In this document: positions 1-46,727 of the stretch, piece after piece
How positions within the stretch are numbered: the stretch's first letter is position 1
How the letters are laid out: every line of letters starts with the position of its first letter
Source: Corallochytrium limacisporum Hawaii
Lineage: Eukaryota > Protista > Pluriformea
Assembly (NCBI GenBank): GCA_002811645.1
Contig: PDIP01000111.1
Span: 44,739 to 91,465 of the forward strand
Length of the DNA: 46,727 nucleotides
Direction: 5' to 3'
Program-made: the position numbers and the translations under genes
Notes under the pieces: model-generated
The model's database searches: none
Told to the model about the DNA's origin: nothing
What the model saw: the letters and a program-made list of their open reading frames with translations, nothing else

Positions 1-1503
1 GGTTGGCGCGAATTTCTCCCTCCCTCCTTATTCCGGTTGATTAAATGTGATTTGGAGCAATATTTCGACGCAGAGGATAGTACAAAAGTCACCAACTTTC
101 CATGCCAAGACCGCTATATGCTCAGTACAAAAAAATTAGCACACTGCCAAGACCTACCGGGACAAACCCCCCCCTTCTTTTCCTTCCCTTGCGGACCTCG
201 GGGGTCTCTGTAACTGTTCGAAACTGAAGAGTGCCAAGAGTGGGTGGCTGGCCCCTGCAGGCACGCCGGGCCAGTGGTGTGGCGACCCACTTTGATTGCG
301 ATGCCCGAAGGCGTCATCGTTCATCTTCCTCTGTTTGTCGACATGGACGATCATGGTAACACCGACTTTGTCAGGGTGTTAAATTGCCGTGTGATTGCTT
401 CAGTCGGGGGTTGTACTTAGTAACTGCTGTGTGGAACGGTCTGCGAATCGACACACTACGTGAAGATTTACTTTGCCAGCCGTTCCGTCCGAATGCGCAC
501 AAACCGAAGCCCAATTAGGACCCCTGCTGTGTTATGCTGTCCACCACCTGCGTAAAAGATTTCATTACGTAGGTGAGATGAACACCGGGCCGGGCACTTC
601 ACGGGCCTGCATTGGCTGGCCAAATGGTGATAATAGCAGCAAGAATTTCCCCGTCTTGGCAGAGAGAGTCCTCAGAACAGCCACATCAGCGCGTTTACGT
701 AGACACTGCTCAGAAGAACACTTTGAGAGAAGTTTCCAGTGCCCTTGCAGCGCAGTGCGGTATGAAAAGGGAATGGCTTCTCGGCCTCTTAGGAGCACTG
801 GAATCTTTGATGTCGGTAATTGAACTGTTCACAAGCGAACAGGAGGTAGATGATGATGATGATGTTCGTCGCCGATGGGCGTCATTGCCACCTACCAAAA
901 CGAACGGCGGGCCTGCCGAATAGGGGCCGCTTAGGGAAGTAGCAAGGGGGCAACCGGAAGGGGCAACTGCGGAGATTCTTTTGGGGAGGGAGGGTAGGTG
1001 TGGAATGCATAGTGAACATTGCAGAGGAATTGTGCAGAAGAAGCAAAAAAGAAAAATAAAAGGGGGGAAATTTATCTTTACTGTTTTGCGCGAGTTTCGC
1101 GAGGAAGGGAGACCGAGGCAAGTGGGCGGAGGGGCGCAAGGGGGAAAGGAGGGGTTGGGCAGCGGAGGAGTCGGGCCTGCGGGTACCCGCGGTTCCCTCC
1201 GCAGGTTACATCAGCTTCGCATCAAAAAGCACATTCGGACGGCACGCAGTAGGCCCTTGAAGTGTCCTATTCTTCGCAGCATGTGCAATTTGAGAGACTT
1301 GGCAGAGAATAGAGTAGGAAACAAAAGAATGATTGTTTGTTTTGTCCATGCCGTGGTAGATGGCACACACGGGTATTTAAGGTGGGGATCTCTTGGACCA
1401 TTGAGGTCAGACCCGAAGGAGATCAAGTCAAACACACAGAGAGAAAGAAAAGAAACTCAGAGCTGGTCTTTGAAGATATTCTCAGTCTTATACATAACTA
1501 ATC

Positions 1504-4422
1504 ATGGAGCTTTTCGGATTGTTGTTCAGCATTATTGAAATTGAGGCTTCCGAAGTGAAGCCGGAGTGGAAACCGTGTGCCTTGGAGCGGGTGGAGGTCA
1601 AGGCTGAAGTGATCGACTGTATTACCGAAGTAACCATTGCCCAGACCTACCGCAACCCTCTTCCAGACCGCACTGTTGAAGCAGAATATGTCTTCCCCTT
1701 GGATGAGAAGTCTGCAGTTTGCAGCTTCACTGCCACCCTTGAAGATGGCCGCTTGGTGAAAGGAGTCGTTCAGGAAAAGTTACAAGCTCGCAAGACTTAT
1801 GACCGTGCGCTGGCGCGCGGTGACGGTGCCTATCTCCTTGAGCAGGACAAGCCAGACATCTTTCGATGCAAAGTGGGAAACCTGGAACCTGGTATGAGTG
1901 TACGCATCGAATTGAAGTACGTTGCCGAGCTGAAAGTAGAGGGTGACGACGTTCGCTTCGTGCTGCCGACCTGCGTAGGCGAGCGGTACACTCCTGCAGA
2001 GTTCAAGCCAGCCTATCCCAAGCATGAAAGTGGTATGAAAAACACTGCAGAGACAGCTAAATTAACCTCTGGAAACAGCAACACAGTCCCTTGCACCCTG
2101 ATCGCCCACTTTGCCATGCGCTCCGCAATCACTGAACTGCGCTGCCCAACTCTGTCGGAGATGGAGGGAGAGAGTGAGGAGTTCCTGAACATAAGCTACA
2201 GTGAAAGGGATCGCAAGAAGGCCACTGTCCGTCTGAACAATGTACAGCTAGACCGTGACCTCGTGATCAAGTGTCGCGTCGAGAATCCCCACGAACCGCG
2301 ACTGAACCTGGAGCAAAGTCCCGAAGATGGCACAGGCGTGGCTATGTTGACTCTGGTGCCTGACTTTGAGCTGCTGGCAGCCGGTCAGGCATGCGACAAG
2401 TATCCTGTGGAAATGATCTTTGTGGTGGATCGTTCGGGCTCCATGGGCGGGCCTCGCATCGAACGTGCCAGGGAGGCCATGAAATTGATGCTCAAGTCCC
2501 TACCCGTCGAGCATGTGCACTTCAACATTGTCGGCTTCGGATCTCGCTTCCAGACCTTATTTGAGGGTCAGTCGCGCCCATACACTGAATCTAACTTGAA
2601 GCAGGCCATGGACCATGTCACGTCGGAGATGCAGTCCAATCTGGGCGGTACAGAACTGCTGAAGCCCCTGCAGCACATCCATCATTCCCTTCCTCGAATT
2701 CCCGGGCACCGTCGTCAGATCCTCGTCCTCACTGATGGTCAGGTAAGTAACACGGAAGCAGTTCTGAGCTATGTTCAGGAAATGTGCTCACCGGAAGCGG
2801 GAAATAGTGGTGTCGGGTCCATGTTCGGGGGCAAAAAGCGGGCATCTTCTGGCCACACGCGTTTTTTCAGCGTCGGTATCGGCTCCAGCGTCAGCCACCA
2901 CCTCGTTGAGGGTCTTGCTCGCAACGGCCAGGGTACTGCAGTCTTTGTCAATGATCGCGAGCCAATGCAAACCAAACTGCAGCGCCATCTGAAACAGGCT
3001 GTGGCACCCGCCCTGCGCAACGTCAGCGTGACATGGGGCGACGAGAAAACCAGTTCTGCGGAAGGCGCTGAGGCCGGGGACCAGGAACCAAGTGTTGTCG
3101 GTCGAGTGGTCAAGTCCATTTTTGGTTATCGTCGCGCCGATGATGATGTGAACGGCACTGGCAAGCCCGAGCAGAAGACCACTGGCATCAGCACAACCGA
3201 GGCTCTGACCATGCAATCGCCCTGCGTCGTACCGCCCCTGTTCGACGGCGAACGATTCCTGATCTTCCGTCGTTTCGCCGATGCTACCTCTCTGCCCAAG
3301 AGCGTTACCCTGTCCGCCACGGTTCCGTCTTTCACCTCCGGGATGGAGATCATCGAGGAGGTCTTGCAGGTTACTTTGACCACGGATGAGATCTACGAAG
3401 GTCTGACAGTGCATCGGATGGCCGCTCGTGCCGCTATCCGAGACCTGGAGGAAGGCAGGGTCGAGAAAATTGGCGATCCCAAGCCAGAGATTGTCCGCCT
3501 GGGCTGCAAGTACAGTCTGGCTTCAGCTCATACTTCCTTTGTGGCCGTGGAGAAGCGCAACGGCGATGGTGACGGGGACGCAACAGAGAAGGTGCTGGAG
3601 TGTGTCGAGGAGGAAGAGCCCGAACCTGAAGAGCCCCAGATGGAGTCAGCTCGCTTGTTCGCTCGCGTTTCCTGTGCCGCTCCAGCCGCTCCGAAGATGA
3701 AAAAGAAGGCCATGTTCGGTGGCGGCGGTGGAGGTCCGAAGTTCCGTAATCGCCGCAGTGCAATGGCCCCACAGCCGCCTCCTGCTCCGTGTGCCATGGC
3801 TTGCCCAATGCCAGCAATGCAGGGTGCTTTGCCAGGTGGCGGGTATGCAGTCGATGCCGTCCCCGCTTCGACAGGATCGGCAATGATGGGCATGCCGGGC
3901 ATGCGCGGTGACGCGAGGAAAGAGGAGGAGCGCTGTAAGATGGATCTGTGCATTGATGACGACGAATGCGATGAGTGCGAGGAGGAAGCTGGAGAGATGC
4001 TCTGTGAGGGAGGCGACGCCGGTGTCCATGAGAGGGACCGCAAAGCCCTTTCACAGAAACCCGTGGCGGCCCCTGCGCTCAGGCCCCGTGAAGTTGTTAT
4101 GCGCCTTGCTGATCTGCAGAAATTCGACGGATCATTTGAGCTCACTGATGAACTCATCGCCCTCGATGTCAGCGGTGCGGCCCTGGGCTGTTCCACAGTC
4201 GAGGCAGTCGTTGCGAAGCTAGATGGCGTCACCGATGCGCGTGTGGCGGGCACCCTCTTTGCTTTGGCCCTTCTTCAGAGCGCAGCTGGCCTGCGCAAGA
4301 TCAAGGACGAGTGGGAGATGCTGGCACAGAAGGCGCGTAAGTTCCTCAATGCTCAGACACAGGGTGCCAATCTCTCCGAGTACATGACCAAGCTCACTTG
4401 CCAGGCCAGTCCTGTGGCCTAA
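1504..4422 (+). CDS. VWA5A: VIT + von Willebrand factor A domain protein (VWA5A/BCSC-1-like)
   Basis: 972-aa ORF with aatcATGg start. VIT domain (EAEYVFPLDEKSAVCSF...LLEQDKPDIFRCKVGNL), vWA MIDAS motif (FVVDRSGSM...LGGTEL...LTDGQVSN), conserved YSLASAHTSFVAVE and C-terminal LQKFDGSF...EWEMLAQKA helical region. Confidence 0.88.
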   Translation: MELFGLLFSIIEIEASEVKPEWKPCALERVEVKAEVIDCITEVTIAQTYRNPLPDRTVEAEYVFPLDEKSAVCSFTATLEDGRLVKGVVQEKLQARKTYDRALARGDGAYLLEQDKPDIFRCKVGNLEPGMSVRIELKYVAELKVEGDDVRFVLPTCVGERYTPAEFKPAYPKHESGMKNTAETAKLTSGNSNTVPCTLIAHFAMRSAITELRCPTLSEMEGESEEFLNISYSERDRKKATVRLNNVQLDRDLVIKCRVENPHEPRLNLEQSPEDGTGVAMLTLVPDFELLAAGQACDKYPVEMIFVVDRSGSMGGPRIERAREAMKLMLKSLPVEHVHFNIVGFGSRFQTLFEGQSRPYTESNLKQAMDHVTSEMQSNLGGTELLKPLQHIHHSLPRIPGHRRQILVLTDGQVSNTEAVLSYVQEMCSPEAGNSGVGSMFGGKKRASSGHTRFFSVGIGSSVSHHLVEGLARNGQGTAVFVNDREPMQTKLQRHLKQAVAPALRNVSVTWGDEKTSSAEGAEAGDQEPSVVGRVVKSIFGYRRADDDVNGTGKPEQKTTGISTTEALTMQSPCVVPPLFDGERFLIFRRFADATSLPKSVTLSATVPSFTSGMEIIEEVLQVTLTTDEIYEGLTVHRMAARAAIRDLEEGRVEKIGDPKPEIVRLGCKYSLASAHTSFVAVEKRNGDGDGDATEKVLECVEEEEPEPEEPQMESARLFARVSCAAPAAPKMKKKAMFGGGGGGPKFRNRRSAMAPQPPPAPCAMACPMPAMQGALPGGGYAVDAVPASTGSAMMGMPGMRGDARKEEERCKMDLCIDDDECDECEEEAGEMLCEGGDAGVHERDRKALSQKPVAAPALRPREVVMRLADLQKFDGSFELTDELIALDVSGAALGCSTVEAVVAKLDGVTDARVAGTLFALALLQSAAGLRKIKDEWEMLAQKARKFLNAQTQGANLSEYMTKLTCQASPVA

Positions 4423-4515
4423 ATTGAATTCTGATTTAATTGTCTTGCACAAAACTAGATACACCCTTACGAATACTTTACAAACATTTTCTTAAAACCT
4501 TTGGTCTGTCATTTC

Positions 4516-5481
4516 CTATCGATTCTTAAGGGGACCCGAGGGGTCCGCTTGGAATGACTCTGGTAGGCTGGTGGTGAAGAGCAGATACTGTTGGCACTCA
4601 ACTGTAACATGAGTATACTGTTCTCCGTCACTGTCCATTTCAGGCTCCGGCAAGTCGAATTCATTGCTGGTGCTAATCAGCCCACCAAAGTTCATGTCCC
4701 GACCCCTAAGGTTGTACTTGAATCCGTGTGTGATCACGTCGTGTACTGCACCAAATACTGGGATCAAACCGCATTTGATTCCCTGCCAGTTTGCACCCCT
4801 GAGACAGAACTGCGTGATTTCGTTGGGCCGACAGATGGCGTGCCACGCCTGGCTATTAATTAGATGCATGTCCAACATGAAATCGTCCGGTCCGGGCAGT
4901 CCGTCCTCGCGGGCTTGACCACTGTTGTATTGCTCAGTGCTATTCAGCAGCGTGTTCAGCGATCCCATGACATGGTCAAAGCGGCCTTCCATGCTACACC
5001 ACACGATAATTTCATGGTGTAGAACCGGTTTGGCTCCAACAGTACCCTCCTTGGCCTGATTCTTTACGGCGTTCACAACGTATTTAACGGCCTTGTCAAA
5101 GTCTGTACAGTCCTCATCAGTGTCTACTACCATCCGAGTGCCTGCTTCTGTGTAGTGGTCCTTTACTTCGGGGCGGATGCTATCCATGTCCCCGACAATC
5201 ACCTCCGGAGTCACAGTTCCGTCCTCTGAGGACAGGCTCTCACGGTCATAGAGACGGTTAGCTGCTCCGTCACAGACAATGGTTGAGGCCGCCCACAGAT
5301 CCTTCATGTATTCCGGTGCTGCCCATGTGATGGGTTGGTTGAGCAAGACCAGCCACCGCTTCAACACTACGGGCCGACCAGTATGGTGGCTGCTGCTCTG
5401 ACGTGAAGATCTTCCCAGTGGAAAAACCAATTGTCGCTGTATCTGGCCACTGGGAAGCCTTATGGTTCCGCGAGCTGTCAT
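4516..5481 (-). CDS. TPK1: Thiamine pyrophosphokinase
   Basis: Motifs LLNQP, CDGAANRL, IVGDMDSI, DEDCTDFDKAV, GRFDHVMG, CGLIP, THGFKYNL and FGGLISTSN are characteristic of the TPK family. Confidence 0.93.
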   Translation of the reverse strand: MTARGTIRLPSGQIQRQLVFPLGRSSRQSSSHHTGRPVVLKRWLVLLNQPITWAAPEYMKDLWAASTIVCDGAANRLYDRESLSSEDGTVTPEVIVGDMDSIRPEVKDHYTEAGTRMVVDTDEDCTDFDKAVKYVVNAVKNQAKEGTVGAKPVLHHEIIVWCSMEGRFDHVMGSLNTLLNSTEQYNSGQAREDGLPGPDDFMLDMHLINSQAWHAICRPNEITQFCLRGANWQGIKCGLIPVFGAVHDVITHGFKYNLRGRDMNFGGLISTSNEFDLPEPEMDSDGEQYTHVTVECQQYLLFTTSLPESFQADPSGPLKNR

Positions 5482-5799
5482 ATTTGAAGAACGTGTGTCC
5501 CGTGCTGCCGATTCGCTGGTCCACAGTGGGAATCAAGTTGTCATCATCACGTCGAAAGTTTCCACATCGAATCCAACCACGCCGTCATACACTCAGTTGT
5601 ATGTCAAGAAGACACTGGACCAACAGTACCTGAATACGCAGCGTCTGACCTTGAAGTACCCAAACGTCGAACCCGAAACAAACTTCAATGGAAGTGGCCC
5701 CGCCTCCGATTTGTTGGCCGTGTCCCGTCCCACGGTGCTCGAGCCCCCTGACCCACCCATGACCCTCCCCGCATACTTGCAGTGGCGGGGGTTTTGGGG

Positions 5800-5930
5800 G
5801 AAGTGGGGGTATTTCCCTCTCTCTCTGTTCCTCTCTCCAGCCCCCCCCCCCCCCGGGGGGGAGGGGGGGCAGCAGTCGGGCAGTGTGCGGTGTCCGGACG
5901 GAGCTGACCCCCCCATCCCCCGGGGTGTGC
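5800..5930. promoter_or_regulatory. GC-rich core of the TPK1/SMN divergent promoter
   Basis: C14-G7-A-G7 tract and ccccgggg lie midway between the two start codons (5481 and 6168). Confidence 0.45.
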
Positions 5931-6167
5931 TGACGGTCCGAGTGTCCCAGAGTCTCACCTCTGCGCACTAATCAGTGGTCTCCTCGTTCATGGTGAGTGG
6001 AAGCTCGCCTTCGGAACATTGTGGAGGCAGATTGCTATTTAATAATTGCTGTGGGTATTCGTGCAAAAGGAATCATGCCGAAAATCATGTTGGATTGGAG
6101 CACACGGTCATGAGCAGTGGAAGGTTGGTCAATGGAACGCATGGACCCAAGCCAATTGCAATGAAAG

Positions 6168-8504
6168 ATGAATGGTGGACAAAGAGACCAAGTGCCCGAT
6201 GACATAGTGTCAAAAACGTTCCAGGAAGCACTGCACTGGCAACTACCAGCAGAAGTATCGTTACAGAAAATGCAACAAGGAAAAATGGCGCAACAGATAC
6301 TGATCGGAAAACAGGAGTTGCACAACCACAGTAGCCACAGCGAGAGCACCTCACCATCACCGTACGGAGGCGCGCAACAGCTCAGGGTTGGTGGTACATG
6401 TCTTGCGGTGTATGTGGAGGACGGTGAGCTCTACCCGGCTCGGGTCCTGGCGTTCAAACGAGGACGGATGCCAGATGACTCAAGAGCGACTGTCGTGTTC
6501 GAAGGATTTGAGCAGGAGGGACCGTATGACATTGATCTAGACGACATTTACCCAGACCCCAGACTAGGAAGGGAAGCACCGTATTCCGCCCCGGCCAAGG
6601 CAGGACAGGCACCTCCTCCTCGGAGCAGTGAGCAAGAAGCGGACGATGCACTGGCTCTGTTTGACCTGAGTCTGCGGGATATTTCGTACGCAACTGACCC
6701 CGGGAGCATAATACCGTCTTTAAACGCTGTTTCGCGAAGCCTACTGCGGCAACATCCACAACAAAGGCCGGTCATGACTCTGGAGGAGACAGATTTGGTA
6801 GAGGGCAAGGACGAGAACGGAAATGGAGAAACCGACAGAATTGACGCAGCCGTGCGTGACTATGGTGGAGCTGGAGGACTGGGAAACTCCGAAGGATTCA
6901 ATATGCACCAACAGTCGTACTCGCCAACCCCGGGGGCAGTCATGAATACGTCTTCACCTGTGATCGAGGAGGAGGACGAAAATGGCAAGAACGACCAAGA
7001 AGAGACTCAACTGGTCCCGAACTTAGACGAAGGATCGCAGTGCTGGGTCTTCCACAGCGAAGAGAATCGCTGGATTCCAGCGGTCATCAACGACGCCCAG
7101 TACGACGAGAGCACCGGTGAGGTGGAGGTTGGTGTGGTCTCCATGGAGCCTGACGGTGCGTACTTTGTGGTGCCGCGTTCGCATATTTACACCGGAGAAC
7201 AACAGCAGCTGGGGGAAGGAACGACAACAGAGTTACCAGCAGACCGGCAGAAAACTATCAAGAAGACTACTGAAAGAATGGCAACGAAGAATGCAAGGGT
7301 AGCCAAGGGCAGCAGCCATGGCGGTCCTGCACCCTCTACTGCTTCTGCTCCACTATCAGTACAGGCATCAGATTCCCAGAAAGGGGAAAATACAAGATCT
7401 CCAGTTCCCACTAGAGAGGCAACAGCACCTGTGGCGGCTGACGCGGCCGCAGCGAAGGCACAAGAAGCGGTCATAGCCGCAGCTGCCGCCGCAGCGTACG
7501 CGACAGTGAAGGAAATGTTCACAAAAGAACAGAGAGCGTTCCCTTCGCGGTCCTCAGATGCTGTGGACCAGGCCGTGCAGCGGGTCATCAACGATGTTGG
7601 TGGCAGTAGTGGCCCGGGCCATGCGCCCACGAATGAAGACCTCGACGCCTTGCGTAGTGCAGCCCTGCTTGGCACTGATGAGGATCTGTCGCAGTTGCTC
7701 ATGGCCTGGTATGCAGCCGGGTTTCAGACGGGCAAGCTCATGTCGCGGAAGGAGCAGGTCCAAAGCTCAAATTCACCGTCATCCGACAGAAAGGCAGCGG
7801 ACAAGGGCAAGTCACCTGTGACATTGGCCAAGCCATGCCGTGAGCGATCGCCACAGCCACGGCGACAGCCACAGACCACAGTCCCGTCACGGTCACCGCC
7901 GAAGCCCCCGAAGTCTGTTGACAGAATCTGCAGCATCGCCGTGGTTGGCAACAGTGCTAAGAGCACCGATACAGCTGCGATTACGGTGGATGTCTCGGGG
8001 TCTGGTGGAAACCCAAGGAGGCGCCTGCCCCAGACCATCACCGCAAAACTAGTGCAGGGACACCGGGTTGCCAGTGGCCTCAACAAGGATCCTAAATTCC
8101 CGGGAGGCACCCTGGGCATGCAAATTCCTGTCTTCCGGCGCCTCGGCGTCGACCTTGGACGGTACCACCCGGCTACCCTCAACTTAAGTATCGCCCCACA
8201 CTGCTATCGACTACTGGAGCCATGGAGGACACTGCGCCAGGTCGACTGGAGCAATCCACAATCGCCAAACCTGCCGCCCGAGGACTTCAGTGTCATTCCA
8301 TGCGTAATTCGCCCTCTGGGGTCAAGGGATAAGTATTCGGCAATGATTTACTACCCTCACCCAGAGACTAAGCCGGACTACCACGCCACGAACGTTAGTG
8401 ATGCAATGCTTGAGGTATTGGCGCCAGAGATTCCTGGTGTTACCTACGGCGATCTCTTTCAGCTTGTCGCAGGGGCGGATGAGATTGCCTTTTTCGAGCG
8501 GTAA
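6168..8504 (+). CDS. SMN: SMN-like protein (two Tudor domains, YG-box) fused to a C-terminal riboflavin-kinase-like domain
   Basis: Tudor domain LRVGGTCLAVYVEDGELYPARV...VVFEGF resembles the SMN Tudor (~6381-6549). Second Tudor-like segment at ~7023-7190. YG-box-like DEDLSQLLMAWYAAGFQTG at ~7677-7740. The N-terminal DDIVSKTFQEAL may be the Gemin2-binding helix. An additional globular domain spans 8034-8504. Confidence 0.7.
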   Translation: MNGGQRDQVPDDIVSKTFQEALHWQLPAEVSLQKMQQGKMAQQILIGKQELHNHSSHSESTSPSPYGGAQQLRVGGTCLAVYVEDGELYPARVLAFKRGRMPDDSRATVVFEGFEQEGPYDIDLDDIYPDPRLGREAPYSAPAKAGQAPPPRSSEQEADDALALFDLSLRDISYATDPGSIIPSLNAVSRSLLRQHPQQRPVMTLEETDLVEGKDENGNGETDRIDAAVRDYGGAGGLGNSEGFNMHQQSYSPTPGAVMNTSSPVIEEEDENGKNDQEETQLVPNLDEGSQCWVFHSEENRWIPAVINDAQYDESTGEVEVGVVSMEPDGAYFVVPRSHIYTGEQQQLGEGTTTELPADRQKTIKKTTERMATKNARVAKGSSHGGPAPSTASAPLSVQASDSQKGENTRSPVPTREATAPVAADAAAAKAQEAVIAAAAAAAYATVKEMFTKEQRAFPSRSSDAVDQAVQRVINDVGGSSGPGHAPTNEDLDALRSAALLGTDEDLSQLLMAWYAAGFQTGKLMSRKEQVQSSNSPSSDRKAADKGKSPVTLAKPCRERSPQPRRQPQTTVPSRSPPKPPKSVDRICSIAVVGNSAKSTDTAAITVDVSGSGGNPRRRLPQTITAKLVQGHRVASGLNKDPKFPGGTLGMQIPVFRRLGVDLGRYHPATLNLSIAPHCYRLLEPWRTLRQVDWSNPQSPNLPPEDFSVIPCVIRPLGSRDKYSAMIYYPHPETKPDYHATNVSDAMLEVLAPEIPGVTYGDLFQLVAGADEIAFFER

Positions 8505-8660
8505 ACTAACCAACTAAAAGGAAGAAGTACAGAAATTGAACGGCCGATAAAGTATTCTTCAAATGGCTAACCATTTATTCCGAATCTGAAAAAAAACATG
8601 CGAGACTGTATGCGCGTTTGCAGAGGAAAACAGCAGATTTTTCGGAAAGACAAAGGGTTT

Positions 8661-11600
8661 TCATCCGTGCTGCTGACTCTCCCTACCACGGGACATCGCC
8701 TGCACTACCGCTTGCAGTAGTGAAGCCTGTTCATTGGCCATCTGCTGCAAAGTGGCCGCCTCAGGTTCCGACATTTCGTTGCAGAGCCGGTACATGTTGT
8801 CTGCTAGATCGAGAGCGCGACGTATTTGGTGTTCATTGTCGGCCAGAGCAAGAGCCTGCGCCCAGTCCTCATCATCGATCCAGCCGTCGCTGAACTCCTG
8901 CTCATTCGGGAATGCTGGACGCTGCGCGTTGGCAGCAGCGTACGCCCGACCGGAAGCCGAGGCCTGCTGCGATATCACCGGCCGCGGGGGGATGACCGGC
9001 GTCGCCTTACCTGTCCGCAGTGCCCCAAGGTCGACGGGCACTTCGTTAGTGGAATCAACAGACATCGACGAAGTCAACGGTCGGTGCGAAACAGTAGCAC
9101 TGCGGCCGTGGCGTGGTTTCATGGAACTGATAGGGTTGTTGTAGAGCTCACTGCTGTCCGCGGAGGGACTCCTCTGCGGGCTCGCACTGACATTGCGGCG
9201 AGGGCGCACCGGCGCCACAGCCCCAGATGTGCCATAGTTGCCGCCACCGTCGGATGCATATGCCGTATGTGGACGTGCAGCAATTGGTGGTCTGGGCATG
9301 GGCGGCATGCGCGCCGTTTTCGCCTGCCACTGTGTCGCAGCACTTTGCTCTTCGTCCGACATGCGGTGCTGCCCCTGCCACCCGTCGACCACTCTGCGCG
9401 TCCCTATTGACTGTCCACCGATGGCAAAGCCTTCATCGTTGCCATCATAGTCGTTCTCGTGCTCATCTTCCGCAATGCTCGTCTCCGAACCCGTCGGAGC
9501 TGGCCCGCCTTCTCCAGCGCCAGCAGCACTGTTTCCGCGGAAAGAGTTCTGCAGCGATGAAGGTCCAGAGTCAGCAAAGGCACTGCGCATTCCCGCGCCA
9601 ATCTTCGGCACACCCGAACTGCTATTCAATGTGGCGGCCCGGGAGCGTGAGCTGGTGCCGTGGTCCACACTCGAACTGCGGCGGTGCTTTACCCAGCCCG
9701 AGGCCGCATCTGCGAGGGCTTTAGCTTGCTCCTGATTTTGACTATTGCCCCCAGGAGAAGGGTATGGTGCTCCGCCACCCATGCGTGCCGGTGGAGTGCT
9801 GGGGGTGCCAGGAGATTCGCGCACGCCGGTCACCGTGTCCGGAGAGGCCGGGATGGTGTTGATGTCCGGCTTGGACAACCGCAAACTTTCGGTTCCAGTG
9901 CTACGCTGGCTCTCACCATCTCCATTCTCCGACTCGGAAAAGCGTCGCTGAAGGGACTCTCGCCGTGAATTCTTTTGGCCCGCCTCTTCTTCGTTCTGCA
10001 GCTTGCGGGCCACCCGCTTTAGACCGGTCACAGTCTGCAGGGCCTGCCAAAGTTCCTCAGACTTTGCGTCAAAGCGTTTCTTTGCATACGGTCCCTGTGT
10101 ACCCTTCAATTGGTTAATTTCATTGTGCAAAATCTCGATGCGGGTCTGGTGCTGGGACAGTAAGTCTTCCACCTGGGCCAGCGAGGCGGTCCGAAGCAGT
10201 TCGCCCTCGTCCAGGACGCCGCGTTCCTCCTTCTCCACAATCTGTTGCTTCTTTACATCCTGAGCATTCATCTTGGGTTCCTGTTGGAGAGACAGTTGCC
10301 AGGCGCTATCTTCGTCTTCGAACCATAGATTGTCTAGATAGTTGTTGAGCGCAAAAATTGGCTCCACGTAGAATGGAATGCTCTGCATGTGCAGAATCTG
10401 ATTCACGATCACGTCGATCTTCTTCTTGCACTCTTCTTCTTTGCCCGCGAGGGCCGTGTACACATAGACAATGTCAGTGAGGAACATACCCAGAAACGGA
10501 ATGATTGGCGGCTTCGCCTCCGAGACCAGTTCGCGGAGCTTAGCAGAATTCTGATCCTCGCTCAACTGCTCTGCAATACGATCCAGGTTGGCCTTCGCCT
10601 TGGCGCTTACTAGGGGCCACGTCTTCTTCAGACGGTGCACCGGAGAACTCTGCAGGCCAGCGACAATGGCCTTCATGCTGTTGAAATTCTGTAGTCCCCC
10701 GCATTCGATGGCAATCTGGATCCAATGTTCAATGATCCTAGCCCGGTCCTTGGCGTTGGGGCGCTCAAGTACCTTGGTCATCACGAATAGAGTAATCTCA
10801 TTGAACCGCCCGATGAATGCCATAATGTTCGGTGCCCGTTCGTATTTGTCCTTCTTAGTCCACCACGCGTTCCGGTATTCTTGCTCCCGAATTGCAACAA
10901 ACAGACGTGAGTCAGTGACCGTGAACTGCTGCGCCACGTCCTTGGCCACAAAACGATCAAACTCGACGTCCAGGGCACCGTAGTAGGTATAGTCGTGGAA
11001 GCAGTTGCGAAAGTGATGGTATGCGTCTCGAACCCGTTGCTTCGTTTCCTCACTGGGCTGATTTCGTGATGACTTACCATTGGCCCTAGCACCACCGTCA
11101 GCGTCATCACCTGAGTCTGCCGCTGTCTTGGAGACCTGAGAACCGCTGTCGCTGCTTAACAGCTCCTTCAGTCCACTCTCTTTTCCCTTTGATGTCGTGA
11201 CGCTGTTGATGAGTGTCTTCTTGAAAACCTGCTCAAAATATTTGACCACGAAGTGGCGATCTCTACTGTTGGCATTGACATATTTCCACGCCTGCGTAAG
11301 GAAATCTTCTTTGAACGCCTTGATTGCCTTAATGTACAACGGATCCTTGAGCGATGGATTGGCTAGTTCAACTTCGAACCGGTGCTGAATCAGGTAGATT
11401 GATGTCTTGGTCACCCGTGCACTGGTGTTGTACTGGGGCTTCTCCGCCTGCACCTCGACAAGTGTGCCATGCAGAGCACTATCTTCGTCTGACTGTGAAC
11501 CACGCACTCCACCGGAGGTTGGTCGTTTGATGTATCTTCCGGAGTCCAGCGTCTCGTACGCTCCCGGCCGCTGCAAACACCGTCCGAGAGAATTGCGGCA

Positions 11601-12200
11601 GTTCTCGTGCACCACCACGTCGCAGAGCTGGCATCGCAAGATGCTGCGATTTAAGAAGAGCTGCTTAGCGCTGTGCAAGGATTTGGCGCACACCTGGCAA
11701 TTGCCTGTGGCACTACTGTCGGTGACGAACGTGTGGACCCGCGCATCCCGGTTGGGATATCCGCTCTGTGATCCATTCTCTTCCAAACCACTGCTGCCGT
11801 CGCTGCCTGCAGAGGGTCGGGCCTTGTCGGATAGGCTGGCATTGAAATTGCGCCCGTCATGTTCCTGGGATCCGTCCGACGACTTGTCTCGTCGGTGTGA
11901 CATTATTCCGAGAATGCCTCCCGAGTTCGTCTGACTTACTGTTCCCGACCCTTCCATCTCGCCTTCTTGTGCAAATCTGTCCTTGTCCTTTGAGTTGCCC
12001 GAGATTAGGGTCTCCGCGCGCCGTCGCAAGCCTTTGAAGACAGATTTGCTGGAGTCATGGCCGCTGCTGTCTGATTTGCCGTGTCCACCTGGGCTACCGC
12101 TGCTGGGAGGATCTCCCAGTGGCGGAATCTCTAAGTCATCCTCAGACAATTTATCCCGCGTAAGCCGCCGACTATTGGCTGGCCGTGTGGCTGTGGACAT
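8661..12200 (-). CDS. Ras-family guanine nucleotide exchange factor (CDC25 domain) with N-terminal C1 zinc finger
   Basis: C1 pattern H-x11-C-x2-C...C-x2-C-x4-H-x2-C-x6-C. CDC25 domain motifs APNIMAFIGRFNEI, LQNFNSMKAIVAGLQSSPVHRLKKTW and PPIIPFLGMFLTDI. caccATG start context. Confidence 0.9.
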   Translation of the reverse strand: MSTATRPANSRRLTRDKLSEDDLEIPPLGDPPSSGSPGGHGKSDSSGHDSSKSVFKGLRRRAETLISGNSKDKDRFAQEGEMEGSGTVSQTNSGGILGIMSHRRDKSSDGSQEHDGRNFNASLSDKARPSAGSDGSSGLEENGSQSGYPNRDARVHTFVTDSSATGNCQVCAKSLHSAKQLFLNRSILRCQLCDVVVHENCRNSLGRCLQRPGAYETLDSGRYIKRPTSGGVRGSQSDEDSALHGTLVEVQAEKPQYNTSARVTKTSIYLIQHRFEVELANPSLKDPLYIKAIKAFKEDFLTQAWKYVNANSRDRHFVVKYFEQVFKKTLINSVTTSKGKESGLKELLSSDSGSQVSKTAADSGDDADGGARANGKSSRNQPSEETKQRVRDAYHHFRNCFHDYTYYGALDVEFDRFVAKDVAQQFTVTDSRLFVAIREQEYRNAWWTKKDKYERAPNIMAFIGRFNEITLFVMTKVLERPNAKDRARIIEHWIQIAIECGGLQNFNSMKAIVAGLQSSPVHRLKKTWPLVSAKAKANLDRIAEQLSEDQNSAKLRELVSEAKPPIIPFLGMFLTDIVYVYTALAGKEEECKKKIDVIVNQILHMQSIPFYVEPIFALNNYLDNLWFEDEDSAWQLSLQQEPKMNAQDVKKQQIVEKEERGVLDEGELLRTASLAQVEDLLSQHQTRIEILHNEINQLKGTQGPYAKKRFDAKSEELWQALQTVTGLKRVARKLQNEEEAGQKNSRRESLQRRFSESENGDGESQRSTGTESLRLSKPDINTIPASPDTVTGVRESPGTPSTPPARMGGGAPYPSPGGNSQNQEQAKALADAASGWVKHRRSSSVDHGTSSRSRAATLNSSSGVPKIGAGMRSAFADSGPSSLQNSFRGNSAAGAGEGGPAPTGSETSIAEDEHENDYDGNDEGFAIGGQSIGTRRVVDGWQGQHRMSDEEQSAATQWQAKTARMPPMPRPPIAARPHTAYASDGGGNYGTSGAVAPVRPRRNVSASPQRSPSADSSELYNNPISSMKPRHGRSATVSHRPLTSSMSVDSTNEVPVDLGALRTGKATPVIPPRPVISQQASASGRAYAAANAQRPAFPNEQEFSDGWIDDEDWAQALALADNEHQIRRALDLADNMYRLCNEMSEPEAATLQQMANEQASLLQAVVQAMSRGRESQQHG

Positions 12201-12876
12201 GGTGTAGCCTAAACTTTGAACTATCGTAATTCCCTATGCACTCGGCAATGTGCGGAGTTTACATGTTGCTTCTGTCTGTTATTTCTGTGCGCTGTAGCCA
12301 GTCACTGCTTTGTAGAATCTGTCGTGTATTTGTAAAGTGTATATGGCCACAACACCCCGGTCACTGTTTTTTCAACTCAAGTTCTAATCATTTTAGGAAC
12401 ATCATTTGGCATTCTTAGTTTTGTGGTTGTGCGTAGGGGCTCTCGTACCTTTACCAGGACGACTGATTAGCAAACCCAACTAGAACACCGCCGCACCATT
12501 ATCTCAATATTCTGCATGGAAAGGTGTCATTCCCTTTAATGTCTTTGTCACGCGTACTTCCGCCCAAAGAATCCAGGAGAGCACAACCCCATTGAGGCAT
12601 TGGCGCACACAACCCCATTAATGTTTCCAAAAGAATCCCCATTTTTCTGATGCTCCCGACCCCTGGCTTTCGCCTTCGGCGCCATTTCCTGATGAAAAAA
12701 TCGGTGTGTGGCTGGGTCGCAAGGTTGGGAAGAGAGAGAGAGAGCGCGAGGACGAAGGAGGAAAAAAGGAAAAGAGTAGGGCACAAGTGTGTGTGTGGGG
12801 GGGGGGGGCTAATGAGTTACACCGGAAAAAGTTAACCGGCTCAACACCACCCCCTCTCTCTCCTTTCTTCCCTAAC

Positions 12877-13024
12877 CTCTCTCTCTATCTCTCTCTCTCT
12901 CTCGCTCGCTGCTGAACACCGACCCGAGCGAAGCAGGGAAGGGGGGAGAGAGAGAGGCACAGCGAGACCCTCCCTACCCCGTGACAATTTTTTCCCTCTC
13001 TCTCTCTCTCTTTCTCTCTCTCTC
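12877..13024. repeat. (CT)n/(GA)n microsatellite cluster
   Basis: CT tracts at ~12877-12903 and ~12997-13024, GA tract at ~12945-12956. Confidence 0.9.
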
Positions 13025-13170
13025 CTTTTTTTTGTCATTTTTTTCTCTCACTCGTTCATTTTTCGCTTTTTGTTGGGTCTCTATCGCTTTTTTTGCTTTT
13101 GTGTATGTCTCTCTCCCTCCCTCGGTCCCCCCCTTTTTTTCGGCTGATGGCTTTCTCCGTTCCCCCCCCC

Positions 13171-13815
13171 NNNNNNNNNNNNNNNNNNNNNNNNNNNNNN
13201 NNNNNNNNNNNNNNNNNNNNNNNNNNNNNNNNNNNNNNNNNNNNNNNNNNNNNNNNNNNNNNNNNNNNNNNNNNNNNNNNNNNNNNNNNNNNNNNNNNNN
13301 NNNNNNNNNNNNNNNNNNNNNNNNNNNNNNNNNNNNNNNNNNNNNNNNNNNNNNNNNNNNNNNNNNNNNNNNNNNNNNNNNNNNNNNNNNNNNNNNNNNN
13401 NNNNNNNNNNNNNNNNNNNNNNNNNNNNNNNNNNNNNNNNNNNNNNNNNNNNNNNNNNNNNNNNNNNNNNNNNNNNNNNNNNNNNNNNNNNNNNNNNNNN
13501 NNNNNNNNNNNNNNNNNNNNNNNNNNNNNNNNNNNNNNNNNNNNNNNNNNNNNNNNNNNNNNNNNNNNNNNNNNNNNNNNNNNNNNNNNNNNNNNNNNNN
13601 NNNNNNNNNNNNNNNNNNNNNNNNNNNNNNNNNNNNNNNNNNNNNNNNNNNNNNNNNNNNNNNNNNNNNNNNNNNNNNNNNNNNNNNNNNNNNNNNNNNN
13701 NNNNNNNNNNNNNNNNNNNNNNNNNNNNNNNNNNNNNNNNNNNNNNNNNNNNNNNNNNNNNNNNNNNNNNNNNNNNNNNNNNNNNNNNNNNNNNNNNNNN
13801 NNNNNNNNNNNNNNN
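13171..13815. other. Assembly gap (645 N)
   Basis: Run of N flanked by C-rich tracts. Confidence 1.
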
Positions 13816-14070
13816 CACCCCCCTTTCTCCCCTCCTCCCCTCCCCCTTCCCTCTCTTCCTCGCTTGCGCTCTCTGCGTGCTTTTGCCCTCGGAGGTGGCC
13901 CACCACCCCAAAAATTTTGATGGCGAAAGGGCTGCCCGGGGAAGGGAGCGGGGGGGGGGGACAAAACAGAAAAAAAAAGACCAAAGCGGGTAAAAGTCCC
14001 GCAGATTTCGCATAGAAAATGAATCACAACGCAGGGAAAATTCTAAAAAGGAAAAAAAATAGAGGGAGAA

Positions 14071-14107
14071 ACACACACACACACACACACACACGCAAAA
14101 GCAGAGC

Positions 14108-14167
<60 letters not shown>

Positions 14168-14243
14168 TGTCGGGGAATGCATCGGATAACGAAGTGGGTG
14201 TGGAATGGAGGCCCCCACACACACACACACACACACGCAAAAG

Positions 14244-14289
<46 letters not shown>

Positions 14290-14340
14290 TGTCGGGGAAT
14301 GCATCGGATAACGAAGTGGGTGTGGAATGGAGGCCCCCAC
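14071..14340. repeat. Two-copy tandem repeat: (AC)n-gcaaaag-(GA)n-54 bp unique core
   Basis: The core tggtgtcggggaatgcatcggataacgaagtgggtgtggaatggaggcccccac is identical at 14165-14218 and 14287-14340. Confidence 0.95.
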
Positions 14341-16560
14341 CGGGAGAGCCTCCCGGTGTCAGGGAAAGGGGGAAGGTGGAATCATGCACGATCTCCTCCT
14401 CCCCCTCCCCCCCTCCTCCTCCTCCTTCCCTTTTTTTTCCCTTTGAGCAAGCAAGGAGGGGACATGAAACGAATGATGGGAAGGCAGGGGTTGGCCCGGG
14501 TTGGGGAAGGGGGACGGACCGCTTGCGGCCTCAGCTGCTGACTCTTGGTATTTTTTTTCAAGAAATTCCTGATTAAGAGAGAGAGTGTGAGGGTGTGTGC
14601 TCTGGGTTTTCTTTTTTCGTTTGTCATTGGGGTAAGAGATTTTTCCCCTTTGTTCAGGCCTAGTTGGCCTGGAGGGGCCGGAACGGCCTCGCCAGGTCAC
14701 CTCCACCAAACCCCCTTCTTCCCTTCCCCGATGTGTGTCGGCAACCTTCCCGGGTGTATGGACTTATTCCCATCTCTCCCATACTTGTAGGGGGCAGGAC
14801 CGGGGCCCATGCTGCCGGTACACTTGCTATGTAGTCGCGCTACCAATTTTCGTTCGGTCCCCCTTTGGACCTGTGTTCCGGTGCGGAGGGTGGGTCTCTC
14901 TCTTTGGGATCAGTCTCTCAACCCTTTATCGCTGCTGCCGATTCTTATTTTGCCTGGAGACGGGACGCCAGGGGAGTCTAATTTCACAGCTGACCCACCC
15001 GAGGGGAAGTTTTATACATTTTCAATGACATCGCGGAGTCGATTTTTGACAAGTTTTTTTTCTTTTAAAGAAAAGCCACCGCAAACCCTCCGTTTCCCCT
15101 GTCCAGCTTTTCTCCTTTTTTTTTTTTTGAGATCTTTGTTCCCGGCGCGGGTTACTTTTCTTCCTCTCGGATGAGAGTGAGCTCTCTCCTTGTGCTATGT
15201 ACGGCACGGCAGACCCCGAAACTGCGTATGCTGAGAGTCCGGTAGTTTGTTTATTTCTTCGGCTCACACTTCGGTCTCTGTTTTTTTTTCTGTTTTTTTT
15301 TTTTTTTTGGTCTTTCGTTTGTTGGTAGACTGACACCTCAGCGACTGGGGAGGGTTAAACAAGGGCGAGTGAGAGAGAAAGAGAGAGAGAGACTGGAGGA
15401 GGGGTGGGGGGAGATCGGGGCCGGAATAAATTGGCACCACTTAACCGTCTGACGTCCGATGCTTTCTTTCTTTTCTTCAAAACCCACCCAGGTCCTCCTC
15501 CTGCTTTTCCTTTGCTTTTGTATATAATACACCAACTGGCAAATGACATAGCCGCAGTGTCTGTTTAGTACTGGTACATTCGAGGGTGCTGAGTTCGAAT
15601 CTGTCAAAATTTTCCCGCTCTCCCAAGCGACGGCAGAGCTAAATCAAAAAGAGTAGATTTGATACAATATTCCCAGACAGAGGGTGGTATTTCCTAAATT
15701 ATAAGACTGTCTGAGTAGAGAAAATTTTTCTTCGTGTTTTAACGGGTCTTCCGTTAATTTTTCATGCCACATCAGCAAACACACAGACACTGGCAAAGTA
15801 TCAGCTGGTACCCCTCCCTCCCAGCCCCATTTTGTCCCTCGTTTCAATAAGAAGAAAAAAATGTATGCAAACCAGACCCCAGCCCCTTTCTTCTTTGCTG
15901 ACTTCATCTCTATTGTTTTCCTCTCTCTGTCTCTCTCTGTCCTGGGTATCCTGTTCTTTAGTACATTCACTACCGGGCTTGCACGTTGTTGCCCCCCCCC
16001 CGTCCGCTCCCTGAGTAATTCTCTCCCCTTTTTTTTCTTCTTTCGCACCCGCTCCTAGCCAAACCGCTCCCATTTCCGTACTAAAAGTACCGCGAGATTC
16101 TGCCAAGAGTGACTACAGAGACAGAGAGAGGAGCGAGAGGCTTGTCGTTGTTGCGAGTGGACGGAGTGGAGTTGGGCAGCAGGCACCTAAGAATATAAAA
16201 TGCCACACACGCACAAGTCTCTCCCTCCCTCCCTCTCTCTCTCTCTCTCTCTACGATTCCGACTGGCCGGACAACACCAGCCCGGCGGCGGGGAGGGAGG
16301 AGGTCGGCGTGGGAATGGCGCGGGTGTGTGTGAGTCAGGTCGCAAGGGAGACGATGGGCACACACAACCCCCAGCACTGCGGGCAAAAGGAGGAGGAGAG
16401 GCCAAGAGAAAGGAATTTTTCCTACCCTCCCCACAAAGCGGTGCGAGATTTTGCCTTTGGGCCCTAGTGGTAGTACGCGCCACGGTGTTGTGCCTCGCGG
16501 TTTCCCGCAAAACGCGCTTACCTGTCTGTCATTCCCTCTCTCTCTCTCTCTCTCTCACGG

Positions 16561-16615
16561 CAGCAAGCCACCAGCAGCAAGCCACCACCAGCAAGCCACC
16601 AGCAGCAGCGGCAGC
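16561..16615. repeat. Minisatellite, about 3 copies of cagcaagccacc(a)
   Basis: cagcaagccaccag cagcaagccaccac cagcaagccaccag cagcagc. Confidence 0.85.
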
Positions 16616-17889
16616 AAATGGCTCTTTGCACTTTCAAGCAACTGAACGCTGTCTCTCATGGTTGGGCTGCTCGGTGTTCCGGTGTAAAAACAGGGGGAAG
16701 GAGGCCATTTTGGCTGGGAAACTCTCTACAAGGAAATCTTTCCTTCTTGCCTCAGCCTCCCCCCTCCCCCTCCCCCTCCTTCCCTTTTCCGTCTCTCCTC
16801 CTTTGTCTGCCGCCCGGGGAAAGGGAGGGGGGGGGTTTGACTTCCTCTCTAACCCCGTTGCTTGCCATCCTGACATCAACATCAGCTGTCGTCCGTCCGC
16901 CTGGGGGTTTCCTGGCCGGATGGATGTGTAGTGTGGCAGGGTTGGGTATGATATGTTTAGACGGTGGGCGGAGTAGGCAACTGCAATACACTGACGTAGT
17001 GTGCTTTTATCTCATGGTGTGTTTGGGCGGGTGTGAGAGGAGGCGAGAGCCTCTGGATCTCTCTCCCCTTTGACTCACTCTCTGCGCCATCGAGCAGATT
17101 CTTTGTCGTGTTTCCTGGTCGGTAAGAAGCTGTATGGACCGGATTGACTTCATCTCTTTCTGATGCGCGTGTGTTCATGTCCGTTTTGCTGTTTTTTTCT
17201 TCAAAATGGTGGTTTTGATGTTTCATGCTCACTCTGCACCAGCAAGCGATGAAGCACTGTGAAGCACCGTTGCGCTCGCCACCAGCGCGGACTACTGGTT
17301 TTTTTTTTGGCTGTTTTCCGATGCTTCACTCTGTGTCCCACCGGGAGTGTAACATGAGTGTGCTCCGGTGCATGGGCAATTCTGGTGGTGGTACCTGTTG
17401 GTCACCTTCGTGCAAGGAACACGCACCACCAACCCCCCTTTGGCCCGAAGGTGCGGCAGCGGAGAAGTCATAGACATTGGACGCAAGCTCGGCATCTGCA
17501 TCACACCATCTCCACCTTACCCACGCGTTCAAAATAGCCCTGAAGGTCCCAAAGCACCTTGTCGGTCGGAGATTCACATGCGGGCAGCTCAGCGATCCAT
17601 CTACCACAGCAATCTGTTAGTGGGTACGCTCACCCTTCAAACGGAAAGCATGTGATTGCACAGGTGTGCCTATCTATCTGTGTGTGAGTCTAGGGTACGC
17701 AAAAATATCTTCCCCTGTGAGGGCAATTACGGTGGGCCGCCCCCCCCTCCCTTCCCTTCCGAGAACGACTTCACTACTGACCGTGTACTGTTGCGATAGG
17801 GGGGTAGGGGAGGGGTTTGGACCGTAATAGTCTCACCATACTGCTCGCGTCCCGACGCGTATGGCGTTGTGCTTTGGCGTATTTGTCGC

Positions 17890-17917
17890 GAGAGAGAGAG
17901 AGAGAGAGAGAGAGAGA
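17890..17917. repeat. (GA)n microsatellite
   Basis: Perfect GA run. Confidence 0.95.
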
Positions 17918-18489
17918 ACCCCTCGGTTGGCAGTACTACTATCTACGAGTTGGGAGGAAGGGGGGAGGGGCTGCCAAGCGGGCAAGATAACCAGGCGCAA
18001 CCCCTGCCCTGAATGGAAACCAGATGGGTAGGATGATGTGCAACGGATGATTGGCGGTGAAGAATGATGATGAGGTACCGTGTGCGCCGACTTGGTTGTC
18101 GATGGTACGTGGTATATGTATGTCTAATTCAGGAAAAGTCAACTTCACAACATGTCTAATGCTTGGATGATGTTGAGATGATATGAACGCCATGACTTTA
18201 TTGATGTATGGGAGACAGGGGAGGATGGGGAATTCCCGCCTGTGGTCTGATGATAAATGATGTCGGTTGATGATGATGTATGTCAGTGACCTGAAAAGTG
18301 TGTACAACGTATGTACGTATGTACGTACATATTGCTTCATGTGCGTTGGCACTGTTCTAACTCGTTGCTTGCGCACCGTGTGTCGCCTGTTGCACGAGCG
18401 ACCCATCCACCCACAGGGAGGAGGAGGAGTTGCGCAGAAGAACAACGGCCATGTCGTGACGGTTCAGGAAACAGTGGAAGTAGCTACGC

Positions 18490-20772
18490 TCAGAGGCTTA
18501 TGAGCTGGCCCAAACGATGATAGCTTCCGTGTACTTGTCGCGACAGAAGCAGTGAGTGGGCGGCTTCAGCAAAGGAAGGACTGGACCCTTGGGTCGATTT
18601 GTTCTGCCTGCCGGGCGTCGGCTGACTTCGCGACGAGTTGCTGTGACACTTTGCAAGCTCACCGATGCCACGGTCCTGGCCCGCCTTTGCTGTCTTCAAG
18701 CAATCAAGTACGCAGAAGCCCAATGAGGAAGACCAGCGCGCACTCCACGCATGGAGGTCGCTCCTGATGACGTGCCAATGGGCCGCCGTCAAGGACACAT
18801 GGGCCCCATCTTTGCCGTGCCGATGGTGAATTTCGGCCCGGACACGGCCACGATTGCGAAGAAATTCAACCAGGGTCGTGACCTTGGAATGGTGACCAAA
18901 AACACACACTGTGGCCCATCCGGACCCTCCATCCCGGTCTGAGCTATTGTTCATCGAATCGCCACCGTCATCAAACGCCCAGGCCGGTGTTGAGAATCCG
19001 ATTCGCCGGCGACCCTTGGGATGGGTCGGGGCGAGAACTGTCAGAATGCGACTCGGATCATTCAAGTCATCCTCCTCAAGTGGATTCAGCTCTCGAGCCT
19101 GGATGACATTGCCGGCATTGCGGATGGTCCAACATCGTTGTGACGTTGCGGACTCATGCACTGGCATCAGAAGTGACGAGGATGGGGAATATGGACTGCT
19201 CGAGTCTCCTAAGCTCCCCATGTTCATTGAATACACCGGACCTGTGGCTCGCGGCGTCTTTTCTGTGGAAGGCTGGTCGAAACCATTACATTCACCGTGC
19301 AGCCGGGCACCCACGACGGGTGGCTGCCGTTCGAACGGACAGCACGGTCGGTCCGCTCCAGTGGCATCGAACTCTAGGTAGGATTCTTGGCCATCTACGA
19401 CATCGTCTGCTTCGTCCCGTACCAGCGGGTGAGCAACAGAATGATAGTCCTCCAGACTCTGTAGCGCCATCCGCAGCAGTTGCGTCTTCCTCGCTTTCTC
19501 TGCTCTCATGGATGCCAGCTCGTCTGACAGCGCCTCTCTGCGCCTATGCAGTGCCGCCAGCAAGGGCGAGACTGCGGGCGGGGGTGCTTTGGCAGGGTCA
19601 AGTTCCATTCCAAATGATTCTAAAATTTGTCGCTTTGCAAATGTCTCCTCCTTCACCGTGCCGTTCTCGTACAGAGCAATGCAGTCTGCCACTTCAGAAA
19701 GGGTCACTGGCCGTTGATTTAGGGCACAGTACACATCACCTGGATGCATCCCATCTCCGTGGCCCCTCGGTGTATCAAACCTAGCGGTATGAATAAAGAA
19801 TCCTTCCGCGCTGCTCTTGCTGGAATCATATTCTACAGCCACCACCGACATCGTTCCTTGTACGGGTCGTCGGGATGGAAGGACGGTCAGCATTGCAGAA
19901 CATGCCGCAACATCCACGCAATCAGGATCTACCGCTGAAGTACGCAGAGTGGTGTGGAGCAATTTGTCCATGTGCCAGACGTGCAGTTCCATACGAGTCC
20001 GGTTGTACACCAGAATCCACTGGTTTGCGGTAAGCAGGTCGTACTCAGCAGCAGCATTGAAATGTTTTTCATTGACACAGAAGCGGTCCGTGTCCCTCAC
20101 CCCGTACCAGGGGGTTGCGTCGCCAAAGATAGGCGACAAGTCTTGCGGAGCGGTGTCCAATCTGCGACCAACTACGAATTCTTTCATCTGGAACCCCCCA
20201 GAGTCATCAAAGTCGCCCATGTCTAGTATTTTCAATTCATGACCATGCCAGACACACACCGGTGTAACCTTCTTTGGCCGTTTTACCAGGGGTAGTACAA
20301 TTGCTCGCACTGTGTAGGATTTGCGAAAGTCGAGCAGTACCAGTTTCCTGTGAGACGGCTGATTGTCCGCCTGATCGAGCTCCAGGAGGACAACAGGTCC
20401 ATCGTACACAATGACACTAGGCATACTCAAACCTTTGTAATGCAGAAATCGGGTGAGCGCTTCCTCATCGCTATCGGAAAGCACGCAACTATGGCTGGGC
20501 TTTCGTTTCATCAGCAACACATCTTCCCTTCGGTCCCACTCTGTGACCATGTTAACACCCCCTAAATCGTAGTGGACCGTTGTATTATTGCAGACTGTGC
20601 GACCATTTAGCAGATATGGGACATTGCGCCAACCTTCAAATACAAGCCGCCCTGGTTTGCACTCTTCTGGTTCGCCCTCTGACATGTCTCCCGCTACGAT
20701 CCGCACCTGGATGCCATCAACCTTCGTACCAGTTCTGATATTTGCTACCTTCAAACAATTTTCGAAAATCAT
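18490..20772 (-). CDS. Uncharacterised 760-aa protein; possible divergent FANCB-like beta-propeller/coiled-coil protein
   Basis: The long ATG-initiated ORF is very likely a real gene. It has a beta-rich N-half and a central coiled coil (LLAALHRRREALSDELASMRAEKARKTQLLRMALQSL). FANCB resemblance is weak and judged by eye. Confidence 0.75.
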   Translation of the reverse strand: MIFENCLKVANIRTGTKVDGIQVRIVAGDMSEGEPEECKPGRLVFEGWRNVPYLLNGRTVCNNTTVHYDLGGVNMVTEWDRREDVLLMKRKPSHSCVLSDSDEEALTRFLHYKGLSMPSVIVYDGPVVLLELDQADNQPSHRKLVLLDFRKSYTVRAIVLPLVKRPKKVTPVCVWHGHELKILDMGDFDDSGGFQMKEFVVGRRLDTAPQDLSPIFGDATPWYGVRDTDRFCVNEKHFNAAAEYDLLTANQWILVYNRTRMELHVWHMDKLLHTTLRTSAVDPDCVDVAACSAMLTVLPSRRPVQGTMSVVAVEYDSSKSSAEGFFIHTARFDTPRGHGDGMHPGDVYCALNQRPVTLSEVADCIALYENGTVKEETFAKRQILESFGMELDPAKAPPPAVSPLLAALHRRREALSDELASMRAEKARKTQLLRMALQSLEDYHSVAHPLVRDEADDVVDGQESYLEFDATGADRPCCPFERQPPVVGARLHGECNGFDQPSTEKTPRATGPVYSMNMGSLGDSSSPYSPSSSLLMPVHESATSQRCWTIRNAGNVIQARELNPLEEDDLNDPSRILTVLAPTHPKGRRRIGFSTPAWAFDDGGDSMNNSSDRDGGSGWATVCVFGHHSKVTTLVEFLRNRGRVRAEIHHRHGKDGAHVSLTAAHWHVIRSDLHAWSARWSSSLGFCVLDCLKTAKAGQDRGIGELAKCHSNSSRSQPTPGRQNKSTQGSSPSFAEAAHSLLLSRQVHGSYHRLGQLISL

Positions 20773-20973
20773 CGGGTTTTGACTACCTGTTCACTCACAA
20801 GTCTGGATATATCGTTTTCCAGCTTGAGCTCAAAGCCCAGCGGTGTAGCAGAAGCGTCGGATTGGACGAACGGTCTCCACTCAGAAGGGTCATGGGATCC
20901 CACCCCCCGCCCCCTAAACGCCAAACCCCAACCTCCGGCTTCCTCACAACCCTCCGTACCACTGGCCCGAATC

Positions 20974-20986
20974 TTTCGCGCGCACT
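20974..20986 (-). promoter_or_regulatory. E2F-type element (TTTCGCGC) upstream of the orphan gene
   Basis: tttcgcgcgcact lies ~200 bp upstream of the ATG at 20772. A CCAAT box (attgg, 20861-20865) lies between them. Confidence 0.5.
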
Positions 20987-21471
20987 GGAAGCCCAGGAAA
21001 CCCTCCGGCCGGCGGTGTGAGTGGGTTCGGCGATCGGGAGGGTGTGTGGGGGTGTGTGTGTGTGTTCGGATGCTCCAAAAGGCTCTGTGGTTCTCCAGCC
21101 ACAGTGGGGCCGGTGCTAAACCGGCCCCCGTTCCTCCCGAACCCCAGCGCTTTCCAGCAGCAGTGCAGCCCAAGTGGTCAGCCTTTCACTCGCGACTAAC
21201 CCTCCCCCCGGGGGGGCCCGGGGGGGGGCCGGTTTCGGAAAAAATTCCGCCGCAAGAAAGTGTGACGCAGACACACTCTTAAAAAAAAACCAGCGACAGA
21301 GCGGGCCAAAGCGTGAGAAACGGAGTGCTGCGCTGGGGAGAGAGTTTTGAAACCGTTTTTGACGGCGGGGGTGGCTGGAGGCCGGGGGTGGGCAGGTTGG
21401 CTGGATACACGCGGTGTTTGAGTGTGAGCGCAGCGGAAACGGCCAATGAGTCGCCCATTTACCCCATCTGC

Positions 21472-21495
21472 CCCAACCCAACCCAACCCAACCCC
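21472..21495. repeat. (CCCAA)n pentamer repeat
   Basis: cccaacccaacccaacccaacccc; G-quadruplex-competent on the minus strand. Confidence 0.85.
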
Positions 21496-21703
21496 GGTGC
21501 CACGTTCTGAGCGGAAAACCTTGGGGAATACGTTGTAACTTGGTCCTGGATTGTATGGTTTACTTACAGGTCCTAGGTACTTGGTGACCGTAAAATCTTC
21601 AGACAGAGTGCGTCTGCAACGCAGGATAAGCCGAGTGATATCAGGCACGAGTCTGTGAAAGTCGAACATGTGAGAGTGCACTGAAGGGTTTTCAATCATA
21701 TAA

Positions 21704-22855
21704 ATGGTGACAAAGATCATGAGTGAACAGCCCGCAAGCGAGCAGAGCCCCTTGCTTGCTCCCCAGCGTAGACGTTCAGCAGAAAGCAATGACAGTGGCT
21801 ACGGCGCCGATGACAATGGCACAGAAATTCAGTTGACAGAGACCTATACACGAAAGTCGACCTTCAAAGGCCTCATGTTCATGACTCTGTCGGCTGTTGG
21901 GTTTTCGTCTATGACTCTTTTTGTGAAGTTGGCCAGCACCTATGGATTTCAGAGTATGCAGTTGGTCTTTGCCCGTAGTGTGGTGCAGCTTGTCCTGGCG
22001 CTGATCGTGTGTATTGGGCTGCAAGTTAACCCTTTTGGCAACCGGGGCTATCGCTTGATTATTGCCGTGCGTGGTGCAGTTGGTGCCCTGGGATTGGCAG
22101 GGTTCTACTTTGCCATCACGGTGATGCCCATGGGTGATGCCACTGTGCTTTTTTTCATGGGGCCAGTGTTTGTTGGTATCTTTGCGGCCGTATTTCTCGG
22201 GGAAGCCTACCACGCGACAGAGGTGTTCTGTTCCTTCCTCAGTTTAGTCGGTGTGGCATTTGTGGCACGGCCACCGTTCATTTTCAAGCACATCCCAGGC
22301 TACGGTGACCCAGAACTGGGTGGGTCGCGTACCACCTTGGAGCTGTGGGGCGCGGGAGCAGCTCTTCTCGGTGCCGTCGGGGCCGCGTCGGCTTACACCA
22401 TTGTCCGCTATATGGGTACTCGTACGCATTTCATGGTGTCCGTGTTCTCGTTTGGCCTCGTGTCAACCATTCTATCCGCCCCTGCGGCTCTGATTCAGGG
22501 TGCAAAGGTTCCAGTGGGCCCCGTGGAGTGGACATATATGATCATGATTGGTCTGAGCGCGTTCGTGGGCCAGTGCCTCCTGAATGCCGGTTTGCAGCTG
22601 GCCAAGGCCGGACCGGGTACTGTCATGCGTAATCTAGACGTTGTCATTGCCTATATTTTCCAGGTCACCATTCTGCACGAAAAACTGGTGATCTTTAGCG
22701 TCATTGGTGCCGTTCTTATTACCTCAAGTGTGGTCATCATCCCTGTGCACAAATGGTACGTTGACCGTCGGGAAGCCCGCCGGGCTATGGACGAGGAGAC
22801 AGCCGTCACCGAAGACCTTGACGACAGTGACGAGACAAGACCCCTGCGGTCTTGA
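21704..22855 (+). CDS. EamA/DMT superfamily transporter (SLC35G1-like)
   Basis: About 10 hydrophobic segments in two EamA repeats. Motifs LVFARS, MPMGDATVLFFMGPVF, FLGE, VARPPFIF, GLQLAKAGPGTVMRNLDVVIAY. Confidence 0.9.
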   Translation: MVTKIMSEQPASEQSPLLAPQRRRSAESNDSGYGADDNGTEIQLTETYTRKSTFKGLMFMTLSAVGFSSMTLFVKLASTYGFQSMQLVFARSVVQLVLALIVCIGLQVNPFGNRGYRLIIAVRGAVGALGLAGFYFAITVMPMGDATVLFFMGPVFVGIFAAVFLGEAYHATEVFCSFLSLVGVAFVARPPFIFKHIPGYGDPELGGSRTTLELWGAGAALLGAVGAASAYTIVRYMGTRTHFMVSVFSFGLVSTILSAPAALIQGAKVPVGPVEWTYMIMIGLSAFVGQCLLNAGLQLAKAGPGTVMRNLDVVIAYIFQVTILHEKLVIFSVIGAVLITSSVVIIPVHKWYVDRREARRAMDEETAVTEDLDDSDETRPLRS

Positions 22856-23252
22856 TAATGTCATGCTCGTCATCATCACCGAACACAACTAACCCTCTTT
22901 TACAGCATATGTGTAACAATAGATCTCATACTTCATGATCTCCTTCGCGCTTCGTGACCAGCAAAATTTGCCTAACCCTACGCACACAGATGGGGACGGC
23001 CCCACCGTCCCCCCTCCCCGGCCCGGGTGTACCCAAATCGTCCCAACCGCTTACGCTGTTTTCCCTTTCGGTCAACAGGTCCACGGAATCAGGTACTTTG
23101 AAGCAGTTAATGAATTTATCAAATGTGATTCAAATCTTGGTATATCTTATTGAGAATGAAATAATTTACGTGTGCCCAAGCATGACGTGACAGGATACAC
23201 GTAATTCTGGTTCTTCAGCAACCAAAATGTCACCTCCTCTGTAAGTCCCGAT

Positions 23253-26200
23253 ATGGGGGGTTTTGATCTGCCACAGCGTTTGGCTGTGACTCAGTTTACA
23301 GCCAAACGGTACGACAATGACGCTACCAACGCACAAGGCTTGCCGCTACAGCCTCCGTCAAGCAATGTGGTTGGGCGGGGAACAGATATTGTCATGAAGC
23401 CGTACGACAAGTGTGGTAAACACCCGGGAGGCAAATCTCACTTATTGGAACTGGTGGCCTGCGAACGAGGTTTACATGATCGCGTCTTTGTAGTGCAGGA
23501 GCATAAGGCGCTAGGTGTTGAAGACATCTGGAACCGAGAGGATCTTAACAGAGTGCAAGTTGTTCGTGAGACGGTCATGGCCTTATGCCAGATGCAGCGG
23601 CAAAGAGGACTGTCGAATCCACACGGTCAGTTGACCCTGGAGTGTATTCGGATACGGACCAATGGGTCCAACACTCCAGATTCGTGCGATCTCTCCAAGG
23701 CAAGAGTGAAGCTGAGCAACTGGTACCTGAGTGCCATTGTCGACCAAGGGGACGATGTTGACCACCCGATGGGCGAGATGGCCTATTGGTCGCCAGAGCG
23801 TCTCGCACTCGCTGCTGGTCAGCGGATGCGACAGGTAGGGGCAATGCTGCCAGATGAGAGCACTCAGATCACAGACTCTGAAGACGGTGTGAAGAAGCAG
23901 CTGCCACCATGGTCCAATCATTTCATCAGTCACGCGGATGATGCTTTTGCCCTTGGTGTGGTCACCCTGGAGATTGCGCTTCGCAAGAAAATGCCTAGGG
24001 ACAATCTTGCTGCCTGCTTTGATCGTCTATCCTGTACTTCCACGGAAGCCATGCTGGCCAGTCTGCTACGCATGCTGGGTAATGCAACCACCGCGGCTGT
24101 AGCAGTTGGTCTAGGCGTCCCGGATGGTGATGCGGCACTGCTCTCTTTTCTGGATGCGTGTTTACATCCACACCCCCGCCAAAGGGCGGCCGTAGCAGAT
24201 CTCATAGCTCATCCGTTTCTGTCCGACGGTTCAAGTGCCAGTGGCGACTGTGGATTGGCACTCCGAAGCGAAGACACCGTTCCGACTCCGGTGAACGACA
24301 ACGATGAACCGTCTCTGCTGGAGCTCAGGGCCCTCTTTCATCTCTGGCAGATCACATCCGGGGGAGATCTGTGGACCCAAGTGACTCAGGGTACAGGCAT
24401 CCACGCGTTACCTCCAGCAAACGCTGTACCAGCCATGATTACACGAGAGTCGGTTATGCTTGGCACGAATCGGGACAGAAGCGCCCTCTTTGATGGGAGG
24501 TGGTGGGATCTTAGCCTGATGAAAGTACGGCAGCTCTTTAAGGCTACGCTCGATAAAGCCGGGATCACCACAAATTCCGTGTTCACACGCAACCCATTGC
24601 TTGTTCTTAACGGTGCCAAAGCGCGTTTAAACAAAGGATTCAGTGCACCCATGCTCGGCAGCCCAGATGATATGATCCACACTGAAACCTTTACCAAGCA
24701 AATATCTCCTAAGGCTGTGGAAATGCATGTTTCTGCTGACAGCGAAATGCCCGTGGCAATCAAGGAAGCAAATGCCGAGTACCAGATGAATCGCATTGCC
24801 ATTTTCAGGCAGCTTCTGCACGGTCTCCCTGCCTCCGTCAAGCAGTTGCGGCGTGAAGCACGTCGCGATATTCCCCCTCTCCTGCGCAACGAAGTCTGGT
24901 ACGCACTGCTGCGCTACTCGCCACGGAGTGAGTCTGCCGTCGCCAATTTCACACCCCGAAGCTCTGAGAAGCAGGTTGAGGAACGGAAAACCCATCGATC
25001 GTCGGACATGCAGAGCAGTCGCTATACGGAGGAGTACATGCGTCTGGATCGTTTGCTAGCGGCAGATATAGACCACCAGATCGAGGTTGACATCCCTCGG
25101 TGTCACCAGTACGAGACGCTGCTGTCCGCTACCCTGGGACGGGAAAAACTTCGGTGCGTGCTTAAAAGCTGGAGCCGTTTCCATGAAGAGGCGAAGATGG
25201 TATATTGGCAGGGCATTGACTCCATTTCGGCCCCCTTTGTTTGCCTCAACTACGGCCATACAGATCGAGCGTTTGCGTGTCTCGAATTGTTCATTCAGAA
25301 GTACCTGCCGGGCTTCTTCCAGGCATCGAATAGTGACCGTATCCAACTATACTTGGTCGGTCTGCGCAATGTCATGGCCTTCCACAGCCCTACACTACAC
25401 AACCACATGATGAGCATCGAGTTTGGACCCGACCTCTTCGCCATCCCTTGGTTACTTACCATGTTCACGCACATTTTTCCACTGCAACGCATCTACCATT
25501 TGTGGGACACTCTGCTGGTCAGTGATAGCCACTGGCCCATTCACTTGGCCTTTGCGATTCTTGAGCAAATGCAAGGTTTGATCTCCGGAGCTGGCTTCAA
25601 CGAATGTATCCTGATCTTCTCCGACCTCCCGGAAGCTGACCTGCAGACGTCCACACGTCGCGCTACGGATCTAAATCGCTTGACCCCGCCGTCCCTGAGC
25701 ATTCCGCCCCTAGTCCAATTGCCAATCATGAAGGCGGATGGTACCAAGGCAATCGAGGACGACCGGTTCCGTATACACACCCTCAAGATGGAACCGCTGG
25801 GTCGCATCAGTGCCGAAGACCTGGCACATCTGCTGCACTACACCCAGGCCTCCAAAGCGGAGCAACGAGCAATCGCCAAGACCTTCTCTGGTCACGATGA
25901 TGGCGACACTGTACAATCACACTGGTTCATGGCCCCACTACTGTGCTTCGATTGTCGACCACTTGTCGAATCTCTGGACGACCACCTGCCCCACTCCGTG
26001 CTGATTGCGTCCTTCCATGCTTCAGAATTGCCACTCTTCTACAGAAGCTACATGGAAACATATCGTACATCGCCCTTAGTGGTCCTGTACGGCACATCCG
26101 TGGAACAGATCACGCCGTATGCAGAGGCGTTGCTGACCAAGAATGTACCGGGACTGACGACGTTCATTGAGCCTACAGAGTCTGTATCAGCGGAGCGTGA

Positions 26201-26354
26201 ACTCCCATATTGCGACTGCGGTGCAAGTCAACAGTGGATCGTCCCCATGCCGCAACCGGAGCCAACAAAGGAACAGCAGAAACATGGCATCAACCCCGAA
26301 CCCGTCCCGCCCAGCGAGATCAGCGCGTGTGTTCAATTTAGGCGGCCCTCCTAG
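23253..26354 (+). CDS. TBCK: TBC domain-containing protein kinase-like protein (pseudokinase + TBC RabGAP + rhodanese-like)
   Basis: TBCK-type N-terminus (GLPLQPPSSNVVGR...RGLHDRVFVVQEH) and a degenerate kinase lacking HRD/DFG. TBC catalytic fingers QIEVDIPRCHQY and YWQG, plus PDLFAIPWLLTMFTH. C-terminal FDCRP...HLPHS rhodanese-like part. Confidence 0.93.
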   Translation: MGGFDLPQRLAVTQFTAKRYDNDATNAQGLPLQPPSSNVVGRGTDIVMKPYDKCGKHPGGKSHLLELVACERGLHDRVFVVQEHKALGVEDIWNREDLNRVQVVRETVMALCQMQRQRGLSNPHGQLTLECIRIRTNGSNTPDSCDLSKARVKLSNWYLSAIVDQGDDVDHPMGEMAYWSPERLALAAGQRMRQVGAMLPDESTQITDSEDGVKKQLPPWSNHFISHADDAFALGVVTLEIALRKKMPRDNLAACFDRLSCTSTEAMLASLLRMLGNATTAAVAVGLGVPDGDAALLSFLDACLHPHPRQRAAVADLIAHPFLSDGSSASGDCGLALRSEDTVPTPVNDNDEPSLLELRALFHLWQITSGGDLWTQVTQGTGIHALPPANAVPAMITRESVMLGTNRDRSALFDGRWWDLSLMKVRQLFKATLDKAGITTNSVFTRNPLLVLNGAKARLNKGFSAPMLGSPDDMIHTETFTKQISPKAVEMHVSADSEMPVAIKEANAEYQMNRIAIFRQLLHGLPASVKQLRREARRDIPPLLRNEVWYALLRYSPRSESAVANFTPRSSEKQVEERKTHRSSDMQSSRYTEEYMRLDRLLAADIDHQIEVDIPRCHQYETLLSATLGREKLRCVLKSWSRFHEEAKMVYWQGIDSISAPFVCLNYGHTDRAFACLELFIQKYLPGFFQASNSDRIQLYLVGLRNVMAFHSPTLHNHMMSIEFGPDLFAIPWLLTMFTHIFPLQRIYHLWDTLLVSDSHWPIHLAFAILEQMQGLISGAGFNECILIFSDLPEADLQTSTRRATDLNRLTPPSLSIPPLVQLPIMKADGTKAIEDDRFRIHTLKMEPLGRISAEDLAHLLHYTQASKAEQRAIAKTFSGHDDGDTVQSHWFMAPLLCFDCRPLVESLDDHLPHSVLIASFHASELPLFYRSYMETYRTSPLVVLYGTSVEQITPYAEALLTKNVPGLTTFIEPTESVSAERELPYCDCGASQQWIVPMPQPEPTKEQQKHGINPEPVPPSEISACVQFRRPS

Positions 26355-26444
26355 GGCTTCAGGGAAAGTGTGATCATAGGGTTCCATTAGCACAAGGGAG
26401 TGATGATTAAATATATTTGATTCTGGAAAGGTACTGACGCACTG

Positions 26445-28886
26445 CTACTGTGTGGTCCTGCCGTCTTCGTAGGGATCGACGTACTCATCTGAGCACCAAT
26501 CGTCCGTGAAAGGTACACAACTAATATACCGGCACCATGAGCAAAAATTGGGATTCTGCGTGCTGTAGAAAGCAATGAAGGCAATAGCAAAGACGATAAG
26601 CGCTAATGGAATGGCGATGGCCAGCATGAGCCTCTTCCGACGAGCATCCCATTTGCTGAAGGTCAGGTACGGCAGGAAAATCAAGCCGGTCAAAATGCCC
26701 ATGATCAGACCAAAGACGTGGGCAAAGTTGTCAATCCACGGTAGCAGGCCGATTGCGAGACTGAAGAGCACGAGTAAAAACAGCTTGAAGAACGTGCTCC
26801 ATGGATCCCACAGCATCTGCCATTGCTGGAACAACTCGACAAGGTGCACACCAATGATGCCATAGATGGCCGCACTGGCACCAACGGAAGGCACGTACGG
26901 AATGAATACCGCACTGTAGGCAAACCCACAGACGCTGGACAGCACGTAGATCAGGCCAACGCGCAACCAGCCTGCGGTGCGCTCAATGGGTTCCATGATG
27001 GCCCATTGAATTAGCAAATTGAGACCTAGATGAATGAGACCAGCGTGCAAGAACATCGGGGTGATGAAACGCCACCACTGGTTTGGGTTCTGGGGATCAT
27101 CACTCGAGCCAGCAGTGCCGCAAATATCATCGAGACAATTCACGTCGCGGCAGCTCTCCTGGTCAGAGTGCCACCAACCCCCTGCGAACGAGCAGTCAGA
27201 CTCGTCTGTGGTTACGCAGGTGCCGTAAATGTCAATACAACAAGGCCTGCGACTGATTTCACAGTTTGATGGACACGCACCGCTGCTCCAGACCGCACCA
27301 CAGGCGTCCTCCGTGGCACGGAAGCACGTATTCACCTCCGTACAGCACCCCTCGGGCTCTTCGCGGTTGGCGGCTAGCCAAGCCTGGTAGGCCGTATCTT
27401 TGCGCATGCACAGTGCGTACTTGGCCCCAAATTGGATGAGCGTTTCAGTTGGAGGTCCAATCCAAAAGTTCGGTGCGGTAGTCCTAGTAATGTTGCCCTG
27501 CGTCTCTTGTTTGACTGTAAAGGACGGCGACACAATGCCACCGAAGGCGATCATAACGATCATCATCAGTACTTGAACACAACTGAGCACGATCATGAAA
27601 TACGGCTTGAATTCTGGACGAGTGACGAGCTGTTCCTTGACAAAATTTTCCATGCTCTTGATCTGCATACCACGGTAGAGACGAGATTGTGCGCGTGTAG
27701 TAGGAGCACGGCTTTGGGTATTGCGAGCGCCCCGTTGCCGTCCGGGCGTTTTTACCCCGGCATCGTGTGAAAACCAGTCGACCAAGAGGTACGCACCGTG
27801 AGTGGTGACACGCGTTGAACCCTGAGCACCACCGTACAACAGCTGCGCCCCTTCGATGCTCGGATGCTTCACAGTAGCAGTGTAGACGTAGTCGTTGACC
27901 TTGATGGGTACCAGGAGTTCTGAGTCCTCTTTTGCTATGCTTTGTGTTTCCCAGTCGACATCGTCAACAGTCAAGTTTTTCTCTTTCTTCGATGCACCAC
28001 CCATACCCACTAGAGACATAAGTGAGGCCTTAGAGAAGGTTCGGCTCTTTGCATTATCGCCAATTCTCCTCAGGCTCGCCCGTGACGAAAGTAGACCGCC
28101 TGTGGACCCGAGATTCTGCTGTGATTCAGAGAATAGACGCCGACTATTCAGCATTTGACTATTGCCCATGGGGCCCATGTGTGCAAGACTACGGTTAGAC
28201 CGAGTTGTGAGCGCACCTCGATTGGCCCAGGCCGCAACCTCCTCATCCTCGACCACGCCAAACCATTTGCCGACCTTGCGTCCAATTGTCTCCTTAGAAT
28301 GCGCGTGTTGCATGCCTCGACCACCACTGTCCGGTCGTGAAGGCTTCTCATTCCCCAGTGCAGTAGACCGCATATCTGCATGCCCGTGACCCCCAGTCTC
28401 GCAGATCTCTGTTTCGTCCTCCTCGTAGATCATATCATCTACCGCGGCGGCAGGCTCAGGTGCAGTGGCACGCATCCTGGATAAACCACGTCGGGGACTG
28501 TGCTGAGTACGTGGGGATGGGAATGAGGATGACGGACTGAGCGGTGAGGCACGCCCGACACTGCGTGGGGACGTGACCCCGGAGTGCCAACTCTTTTTGT
28601 CATGACTGTCACTTGCAAGTTCCGAAATAGCTGCCGTACGCCAAGAGTCTAGCACTCGTACAAACTTACGCAAGCCGATAGGGCCCTCCTGACCGTAGAT
28701 CTTCCAGTATTCCTTGGCAGCATTCTTACTCATGGGTACCTCCAGGATTTGCGCACCTTCTTGCACCGCAATTACGAAAGCCGGCTTACCCAGACGGCCC
28801 ACACCGTCAACATCGGCGGCAATGAACACCTGTTTAAGATTCTCCAGCTCGGCGGCTGTGATCCGAAATCCATTCCTGGTTGTCAT
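26445..28886 (-). CDS. RHBDF: iRhom (RHBDF) orthologue with intact GxS...H catalytic dyad and N-terminal EF-hand-like region
   Basis: iRhom hallmarks: cytosolic KWFGV motif, FVKEQL...KPYF, NFWIGP...GAKYALCMR, Cys-rich iRhom homology domain (RPCCI...C...C...CLDDICG), QWWRFITPMFLHAG and GLLPWIDNFAH...LPYLTF. First ATG is at 28886 (aaaccATG); the ORF track start at 28910 is a TTG. Confidence 0.9.
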   Translation of the reverse strand: MTTRNGFRITAAELENLKQVFIAADVDGVGRLGKPAFVIAVQEGAQILEVPMSKNAAKEYWKIYGQEGPIGLRKFVRVLDSWRTAAISELASDSHDKKSWHSGVTSPRSVGRASPLSPSSSFPSPRTQHSPRRGLSRMRATAPEPAAAVDDMIYEEDETEICETGGHGHADMRSTALGNEKPSRPDSGGRGMQHAHSKETIGRKVGKWFGVVEDEEVAAWANRGALTTRSNRSLAHMGPMGNSQMLNSRRLFSESQQNLGSTGGLLSSRASLRRIGDNAKSRTFSKASLMSLVGMGGASKKEKNLTVDDVDWETQSIAKEDSELLVPIKVNDYVYTATVKHPSIEGAQLLYGGAQGSTRVTTHGAYLLVDWFSHDAGVKTPGRQRGARNTQSRAPTTRAQSRLYRGMQIKSMENFVKEQLVTRPEFKPYFMIVLSCVQVLMMIVMIAFGGIVSPSFTVKQETQGNITRTTAPNFWIGPPTETLIQFGAKYALCMRKDTAYQAWLAANREEPEGCCTEVNTCFRATEDACGAVWSSGACPSNCEISRRPCCIDIYGTCVTTDESDCSFAGGWWHSDQESCRDVNCLDDICGTAGSSDDPQNPNQWWRFITPMFLHAGLIHLGLNLLIQWAIMEPIERTAGWLRVGLIYVLSSVCGFAYSAVFIPYVPSVGASAAIYGIIGVHLVELFQQWQMLWDPWSTFFKLFLLVLFSLAIGLLPWIDNFAHVFGLIMGILTGLIFLPYLTFSKWDARRKRLMLAIAIPLALIVFAIAFIAFYSTQNPNFCSWCRYISCVPFTDDWCSDEYVDPYEDGRTTQ

Positions 28887-31067
28887 GGTTTTAAGTGTGC
28901 CTATACTCAAGAATAAATCACAATGTGACTATTTTCACGTTCTTCTGCTAAAGATCGAGTTTTTGGAATCCATCCATTTTTCCATGTGTTCATAACAGAA
29001 ATGTACTAAACCGTGGATCTATTTCTTCTTTAACAATATTGTTTTTGACTCTTCGTGTGTCTTCGCAATTGGTCTCTGCTTGTAGCTTCAACGCTTGGAG
29101 GAGCCTGTCCTTCAGGAAGAGGAGGAACAAGCAGTTGTCAACTGGGTGGTGTCTTAATGCCGTGTACGTGTTTCTTCTCCTTTCATTCATCTTGCACATC
29201 CCACACGGAGAACAAACAACTCGCAGGTCTACTCTTTTATCATTCAGGAAAGAAAACCACCCAATGTCCTACCGACTGGTATGAGATAAGAAGTGACTTT
29301 CCCTGAGCATGGCCTTACCTTTTGCCTTGGGTTTGCTGGGAAAGGGCGAAAATGGCCACAAAGATAACTCAGGCGACCAGTTGAAACCTATCCTGGGGGG
29401 AAAGAGGGGGCCCAGGCCCCAAGGCACCGAATGAAAGGTAGCGAACTACCCGCAACAACCGTTGCTAAAACCCTTGCAGAAAGCGACATGCTCCAGTCAG
29501 ATTGGACAGTTGCCCGCCGTGTTTTCCGTAAGCCAACCCAGCGATTCAAAACATGATTATGAAGGGTGCATTTTGTCGTAACAGAATCACTGCTTCTTGA
29601 TGCTGCCAGTTAAATGTTTTTTTGTTGTTGGTAGGGCCTGGATAGTGATTGACCATACAAGTGGGAAAGACAAGCAGGGCTGGACATCATGTATTTCCTC
29701 TCAGTAGGTCGATGCCATAGTGTGGTGAGAGAGTGTGCAGCTGGTTGTGCTGCACTTCCAACATTCCTGTCAAAAGCTGCTAGACGATGATCTGGTCAAT
29801 CGATCTGTTCGTGTGAAACTGTACGGGATGGTGGTGGTGCTGGTTTAAACTCAAAACAGACCCACAGTCGAGTGGCACGAAAGGGGCCAGAGCAAGCCCA
29901 AAGGAGGGTTTTCGTCAAGCGCGGGGCTCCTTGGCGACGGAGCCCGTGAGAAGGATGGGTGGAGGAGGAAGGGCCGGTGGACTGTGGTGGGCCCGATAGA
30001 AAATGTGCTGAGACGTTTGAGTATAGTTTTTCCTGAACGCAAAAGGGTGCCAGGCTGGAAAAATATACTGCAGAGTCAGCGACTAATTCCTTAGCGGTGT
30101 AGAGGGGGTTTGTCCTCGGTTTGCCCCCCCCCCCCAAGGGAGGACGGGCGGCTTGCAGCCCAAAATTTCCCCTGAGGAGACTACGGGACCTAGCAACCGG
30201 GACAGAGAGTGGTTCATTCACTATAGAGAGGTGGCTGTTCATTGAGAGAACCTTAGCGCGACCACTTTTTCGCGTTCTAATTGGACGGCAACCACAGGCC
30301 CATCGGAGGAATAGTTGATGCCAGCAAGACAGGACAGCCGCAATTGACCCTACAGAAGGAAATTGTCAGTACTGCTCGTGGATCTTGAGAGTGGAACCGT
30401 GTTAATTGGTTACTTGTTTGTTGAGTGTACCTCTACATTCTTTCTCGGTGAGAGGCTGCGTAAACGACCCGTACTATTGCGACGAATATGGGCGACAGCG
30501 CAGATGCTACAGTGTGCTGGGTAGACCTGCTGCTTTTGGGAAGGCGGGTTTTGCGGAGGTTTCCACCATGCTAAGGCAGAGAAACATGTTTTCAATACCA
30601 CTACCCTACCCATGCAGGGAAGACCGATCTAGATGTAACGATGCAATCATCAGAGGACTGGTCTTCGATCCGACTCACCCTGCTTGCATTTAGCGACAAC
30701 CATATGTTTTCTCAATGTCAAACCAAGGACTTAGCCACATGCTTCAACGACTACTACTTGATGTATCAGGTACGGTCCTGGGTTACAATATACCGTCCAC
30801 TTCATGACTAGTTGGTTCAGTATTCAATGACCCCTAACAACATCATTAACTAGACTAGATGCCCAAGGGGTATGATTCAAGCCCCGGATAGGATTCGTCT
30901 AAGGCCTTCCAATAGGATCCACGACACCCATGCAGCAGACAAATCAAATGATCTTGGATATGTTATTTGCTTATTTTTTATTTCTTCTATGCTGTTCTTG
31001 GTGTTTTCTTTTCGATGCATTGACATTTTGGTACATGGTCCTGCGAGGATCGTTTCGCTCAAATCTC

Positions 31068-32375
31068 TCAGACACGATCAAACATGTACAAGAAGTTCGT
31101 GGCAGCCACTGCGATAATGTCCTCCGTTGGATGCCATGAAGTGTGCATAATCTTTTGAGCGAAGTTGATCATGTCAGGGTTGATGGGTTGGTTGAGCACT
31201 TGCCCGTTGCGCATCATAGTCTGACCAGCGACCTGCTGACCCTTGCCAAATTGCTTAGAGGCCTGCAGCACAACCTCAGTCTGGCCCTCAGTGTCGAGCA
31301 GATAAAAGTGATTGTGATAGCTTCCCGTGACAATATGCGAATCATTACCGCTCCATGTGCACTCAAACTTGTCAAAAATACAGTCATTCTCGTACAGATC
31401 GCAAAACTTGTTGCGGAGGTTCTCATGAATACAGAAGGTACGTACCGGTCCATTTTCCATGCGCAAATCCCACAACTTAACATTGAGGTAGTCGCGGGAA
31501 ATGATGTGGTTGCCTCCGTTACTGAAACGAATATCAGAGATGCTGGAAATAATTTCCGAGAAGAAGGACCGCGTCGAGGGGTCCTCTTCTTCCTCCAGGA
31601 CCTTAGCATGCTGATCACACAGAGCAGCCGCTCGCATGTCACACAGCTTCATGGTACCCTTGGAACTGGAGTAGGCAAAGACGTTGCAATGTGATGGATG
31701 GAATTCAGCTGCGGTAATGACCTCCTGTAGCTCCTCCATGTTAACTGGCTTAATGTCCACAATGTTGAACGACTGGTCCGTTTTGTCCAAGTGCCAAAGG
31801 TTGATGCGTAAATCATCAGCGGAAAGGAACAGCTCTTGGTCCGAATTGATGCTGATACTGTTGACGTGGTAGGCATGTGCATTGGCGTAGACTTTCTTTT
31901 GCTGGGCAGCGACTACTGTTTCCGTCTTGCGCACCCGAGGCAGGCGGAGTTGTTCGCGACTGGTGATGCTGGACGGATCAATGGGCAAGTCCGGGTCGGG
32001 CACTAACTCAACCATGGGCCGCTCAAAAATCTTCCACAGTTTGATTGTTTTGTCGTTTGTGCTTAGCAAAGAGCGGCTATGCGTCTTGCTATGCTGGAGC
32101 CACCTAATCTTGTTGATCTTCTCCTCAATCTCCAGCGACTTCAGGTAATCAAACTCACACTCATGGCTTTGAAACTCTGTGTAAAATTTGTACTCGTGAC
32201 TGGAGGGACAGCGTTCGAAGATGACGATGCGTCCACCCTTGTCGCCCGTTGCTAAAAACTGTCCATCATTGTTGAACTCTACGCAAGATATGATATCTGC
32301 CTCTGTGATCTCTTCAGGAATGCCCCGATCGCCAAAAACTTGGCTAAAACGCCATCCGTCCGCATCGTCTGCCAT
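31068..32375 (-). CDS. PPP2R2: Protein phosphatase 2A regulatory subunit B55/PR55 (CDC55)
   Basis: [66 protein letters not shown]: near-invariant B55 motifs. Confidence 0.97.
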
Positions 32376-34572
32376 TGGTGATGGTGGTGATGGTTGTTCT
32401 TCCTCTTCTTCCTGCGGCGGCGGCGTCTTTGACTGTTCTTTGGCTGCACTCTTATCTCTTCTCTTCGTGAACCGAATGGTTGCCGGTGTGTATATGGATC
32501 GTTCCGCGGATAATATCCCACGGAACTAACTTACTAATAACAAACTTACCCCCTGATTTAAAAAATCACAATTTCTAATGGAGCACACGCTGGAGAAGTC
32601 AGTAACACGTCCAGACAACTCGAATGAAGCCCCCTTAACCACAACAAATACAGCTTGTTTGTTCCCGTCGAACATGACTGAATATAAATACTGATTCACA
32701 TACCGCAAGGCACATGTCACTTCAAACGTACCTTCACATGTGCAGCAAACTAGAGGCTCAAAGCCCAGACCAACCAGAAATTCCTTTGGGCCGGCAAAAA
32801 AACAGAGGCAAACAGGAATCTCAAGGTTATCAAGCCATTATCCTTTATCATCATTTGCAACGAAAGGCAGCACGATGGCATCAGGAGCTGCTCCGTTGAG
32901 GGAGGAAAACGGAAGAACCTACGTTACTACCGACCATAAAACTCCGAAATTATCCATAGCCCCAGTGTCGGAATACACCGATTCGAGGACGAAACGCAAC
33001 CGAAGCCCCCAGCTCTCTCGCTCTTTCGGTTTCTTCCCCAAATTCTGCGGCCCGCCTCGCCGAAGGGACCCCTCCGCCCCGCCCCGGGGGTGGGGGGGTG
33101 GATATGAGGTCCTCTCCACCGAACACTGGCCCAGATCCTTCCCTCTTGCTGGGTTTGATCTTCCCTCCGAAACAGAAGAATCAGCAGACGGAAAAAAAGA
33201 GAAAACAAAAAAAAACACAAGGAAAACGCAGGGGGCCCCTTTTCCAAAGGCCAGAGACCGCCCGGCCCCCCTCCCGGACGGAACGGGGGCCCTAGTTGGT
33301 TGTGTAGTGCGGTGTGGACAGGTGTTGATTGTGTGTGTGTGTGTGATTGTATGGTGTACGGTGGTCCGTGCGCGTTGCGTTTGGACGTCGAACGAACGGC
33401 GGCACGGTAGACTCCCGGGGCCGTGGAGGGGGAGCCTTGCCCGATTCGGTGGTGGTACTGAATGTAGCGTATGACCCGGTGCCCGAGCTCGAGCCATCAG
33501 CACCCGCTTTCTGTCAATTGCGTCAACGGGGCCCGGGGGAGTACATTCAGTACCAGAGTTCTCCACCATTAATTGTTGTTGTTTTCTCTTTTTTTGGGTC
33601 GTGCTTTACCCCGGTTGGTTCCGTGGGGGTCCCCCCTCCACCCGGTGCGCCGACTTTCGGGCCTGGTTTCATTGTTGCGTTTTCCCGTTGATTAATCAAA
33701 GGGGAGCACAAGGACATAGGACGGGTGCCCTGGGCTTCCAGTTCCTTGGCTCCAGGCTTGGGCTTCGCTGGGACCCTGTGTGTCTCCATTGTCTCTGCAC
33801 GGCTGGGATTTTCTCCGGACCATGGTCTTGGCTGGTTCTCCCTGCCTACAATACGTACCGGTAAATTAACGGGGCAGCTGGGCAGGTTCTAGTTTCCAAG
33901 CCTGCCCCTGCCACACACAGTTGGGGAGCACCTAGTGAAAGTACTGCAAGTTTCCCCGCCTTACCTCTCTCGGAAGGAAGGGGAATTAGGGGTGAGGGAT
34001 TTTGAATATACGGGAAGCGACAGCAGTTCACGACCAGGGGGAGGTGAATTTTTTTTTGGGCGCGAGCTGCCTGCCCTAGGGGGACCCCGCTCCCTTTTTC
34101 CTTTTTCTCCTCTCTCTGCCGTTTCTTATGCGAGAGAGTGAGACTCGGAGGCAGCAAAGGCCACTGGGCCCCCCCTCCGCACCAGCAGCCACACACACAC
34201 ACACACGCAGTTTTTCTTGGGCGGGACACCCGGTCCCGACAAAGTGACACACACGGCAACGGGCTGTAGTACGGGTGCCAAGGTTGGCTGCGGCGAACGA
34301 TACTCAGACGGTGATTCAGGACACGGGTTCTATGAGAGAACCAGACTGGCAGCCAGAGGATAGCTCAGGATTAGGAGCCTCTCTGGGACCTCCGCATTGA
34401 ATGGATGTGTTTTTGGATGGTGTACTAGAGAATCTGTTGTGGTATGTAAAGGATGAAGTTCATGGCAGGGGAAACCGGGAGTGCTCAAAGGCAAGACACA
34501 GACTAGTTGGTTCAAGTGGGACTCCACACAGAGACATAGTTCGATTTCCTGGATCAAAGCCTTTCACTACCG

Positions 34573-37500
34573 ATGGTGGAGAAAGTCGGTGACGATGACG
34601 GGCCGGCCAGTCATGTAGATGCTACACAGGAGACCAAGAAGCACCGCCCTACACGAGCTGAAAAGAAGAAGAAGAAGAAGAAGAATAAGAGTGATCCGGA
34701 TCAGACGGTCCCCAATGACTCCGTGCAGGAAGCGTCGGCGACTGACGGAAAGCGGAGGTCTAAGTCCGGAGAAAACCGCTCTAAATCAGGAAGGAAAGCT
34801 GAGAAGGGCAATGCACCGCCAGATCAGCCCATGCAGACGCAGGTTGACCAATCCACGGCGGAAGTAGACCACAGCAGGAAGCAGAAGAAAGAGCAGCGGA
34901 GGAAAGAGAAGAAGGCCAAGGCCAAGTCAGGTCAGGTTGCCACCAGCCAGGCAGACCAGAACGGACAGAATTTACAACCCAAAGACTCCCCCCCAAACGA
35001 TGAGGATCTGACACCAGAACAGAGGGCCGCCAAGGAAGCGCGCCGTGAGCAGCGCCGGCAGAAGAGGAAGGAGAAGCGTGAGAAAGACAAGGAGGAGCGT
35101 CGGAAGAAGAGGGAAGAAGAAGCAGCAGTAGAATCATCATCACTATCAGGAATGAATGTGCAGGGTACCTCAGCAAACAAAGAAGGTAAACGAGGCCGCC
35201 GCAGGAACAGAGGAAGGAGCGATCAGGCAGTCCCGGACAAGTATGCAGATCCCCACAAGAAAAACAATCAGAGAGGTGGTGAGAAGCACTTCCGCGGGTT
35301 TACAGAGTATTGGTCCCTGGTTGATGTCGAAAAGGCATTGAATCGCAATGATAAGCGCGTCGTACGTGGCAAAATGATCATTAATGCCCGAAACACTTTG
35401 GTCGCATATGTAAAGTCTCCTGCGTTCGAGAGGGATGTATGCGTGGAAGGACATCGGTCGCGTAATCGTGCGTTGCCTAACGATGAAGTTGCTGTGGAAA
35501 TTTTCCCAAAGCGACGCTGGCGCCTCAAACTCAAGGAATATCTCATACGAGAAGGCATTACACCAAAAGAATTTGATCGGAGAATGCAAGGTGGACTAGC
35601 AGGCACCGGCACTGCAGAGGACTTGGCAGAAGAGCTAAATGAGCTTGACCTGGACCTTGGCAGCAATGCCACTGACAGTGAAGACGATGCAGACGAAGAT
35701 CGCATTGCCGACGTAGATGAAGAAGAGGAAGATTCGGACTTGTCTCCTGGTGTCAAAGGGCAATTCTCATTGAATGACTACGACTTCGGCAAGTATGGTG
35801 GAGGTGATGGCAACAACCAGAAGCTCTTGAGTCGCCTTGGGGTCAAACTCAAAGATTTTCCAGAGGATCTCATGCAGCCCTGTGGACAGATAGTCTACGT
35901 GTTCAAGAGACTCAAGAATCCGGAATTCGTGGCACAGTTGAATCGCAAGAAGGGTCAAGAAATGGCCATTGCCAAGGGATTCTTTGAGTTCAAACCACTC
36001 GATGACCGCATGCCCATGGTAAAATGCGCATTCGCAGAGTGTCCACAGGGCTTTCAAGATAACTACAGGGAACACATGAATTCTCTGTATGCGATTTCTA
36101 TAATTGACTGGCCAAGGGACAGCCACGATGCCGTTGGTAAAGTGAACTTAATGATTGGTCTGCGGGGTACAATCGAGGCTGAAAATTTGGCCACTCGAGT
36201 GACCCATGATCTGAGCTCAGATGACTTTAGCGACGATGTTAATGCCGACCTTCCTGTCCTGCCGTGGAGCATTCCTGAAGAGGAAATTAAGAAGCGCTGG
36301 GACCTGCGTAAGGAGTGCATCTTTACCATCGATCCTGCAACTGCCCGTGATCTGGATGACGCTGTGAGCATAAAGGAGTTGCCTGGCCCGGACGGTACTT
36401 ATGAGGTTGGTGTGCATATTGCGGACGTCTCCTACTTCGTTTCAGAGCACACAGCTCTGGACCAGGAAGCTAGAAATCGGGCCACTTCTGTATACTTCCC
36501 GGACCGTGTGATTCCCATGTTGCCACGACCCCTTTGTGAAGAACTGTGTTCGCTGAACCCGGAGGTAGATCGCTTGGCATTTTCCGTTAAATGGGTTATG
36601 GACGCAGAGGGAAACATCAGAGACACCAAATTCAACCGCAGTGTGATTTGTAGTTGCATGAAAATGAGCTATGAAGTGGCGCAAGAGGTAATAGAGCGCG
36701 GTCGTGACGCTGATTGGTCGGACCGTGACTACACTCCGCATGGCGGTCACACCTGGTCCACTGTGTCCAAGAACATCCTTATTCTTGACAAGATGGCCAA
36801 GGCGATGAGACATCGTCGCTTTGAAAACGGCGCGCTGCGGCTGGACCGCACGCGCCTCAACTTTACTCTCGATCCGGTCACTAAGATTCCCATTGGATAC
36901 TGGGCCCACGTGCAGAAGGATGCCAACAAGCTAATCGAAGAGTTTATGCTGCAAGCCAACATGAGCGTTGCGGAGGCAATCTACCACAAGTTTCCGCACC
37001 ACGCCATGCTCCGTCGGCATCCCGAGCCTGATCCTCAGAAACTTCATGACGTCAAGGTCATTTGTGCAAAGCATGGTATTGAACTAGACGTGACCAGTGC
37101 ACAAAACCTGGAGCTCTCTCTTCGTGCTCTCCGTACTGGTGCTCACCCTGAACTGGCCGCCGCGGTGAACTCCATGCTCATTGGTCCCATGGAACCCGCC
37201 CTGTACTTTATTACGGACTTTGTGAAGGAAGATGATTTCAGGCATTATGCATTGAACGTTCCCTTCTATACTCATTTCACCTCACCGATCCGCCGTTATC
37301 CCGATATTGTGGTCCACCGTGAACTGCTCTGCCTAATCGAGGAGCGAAACATGAAGACTCCCCCGGATCTGCTACAGGAATGGGCTAGCCACTGCAACAA
37401 CCGCAAACTCAGCTCAAAACGTGCTCAGGAAGACAGTGAAAATTTCTTCCTCTTCCTCTTCCTGCAGCACACTGGTCCGGCTGAGTTCGATGCCGTTGTC

Positions 37501-37794
37501 ATCAACATCTTCAAACCCAGCTTCCGCCTGGCGGTGTTGGGCACGAGTGTGGAAGAGCGCGTCGAGTACCAGCAGACCGGACTTAAGAACTGGGAACCCA
37601 AGCCCGACCGCCACTTTGTGGCCACGTTTAAAGACGGCAGTAAACTGTTTGTTAAGCTCTTCCAGAAGATTCGCGTCCGCATGAGCGCCGTCAAGGATAA
37701 GAAGCTTACCGTCAAGTTTGAACTTCTGAATGTGCAGTACGACGCCTCTGAGGACACCACTGGGGAGGCTAGTGTGCCATCTGGATCCGTATAG
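34573..37794 (+). CDS. DIS3L2: DIS3-like exonuclease 2 (RNase II/RNB family)
   Basis: No PIN domain. CSD motif RNRALPNDEVAVE, RNB active site FTIDPATARDLDDA (DIS3L2-type), HYALNVPFYTHFTSPIRRYPD and HCNNRK. Confidence 0.93.
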   Translation: MVEKVGDDDGPASHVDATQETKKHRPTRAEKKKKKKKNKSDPDQTVPNDSVQEASATDGKRRSKSGENRSKSGRKAEKGNAPPDQPMQTQVDQSTAEVDHSRKQKKEQRRKEKKAKAKSGQVATSQADQNGQNLQPKDSPPNDEDLTPEQRAAKEARREQRRQKRKEKREKDKEERRKKREEEAAVESSSLSGMNVQGTSANKEGKRGRRRNRGRSDQAVPDKYADPHKKNNQRGGEKHFRGFTEYWSLVDVEKALNRNDKRVVRGKMIINARNTLVAYVKSPAFERDVCVEGHRSRNRALPNDEVAVEIFPKRRWRLKLKEYLIREGITPKEFDRRMQGGLAGTGTAEDLAEELNELDLDLGSNATDSEDDADEDRIADVDEEEEDSDLSPGVKGQFSLNDYDFGKYGGGDGNNQKLLSRLGVKLKDFPEDLMQPCGQIVYVFKRLKNPEFVAQLNRKKGQEMAIAKGFFEFKPLDDRMPMVKCAFAECPQGFQDNYREHMNSLYAISIIDWPRDSHDAVGKVNLMIGLRGTIEAENLATRVTHDLSSDDFSDDVNADLPVLPWSIPEEEIKKRWDLRKECIFTIDPATARDLDDAVSIKELPGPDGTYEVGVHIADVSYFVSEHTALDQEARNRATSVYFPDRVIPMLPRPLCEELCSLNPEVDRLAFSVKWVMDAEGNIRDTKFNRSVICSCMKMSYEVAQEVIERGRDADWSDRDYTPHGGHTWSTVSKNILILDKMAKAMRHRRFENGALRLDRTRLNFTLDPVTKIPIGYWAHVQKDANKLIEEFMLQANMSVAEAIYHKFPHHAMLRRHPEPDPQKLHDVKVICAKHGIELDVTSAQNLELSLRALRTGAHPELAAAVNSMLIGPMEPALYFITDFVKEDDFRHYALNVPFYTHFTSPIRRYPDIVVHRELLCLIEERNMKTPPDLLQEWASHCNNRKLSSKRAQEDSENFFLFLFLQHTGPAEFDAVVINIFKPSFRLAVLGTSVEERVEYQQTGLKNWEPKPDRHFVATFKDGSKLFVKLFQKIRVRMSAVKDKKLTVKFELLNVQYDASEDTTGEASVPSGSV

Positions 37795-38001
37795 ATACGG
37801 CCATGATCCATGTTTTGACTTTTTGCCGAACAAATAAAAGGACAAGGGAACTTCGTACAACAAATCGAAATTGAGTGCACAGGAAAGTAATGCCTGGCGA
37901 CCCTTCAGTAGGGAACAGCTGACTCGCTCCAACGCATCCACTTTGTACAGACCAACCGACCCGCATACCCTCGAGAGGGGTGGGGTCGGCGAGTACCCTC
38001 C

Positions 38002-38072
38002 TTTTCGCGCGCGAAAATTTTGGAGTCTGTTTTCTACGGATTCTCCTCTGCCTTGGGAAGTGCGCGCGAAAA
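38002..38072. promoter_or_regulatory. Tandem E2F-type sites in the PLK4 promoter
   Basis: Perfect 16-bp palindrome ttttcgcgcgcgaaaa (38002-38017) and a second gcgcgcgaaaa (38062-38072), 350-420 bp upstream of the PLK4 ATG. Confidence 0.6.
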
Positions 38073-38422
38073 TCTCTGGTGTTATGCGATCAATACTGGA
38101 GCTACTGACTTTCCTTCGTGGTCGTCCCTGCGACCCGACCTTTTCCCTTGGGTTCCGAGCAAAGGAGGGGAAGGGTGGGCAGCGAGCGACTCGACTAGCA
38201 TTTGCACGCACGAAGAAGCTCGCGACATACATGGAGGAACGTATTTCTTGATCTATACTTACGTTGCCAATAACGCAATCTAAGCCGAAACAATGTGAAT
38301 GTAAAGAAAGGAGAGGAGGCGACCCTAAACAGCGACCATTGGTAAAGAAAGCAGGATGAGATCAATACGATGTGACTGCTAAGAGCAAATGCATTAGTAG
38401 AAGTGGAAAAGACGGAAGAAAC

Positions 38423-40756
38423 ATGCCGGGTGTCACATCAAAATCTGAGTCGGCCCCGTACAAACTATGCGAGCGCATTGGTAAGGGTAGCTTTGCTACT
38501 GTCTACCGCGGGGTTGACTGCCATACCGGCAAAGACGTGGCCATTAAGGTCATTGACAAAGCAGTTGCACGGCAAAACAGGCGGGTACTGTCAGTAAGGC
38601 ATGAGATCGAGATTCATCGGACCCTAAATCATCCGCATATAGTAGAACTGCTGGACTATTTTGAGGACAAGAATAGTGTCTACATTGTCCTCGAGTATTG
38701 CCAGAGTCATGATCTTGCGCGCACGGCATGGGGACGAGGCATGCACAGCTATGCGGACATCCGGCGATACGCCCAACAACTCCTTCAGGCGGTCCTGTAC
38801 TTGAATGAAAACAAAATCGTACACCGGGACTTAAAACTATCGAATATTCTTATGGGTGAGTGCAACACAGTTAAATTAGCAGACTTCGGTCTGGCAACGC
38901 GAATTGACAGCAAGGGAGCACCATCGGACGCAGAGAGTATTGAATCCACTCTCTGTGGAACACCAAACTTTATGGCGCCTGAAGTACTGAAAAGGCGTGT
39001 GGAAGACTGGGCTGCGGCAGAGGTGTGGTCTTTGGGCTGCATCCTGTTCACCATGTTCACGGGGCGACCACCTTTCCAGGCTGACACTATACAGAGTACT
39101 TTGCAGCGAGTCACAAAGGGTCTCACAGGGGAAAGCATCCCAGATTGGATCCCTCACATGGCAGCCAATGCGATCCGGAGTATGTGTTCCCTGGATCCAG
39201 GTCAGCGACCTAGTCTGGGAGAACTTAAGAGCCTGCCGTTCTTTGCGGGACAGACTCCATTGTCAGTACCGGTGCCAAGGGGCAAAGCCTCGCCACATAG
39301 CAAGGACACGGCTCGGGAAGATGGTACCCTTCAATGCACACCCACACGGGACATTCCCTCGAAGCCCGTGGATTCAAAATCTTCGACAATAACGCCAACA
39401 TCAGTCAGGGCCATGGAGGACAAACTCAAGCCCCTGGATACTAAATTCCTACGTGCCCATCGGCATCCGAACAAAAAATTTGAGATTGGTATTCTAGAAG
39501 ATGGGAGCGTATACCTCACCACCCGCAACAATACCGACGAGAAGGAAAACTGCAGCAGCGAGTCGGAAAGCCCGAATAAGAAGAAGGGCAGCACTCTGAC
39601 CATTTCCTCGGATGGGCTTCGGATTAAATTTGAAAGCCACGCAACGGGGCAGAAACGAGAGTTTCACCTAGATGATCTGCCCAGCAAATTGTGGCCCAAG
39701 TACAAGTATGCGGCAAAGTTTGTCCGGCTACTGAAATCACGGACACCGGCAGTCATTTACTATGACGCCGAAGGGTGTAAGCATATACTCATGGCCTGCG
39801 TTGAAGACTATATCCGGTTTGAATCCTTTGTCAGTCCGGAATTGAAGCTCGTGTGCAACAGCAGCTCTTGTGCCGTTGAGGTATATCGCACGGGTCGCTT
39901 TGATCAGTCCTACACACAACACAGAGTCATACGCGTCGACGGATGGCAGAAGACGGGCCCCAATGGCTACGAATGCCTCACCCTCGACGCCCTGCCGCCA
40001 GTGTTGGACTCGGATGTCAAGGATGGATTACAGCACACTGCCAAGGCAATGGTCCTGTGCCTTCAAATGTACGCTGCTGCATCAGTTGCTATCGGTGGTC
40101 AGATCCTGACCTGTGGTGATCGTCACCACTATGTGCACAAGTTCCAGTTCCTGGCGTCTTCCCACGACACAACAATGGACTCGCGGCTCTCCCCCAGTGC
40201 GGCTGGGCTTATGCACTCACCGTCGGCGTCAGTGTGCAGCCATGCCACCACAGTGTACAAGACTCCCACTAGCGGCCAACGGCTGAATGGAACTGGCGGC
40301 CACACTTCCCGCATCACCCTTGGAGCGCTGCCATTGTCAAGCCCCCAGCAAGGCGATGACACTGCATACCACGGCGCCTCCTTCCGCACCCCGCGCAGTC
40401 AAGATGCACGGCATCGTGCTCCGCCCACCAAATGCACATTTTTGACCCTCGATGGCGTTGAAGGCAAGATCTGGGCCCTACAGTCGCCTTTGATTGGGGC
40501 GAAGAGCGGGGCCGAGGTCGGCATGACGCTTACTCTACTCTTTCCGGACGGCAGAGTGCTGCGCCTGCGGAAGGGCAAGCGGACGGAGGTGACTGCTGCG
40601 ATGCTTACAGAAGGCAGCCTTGGAAAAGCACCCGAATTCCATACCATCGACCTCAAGGCACCCGAGAATGGTCTTTTCCTGAAGGCAGTGACGCAGACTC
40701 CTGACTTGGTTAAGCGTCTACGCACCTCGACGAAAGGACCAGTGTTGACGCTGTGA
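38423..40756 (+). CDS. PLK4: Polo-like kinase 4 (SAK/PLK4)
   Basis: Kinase motifs GKGSFA, VAIK, HRDLK, DFG and TLCGTPNFMAPE. Cryptic polo box (LKPLDTKFLRAHRH...ILEDGSV; LDDLPSKLWPKYKYAAKFVRLLKSRTP) and a PB3-like C-terminus (WALQ...LLFPDG). First ATG is at 38423; the track start at 38372 is a GTG. Confidence 0.9.
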   Translation: MPGVTSKSESAPYKLCERIGKGSFATVYRGVDCHTGKDVAIKVIDKAVARQNRRVLSVRHEIEIHRTLNHPHIVELLDYFEDKNSVYIVLEYCQSHDLARTAWGRGMHSYADIRRYAQQLLQAVLYLNENKIVHRDLKLSNILMGECNTVKLADFGLATRIDSKGAPSDAESIESTLCGTPNFMAPEVLKRRVEDWAAAEVWSLGCILFTMFTGRPPFQADTIQSTLQRVTKGLTGESIPDWIPHMAANAIRSMCSLDPGQRPSLGELKSLPFFAGQTPLSVPVPRGKASPHSKDTAREDGTLQCTPTRDIPSKPVDSKSSTITPTSVRAMEDKLKPLDTKFLRAHRHPNKKFEIGILEDGSVYLTTRNNTDEKENCSSESESPNKKKGSTLTISSDGLRIKFESHATGQKREFHLDDLPSKLWPKYKYAAKFVRLLKSRTPAVIYYDAEGCKHILMACVEDYIRFESFVSPELKLVCNSSSCAVEVYRTGRFDQSYTQHRVIRVDGWQKTGPNGYECLTLDALPPVLDSDVKDGLQHTAKAMVLCLQMYAAASVAIGGQILTCGDRHHYVHKFQFLASSHDTTMDSRLSPSAAGLMHSPSASVCSHATTVYKTPTSGQRLNGTGGHTSRITLGALPLSSPQQGDDTAYHGASFRTPRSQDARHRAPPTKCTFLTLDGVEGKIWALQSPLIGAKSGAEVGMTLTLLFPDGRVLRLRKGKRTEVTAAMLTEGSLGKAPEFHTIDLKAPENGLFLKAVTQTPDLVKRLRTSTKGPVLTL

Positions 40757-40899
40757 CCACGACCAAGGAAACGTGGTAGAATATAGAACTTTACACACAG
40801 AGAGACTGTATTCGTATACTTGACTGCTAGTGTTGTGGATTTCGTACTTGGTAAATGCTATTGTTGAGTTGATGTGTGACTCTTCTCTTTCTGGTCCCT

Positions 40900-42507
40900 T
40901 CATACTGACGATGCTTGATGGGGCATTGGCTCATCAAGATACCGGAATTCGTAGAACAGCGGATAATTCAGAATGTTCCACGGTTTGCTGGCATACAGAT
41001 CCGCGTAGCGACGGGCCTGGTTGGCGAAGAAAGTCTGTCGCGTACCGCTGCGGAAGAGGCCGCCAAAGGTAGGATTGAAGGCATCGTCCATGGCTTTCTC
41101 TGTCTCGTGGATTTTCTTCTTTAGACCGGTGACATCGGGTTCCTCACTAGCATCCACGTCCAGGTCTCGGAAGGTTTCCGCAATCATGAAGTCCAGATTG
41201 TGTAGGTGCGTCACCAAATGCCCGACGTTCTTCTGAATCGCCAACTCCCGAGTCATCTCCGGCACGACCAACAGGGTCCGCCAGGCGTGGGTCTTCTTAC
41301 TTTTCAAAATGTCGCCGAAGATGTGGTCACCAAAGTACAGAATACTCTTGCCCGCCGCTCCTGTGTACTCGCAGAACAGTGCCGACGAGCCACCGGTGTA
41401 AATCTTACCCGGTTGGAACTTGCCCTTGACGGAGCCAATCTTCAGATCACCCGTGGTTTCATCGACCTCCCGAAGAGATGATCCCTGCGTGAAGAATAGG
41501 GGCTTCTTAGCGTCACAGATGATCACATCAAAGTATTCTTTCCAGTGCTTCGAGGGGCCTCCTTCTTCGCTAAAGTCAGTCAGATACGTCATAATGATGT
41601 TGGTGTAAGCGTACTCCGAGTTGGTCGCTAGGAATGTCTTGCGTCCACCTTCCCTTATCTTGTCTAACATGCGTGGCAGCTGCTCCTCCTTTTCCACGTA
41701 CTTTTCCAGGTTGGCCACGGTGGCATCCTTAAGTTGTCCCTTCAGATGCACATGATCCACAGCTAAACGAAGGTCCTGGTAAATATTCTGATAGCTGAGC
41801 ACAATCGTCTCTGATTGAAATCCGCTACTGGTCTTCTCAAATTCTGTGTGGCTGTCAAAAAATGTGACCAGGTCCGCAATCAGACATGTCTCCGGCAGGT
41901 TGAATAGAGTGTTCAGCACACTGTAACGCTTGCCAATTTCGTCGGAGAGCACAAAGGAGTTGGGATAGAGCTGCGAGATCTCCTGGGGTGTCAGCTTTGT
42001 GTGCCCGTGGACCGCAAGCAGGATGTTCCCAAAACCATCAACTTTCACTAGGTTACCCGCTTCAACATCGAAGAAAAGACCACGCAGCGGAAAGTCACGG
42101 TCGTAGCGTAGTGTACCAATCTCTTCGGGGTAACCATATTCAACGAGCCTATCCCTCACGAGGTTGTAACCCAGTTCCTCGTAGTCTGGACTCTTGTACT
42201 GCGCAAGAGTATAGTCCATATCGTACCCGAACCATTCAATCTCATTCAAACTGACATTGCGGTTTACGTACACTCGCTTGTCCGATGGACGTTTGTACTT
42301 TGGGGGCAGGGTCTGCTCCGGAACATCTACGTACTTGTCCAATTCTTGCTTTGTCGGTGGGTAGGATAGCTCATTGAGGATAACCCCGCTTTGAGAGCGC
42401 CTTCGAGCTCCTGGTATCCCCATATCTGGTACGTCGTCGTCCCGTGCCGATCGCCGCTTGTCGAGCAGCTTCTTGGCCGGTTCCAGGTTGTTCTTTGACA
42501 TCGTCAT
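40900..42507 (-). CDS. NT5C2: Cytosolic purine (IMP/GMP) 5'-nucleotidase, HAD family
   Basis: RVYVNR, motif I YDMDYTLAQYKSP, NTLFNLPE, FLATNSEY, AKKPLFF, YFGDHIFGDILKSKK, FRSGTRQTFFA...RYADLY. Confidence 0.95.
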   Translation of the reverse strand: MTMSKNNLEPAKKLLDKRRSARDDDVPDMGIPGARRRSQSGVILNELSYPPTKQELDKYVDVPEQTLPPKYKRPSDKRVYVNRNVSLNEIEWFGYDMDYTLAQYKSPDYEELGYNLVRDRLVEYGYPEEIGTLRYDRDFPLRGLFFDVEAGNLVKVDGFGNILLAVHGHTKLTPQEISQLYPNSFVLSDEIGKRYSVLNTLFNLPETCLIADLVTFFDSHTEFEKTSSGFQSETIVLSYQNIYQDLRLAVDHVHLKGQLKDATVANLEKYVEKEEQLPRMLDKIREGGRKTFLATNSEYAYTNIIMTYLTDFSEEGGPSKHWKEYFDVIICDAKKPLFFTQGSSLREVDETTGDLKIGSVKGKFQPGKIYTGGSSALFCEYTGAAGKSILYFGDHIFGDILKSKKTHAWRTLLVVPEMTRELAIQKNVGHLVTHLHNLDFMIAETFRDLDVDASEEPDVTGLKKKIHETEKAMDDAFNPTFGGLFRSGTRQTFFANQARRYADLYASKPWNILNYPLFYEFRYLDEPMPHQASSV

Positions 42508-43736
42508 TCTTACTTCTATTTTCTATTCACGCAATTCCATTCCAAGACGCGCTGACTTTGTTTTACTACCCTGACCGCTGCTATTCCTTACATACGTTCC
42601 CTAGAAGTGCCAAGGACGACCGCTTATCACACCTCTCATTCCCACACACTCTCTTGGCACTCACATTCCTCCGCTAGCGCACCACCCGTGCCAACCGGCC
42701 CCGCCTCCTCCCAAATGTCCGGGGGTATCCACTGCTGAGCCTCCCCCTCCGCCTTCGGAAGAGAGGGAGGAGGAGGGGGTGTGTACATACCGCGAACCTC
42801 ACTCTCCAAACTGGGGAAGTCTGGCTGACTGCCGTTGACACTGCGATGCTCCCGCTTTCTGTGCGCACTCACGGCGCTGCAATTCCAATGTTCGCCGTCC
42901 GTACTGCTCCACTCTGTTTCAACTGCGCAGGCAGTTCTGCAAGCAGACGCGCCCAACTGCATTGAGGGGACCTCAGACGGCGATGACTCGCACACATCAC
43001 TGGTACGGATTCTTGGCGTTTCACATTGGAGATGGTTCCCATCCCTTTAAGGGCTCAAGAGTGTCGAGCCCAATTGCCACCGCGACAGCCAGATCATACT
43101 GGTGTCTCCAGCGCGCAGATATGGAGAGAAAAACAAAGTGAAATTTGTCGCGTTGCTTCCACTTTCCCTTTGTCTGCGGGCACCCGCGGCTGCGGGGAGG
43201 TGACGCGAAGCCTGAGTTTTGGTCCCGCCCACCTCCCCGGGACGCCTCTCCCTTTCCCTGTGGAACAGAAAACACGAACAAACAGCCACAACAAACCAGT
43301 AGCTACTGTCCCGGTGTATCATCACAACCAAGACCTGACGGGTTTGAACCGGCATAGGGGAAACAGGCCTTTCGTCACCCATAGCGGGCTATCTAGATTT
43401 CCACCAAGGCGCACCAAAGCGGGAGATTGAGTTCTTGTTTTCAAACGACGAGAGTAACATTCTCAGGGGAGTCTATTTTCCCACCTCGACAAGCGAACGG
43501 CCTGCGGGCTACCGACCGTCTCACCAAGCGACGGCCCTGCCATATGAAGTGCAAAGCAAAATACCTAATCTTCATTCGGCACAGTCTTCAGTTTCTGGTT
43601 GGCTACTTCTAAGGTAGTCGGTCATGAGGCCGTTTCTTCTCCTCGAAGTTCGACTAGCATGCAGGATATTTCGGAGAAGCCAAAGGGCGCCCGTCGGTTC
43701 AGCATGTGATAGTGGGATCCTCCGGAGTGAATTGTT

Positions 43737-44900
43737 ATGTTTTGGTTTTGCTGCACCATGCATAGATTGATGTGTTTGGTCGTAGCCTTGCTGATGCTTG
43801 TCACAGCCGTCTGTGCCAGTAATAGTACTACCAGCCATAATGATAATTGGGCCGTTCTGGTTTCGGGATCCCGATTTTGGTTCAATTATAGACACTCCGC
43901 CAACACCCTGTCTTTCTATCGCATTGTCAAAGAGCATGGTATCCCTGACTCCAACATAATTCTTATGTTGCCTGATGATATGGCTTGCAATCCACGTAAC
44001 ATATATCCGGGTAAGGTCGTCGGCCAGGCTGCACAGAACGTAGATTTGTATGGGGAAAACGTGGAGGTGGACTACCGCGGGTATCAAGTTACAGCCAGTA
44101 ACTTCATGCGGGTACTGGTCGGTCGACATTCAGCAGAAACACCAGCTTCAATGCGCTTGAATTCAGGGCCGAACAGCAACGTCTTGGTATACCTAACCGG
44201 CCACGGTGGAGAAGACTTCTTCAAGTTCCAGGATTTTGAAGAGATCACATCTGCAGAACTTGCAGACGCATTTCAACAAATGTATGAGCAGGAGCGGTAC
44301 AAGAACCTCTTGTTCGTTATTGACACATGTCATGCGGAGTCAATGTACTCAAAGATCACTAGTCCAAATATTGTGTCAGTGGCGTCGAGCACTCGGGAGG
44401 AGGACTCGTTTTCCTTTGGATGCAACCGCGACCTCGGAGTCTCGTTGATCGATCGGTTCTCTCAGGAGTTTCTGCTCTTCCTGGAGAACGTGACTCGGGA
44501 ATCCACATCGACGATTAAGGATGTGCTTACACCTATGACCTATCAGAAACTCAAGTCTCACCACAACTATGATGATAGTCTATCCACGGTGAAGATTGAC
44601 AAGCTTCAACTGGTAGACTTCTTTACTAACGAGAAGACATACAGAAGCAAACATACTATGAGGCATTCCTTGCAGCGGCGGGGATCTGAGTTTTGGCTGG
44701 GCGAGACGTTGCAGCCCATTCCGCGGTCGCTGCTGGATGAGAGAATTAGTGACGGTCACGTAGCAAAGGACCAAAGTCTTCTGGTGCCAGTTCTGGAAGC
44801 GATCAAAGTGGCTCTGCGTCAAGCGAAGACCTATGTTGGAACCACACAAGCCGCCACATTGTGGCTTGGAATCATCGTTCTAGGAATGCTAATCAGTTGA
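43737..44900 (+). CDS. PIGK: GPI-anchor transamidase catalytic subunit (peptidase C13)
   Basis: Signal peptide, NWAVLVSGSRFWFNYRH, DDMACNPRN, catalytic GHGG and IDTC, C-terminal hydrophobic anchor. An alternative start at 43758 (caccATG) is possible. Confidence 0.95.
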   Translation: MFWFCCTMHRLMCLVVALLMLVTAVCASNSTTSHNDNWAVLVSGSRFWFNYRHSANTLSFYRIVKEHGIPDSNIILMLPDDMACNPRNIYPGKVVGQAAQNVDLYGENVEVDYRGYQVTASNFMRVLVGRHSAETPASMRLNSGPNSNVLVYLTGHGGEDFFKFQDFEEITSAELADAFQQMYEQERYKNLLFVIDTCHAESMYSKITSPNIVSVASSTREEDSFSFGCNRDLGVSLIDRFSQEFLLFLENVTRESTSTIKDVLTPMTYQKLKSHHNYDDSLSTVKIDKLQLVDFFTNEKTYRSKHTMRHSLQRRGSEFWLGETLQPIPRSLLDERISDGHVAKDQSLLVPVLEAIKVALRQAKTYVGTTQAATLWLGIIVLGMLIS

Positions 44901-44989
44901 ATAATTTTTTTAAATAGTGACAAGCAAATTATAGTCGTAAAATCAATACTCTAGTAATGTACTTAATTCTTTAAACATCGGGTTGTGAT

Positions 44990-45517
44990 TCAGACTGATG
45001 ATAAGAAACTGTCGGCTGTATACAGATGTACGTGTTTGTTGATCCGGTCGTTGCTTTCATTGTGTAGAATTCTTATGGGAGTCCATGACGCAACAGGGAA
45101 ACCATTGGTGATTAAACGGTGTTTTTGTGGGTTGGACTCCAGCCAGGTTTTAAGGCGATCAGCCAGAGCGTTGAGAGCCTCAGGCAGCAGATACAGGATC
45201 AGTACTGTCACTGGTGACGACTGCAGATCGATGCAGTACAGATCTTCCTCCACAATCTGCACCGAATCAAATACATCATCACCTGCCTCTACGACATTAC
45301 GTCTTGCTACCTGCACCAGGACTTCGTCCAACTCGTAGCCGATGGCCTTGCAACCGAACCTCTGGACCGCCCGGATGAGAAGACGTGCATCGCCACAACC
45401 TAGGTCAACTACAGTGTCGTCATCTTGAATTTTTGCTAATTCGAACGCTAGTTCAATCAATTCATCACTACTTGGCAGATATGGCGCCACGTATCCTTTA
45501 CCGGACAGATCTGTCAT
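44990..45517 (-). CDS. Class I SAM-dependent methyltransferase, FAM173/aKMT-like protein lysine methyltransferase
   Basis: APYLPS, motif I VDLGCGDAR, GYELD, LYLLPE, ITNGFPVASWTP. First ATG is at 45517 (aaccATG); the track start at 45604 is a TTG. Confidence 0.82.
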   Translation of the reverse strand: MTDLSGKGYVAPYLPSSDELIELAFELAKIQDDDTVVDLGCGDARLLIRAVQRFGCKAIGYELDEVLVQVARRNVVEAGDDVFDSVQIVEEDLYCIDLQSSPVTVLILYLLPEALNALADRLKTWLESNPQKHRLITNGFPVASWTPIRILHNESNDRINKHVHLYTADSFLSSV

Positions 45518-45920
45518 GGTTTGGATTGCCAAACAAAATTCTTTAGCCCGTGCAAATTGGTAACATTGGAATAGAATGCCGTTTTCTGGAAGTAGTAGAT
45601 CCAATCTGCAGGATACGCAAAACGAAAAATGGCTGTGAATAATTTATACGATTTTACAGGGCTCCTGGTGACCATGAGCTGGGTCTCAAGCAATGCTGAT
45701 GCACTGCTTCGAATCCGACCCACAACCCATGTCCCCATCCCACACAGCGGCACACGAGGGTTTCGCCCAGCGACCCGCAGTGCGCGGCCTTCCGCAAGCT
45801 TAAAGAGCTAGCCCACACCCTTCAATTGTACAGCTGCCACAGTCTGCGAAGTGGAAGGACCCCCGTCACCGGCCGTCAACGGCAAAACCAACATCGGGAA
45901 GCCCTCTAACTGAACCCTCG

Positions 45921-45950
45921 ATTGGCACCTTAGCGAAAATTGGGGCGGAG
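45921..45950. promoter_or_regulatory. CCAAT box plus GC box upstream of the methyltransferase gene
   Basis: attgg at 45921-45925 and ggggcggag at 45942-45950. Confidence 0.35.
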
Positions 45951-46727
45951 GAAGGCTAGATTTCCCGGGCAGGTCTTCGTTGCCGCTTCAAATACACAAT
46001 AGTCTGGCCGTCCTTATGGATTACCCTGGGGGCCGACAGACTTTGCTTCTCGGTCCGCATTCCTCGCATTGCTGTAGAGAATGTATGAAATAATGAAATC
46101 TCTGCCGGCTTAGTGATGACCATAGTACCAGGGAAAGCATATACGGGTGGGGTGAGGCAGAACGAAACGAGACGGCGAACCCCTACCCGTCCGCGATGTT
46201 CGGTCATTTGATCGTAGCTGCGTCCCTTTGGCCTTTCGTTCAGAGACCAAACTCCCTTTCTCCCCAACGCCCCACGCCAATTGTTTGTTCCGTAGTAAAA
46301 GTACAAAAAGTATACCCAGGGAGTATGATCTGAGAGAACTTCCCTCGAAGGACTCGTGAGTCGGGAGGGGAGGCCGGCAAAGCCAGACCAAGCCACTGAC
46401 TCCGCAAACCGTGACTTTTTTGATGACACAGTCTGGACGGCATTCCGAACCATACACTAACTGGCTTACAGAACTTGAGAGGGTGTATACCGATTTGCGT
46501 CATCAAAATATACGGTGCCACGAATGCCCAATCGCCGCATAGGCAGGTTGGTACGCTGGCAACGACTACTACCATTCAGTAGGCAATCTGTGGATGGAAA
46601 ACGGACATTTGAGCTGCTCGAAATGACGAAGAGATGTACCAACCTCTGTTCAATAAAAAAGTGCAGAATTTCGAAAAACCGGTGTTCAACAAAAATTTGC
46701 ACAATTCGTGATTGTTAGCCCAAGCGT

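Follow-up and report, generated by a model that had tools for sequence, protein, structure and literature searches.

The gene analyzed here comes from Corallochytrium limacisporum, a unicellular relative of animals, and was found to encode a rhomboid that combines the domain layout of animal iRhoms, including the luminal iRhom homology domain (IRHD), with the catalytic residues of active rhomboids. Altogether, we consider it probable (roughly 70%) that the product acts in the secretory pathway as an intramembrane serine protease with seven helices, with both its location and its activity predicted from sequence and model. All positions refer to the window, i.e., the whole stretch of 46,727 nucleotides of contig PDIP01000111.1 that was analyzed.

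Domain layout and fold

The predicted protein consists of a long cytosolic tail, a first transmembrane helix (TM1), a 14-cysteine IRHD, a six-helix rhomboid core and a seventh helix (Table 1). The Pfam Rhomboid model (PF01694) matched residues 602-739 with an E of 6e-38 (130.7 bits vs. a curated cut-off of 22.6). The best sequence matches in the PDB were human iRhom1 and iRhom2 (phmmer, E 1e-76 to 2e-72); the matches fall into two segments, which together span TM1, the IRHD and the core. The match to GlpG was weaker (E 7e-07). The similarity to known rhomboids and iRhoms is not due to chance. The AlphaFold2 model (pLDDT 91.2, pTM 0.88) resembled the IRHD-containing chain of human iRhom2 (8snl_B) with a TM of 0.85 (TMq) and the GlpG core with a TM of about 0.6 (TMt).

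Table 1. Features of the Corallochytrium IRHD rhomboid gene in the window.
Feature	Positions	Strand	Basis or remark
Complete single-exon CDS of an IRHD-bearing rhomboid, 813 aa + stop codon	26445..28886	(-)	ORF list and translation, Pfam PF01694, PDB matches
Cytosolic N-terminal tail, residues 1-428, largely low-complexity	27603..28886	(-)	No Pfam family at E<=10
WFGV motif, residues 208-211, with an acidic run and a Trp after it	28254..28265	(-)	Coordinates from translation; shared with Creolimax
TM1, about residues 429-450	27537..27602	(-)	AlphaFold2 helix, model residues 35-55, pLDDT >90; aligns with TM1 of human iRhom1/2
Luminal iRhom homology domain (IRHD), about residues 465-595, 14 cysteines	27102..27494	(-)	Cysteine alignment, model superposition
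WR motif of the L1 loop, Trp605-Arg606	27069..27074	(-)	YR at the same place in animal iRhoms
TM2 HxxxxHxxxN: His614, His619, Asn623; oxyanion-hole residues of active rhomboids	27018..27047	(-)	Translation, alignment
TM4 start VGASAAI, candidate nucleophile Ser671 (AGT, 26874-26876), no proline before it	26865..26885	(-)	Aligns with GPAGS of human iRhom1/2
TM6 motif GLLPWIDNFAHVFGLIMG, candidate general base His723 (CAC, 26718-26720), AHxxGxxxG	26697..26750	(-)	Translation, alignment
TM7 (about residues 745-775) and luminal C-terminal tail with CxxCxYxxCxP...C	26448..26654	(-)	Model helix 351-381

In the alignment, each of the 14 cysteines of the IRHD has its counterpart in mouse iRhom1, and likewise in the amphioxus and urchin iRhoms. 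Across 48 family members, 10 of the 14 cysteine columns were invariant and three more nearly so. The cysteine motif of the C-terminal tail is common to IRHD rhomboids and related 7-TM rhomboids; it was also present in the nearest relatives without an IRHD, a chytrid protein included.

Animal iRhoms (RHBDF1/iRhom1, RHBDF2/iRhom2, and Drosophila Rhomboid-5) have the same order of parts, from the tail through the luminal cysteine tail, and are 30-38% identical to the Corallochytrium protein over about 400 residues. The LLPWIDNFAH stretch of TM6 is nearly identical, and the Corallochytrium tail has a WFGV-type motif. The Corallochytrium IRHD is compact, however, and lacks the insert of about 60 residues found in animal iRhoms. 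The proteins also differ at the active site: where animal iRhoms have GPx, a Ser, Thr or Val in TM2, and YR, the Corallochytrium protein has GAS, Asn and WR.

With active secretase-type rhomboids (Drosophila Rhomboid-1 and RHBDL1-3, with GlpG as structural reference) it shares the Ser/His dyad, HxxxN in TM2, WR in L1, GxxxG in TM6 and the PF01694 domain, and the seventh helix is a feature of eukaryotic secretase-A rhomboids. The L1 loop of these enzymes is short, whereas the TM1-TM2 loop of the Corallochytrium protein contains a 14-cysteine domain of about 130 residues.

Catalytic residues

Ser671 and His723 fall on the catalytic positions in an alignment with 150 relatives, and six of six catalytic and structural signatures of rhomboids were found in the protein. 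The serine codon within VGASAA and the TM6 histidine codon are located exactly where the earlier note had placed them. Further features of the site, which that note did not list, are His614, His619, Asn623, the WR motif and AHxxGxxxG. The sequence GLLPWIDNFAH corresponds to residues 713-723, and the GxxxG of TM6 lies within AHVFGLIMG. The TM4 helix of the model starts at Ser671, as it does in GlpG. A proline before the serine is by itself sufficient to inactivate rhomboids (PMC3149277). Ser671 is followed by Ala (GASA) and not by the Gly usual in active rhomboids (GxSG); G, S or A after the serine recurs among family members that are otherwise intact. From these residues, an active intramembrane serine protease is the most likely assignment.

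The dyad and the TM2 Asn were scored over 66 IRHD proteins; in most of them the two went together, with both kept in 21 and neither in 36, and nine were mixed. An independent-pairs test of their co-retention gave a p of about 0.5, with too few informative pairs for the test to have power. A retained dyad is not proof of activity in this family, since ctenophore iRhoms and some choanoflagellate proteins keep the Ser and His but have lost the TM2 Asn.

Proposed mechanism

If the protein is a protease, Ser671 at the start of TM4 would be the nucleophile and His723 in TM6 the general base, while His619 and Asn623 of TM2 would form the oxyanion hole. In the manner of GlpG and Rhomboid-1, the WR loop would brace the core. 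The substrates would be single-pass membrane proteins, with the cut placed inside or close to the transmembrane segment. On the luminal side, the ectodomain of a substrate or of a partner may dock onto the IRHD, and the cytosolic tail may be a regulatory handle.

Cytosolic tail

The earlier note had credited the protein with the full iRhom signature. The IRHD and GLLPWIDNFAH were confirmed, and the WFGV motif is present, but its fit to the animal motif profile was weak (1.3 bits, equalled by 16 of 2000 shuffles). In pairwise comparisons, the tail motif of Corallochytrium and Creolimax matched strongly (E 8e-9), whereas the segment reached an E of only 0.088 with Capsaspora and gave no BLASTP alignment with mouse iRhom1. 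The motif was found in Creolimax, Capsaspora, three Salpingoeca species and 8 of 13 animal iRhoms, and in none of the 13 non-holozoan IRHD proteins. The iRhom1-2_N domain (PF12595) of animal iRhoms was not detected in the tail of about 430 residues at E<=10, compared to 4.6e-103 for mouse iRhom1. The first 40 residues of the tail look EF-hand-like, but Pfam found no EF-hand there at E<=10.

Phylogeny

The earlier note had proposed a rhomboid-family phylogeny as a check and had regarded the protein as an RHBDF orthologue and candidate ancestor of the animal pseudoproteases. In our careful tree the IRHD proteins were separated from non-IRHD rhomboids with a support of 100/94, and the Corallochytrium protein grouped with the former. 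An identity as an ordinary fungal- or plant-type rhomboid is ruled out by the complete IRHD. Within the IRHD clade, the protein is part of a basal polytomy together with Capsaspora, Creolimax, an active pair from Acropora, the clade of active protist proteins and that of the iRhoms. Under LG+G4 it was sister to the clade of animal, ctenophore and choanoflagellate iRhoms, with a support of only 75.9, and in the AU test a placement beside the non-IRHD rhomboids was not rejected (p-AU 0.77); this test was run under LG+G4, which is less reliable than a site-heterogeneous (PMSF) model. The protein thus falls in the IRHD group, within which RHBDF orthology is one possible position, neither shown nor rejected by these trees.

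A different genealogy would also be compatible with activity. The Corallochytrium protein could belong to an older, active lineage of IRHD rhomboids that is paralogous to iRhoms and not the counterpart of RHBDF; animals would have inherited this lineage and mostly lost it, with for instance a 490-aa Acropora protein retained. The basal polytomy, the p-AU value and the undetected PF12595 fit such a history, as does the finding of several IRHD paralogue groups both in choanoflagellates and in animals. Against it are the LG+G4 sister relationship to the iRhom clade, with its support of only 75.9, the single IRHD gene in the genome, and the WFGV-acidic motif, which recurs in animal iRhoms, Capsaspora and Creolimax and in none of the 13 non-holozoan IRHD proteins. 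We regard this genealogy as a serious possibility, with the odds somewhat against it.

Distribution of IRHD rhomboids

The protist and early-animal IRHD rhomboids that we compared (Creolimax CFRG2740T1, Capsaspora CAOG_00981, Salpingoeca rosetta PTSG_07830, the Acanthoeca SH2-rhomboid, and proteins from Acropora, Amorphochlora, and Pterocystis) all have the compact IRHD and the core in common with the Corallochytrium protein, at 38-42% identity. IRHD rhomboids with an intact catalytic site were found in Creolimax, the choanoflagellate Acanthoeca, the coral Acropora, the chlorarachniophyte Amorphochlora and the centrohelid Pterocystis. The catalytic serine was missing from the IRHD versions of Capsaspora, several choanoflagellates and animals; at the serine position the Capsaspora protein reads GGT and that of Salpingoeca rosetta GAN. 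A profile search for further non-holozoan members of the active clade returned mostly transcriptome and metagenome proteins, with no additional named organisms. In the databases the protist and early-animal IRHD proteins compared above are labeled hypothetical, 'Peptidase S54 domain-containing' or 'inactive rhomboid protein 2-like', the last of which is wrong for Acropora.

The earlier note had surmised that similar proteins exist in other unicellular holozoans, and Creolimax and Acanthoeca bear this out. It had also proposed that the iRhom architecture is older than the loss of catalysis. The intact proteins listed above extend the support for this proposal beyond Corallochytrium: as comparable proteins were found in further protists, the iRhom layout seems to predate both animals and the loss of activity. 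Sequence comparison suggests that the IRHD-rhomboid family predates animals and that many of its members retain the catalytic set. Animal iRhoms, with their GPx, along with several lineages among choanoflagellates, filastereans and animals, would then be derived members without this set.

Genome context

When the 24.1 Mb genome was searched with the Pfam Rhomboid model, only the IRHD rhomboid and one PARL-like gene were found. The core of a chytrid secretase-type rhomboid, used as query, matched the IRHD rhomboid gene alone, and a search for an IRHD paralogue in the genome found none, i.e., the IRHD gene is single. The protein thus appears to be the only non-mitochondrial (secretory) rhomboid found in the genome, a count that comes from six-frame searches and is a lower bound.

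The genome also encodes three Derlins and an 816-aa protein of the ADAM10/17 family with a propeptide, a reprolysin domain, an ADAM10-type Cys-rich domain and a membrane anchor. The best PDB matches of the latter were ADAM10 (9e-93) and ADAM17 (8e-59). The known partners of ADAM10 are tetraspanins and not iRhoms.

In spite of its intact residues, the Corallochytrium protein could work mainly or only as a non-catalytic scaffold like animal iRhoms. TM1, the IRHD and the tail would then escort or regulate a client membrane protein, such as this ADAM10/17-family metalloprotease, or pass clients to ERAD. In the human complex, ADAM17 is held by the same fold and IRHD (8snl_B); ctenophore iRhoms keep the Ser and His inside an otherwise canonical iRhom clade, and the state of the dyad changes at least nine times on the tree of 66 proteins, which indicates that a scaffold is viable without catalysis. 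However, Asn623, His619 and WR are all kept in Corallochytrium, while they are lost in those proteins of the iRhom clade that keep the serine, and the genome searches found no second secretory rhomboid to supply proteolysis. The Corallochytrium ADAM is closer to ADAM10 than to ADAM17, the Pfam N-terminal domain of iRhoms was not detected in the tail, and the three Derlins mean that an ERAD pseudoprotease role is already covered. A scaffold as the main or sole function is unlikely on this evidence, and we prefer an active protease.

Implications for the origin of iRhoms

iRhoms are textbook pseudoenzymes. Their medical importance lies in their role as obligatory partners for ADAM17, the enzyme that sets free TNF and the ligands of EGFR. 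Having the IRHD, the tail motif and the full catalytic set in one natural protein would make the role of the IRHD in an active enzyme testable. The same protein would make it possible to ask whether partner binding or catalytic loss came first, and by how many substitutions a scaffold differs from an IRHD rhomboid that is active. Corallochytrium is transfectable (bioRxiv 10.1101/2020.11.12.379420).

Reviews describe iRhoms as restricted to metazoans (PMC3149277, PMC6451368) and as having an invariant inactivating proline, and state that they "evolved new domains from proteolytic ancestors." Our search of the literature on iRhoms, RHBDF and rhomboids in holozoans, choanoflagellates, ctenophores and cnidarians (subscription reviews were outside its scope) found no report of iRhoms that are non-metazoan or of the active type, and no ancestor-like iRhom protein was described there. 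Nor did we find in it any description of the IRHD proteins of Creolimax, Capsaspora, Salpingoeca, Acanthoeca, Acropora, Amorphochlora or Pterocystis. The wider sequence survey also shows that database names like "inactive rhomboid protein 2-like" are in use for proteins whose active site is intact.

A broader scenario, which we offer tentatively and hold to be rather doubtful as a whole, is that the body plan of iRhoms, with its tail motif, TM1, IRHD, core and TM7, was first assembled in a functional protease, before animals and possibly before Holozoa existed; the IRHD would have been a luminal exosite for substrates or partners. Catalysis would then have been lost many times independently, in keeping with the number of state changes on the tree, and inactivation of the proline type would have come only after the ctenophore split. 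Corallochytrium, with its sole secretory rhomboid and single ADAM10/17-type sheddase, would represent the ancestral state, with a single protein that cleaved clients and also partnered the metalloprotease.

Sequence support for the gene

Counted from its first ATG, the reading frame is uninterrupted over 813 codons; eight codons upstream of this ATG there is an in-frame TTG, and a stop codon occurs still further up. Contigs from two public runs span the gene, end 56-158 nt upstream of the ATG and, coming from two different studies, reproduce its sequence at 99.5-100% identity. A non-functional frame, whether a pseudogene or an artefact of assembly, is already contradicted by this agreement between independent runs, the open frame with all domains in order, the intact core motifs and 14 IRHD cysteines, and the confident AlphaFold2 model, and is hardly credible. 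Nothing pointed to it apart from the usual caution that ORF lists are machine-made.

The contigs of the two small runs comprise two convergent genes only and leave the upstream spacer uncovered, and in run X2 the two genes differed strongly in depth. From this coverage and depth pattern our guess is that the runs are RNA-like. Run X1 represents a second allele or strain. It showed no differences over residues 472-813, while all five of its non-synonymous and five of its six synonymous differences were located within residues 24-440.

Active-site residues and iRhom architecture of the Corallochytrium rhomboid

The rhomboid gene of Corallochytrium limacisporum was found to have an in-frame TTG 8 codons upstream of its ATG, with stops farther out. 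The coordinates that the earlier note had given for the frame, the TM4 serine and the TM6 histidine were all correct when checked by script. The same check placed the WFGV motif of that note at residues 208-211 and located the TM2 residues, the L1 WR motif and the AHxxGxxxG motif, which that note had not listed. The HxxxN motif is the oxyanion pair in active rhomboids. In the alignment GASAA of the C. limacisporum protein lies opposite GPAGS of the human iRhoms.

Coordinates of the rhomboid gene, its active-site residues and other genes considered (window positions, or contigs of the genome assembly for G000:C numbers)
Feature	Position	Strand	Description
Rhomboid ORF	26445-28886	minus	813 codons from first ATG, uninterrupted, no splicing needed
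Ser671	26874-26876	minus	AGT, within VGASAA
His723	26718-26720	minus	CAC, end of GLLPWIDNFAH
WFGV		minus	residues 208-211
TM2 His614, His619, Asn623		minus	
L1 WR motif		minus	Trp605-Arg606
AHxxGxxxG		minus	in TM6
Convergent neighbour	23253-26354	plus	1033 aa; TBC RabGAP domain, E 2.7e-33; weak C-lobe kinase match; resembles TBCK
PARL-like gene	G000:C25:172456-175872 (locus L002:1420-2481)	minus	353 aa; GASGA, HLGG; Pfam Rhomboid
ADAM10/17-family protease	G000:C278:63213-66446 (locus L005:544-2994)	minus	816 aa; propeptide, reprolysin domain, ADAM10-type Cys-rich domain, membrane anchor

Pfam recognized the Rhomboid domain alone (residues 602-739, E 6e-38). When all PDB sequences were searched, human iRhom1 and iRhom2 were the best matches (E 1e-76 to 2e-72), in two stretches comprising TM1, the luminal cysteine-rich domain and the core, while GlpG reached only 7e-07. 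Among 5.8 billion proteins a word search gave 1198 matches; the top ones were all animal RHBDF1/2, 30-38% identical across about 400 residues. The luminal iRhom homology domain (IRHD; residues 465-595) has 14 cysteines, each of which aligned with a cysteine in the iRhoms of mouse, amphioxus and sea urchin. The luminal domain of animal iRhoms is longer by an insert of about 60 residues, which is missing from the C. limacisporum protein. An AlphaFold2 model of residues 395-813, made from a 48-sequence alignment, had a mean pLDDT of 91.2, a pTM of 0.88 and seven long helices, with the TM4 helix beginning exactly at Ser671. By Foldseek this model fitted human iRhom2 of the ADAM17 complex (8snl_B) at TMq 0.85 and iRhom1 at 0.79-0.81, whereas GlpG fitted the core at a TMt of about 0.6. 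The cysteines, the helices, the iRhom2 fit and the PDB matches together bear out the iRhom architecture that had been claimed.

In the cytosolic tail, [WF]FG[VIL] followed by acidic residues was present in C. limacisporum, Capsaspora and Creolimax, in six of seven proteins of one choanoflagellate group and in 8/13 animal iRhoms, and in none of 13 non-holozoan IRHD proteins. The C. limacisporum motif region aligned with Creolimax (E 8e-9); it gave no alignment to mouse iRhom by pairwise BLAST, and PF12595 was not detected in the protein. An HMM built from the animal motif windows scored 14.7 bits for Capsaspora and 11.9 bits for Creolimax but only 1.3 bits for C. limacisporum, a score equalled by 16 of 2000 shuffles. 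We regard the motif as a probable holozoan feature that iRhoms share, but for the C. limacisporum protein its link to animals is indirect.

IRHD rhomboids with and without a catalytic site

HMMER, run exhaustively against 1.84 billion cluster representatives, returned 438 proteins at E<=1e-30 (P numbers below). Catalytic positions and IRHD cysteines were tabulated for the best 150, and names were looked up for 30 of these; a profile search added no named organisms to the non-holozoan clade.

An IRHD together with the full catalytic set (TM4 Ser, TM6 His and Asn of the TM2 HxxxN) was found in Creolimax fragrantissima CFRG2740T1, in Acanthoeca spectabilis P0014 (EukProt EP00035_P004527), in proteins of the centrohelid Pterocystis and of the rhizarian Amorphochlora amoebiformis, the latter on a 398-kb genomic contig, and in a 490-aa Acropora protein with GASG, His and HxxxN (P0171/P0237; A. 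millepora, A. muricata, A. palmata XP_029189340.2 and others). NCBI names the Acropora protein 'inactive rhomboid protein 2-like', probably in error; it appears that cnidarians have retained an active-type IRHD rhomboid alongside canonical iRhoms. The Acanthoeca protein carries a cytosolic SH2 domain (Pfam E 5.8e-12), which would tie an intramembrane protease to phosphotyrosine signalling in a choanoflagellate. The closest relative of the C. limacisporum core was P0149, a 249-aa protein from a EukProt transcriptome with an intact site and 55% identity over 208 columns, and its source may be a nearer relative of Corallochytrium.

The serine was lacking from the IRHD proteins of Capsaspora (CAOG_00981, GGT), Salpingoeca rosetta (PTSG_07830, GAN), S. 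helianthica and S. infusionum. Sycon ciliatum P0158, Argopecten irradians P0218 and 8 unnamed relatives formed a second, divergent IRHD group (100/98), separate from canonical iRhoms. Of these 10, P0158 had both the serine and the histidine of the catalytic site, and the other 9 lacked one or both. The two named members are animal and are also called 'inactive rhomboid protein 1/2-like'. The ctenophore iRhoms (P0046, P0043, P0058, P0077 and P0139; the P0046 cluster includes Bolinopsis microptera 'inactive rhomboid protein 1-like') have GASG and the TM6 His and no proline; their TM2 Asn and the Trp of WR are lost. The sequences of these relatives are already public, but unannotated or misnamed.

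Phylogeny and origin of the family

A tree was built with IQ-TREE (LG+C20 PMSF, 78 rows by 405 columns) from representatives of each clade, leaving out fragments and one long branch. The 66 IRHD proteins and P0257, in which no IRHD was detected, were split from the 11 other non-IRHD rhomboids (100/94). Animal iRhoms, ctenophores and a choanoflagellate group (Hartaetosiga, Choanoeca) formed one clade (100/99), with ctenophores sister to all other animal iRhoms (96/83). The C. limacisporum protein lay inside the IRHD clade and is a possible RHBDF orthologue. Within the clade it fell in a basal polytomy with Capsaspora, the Creolimax pair, an Acropora/choanoflagellate/animal group, a protist and Acanthoeca group and the iRhom clade; a sister position to the iRhom clade was obtained with the less good LG+G4 model, at an SH-aLRT of only 75.9, and placement beside the non-IRHD set was not rejected by the AU test run under that model (p-AU 0.77).

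On this tree the minimum number of state changes was 9 for the dyad (Ser and His) and 5 for the Asn. As raw counts, for which a phylogenetically independent test is underpowered, 21 of the 66 IRHD proteins kept both dyad and Asn, 36 neither, and 9 were mixed.

According to Zettl et al. (2011; PMC3149277), iRhoms 'are only found in metazoans' and carry 'an invariant proline'; a 2025 review (PMC12615303) adds nothing on this point. The ctenophore GASG contradicts the invariance of the proline, and the sequences suggest that proline-type inactivation came later than the ctenophore divergence. Our full-text literature searches found no description of a non-metazoan iRhom or of an intact-site IRHD rhomboid, and an earlier mention is possible. 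Judged by sequence, IRHD rhomboids are a pre-animal family with an often intact catalytic site, which was lost in several derived lineages, animal iRhoms being one of them. That the architecture is older than the loss of catalysis is largely upheld by intact-site IRHD rhomboids in several protists. The finding is wider than one gene and concerns the whole IRHD-rhomboid family, of which the C. limacisporum gene is a clean intact-site example, since it is present once and no other secretory rhomboid was found in this tractable organism.

Predicted activity and genome content

Genome searches were six-frame on an assembly of 24,109,830 bases, and gene counts are lower bounds. The Pfam Rhomboid model found only the IRHD rhomboid gene and the PARL-like protein. 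No IRHD paralogue was found in the assembly, and a chytrid secretase-type rhomboid core matched only the IRHD rhomboid gene. Three Derlin genes were found (contigs C233, C132 and C143).

We consider the protein likely (probability about 0.7) to combine iRhom architecture with activity as an intramembrane serine protease. Ser671 and His723 would form the catalytic dyad and His619 and Asn623 the oxyanion hole, while the IRHD would provide a luminal docking surface and the cytosolic tail a regulatory handle. This is favoured by the complete catalytic set, the strongly conserved core, the lack of another secretory rhomboid among those found in the assembly, the presence of Derlins to cover ERAD, and the absence of the inactivating proline, which alone kills rhomboids (Zettl et al., PMC3149277). 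Against activity, Ser671 is followed by Ala, not Gly, and ctenophore iRhoms still have Ser and His. Among the best 150 of the 438 relatives G, S and A were all seen after the catalytic serine at otherwise intact sites. A scaffold-only role, possibly with the ADAM10/17-type protease, is less probable. The assembly encodes a metalloprotease of this family, nearer to ADAM10 (E 9e-93) than to ADAM17 (8e-59). Two more reprolysin-type genes were seen on contigs C30 and C257.

Two public runs from two studies, available as contigs only (13-14 million letters each), contained the rhomboid gene. In one, a 5855-nt contig covered exactly the rhomboid gene and its convergent neighbour and ended at 29044; in the other, contigs ended at 28942 and depth differed about five- to ten-fold between the two genes. 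Positions 29045-30000 were covered by neither run. The contig extent and depth pattern tentatively suggest an RNA origin. The 5855-nt contig is from a different allele or strain than the assembly, with 6 synonymous and 5 non-synonymous differences in the rhomboid ORF, all within residues 24-471 and none in 472-813. The stop codons of the two genes are 90 bp apart, and their 3' ends are suggested to overlap because one contig runs across both. Elsewhere in the window, the 2-kb bin at 12001-14000 had a G+C content of 0.35, compared to 0.49-0.58 in the remainder.
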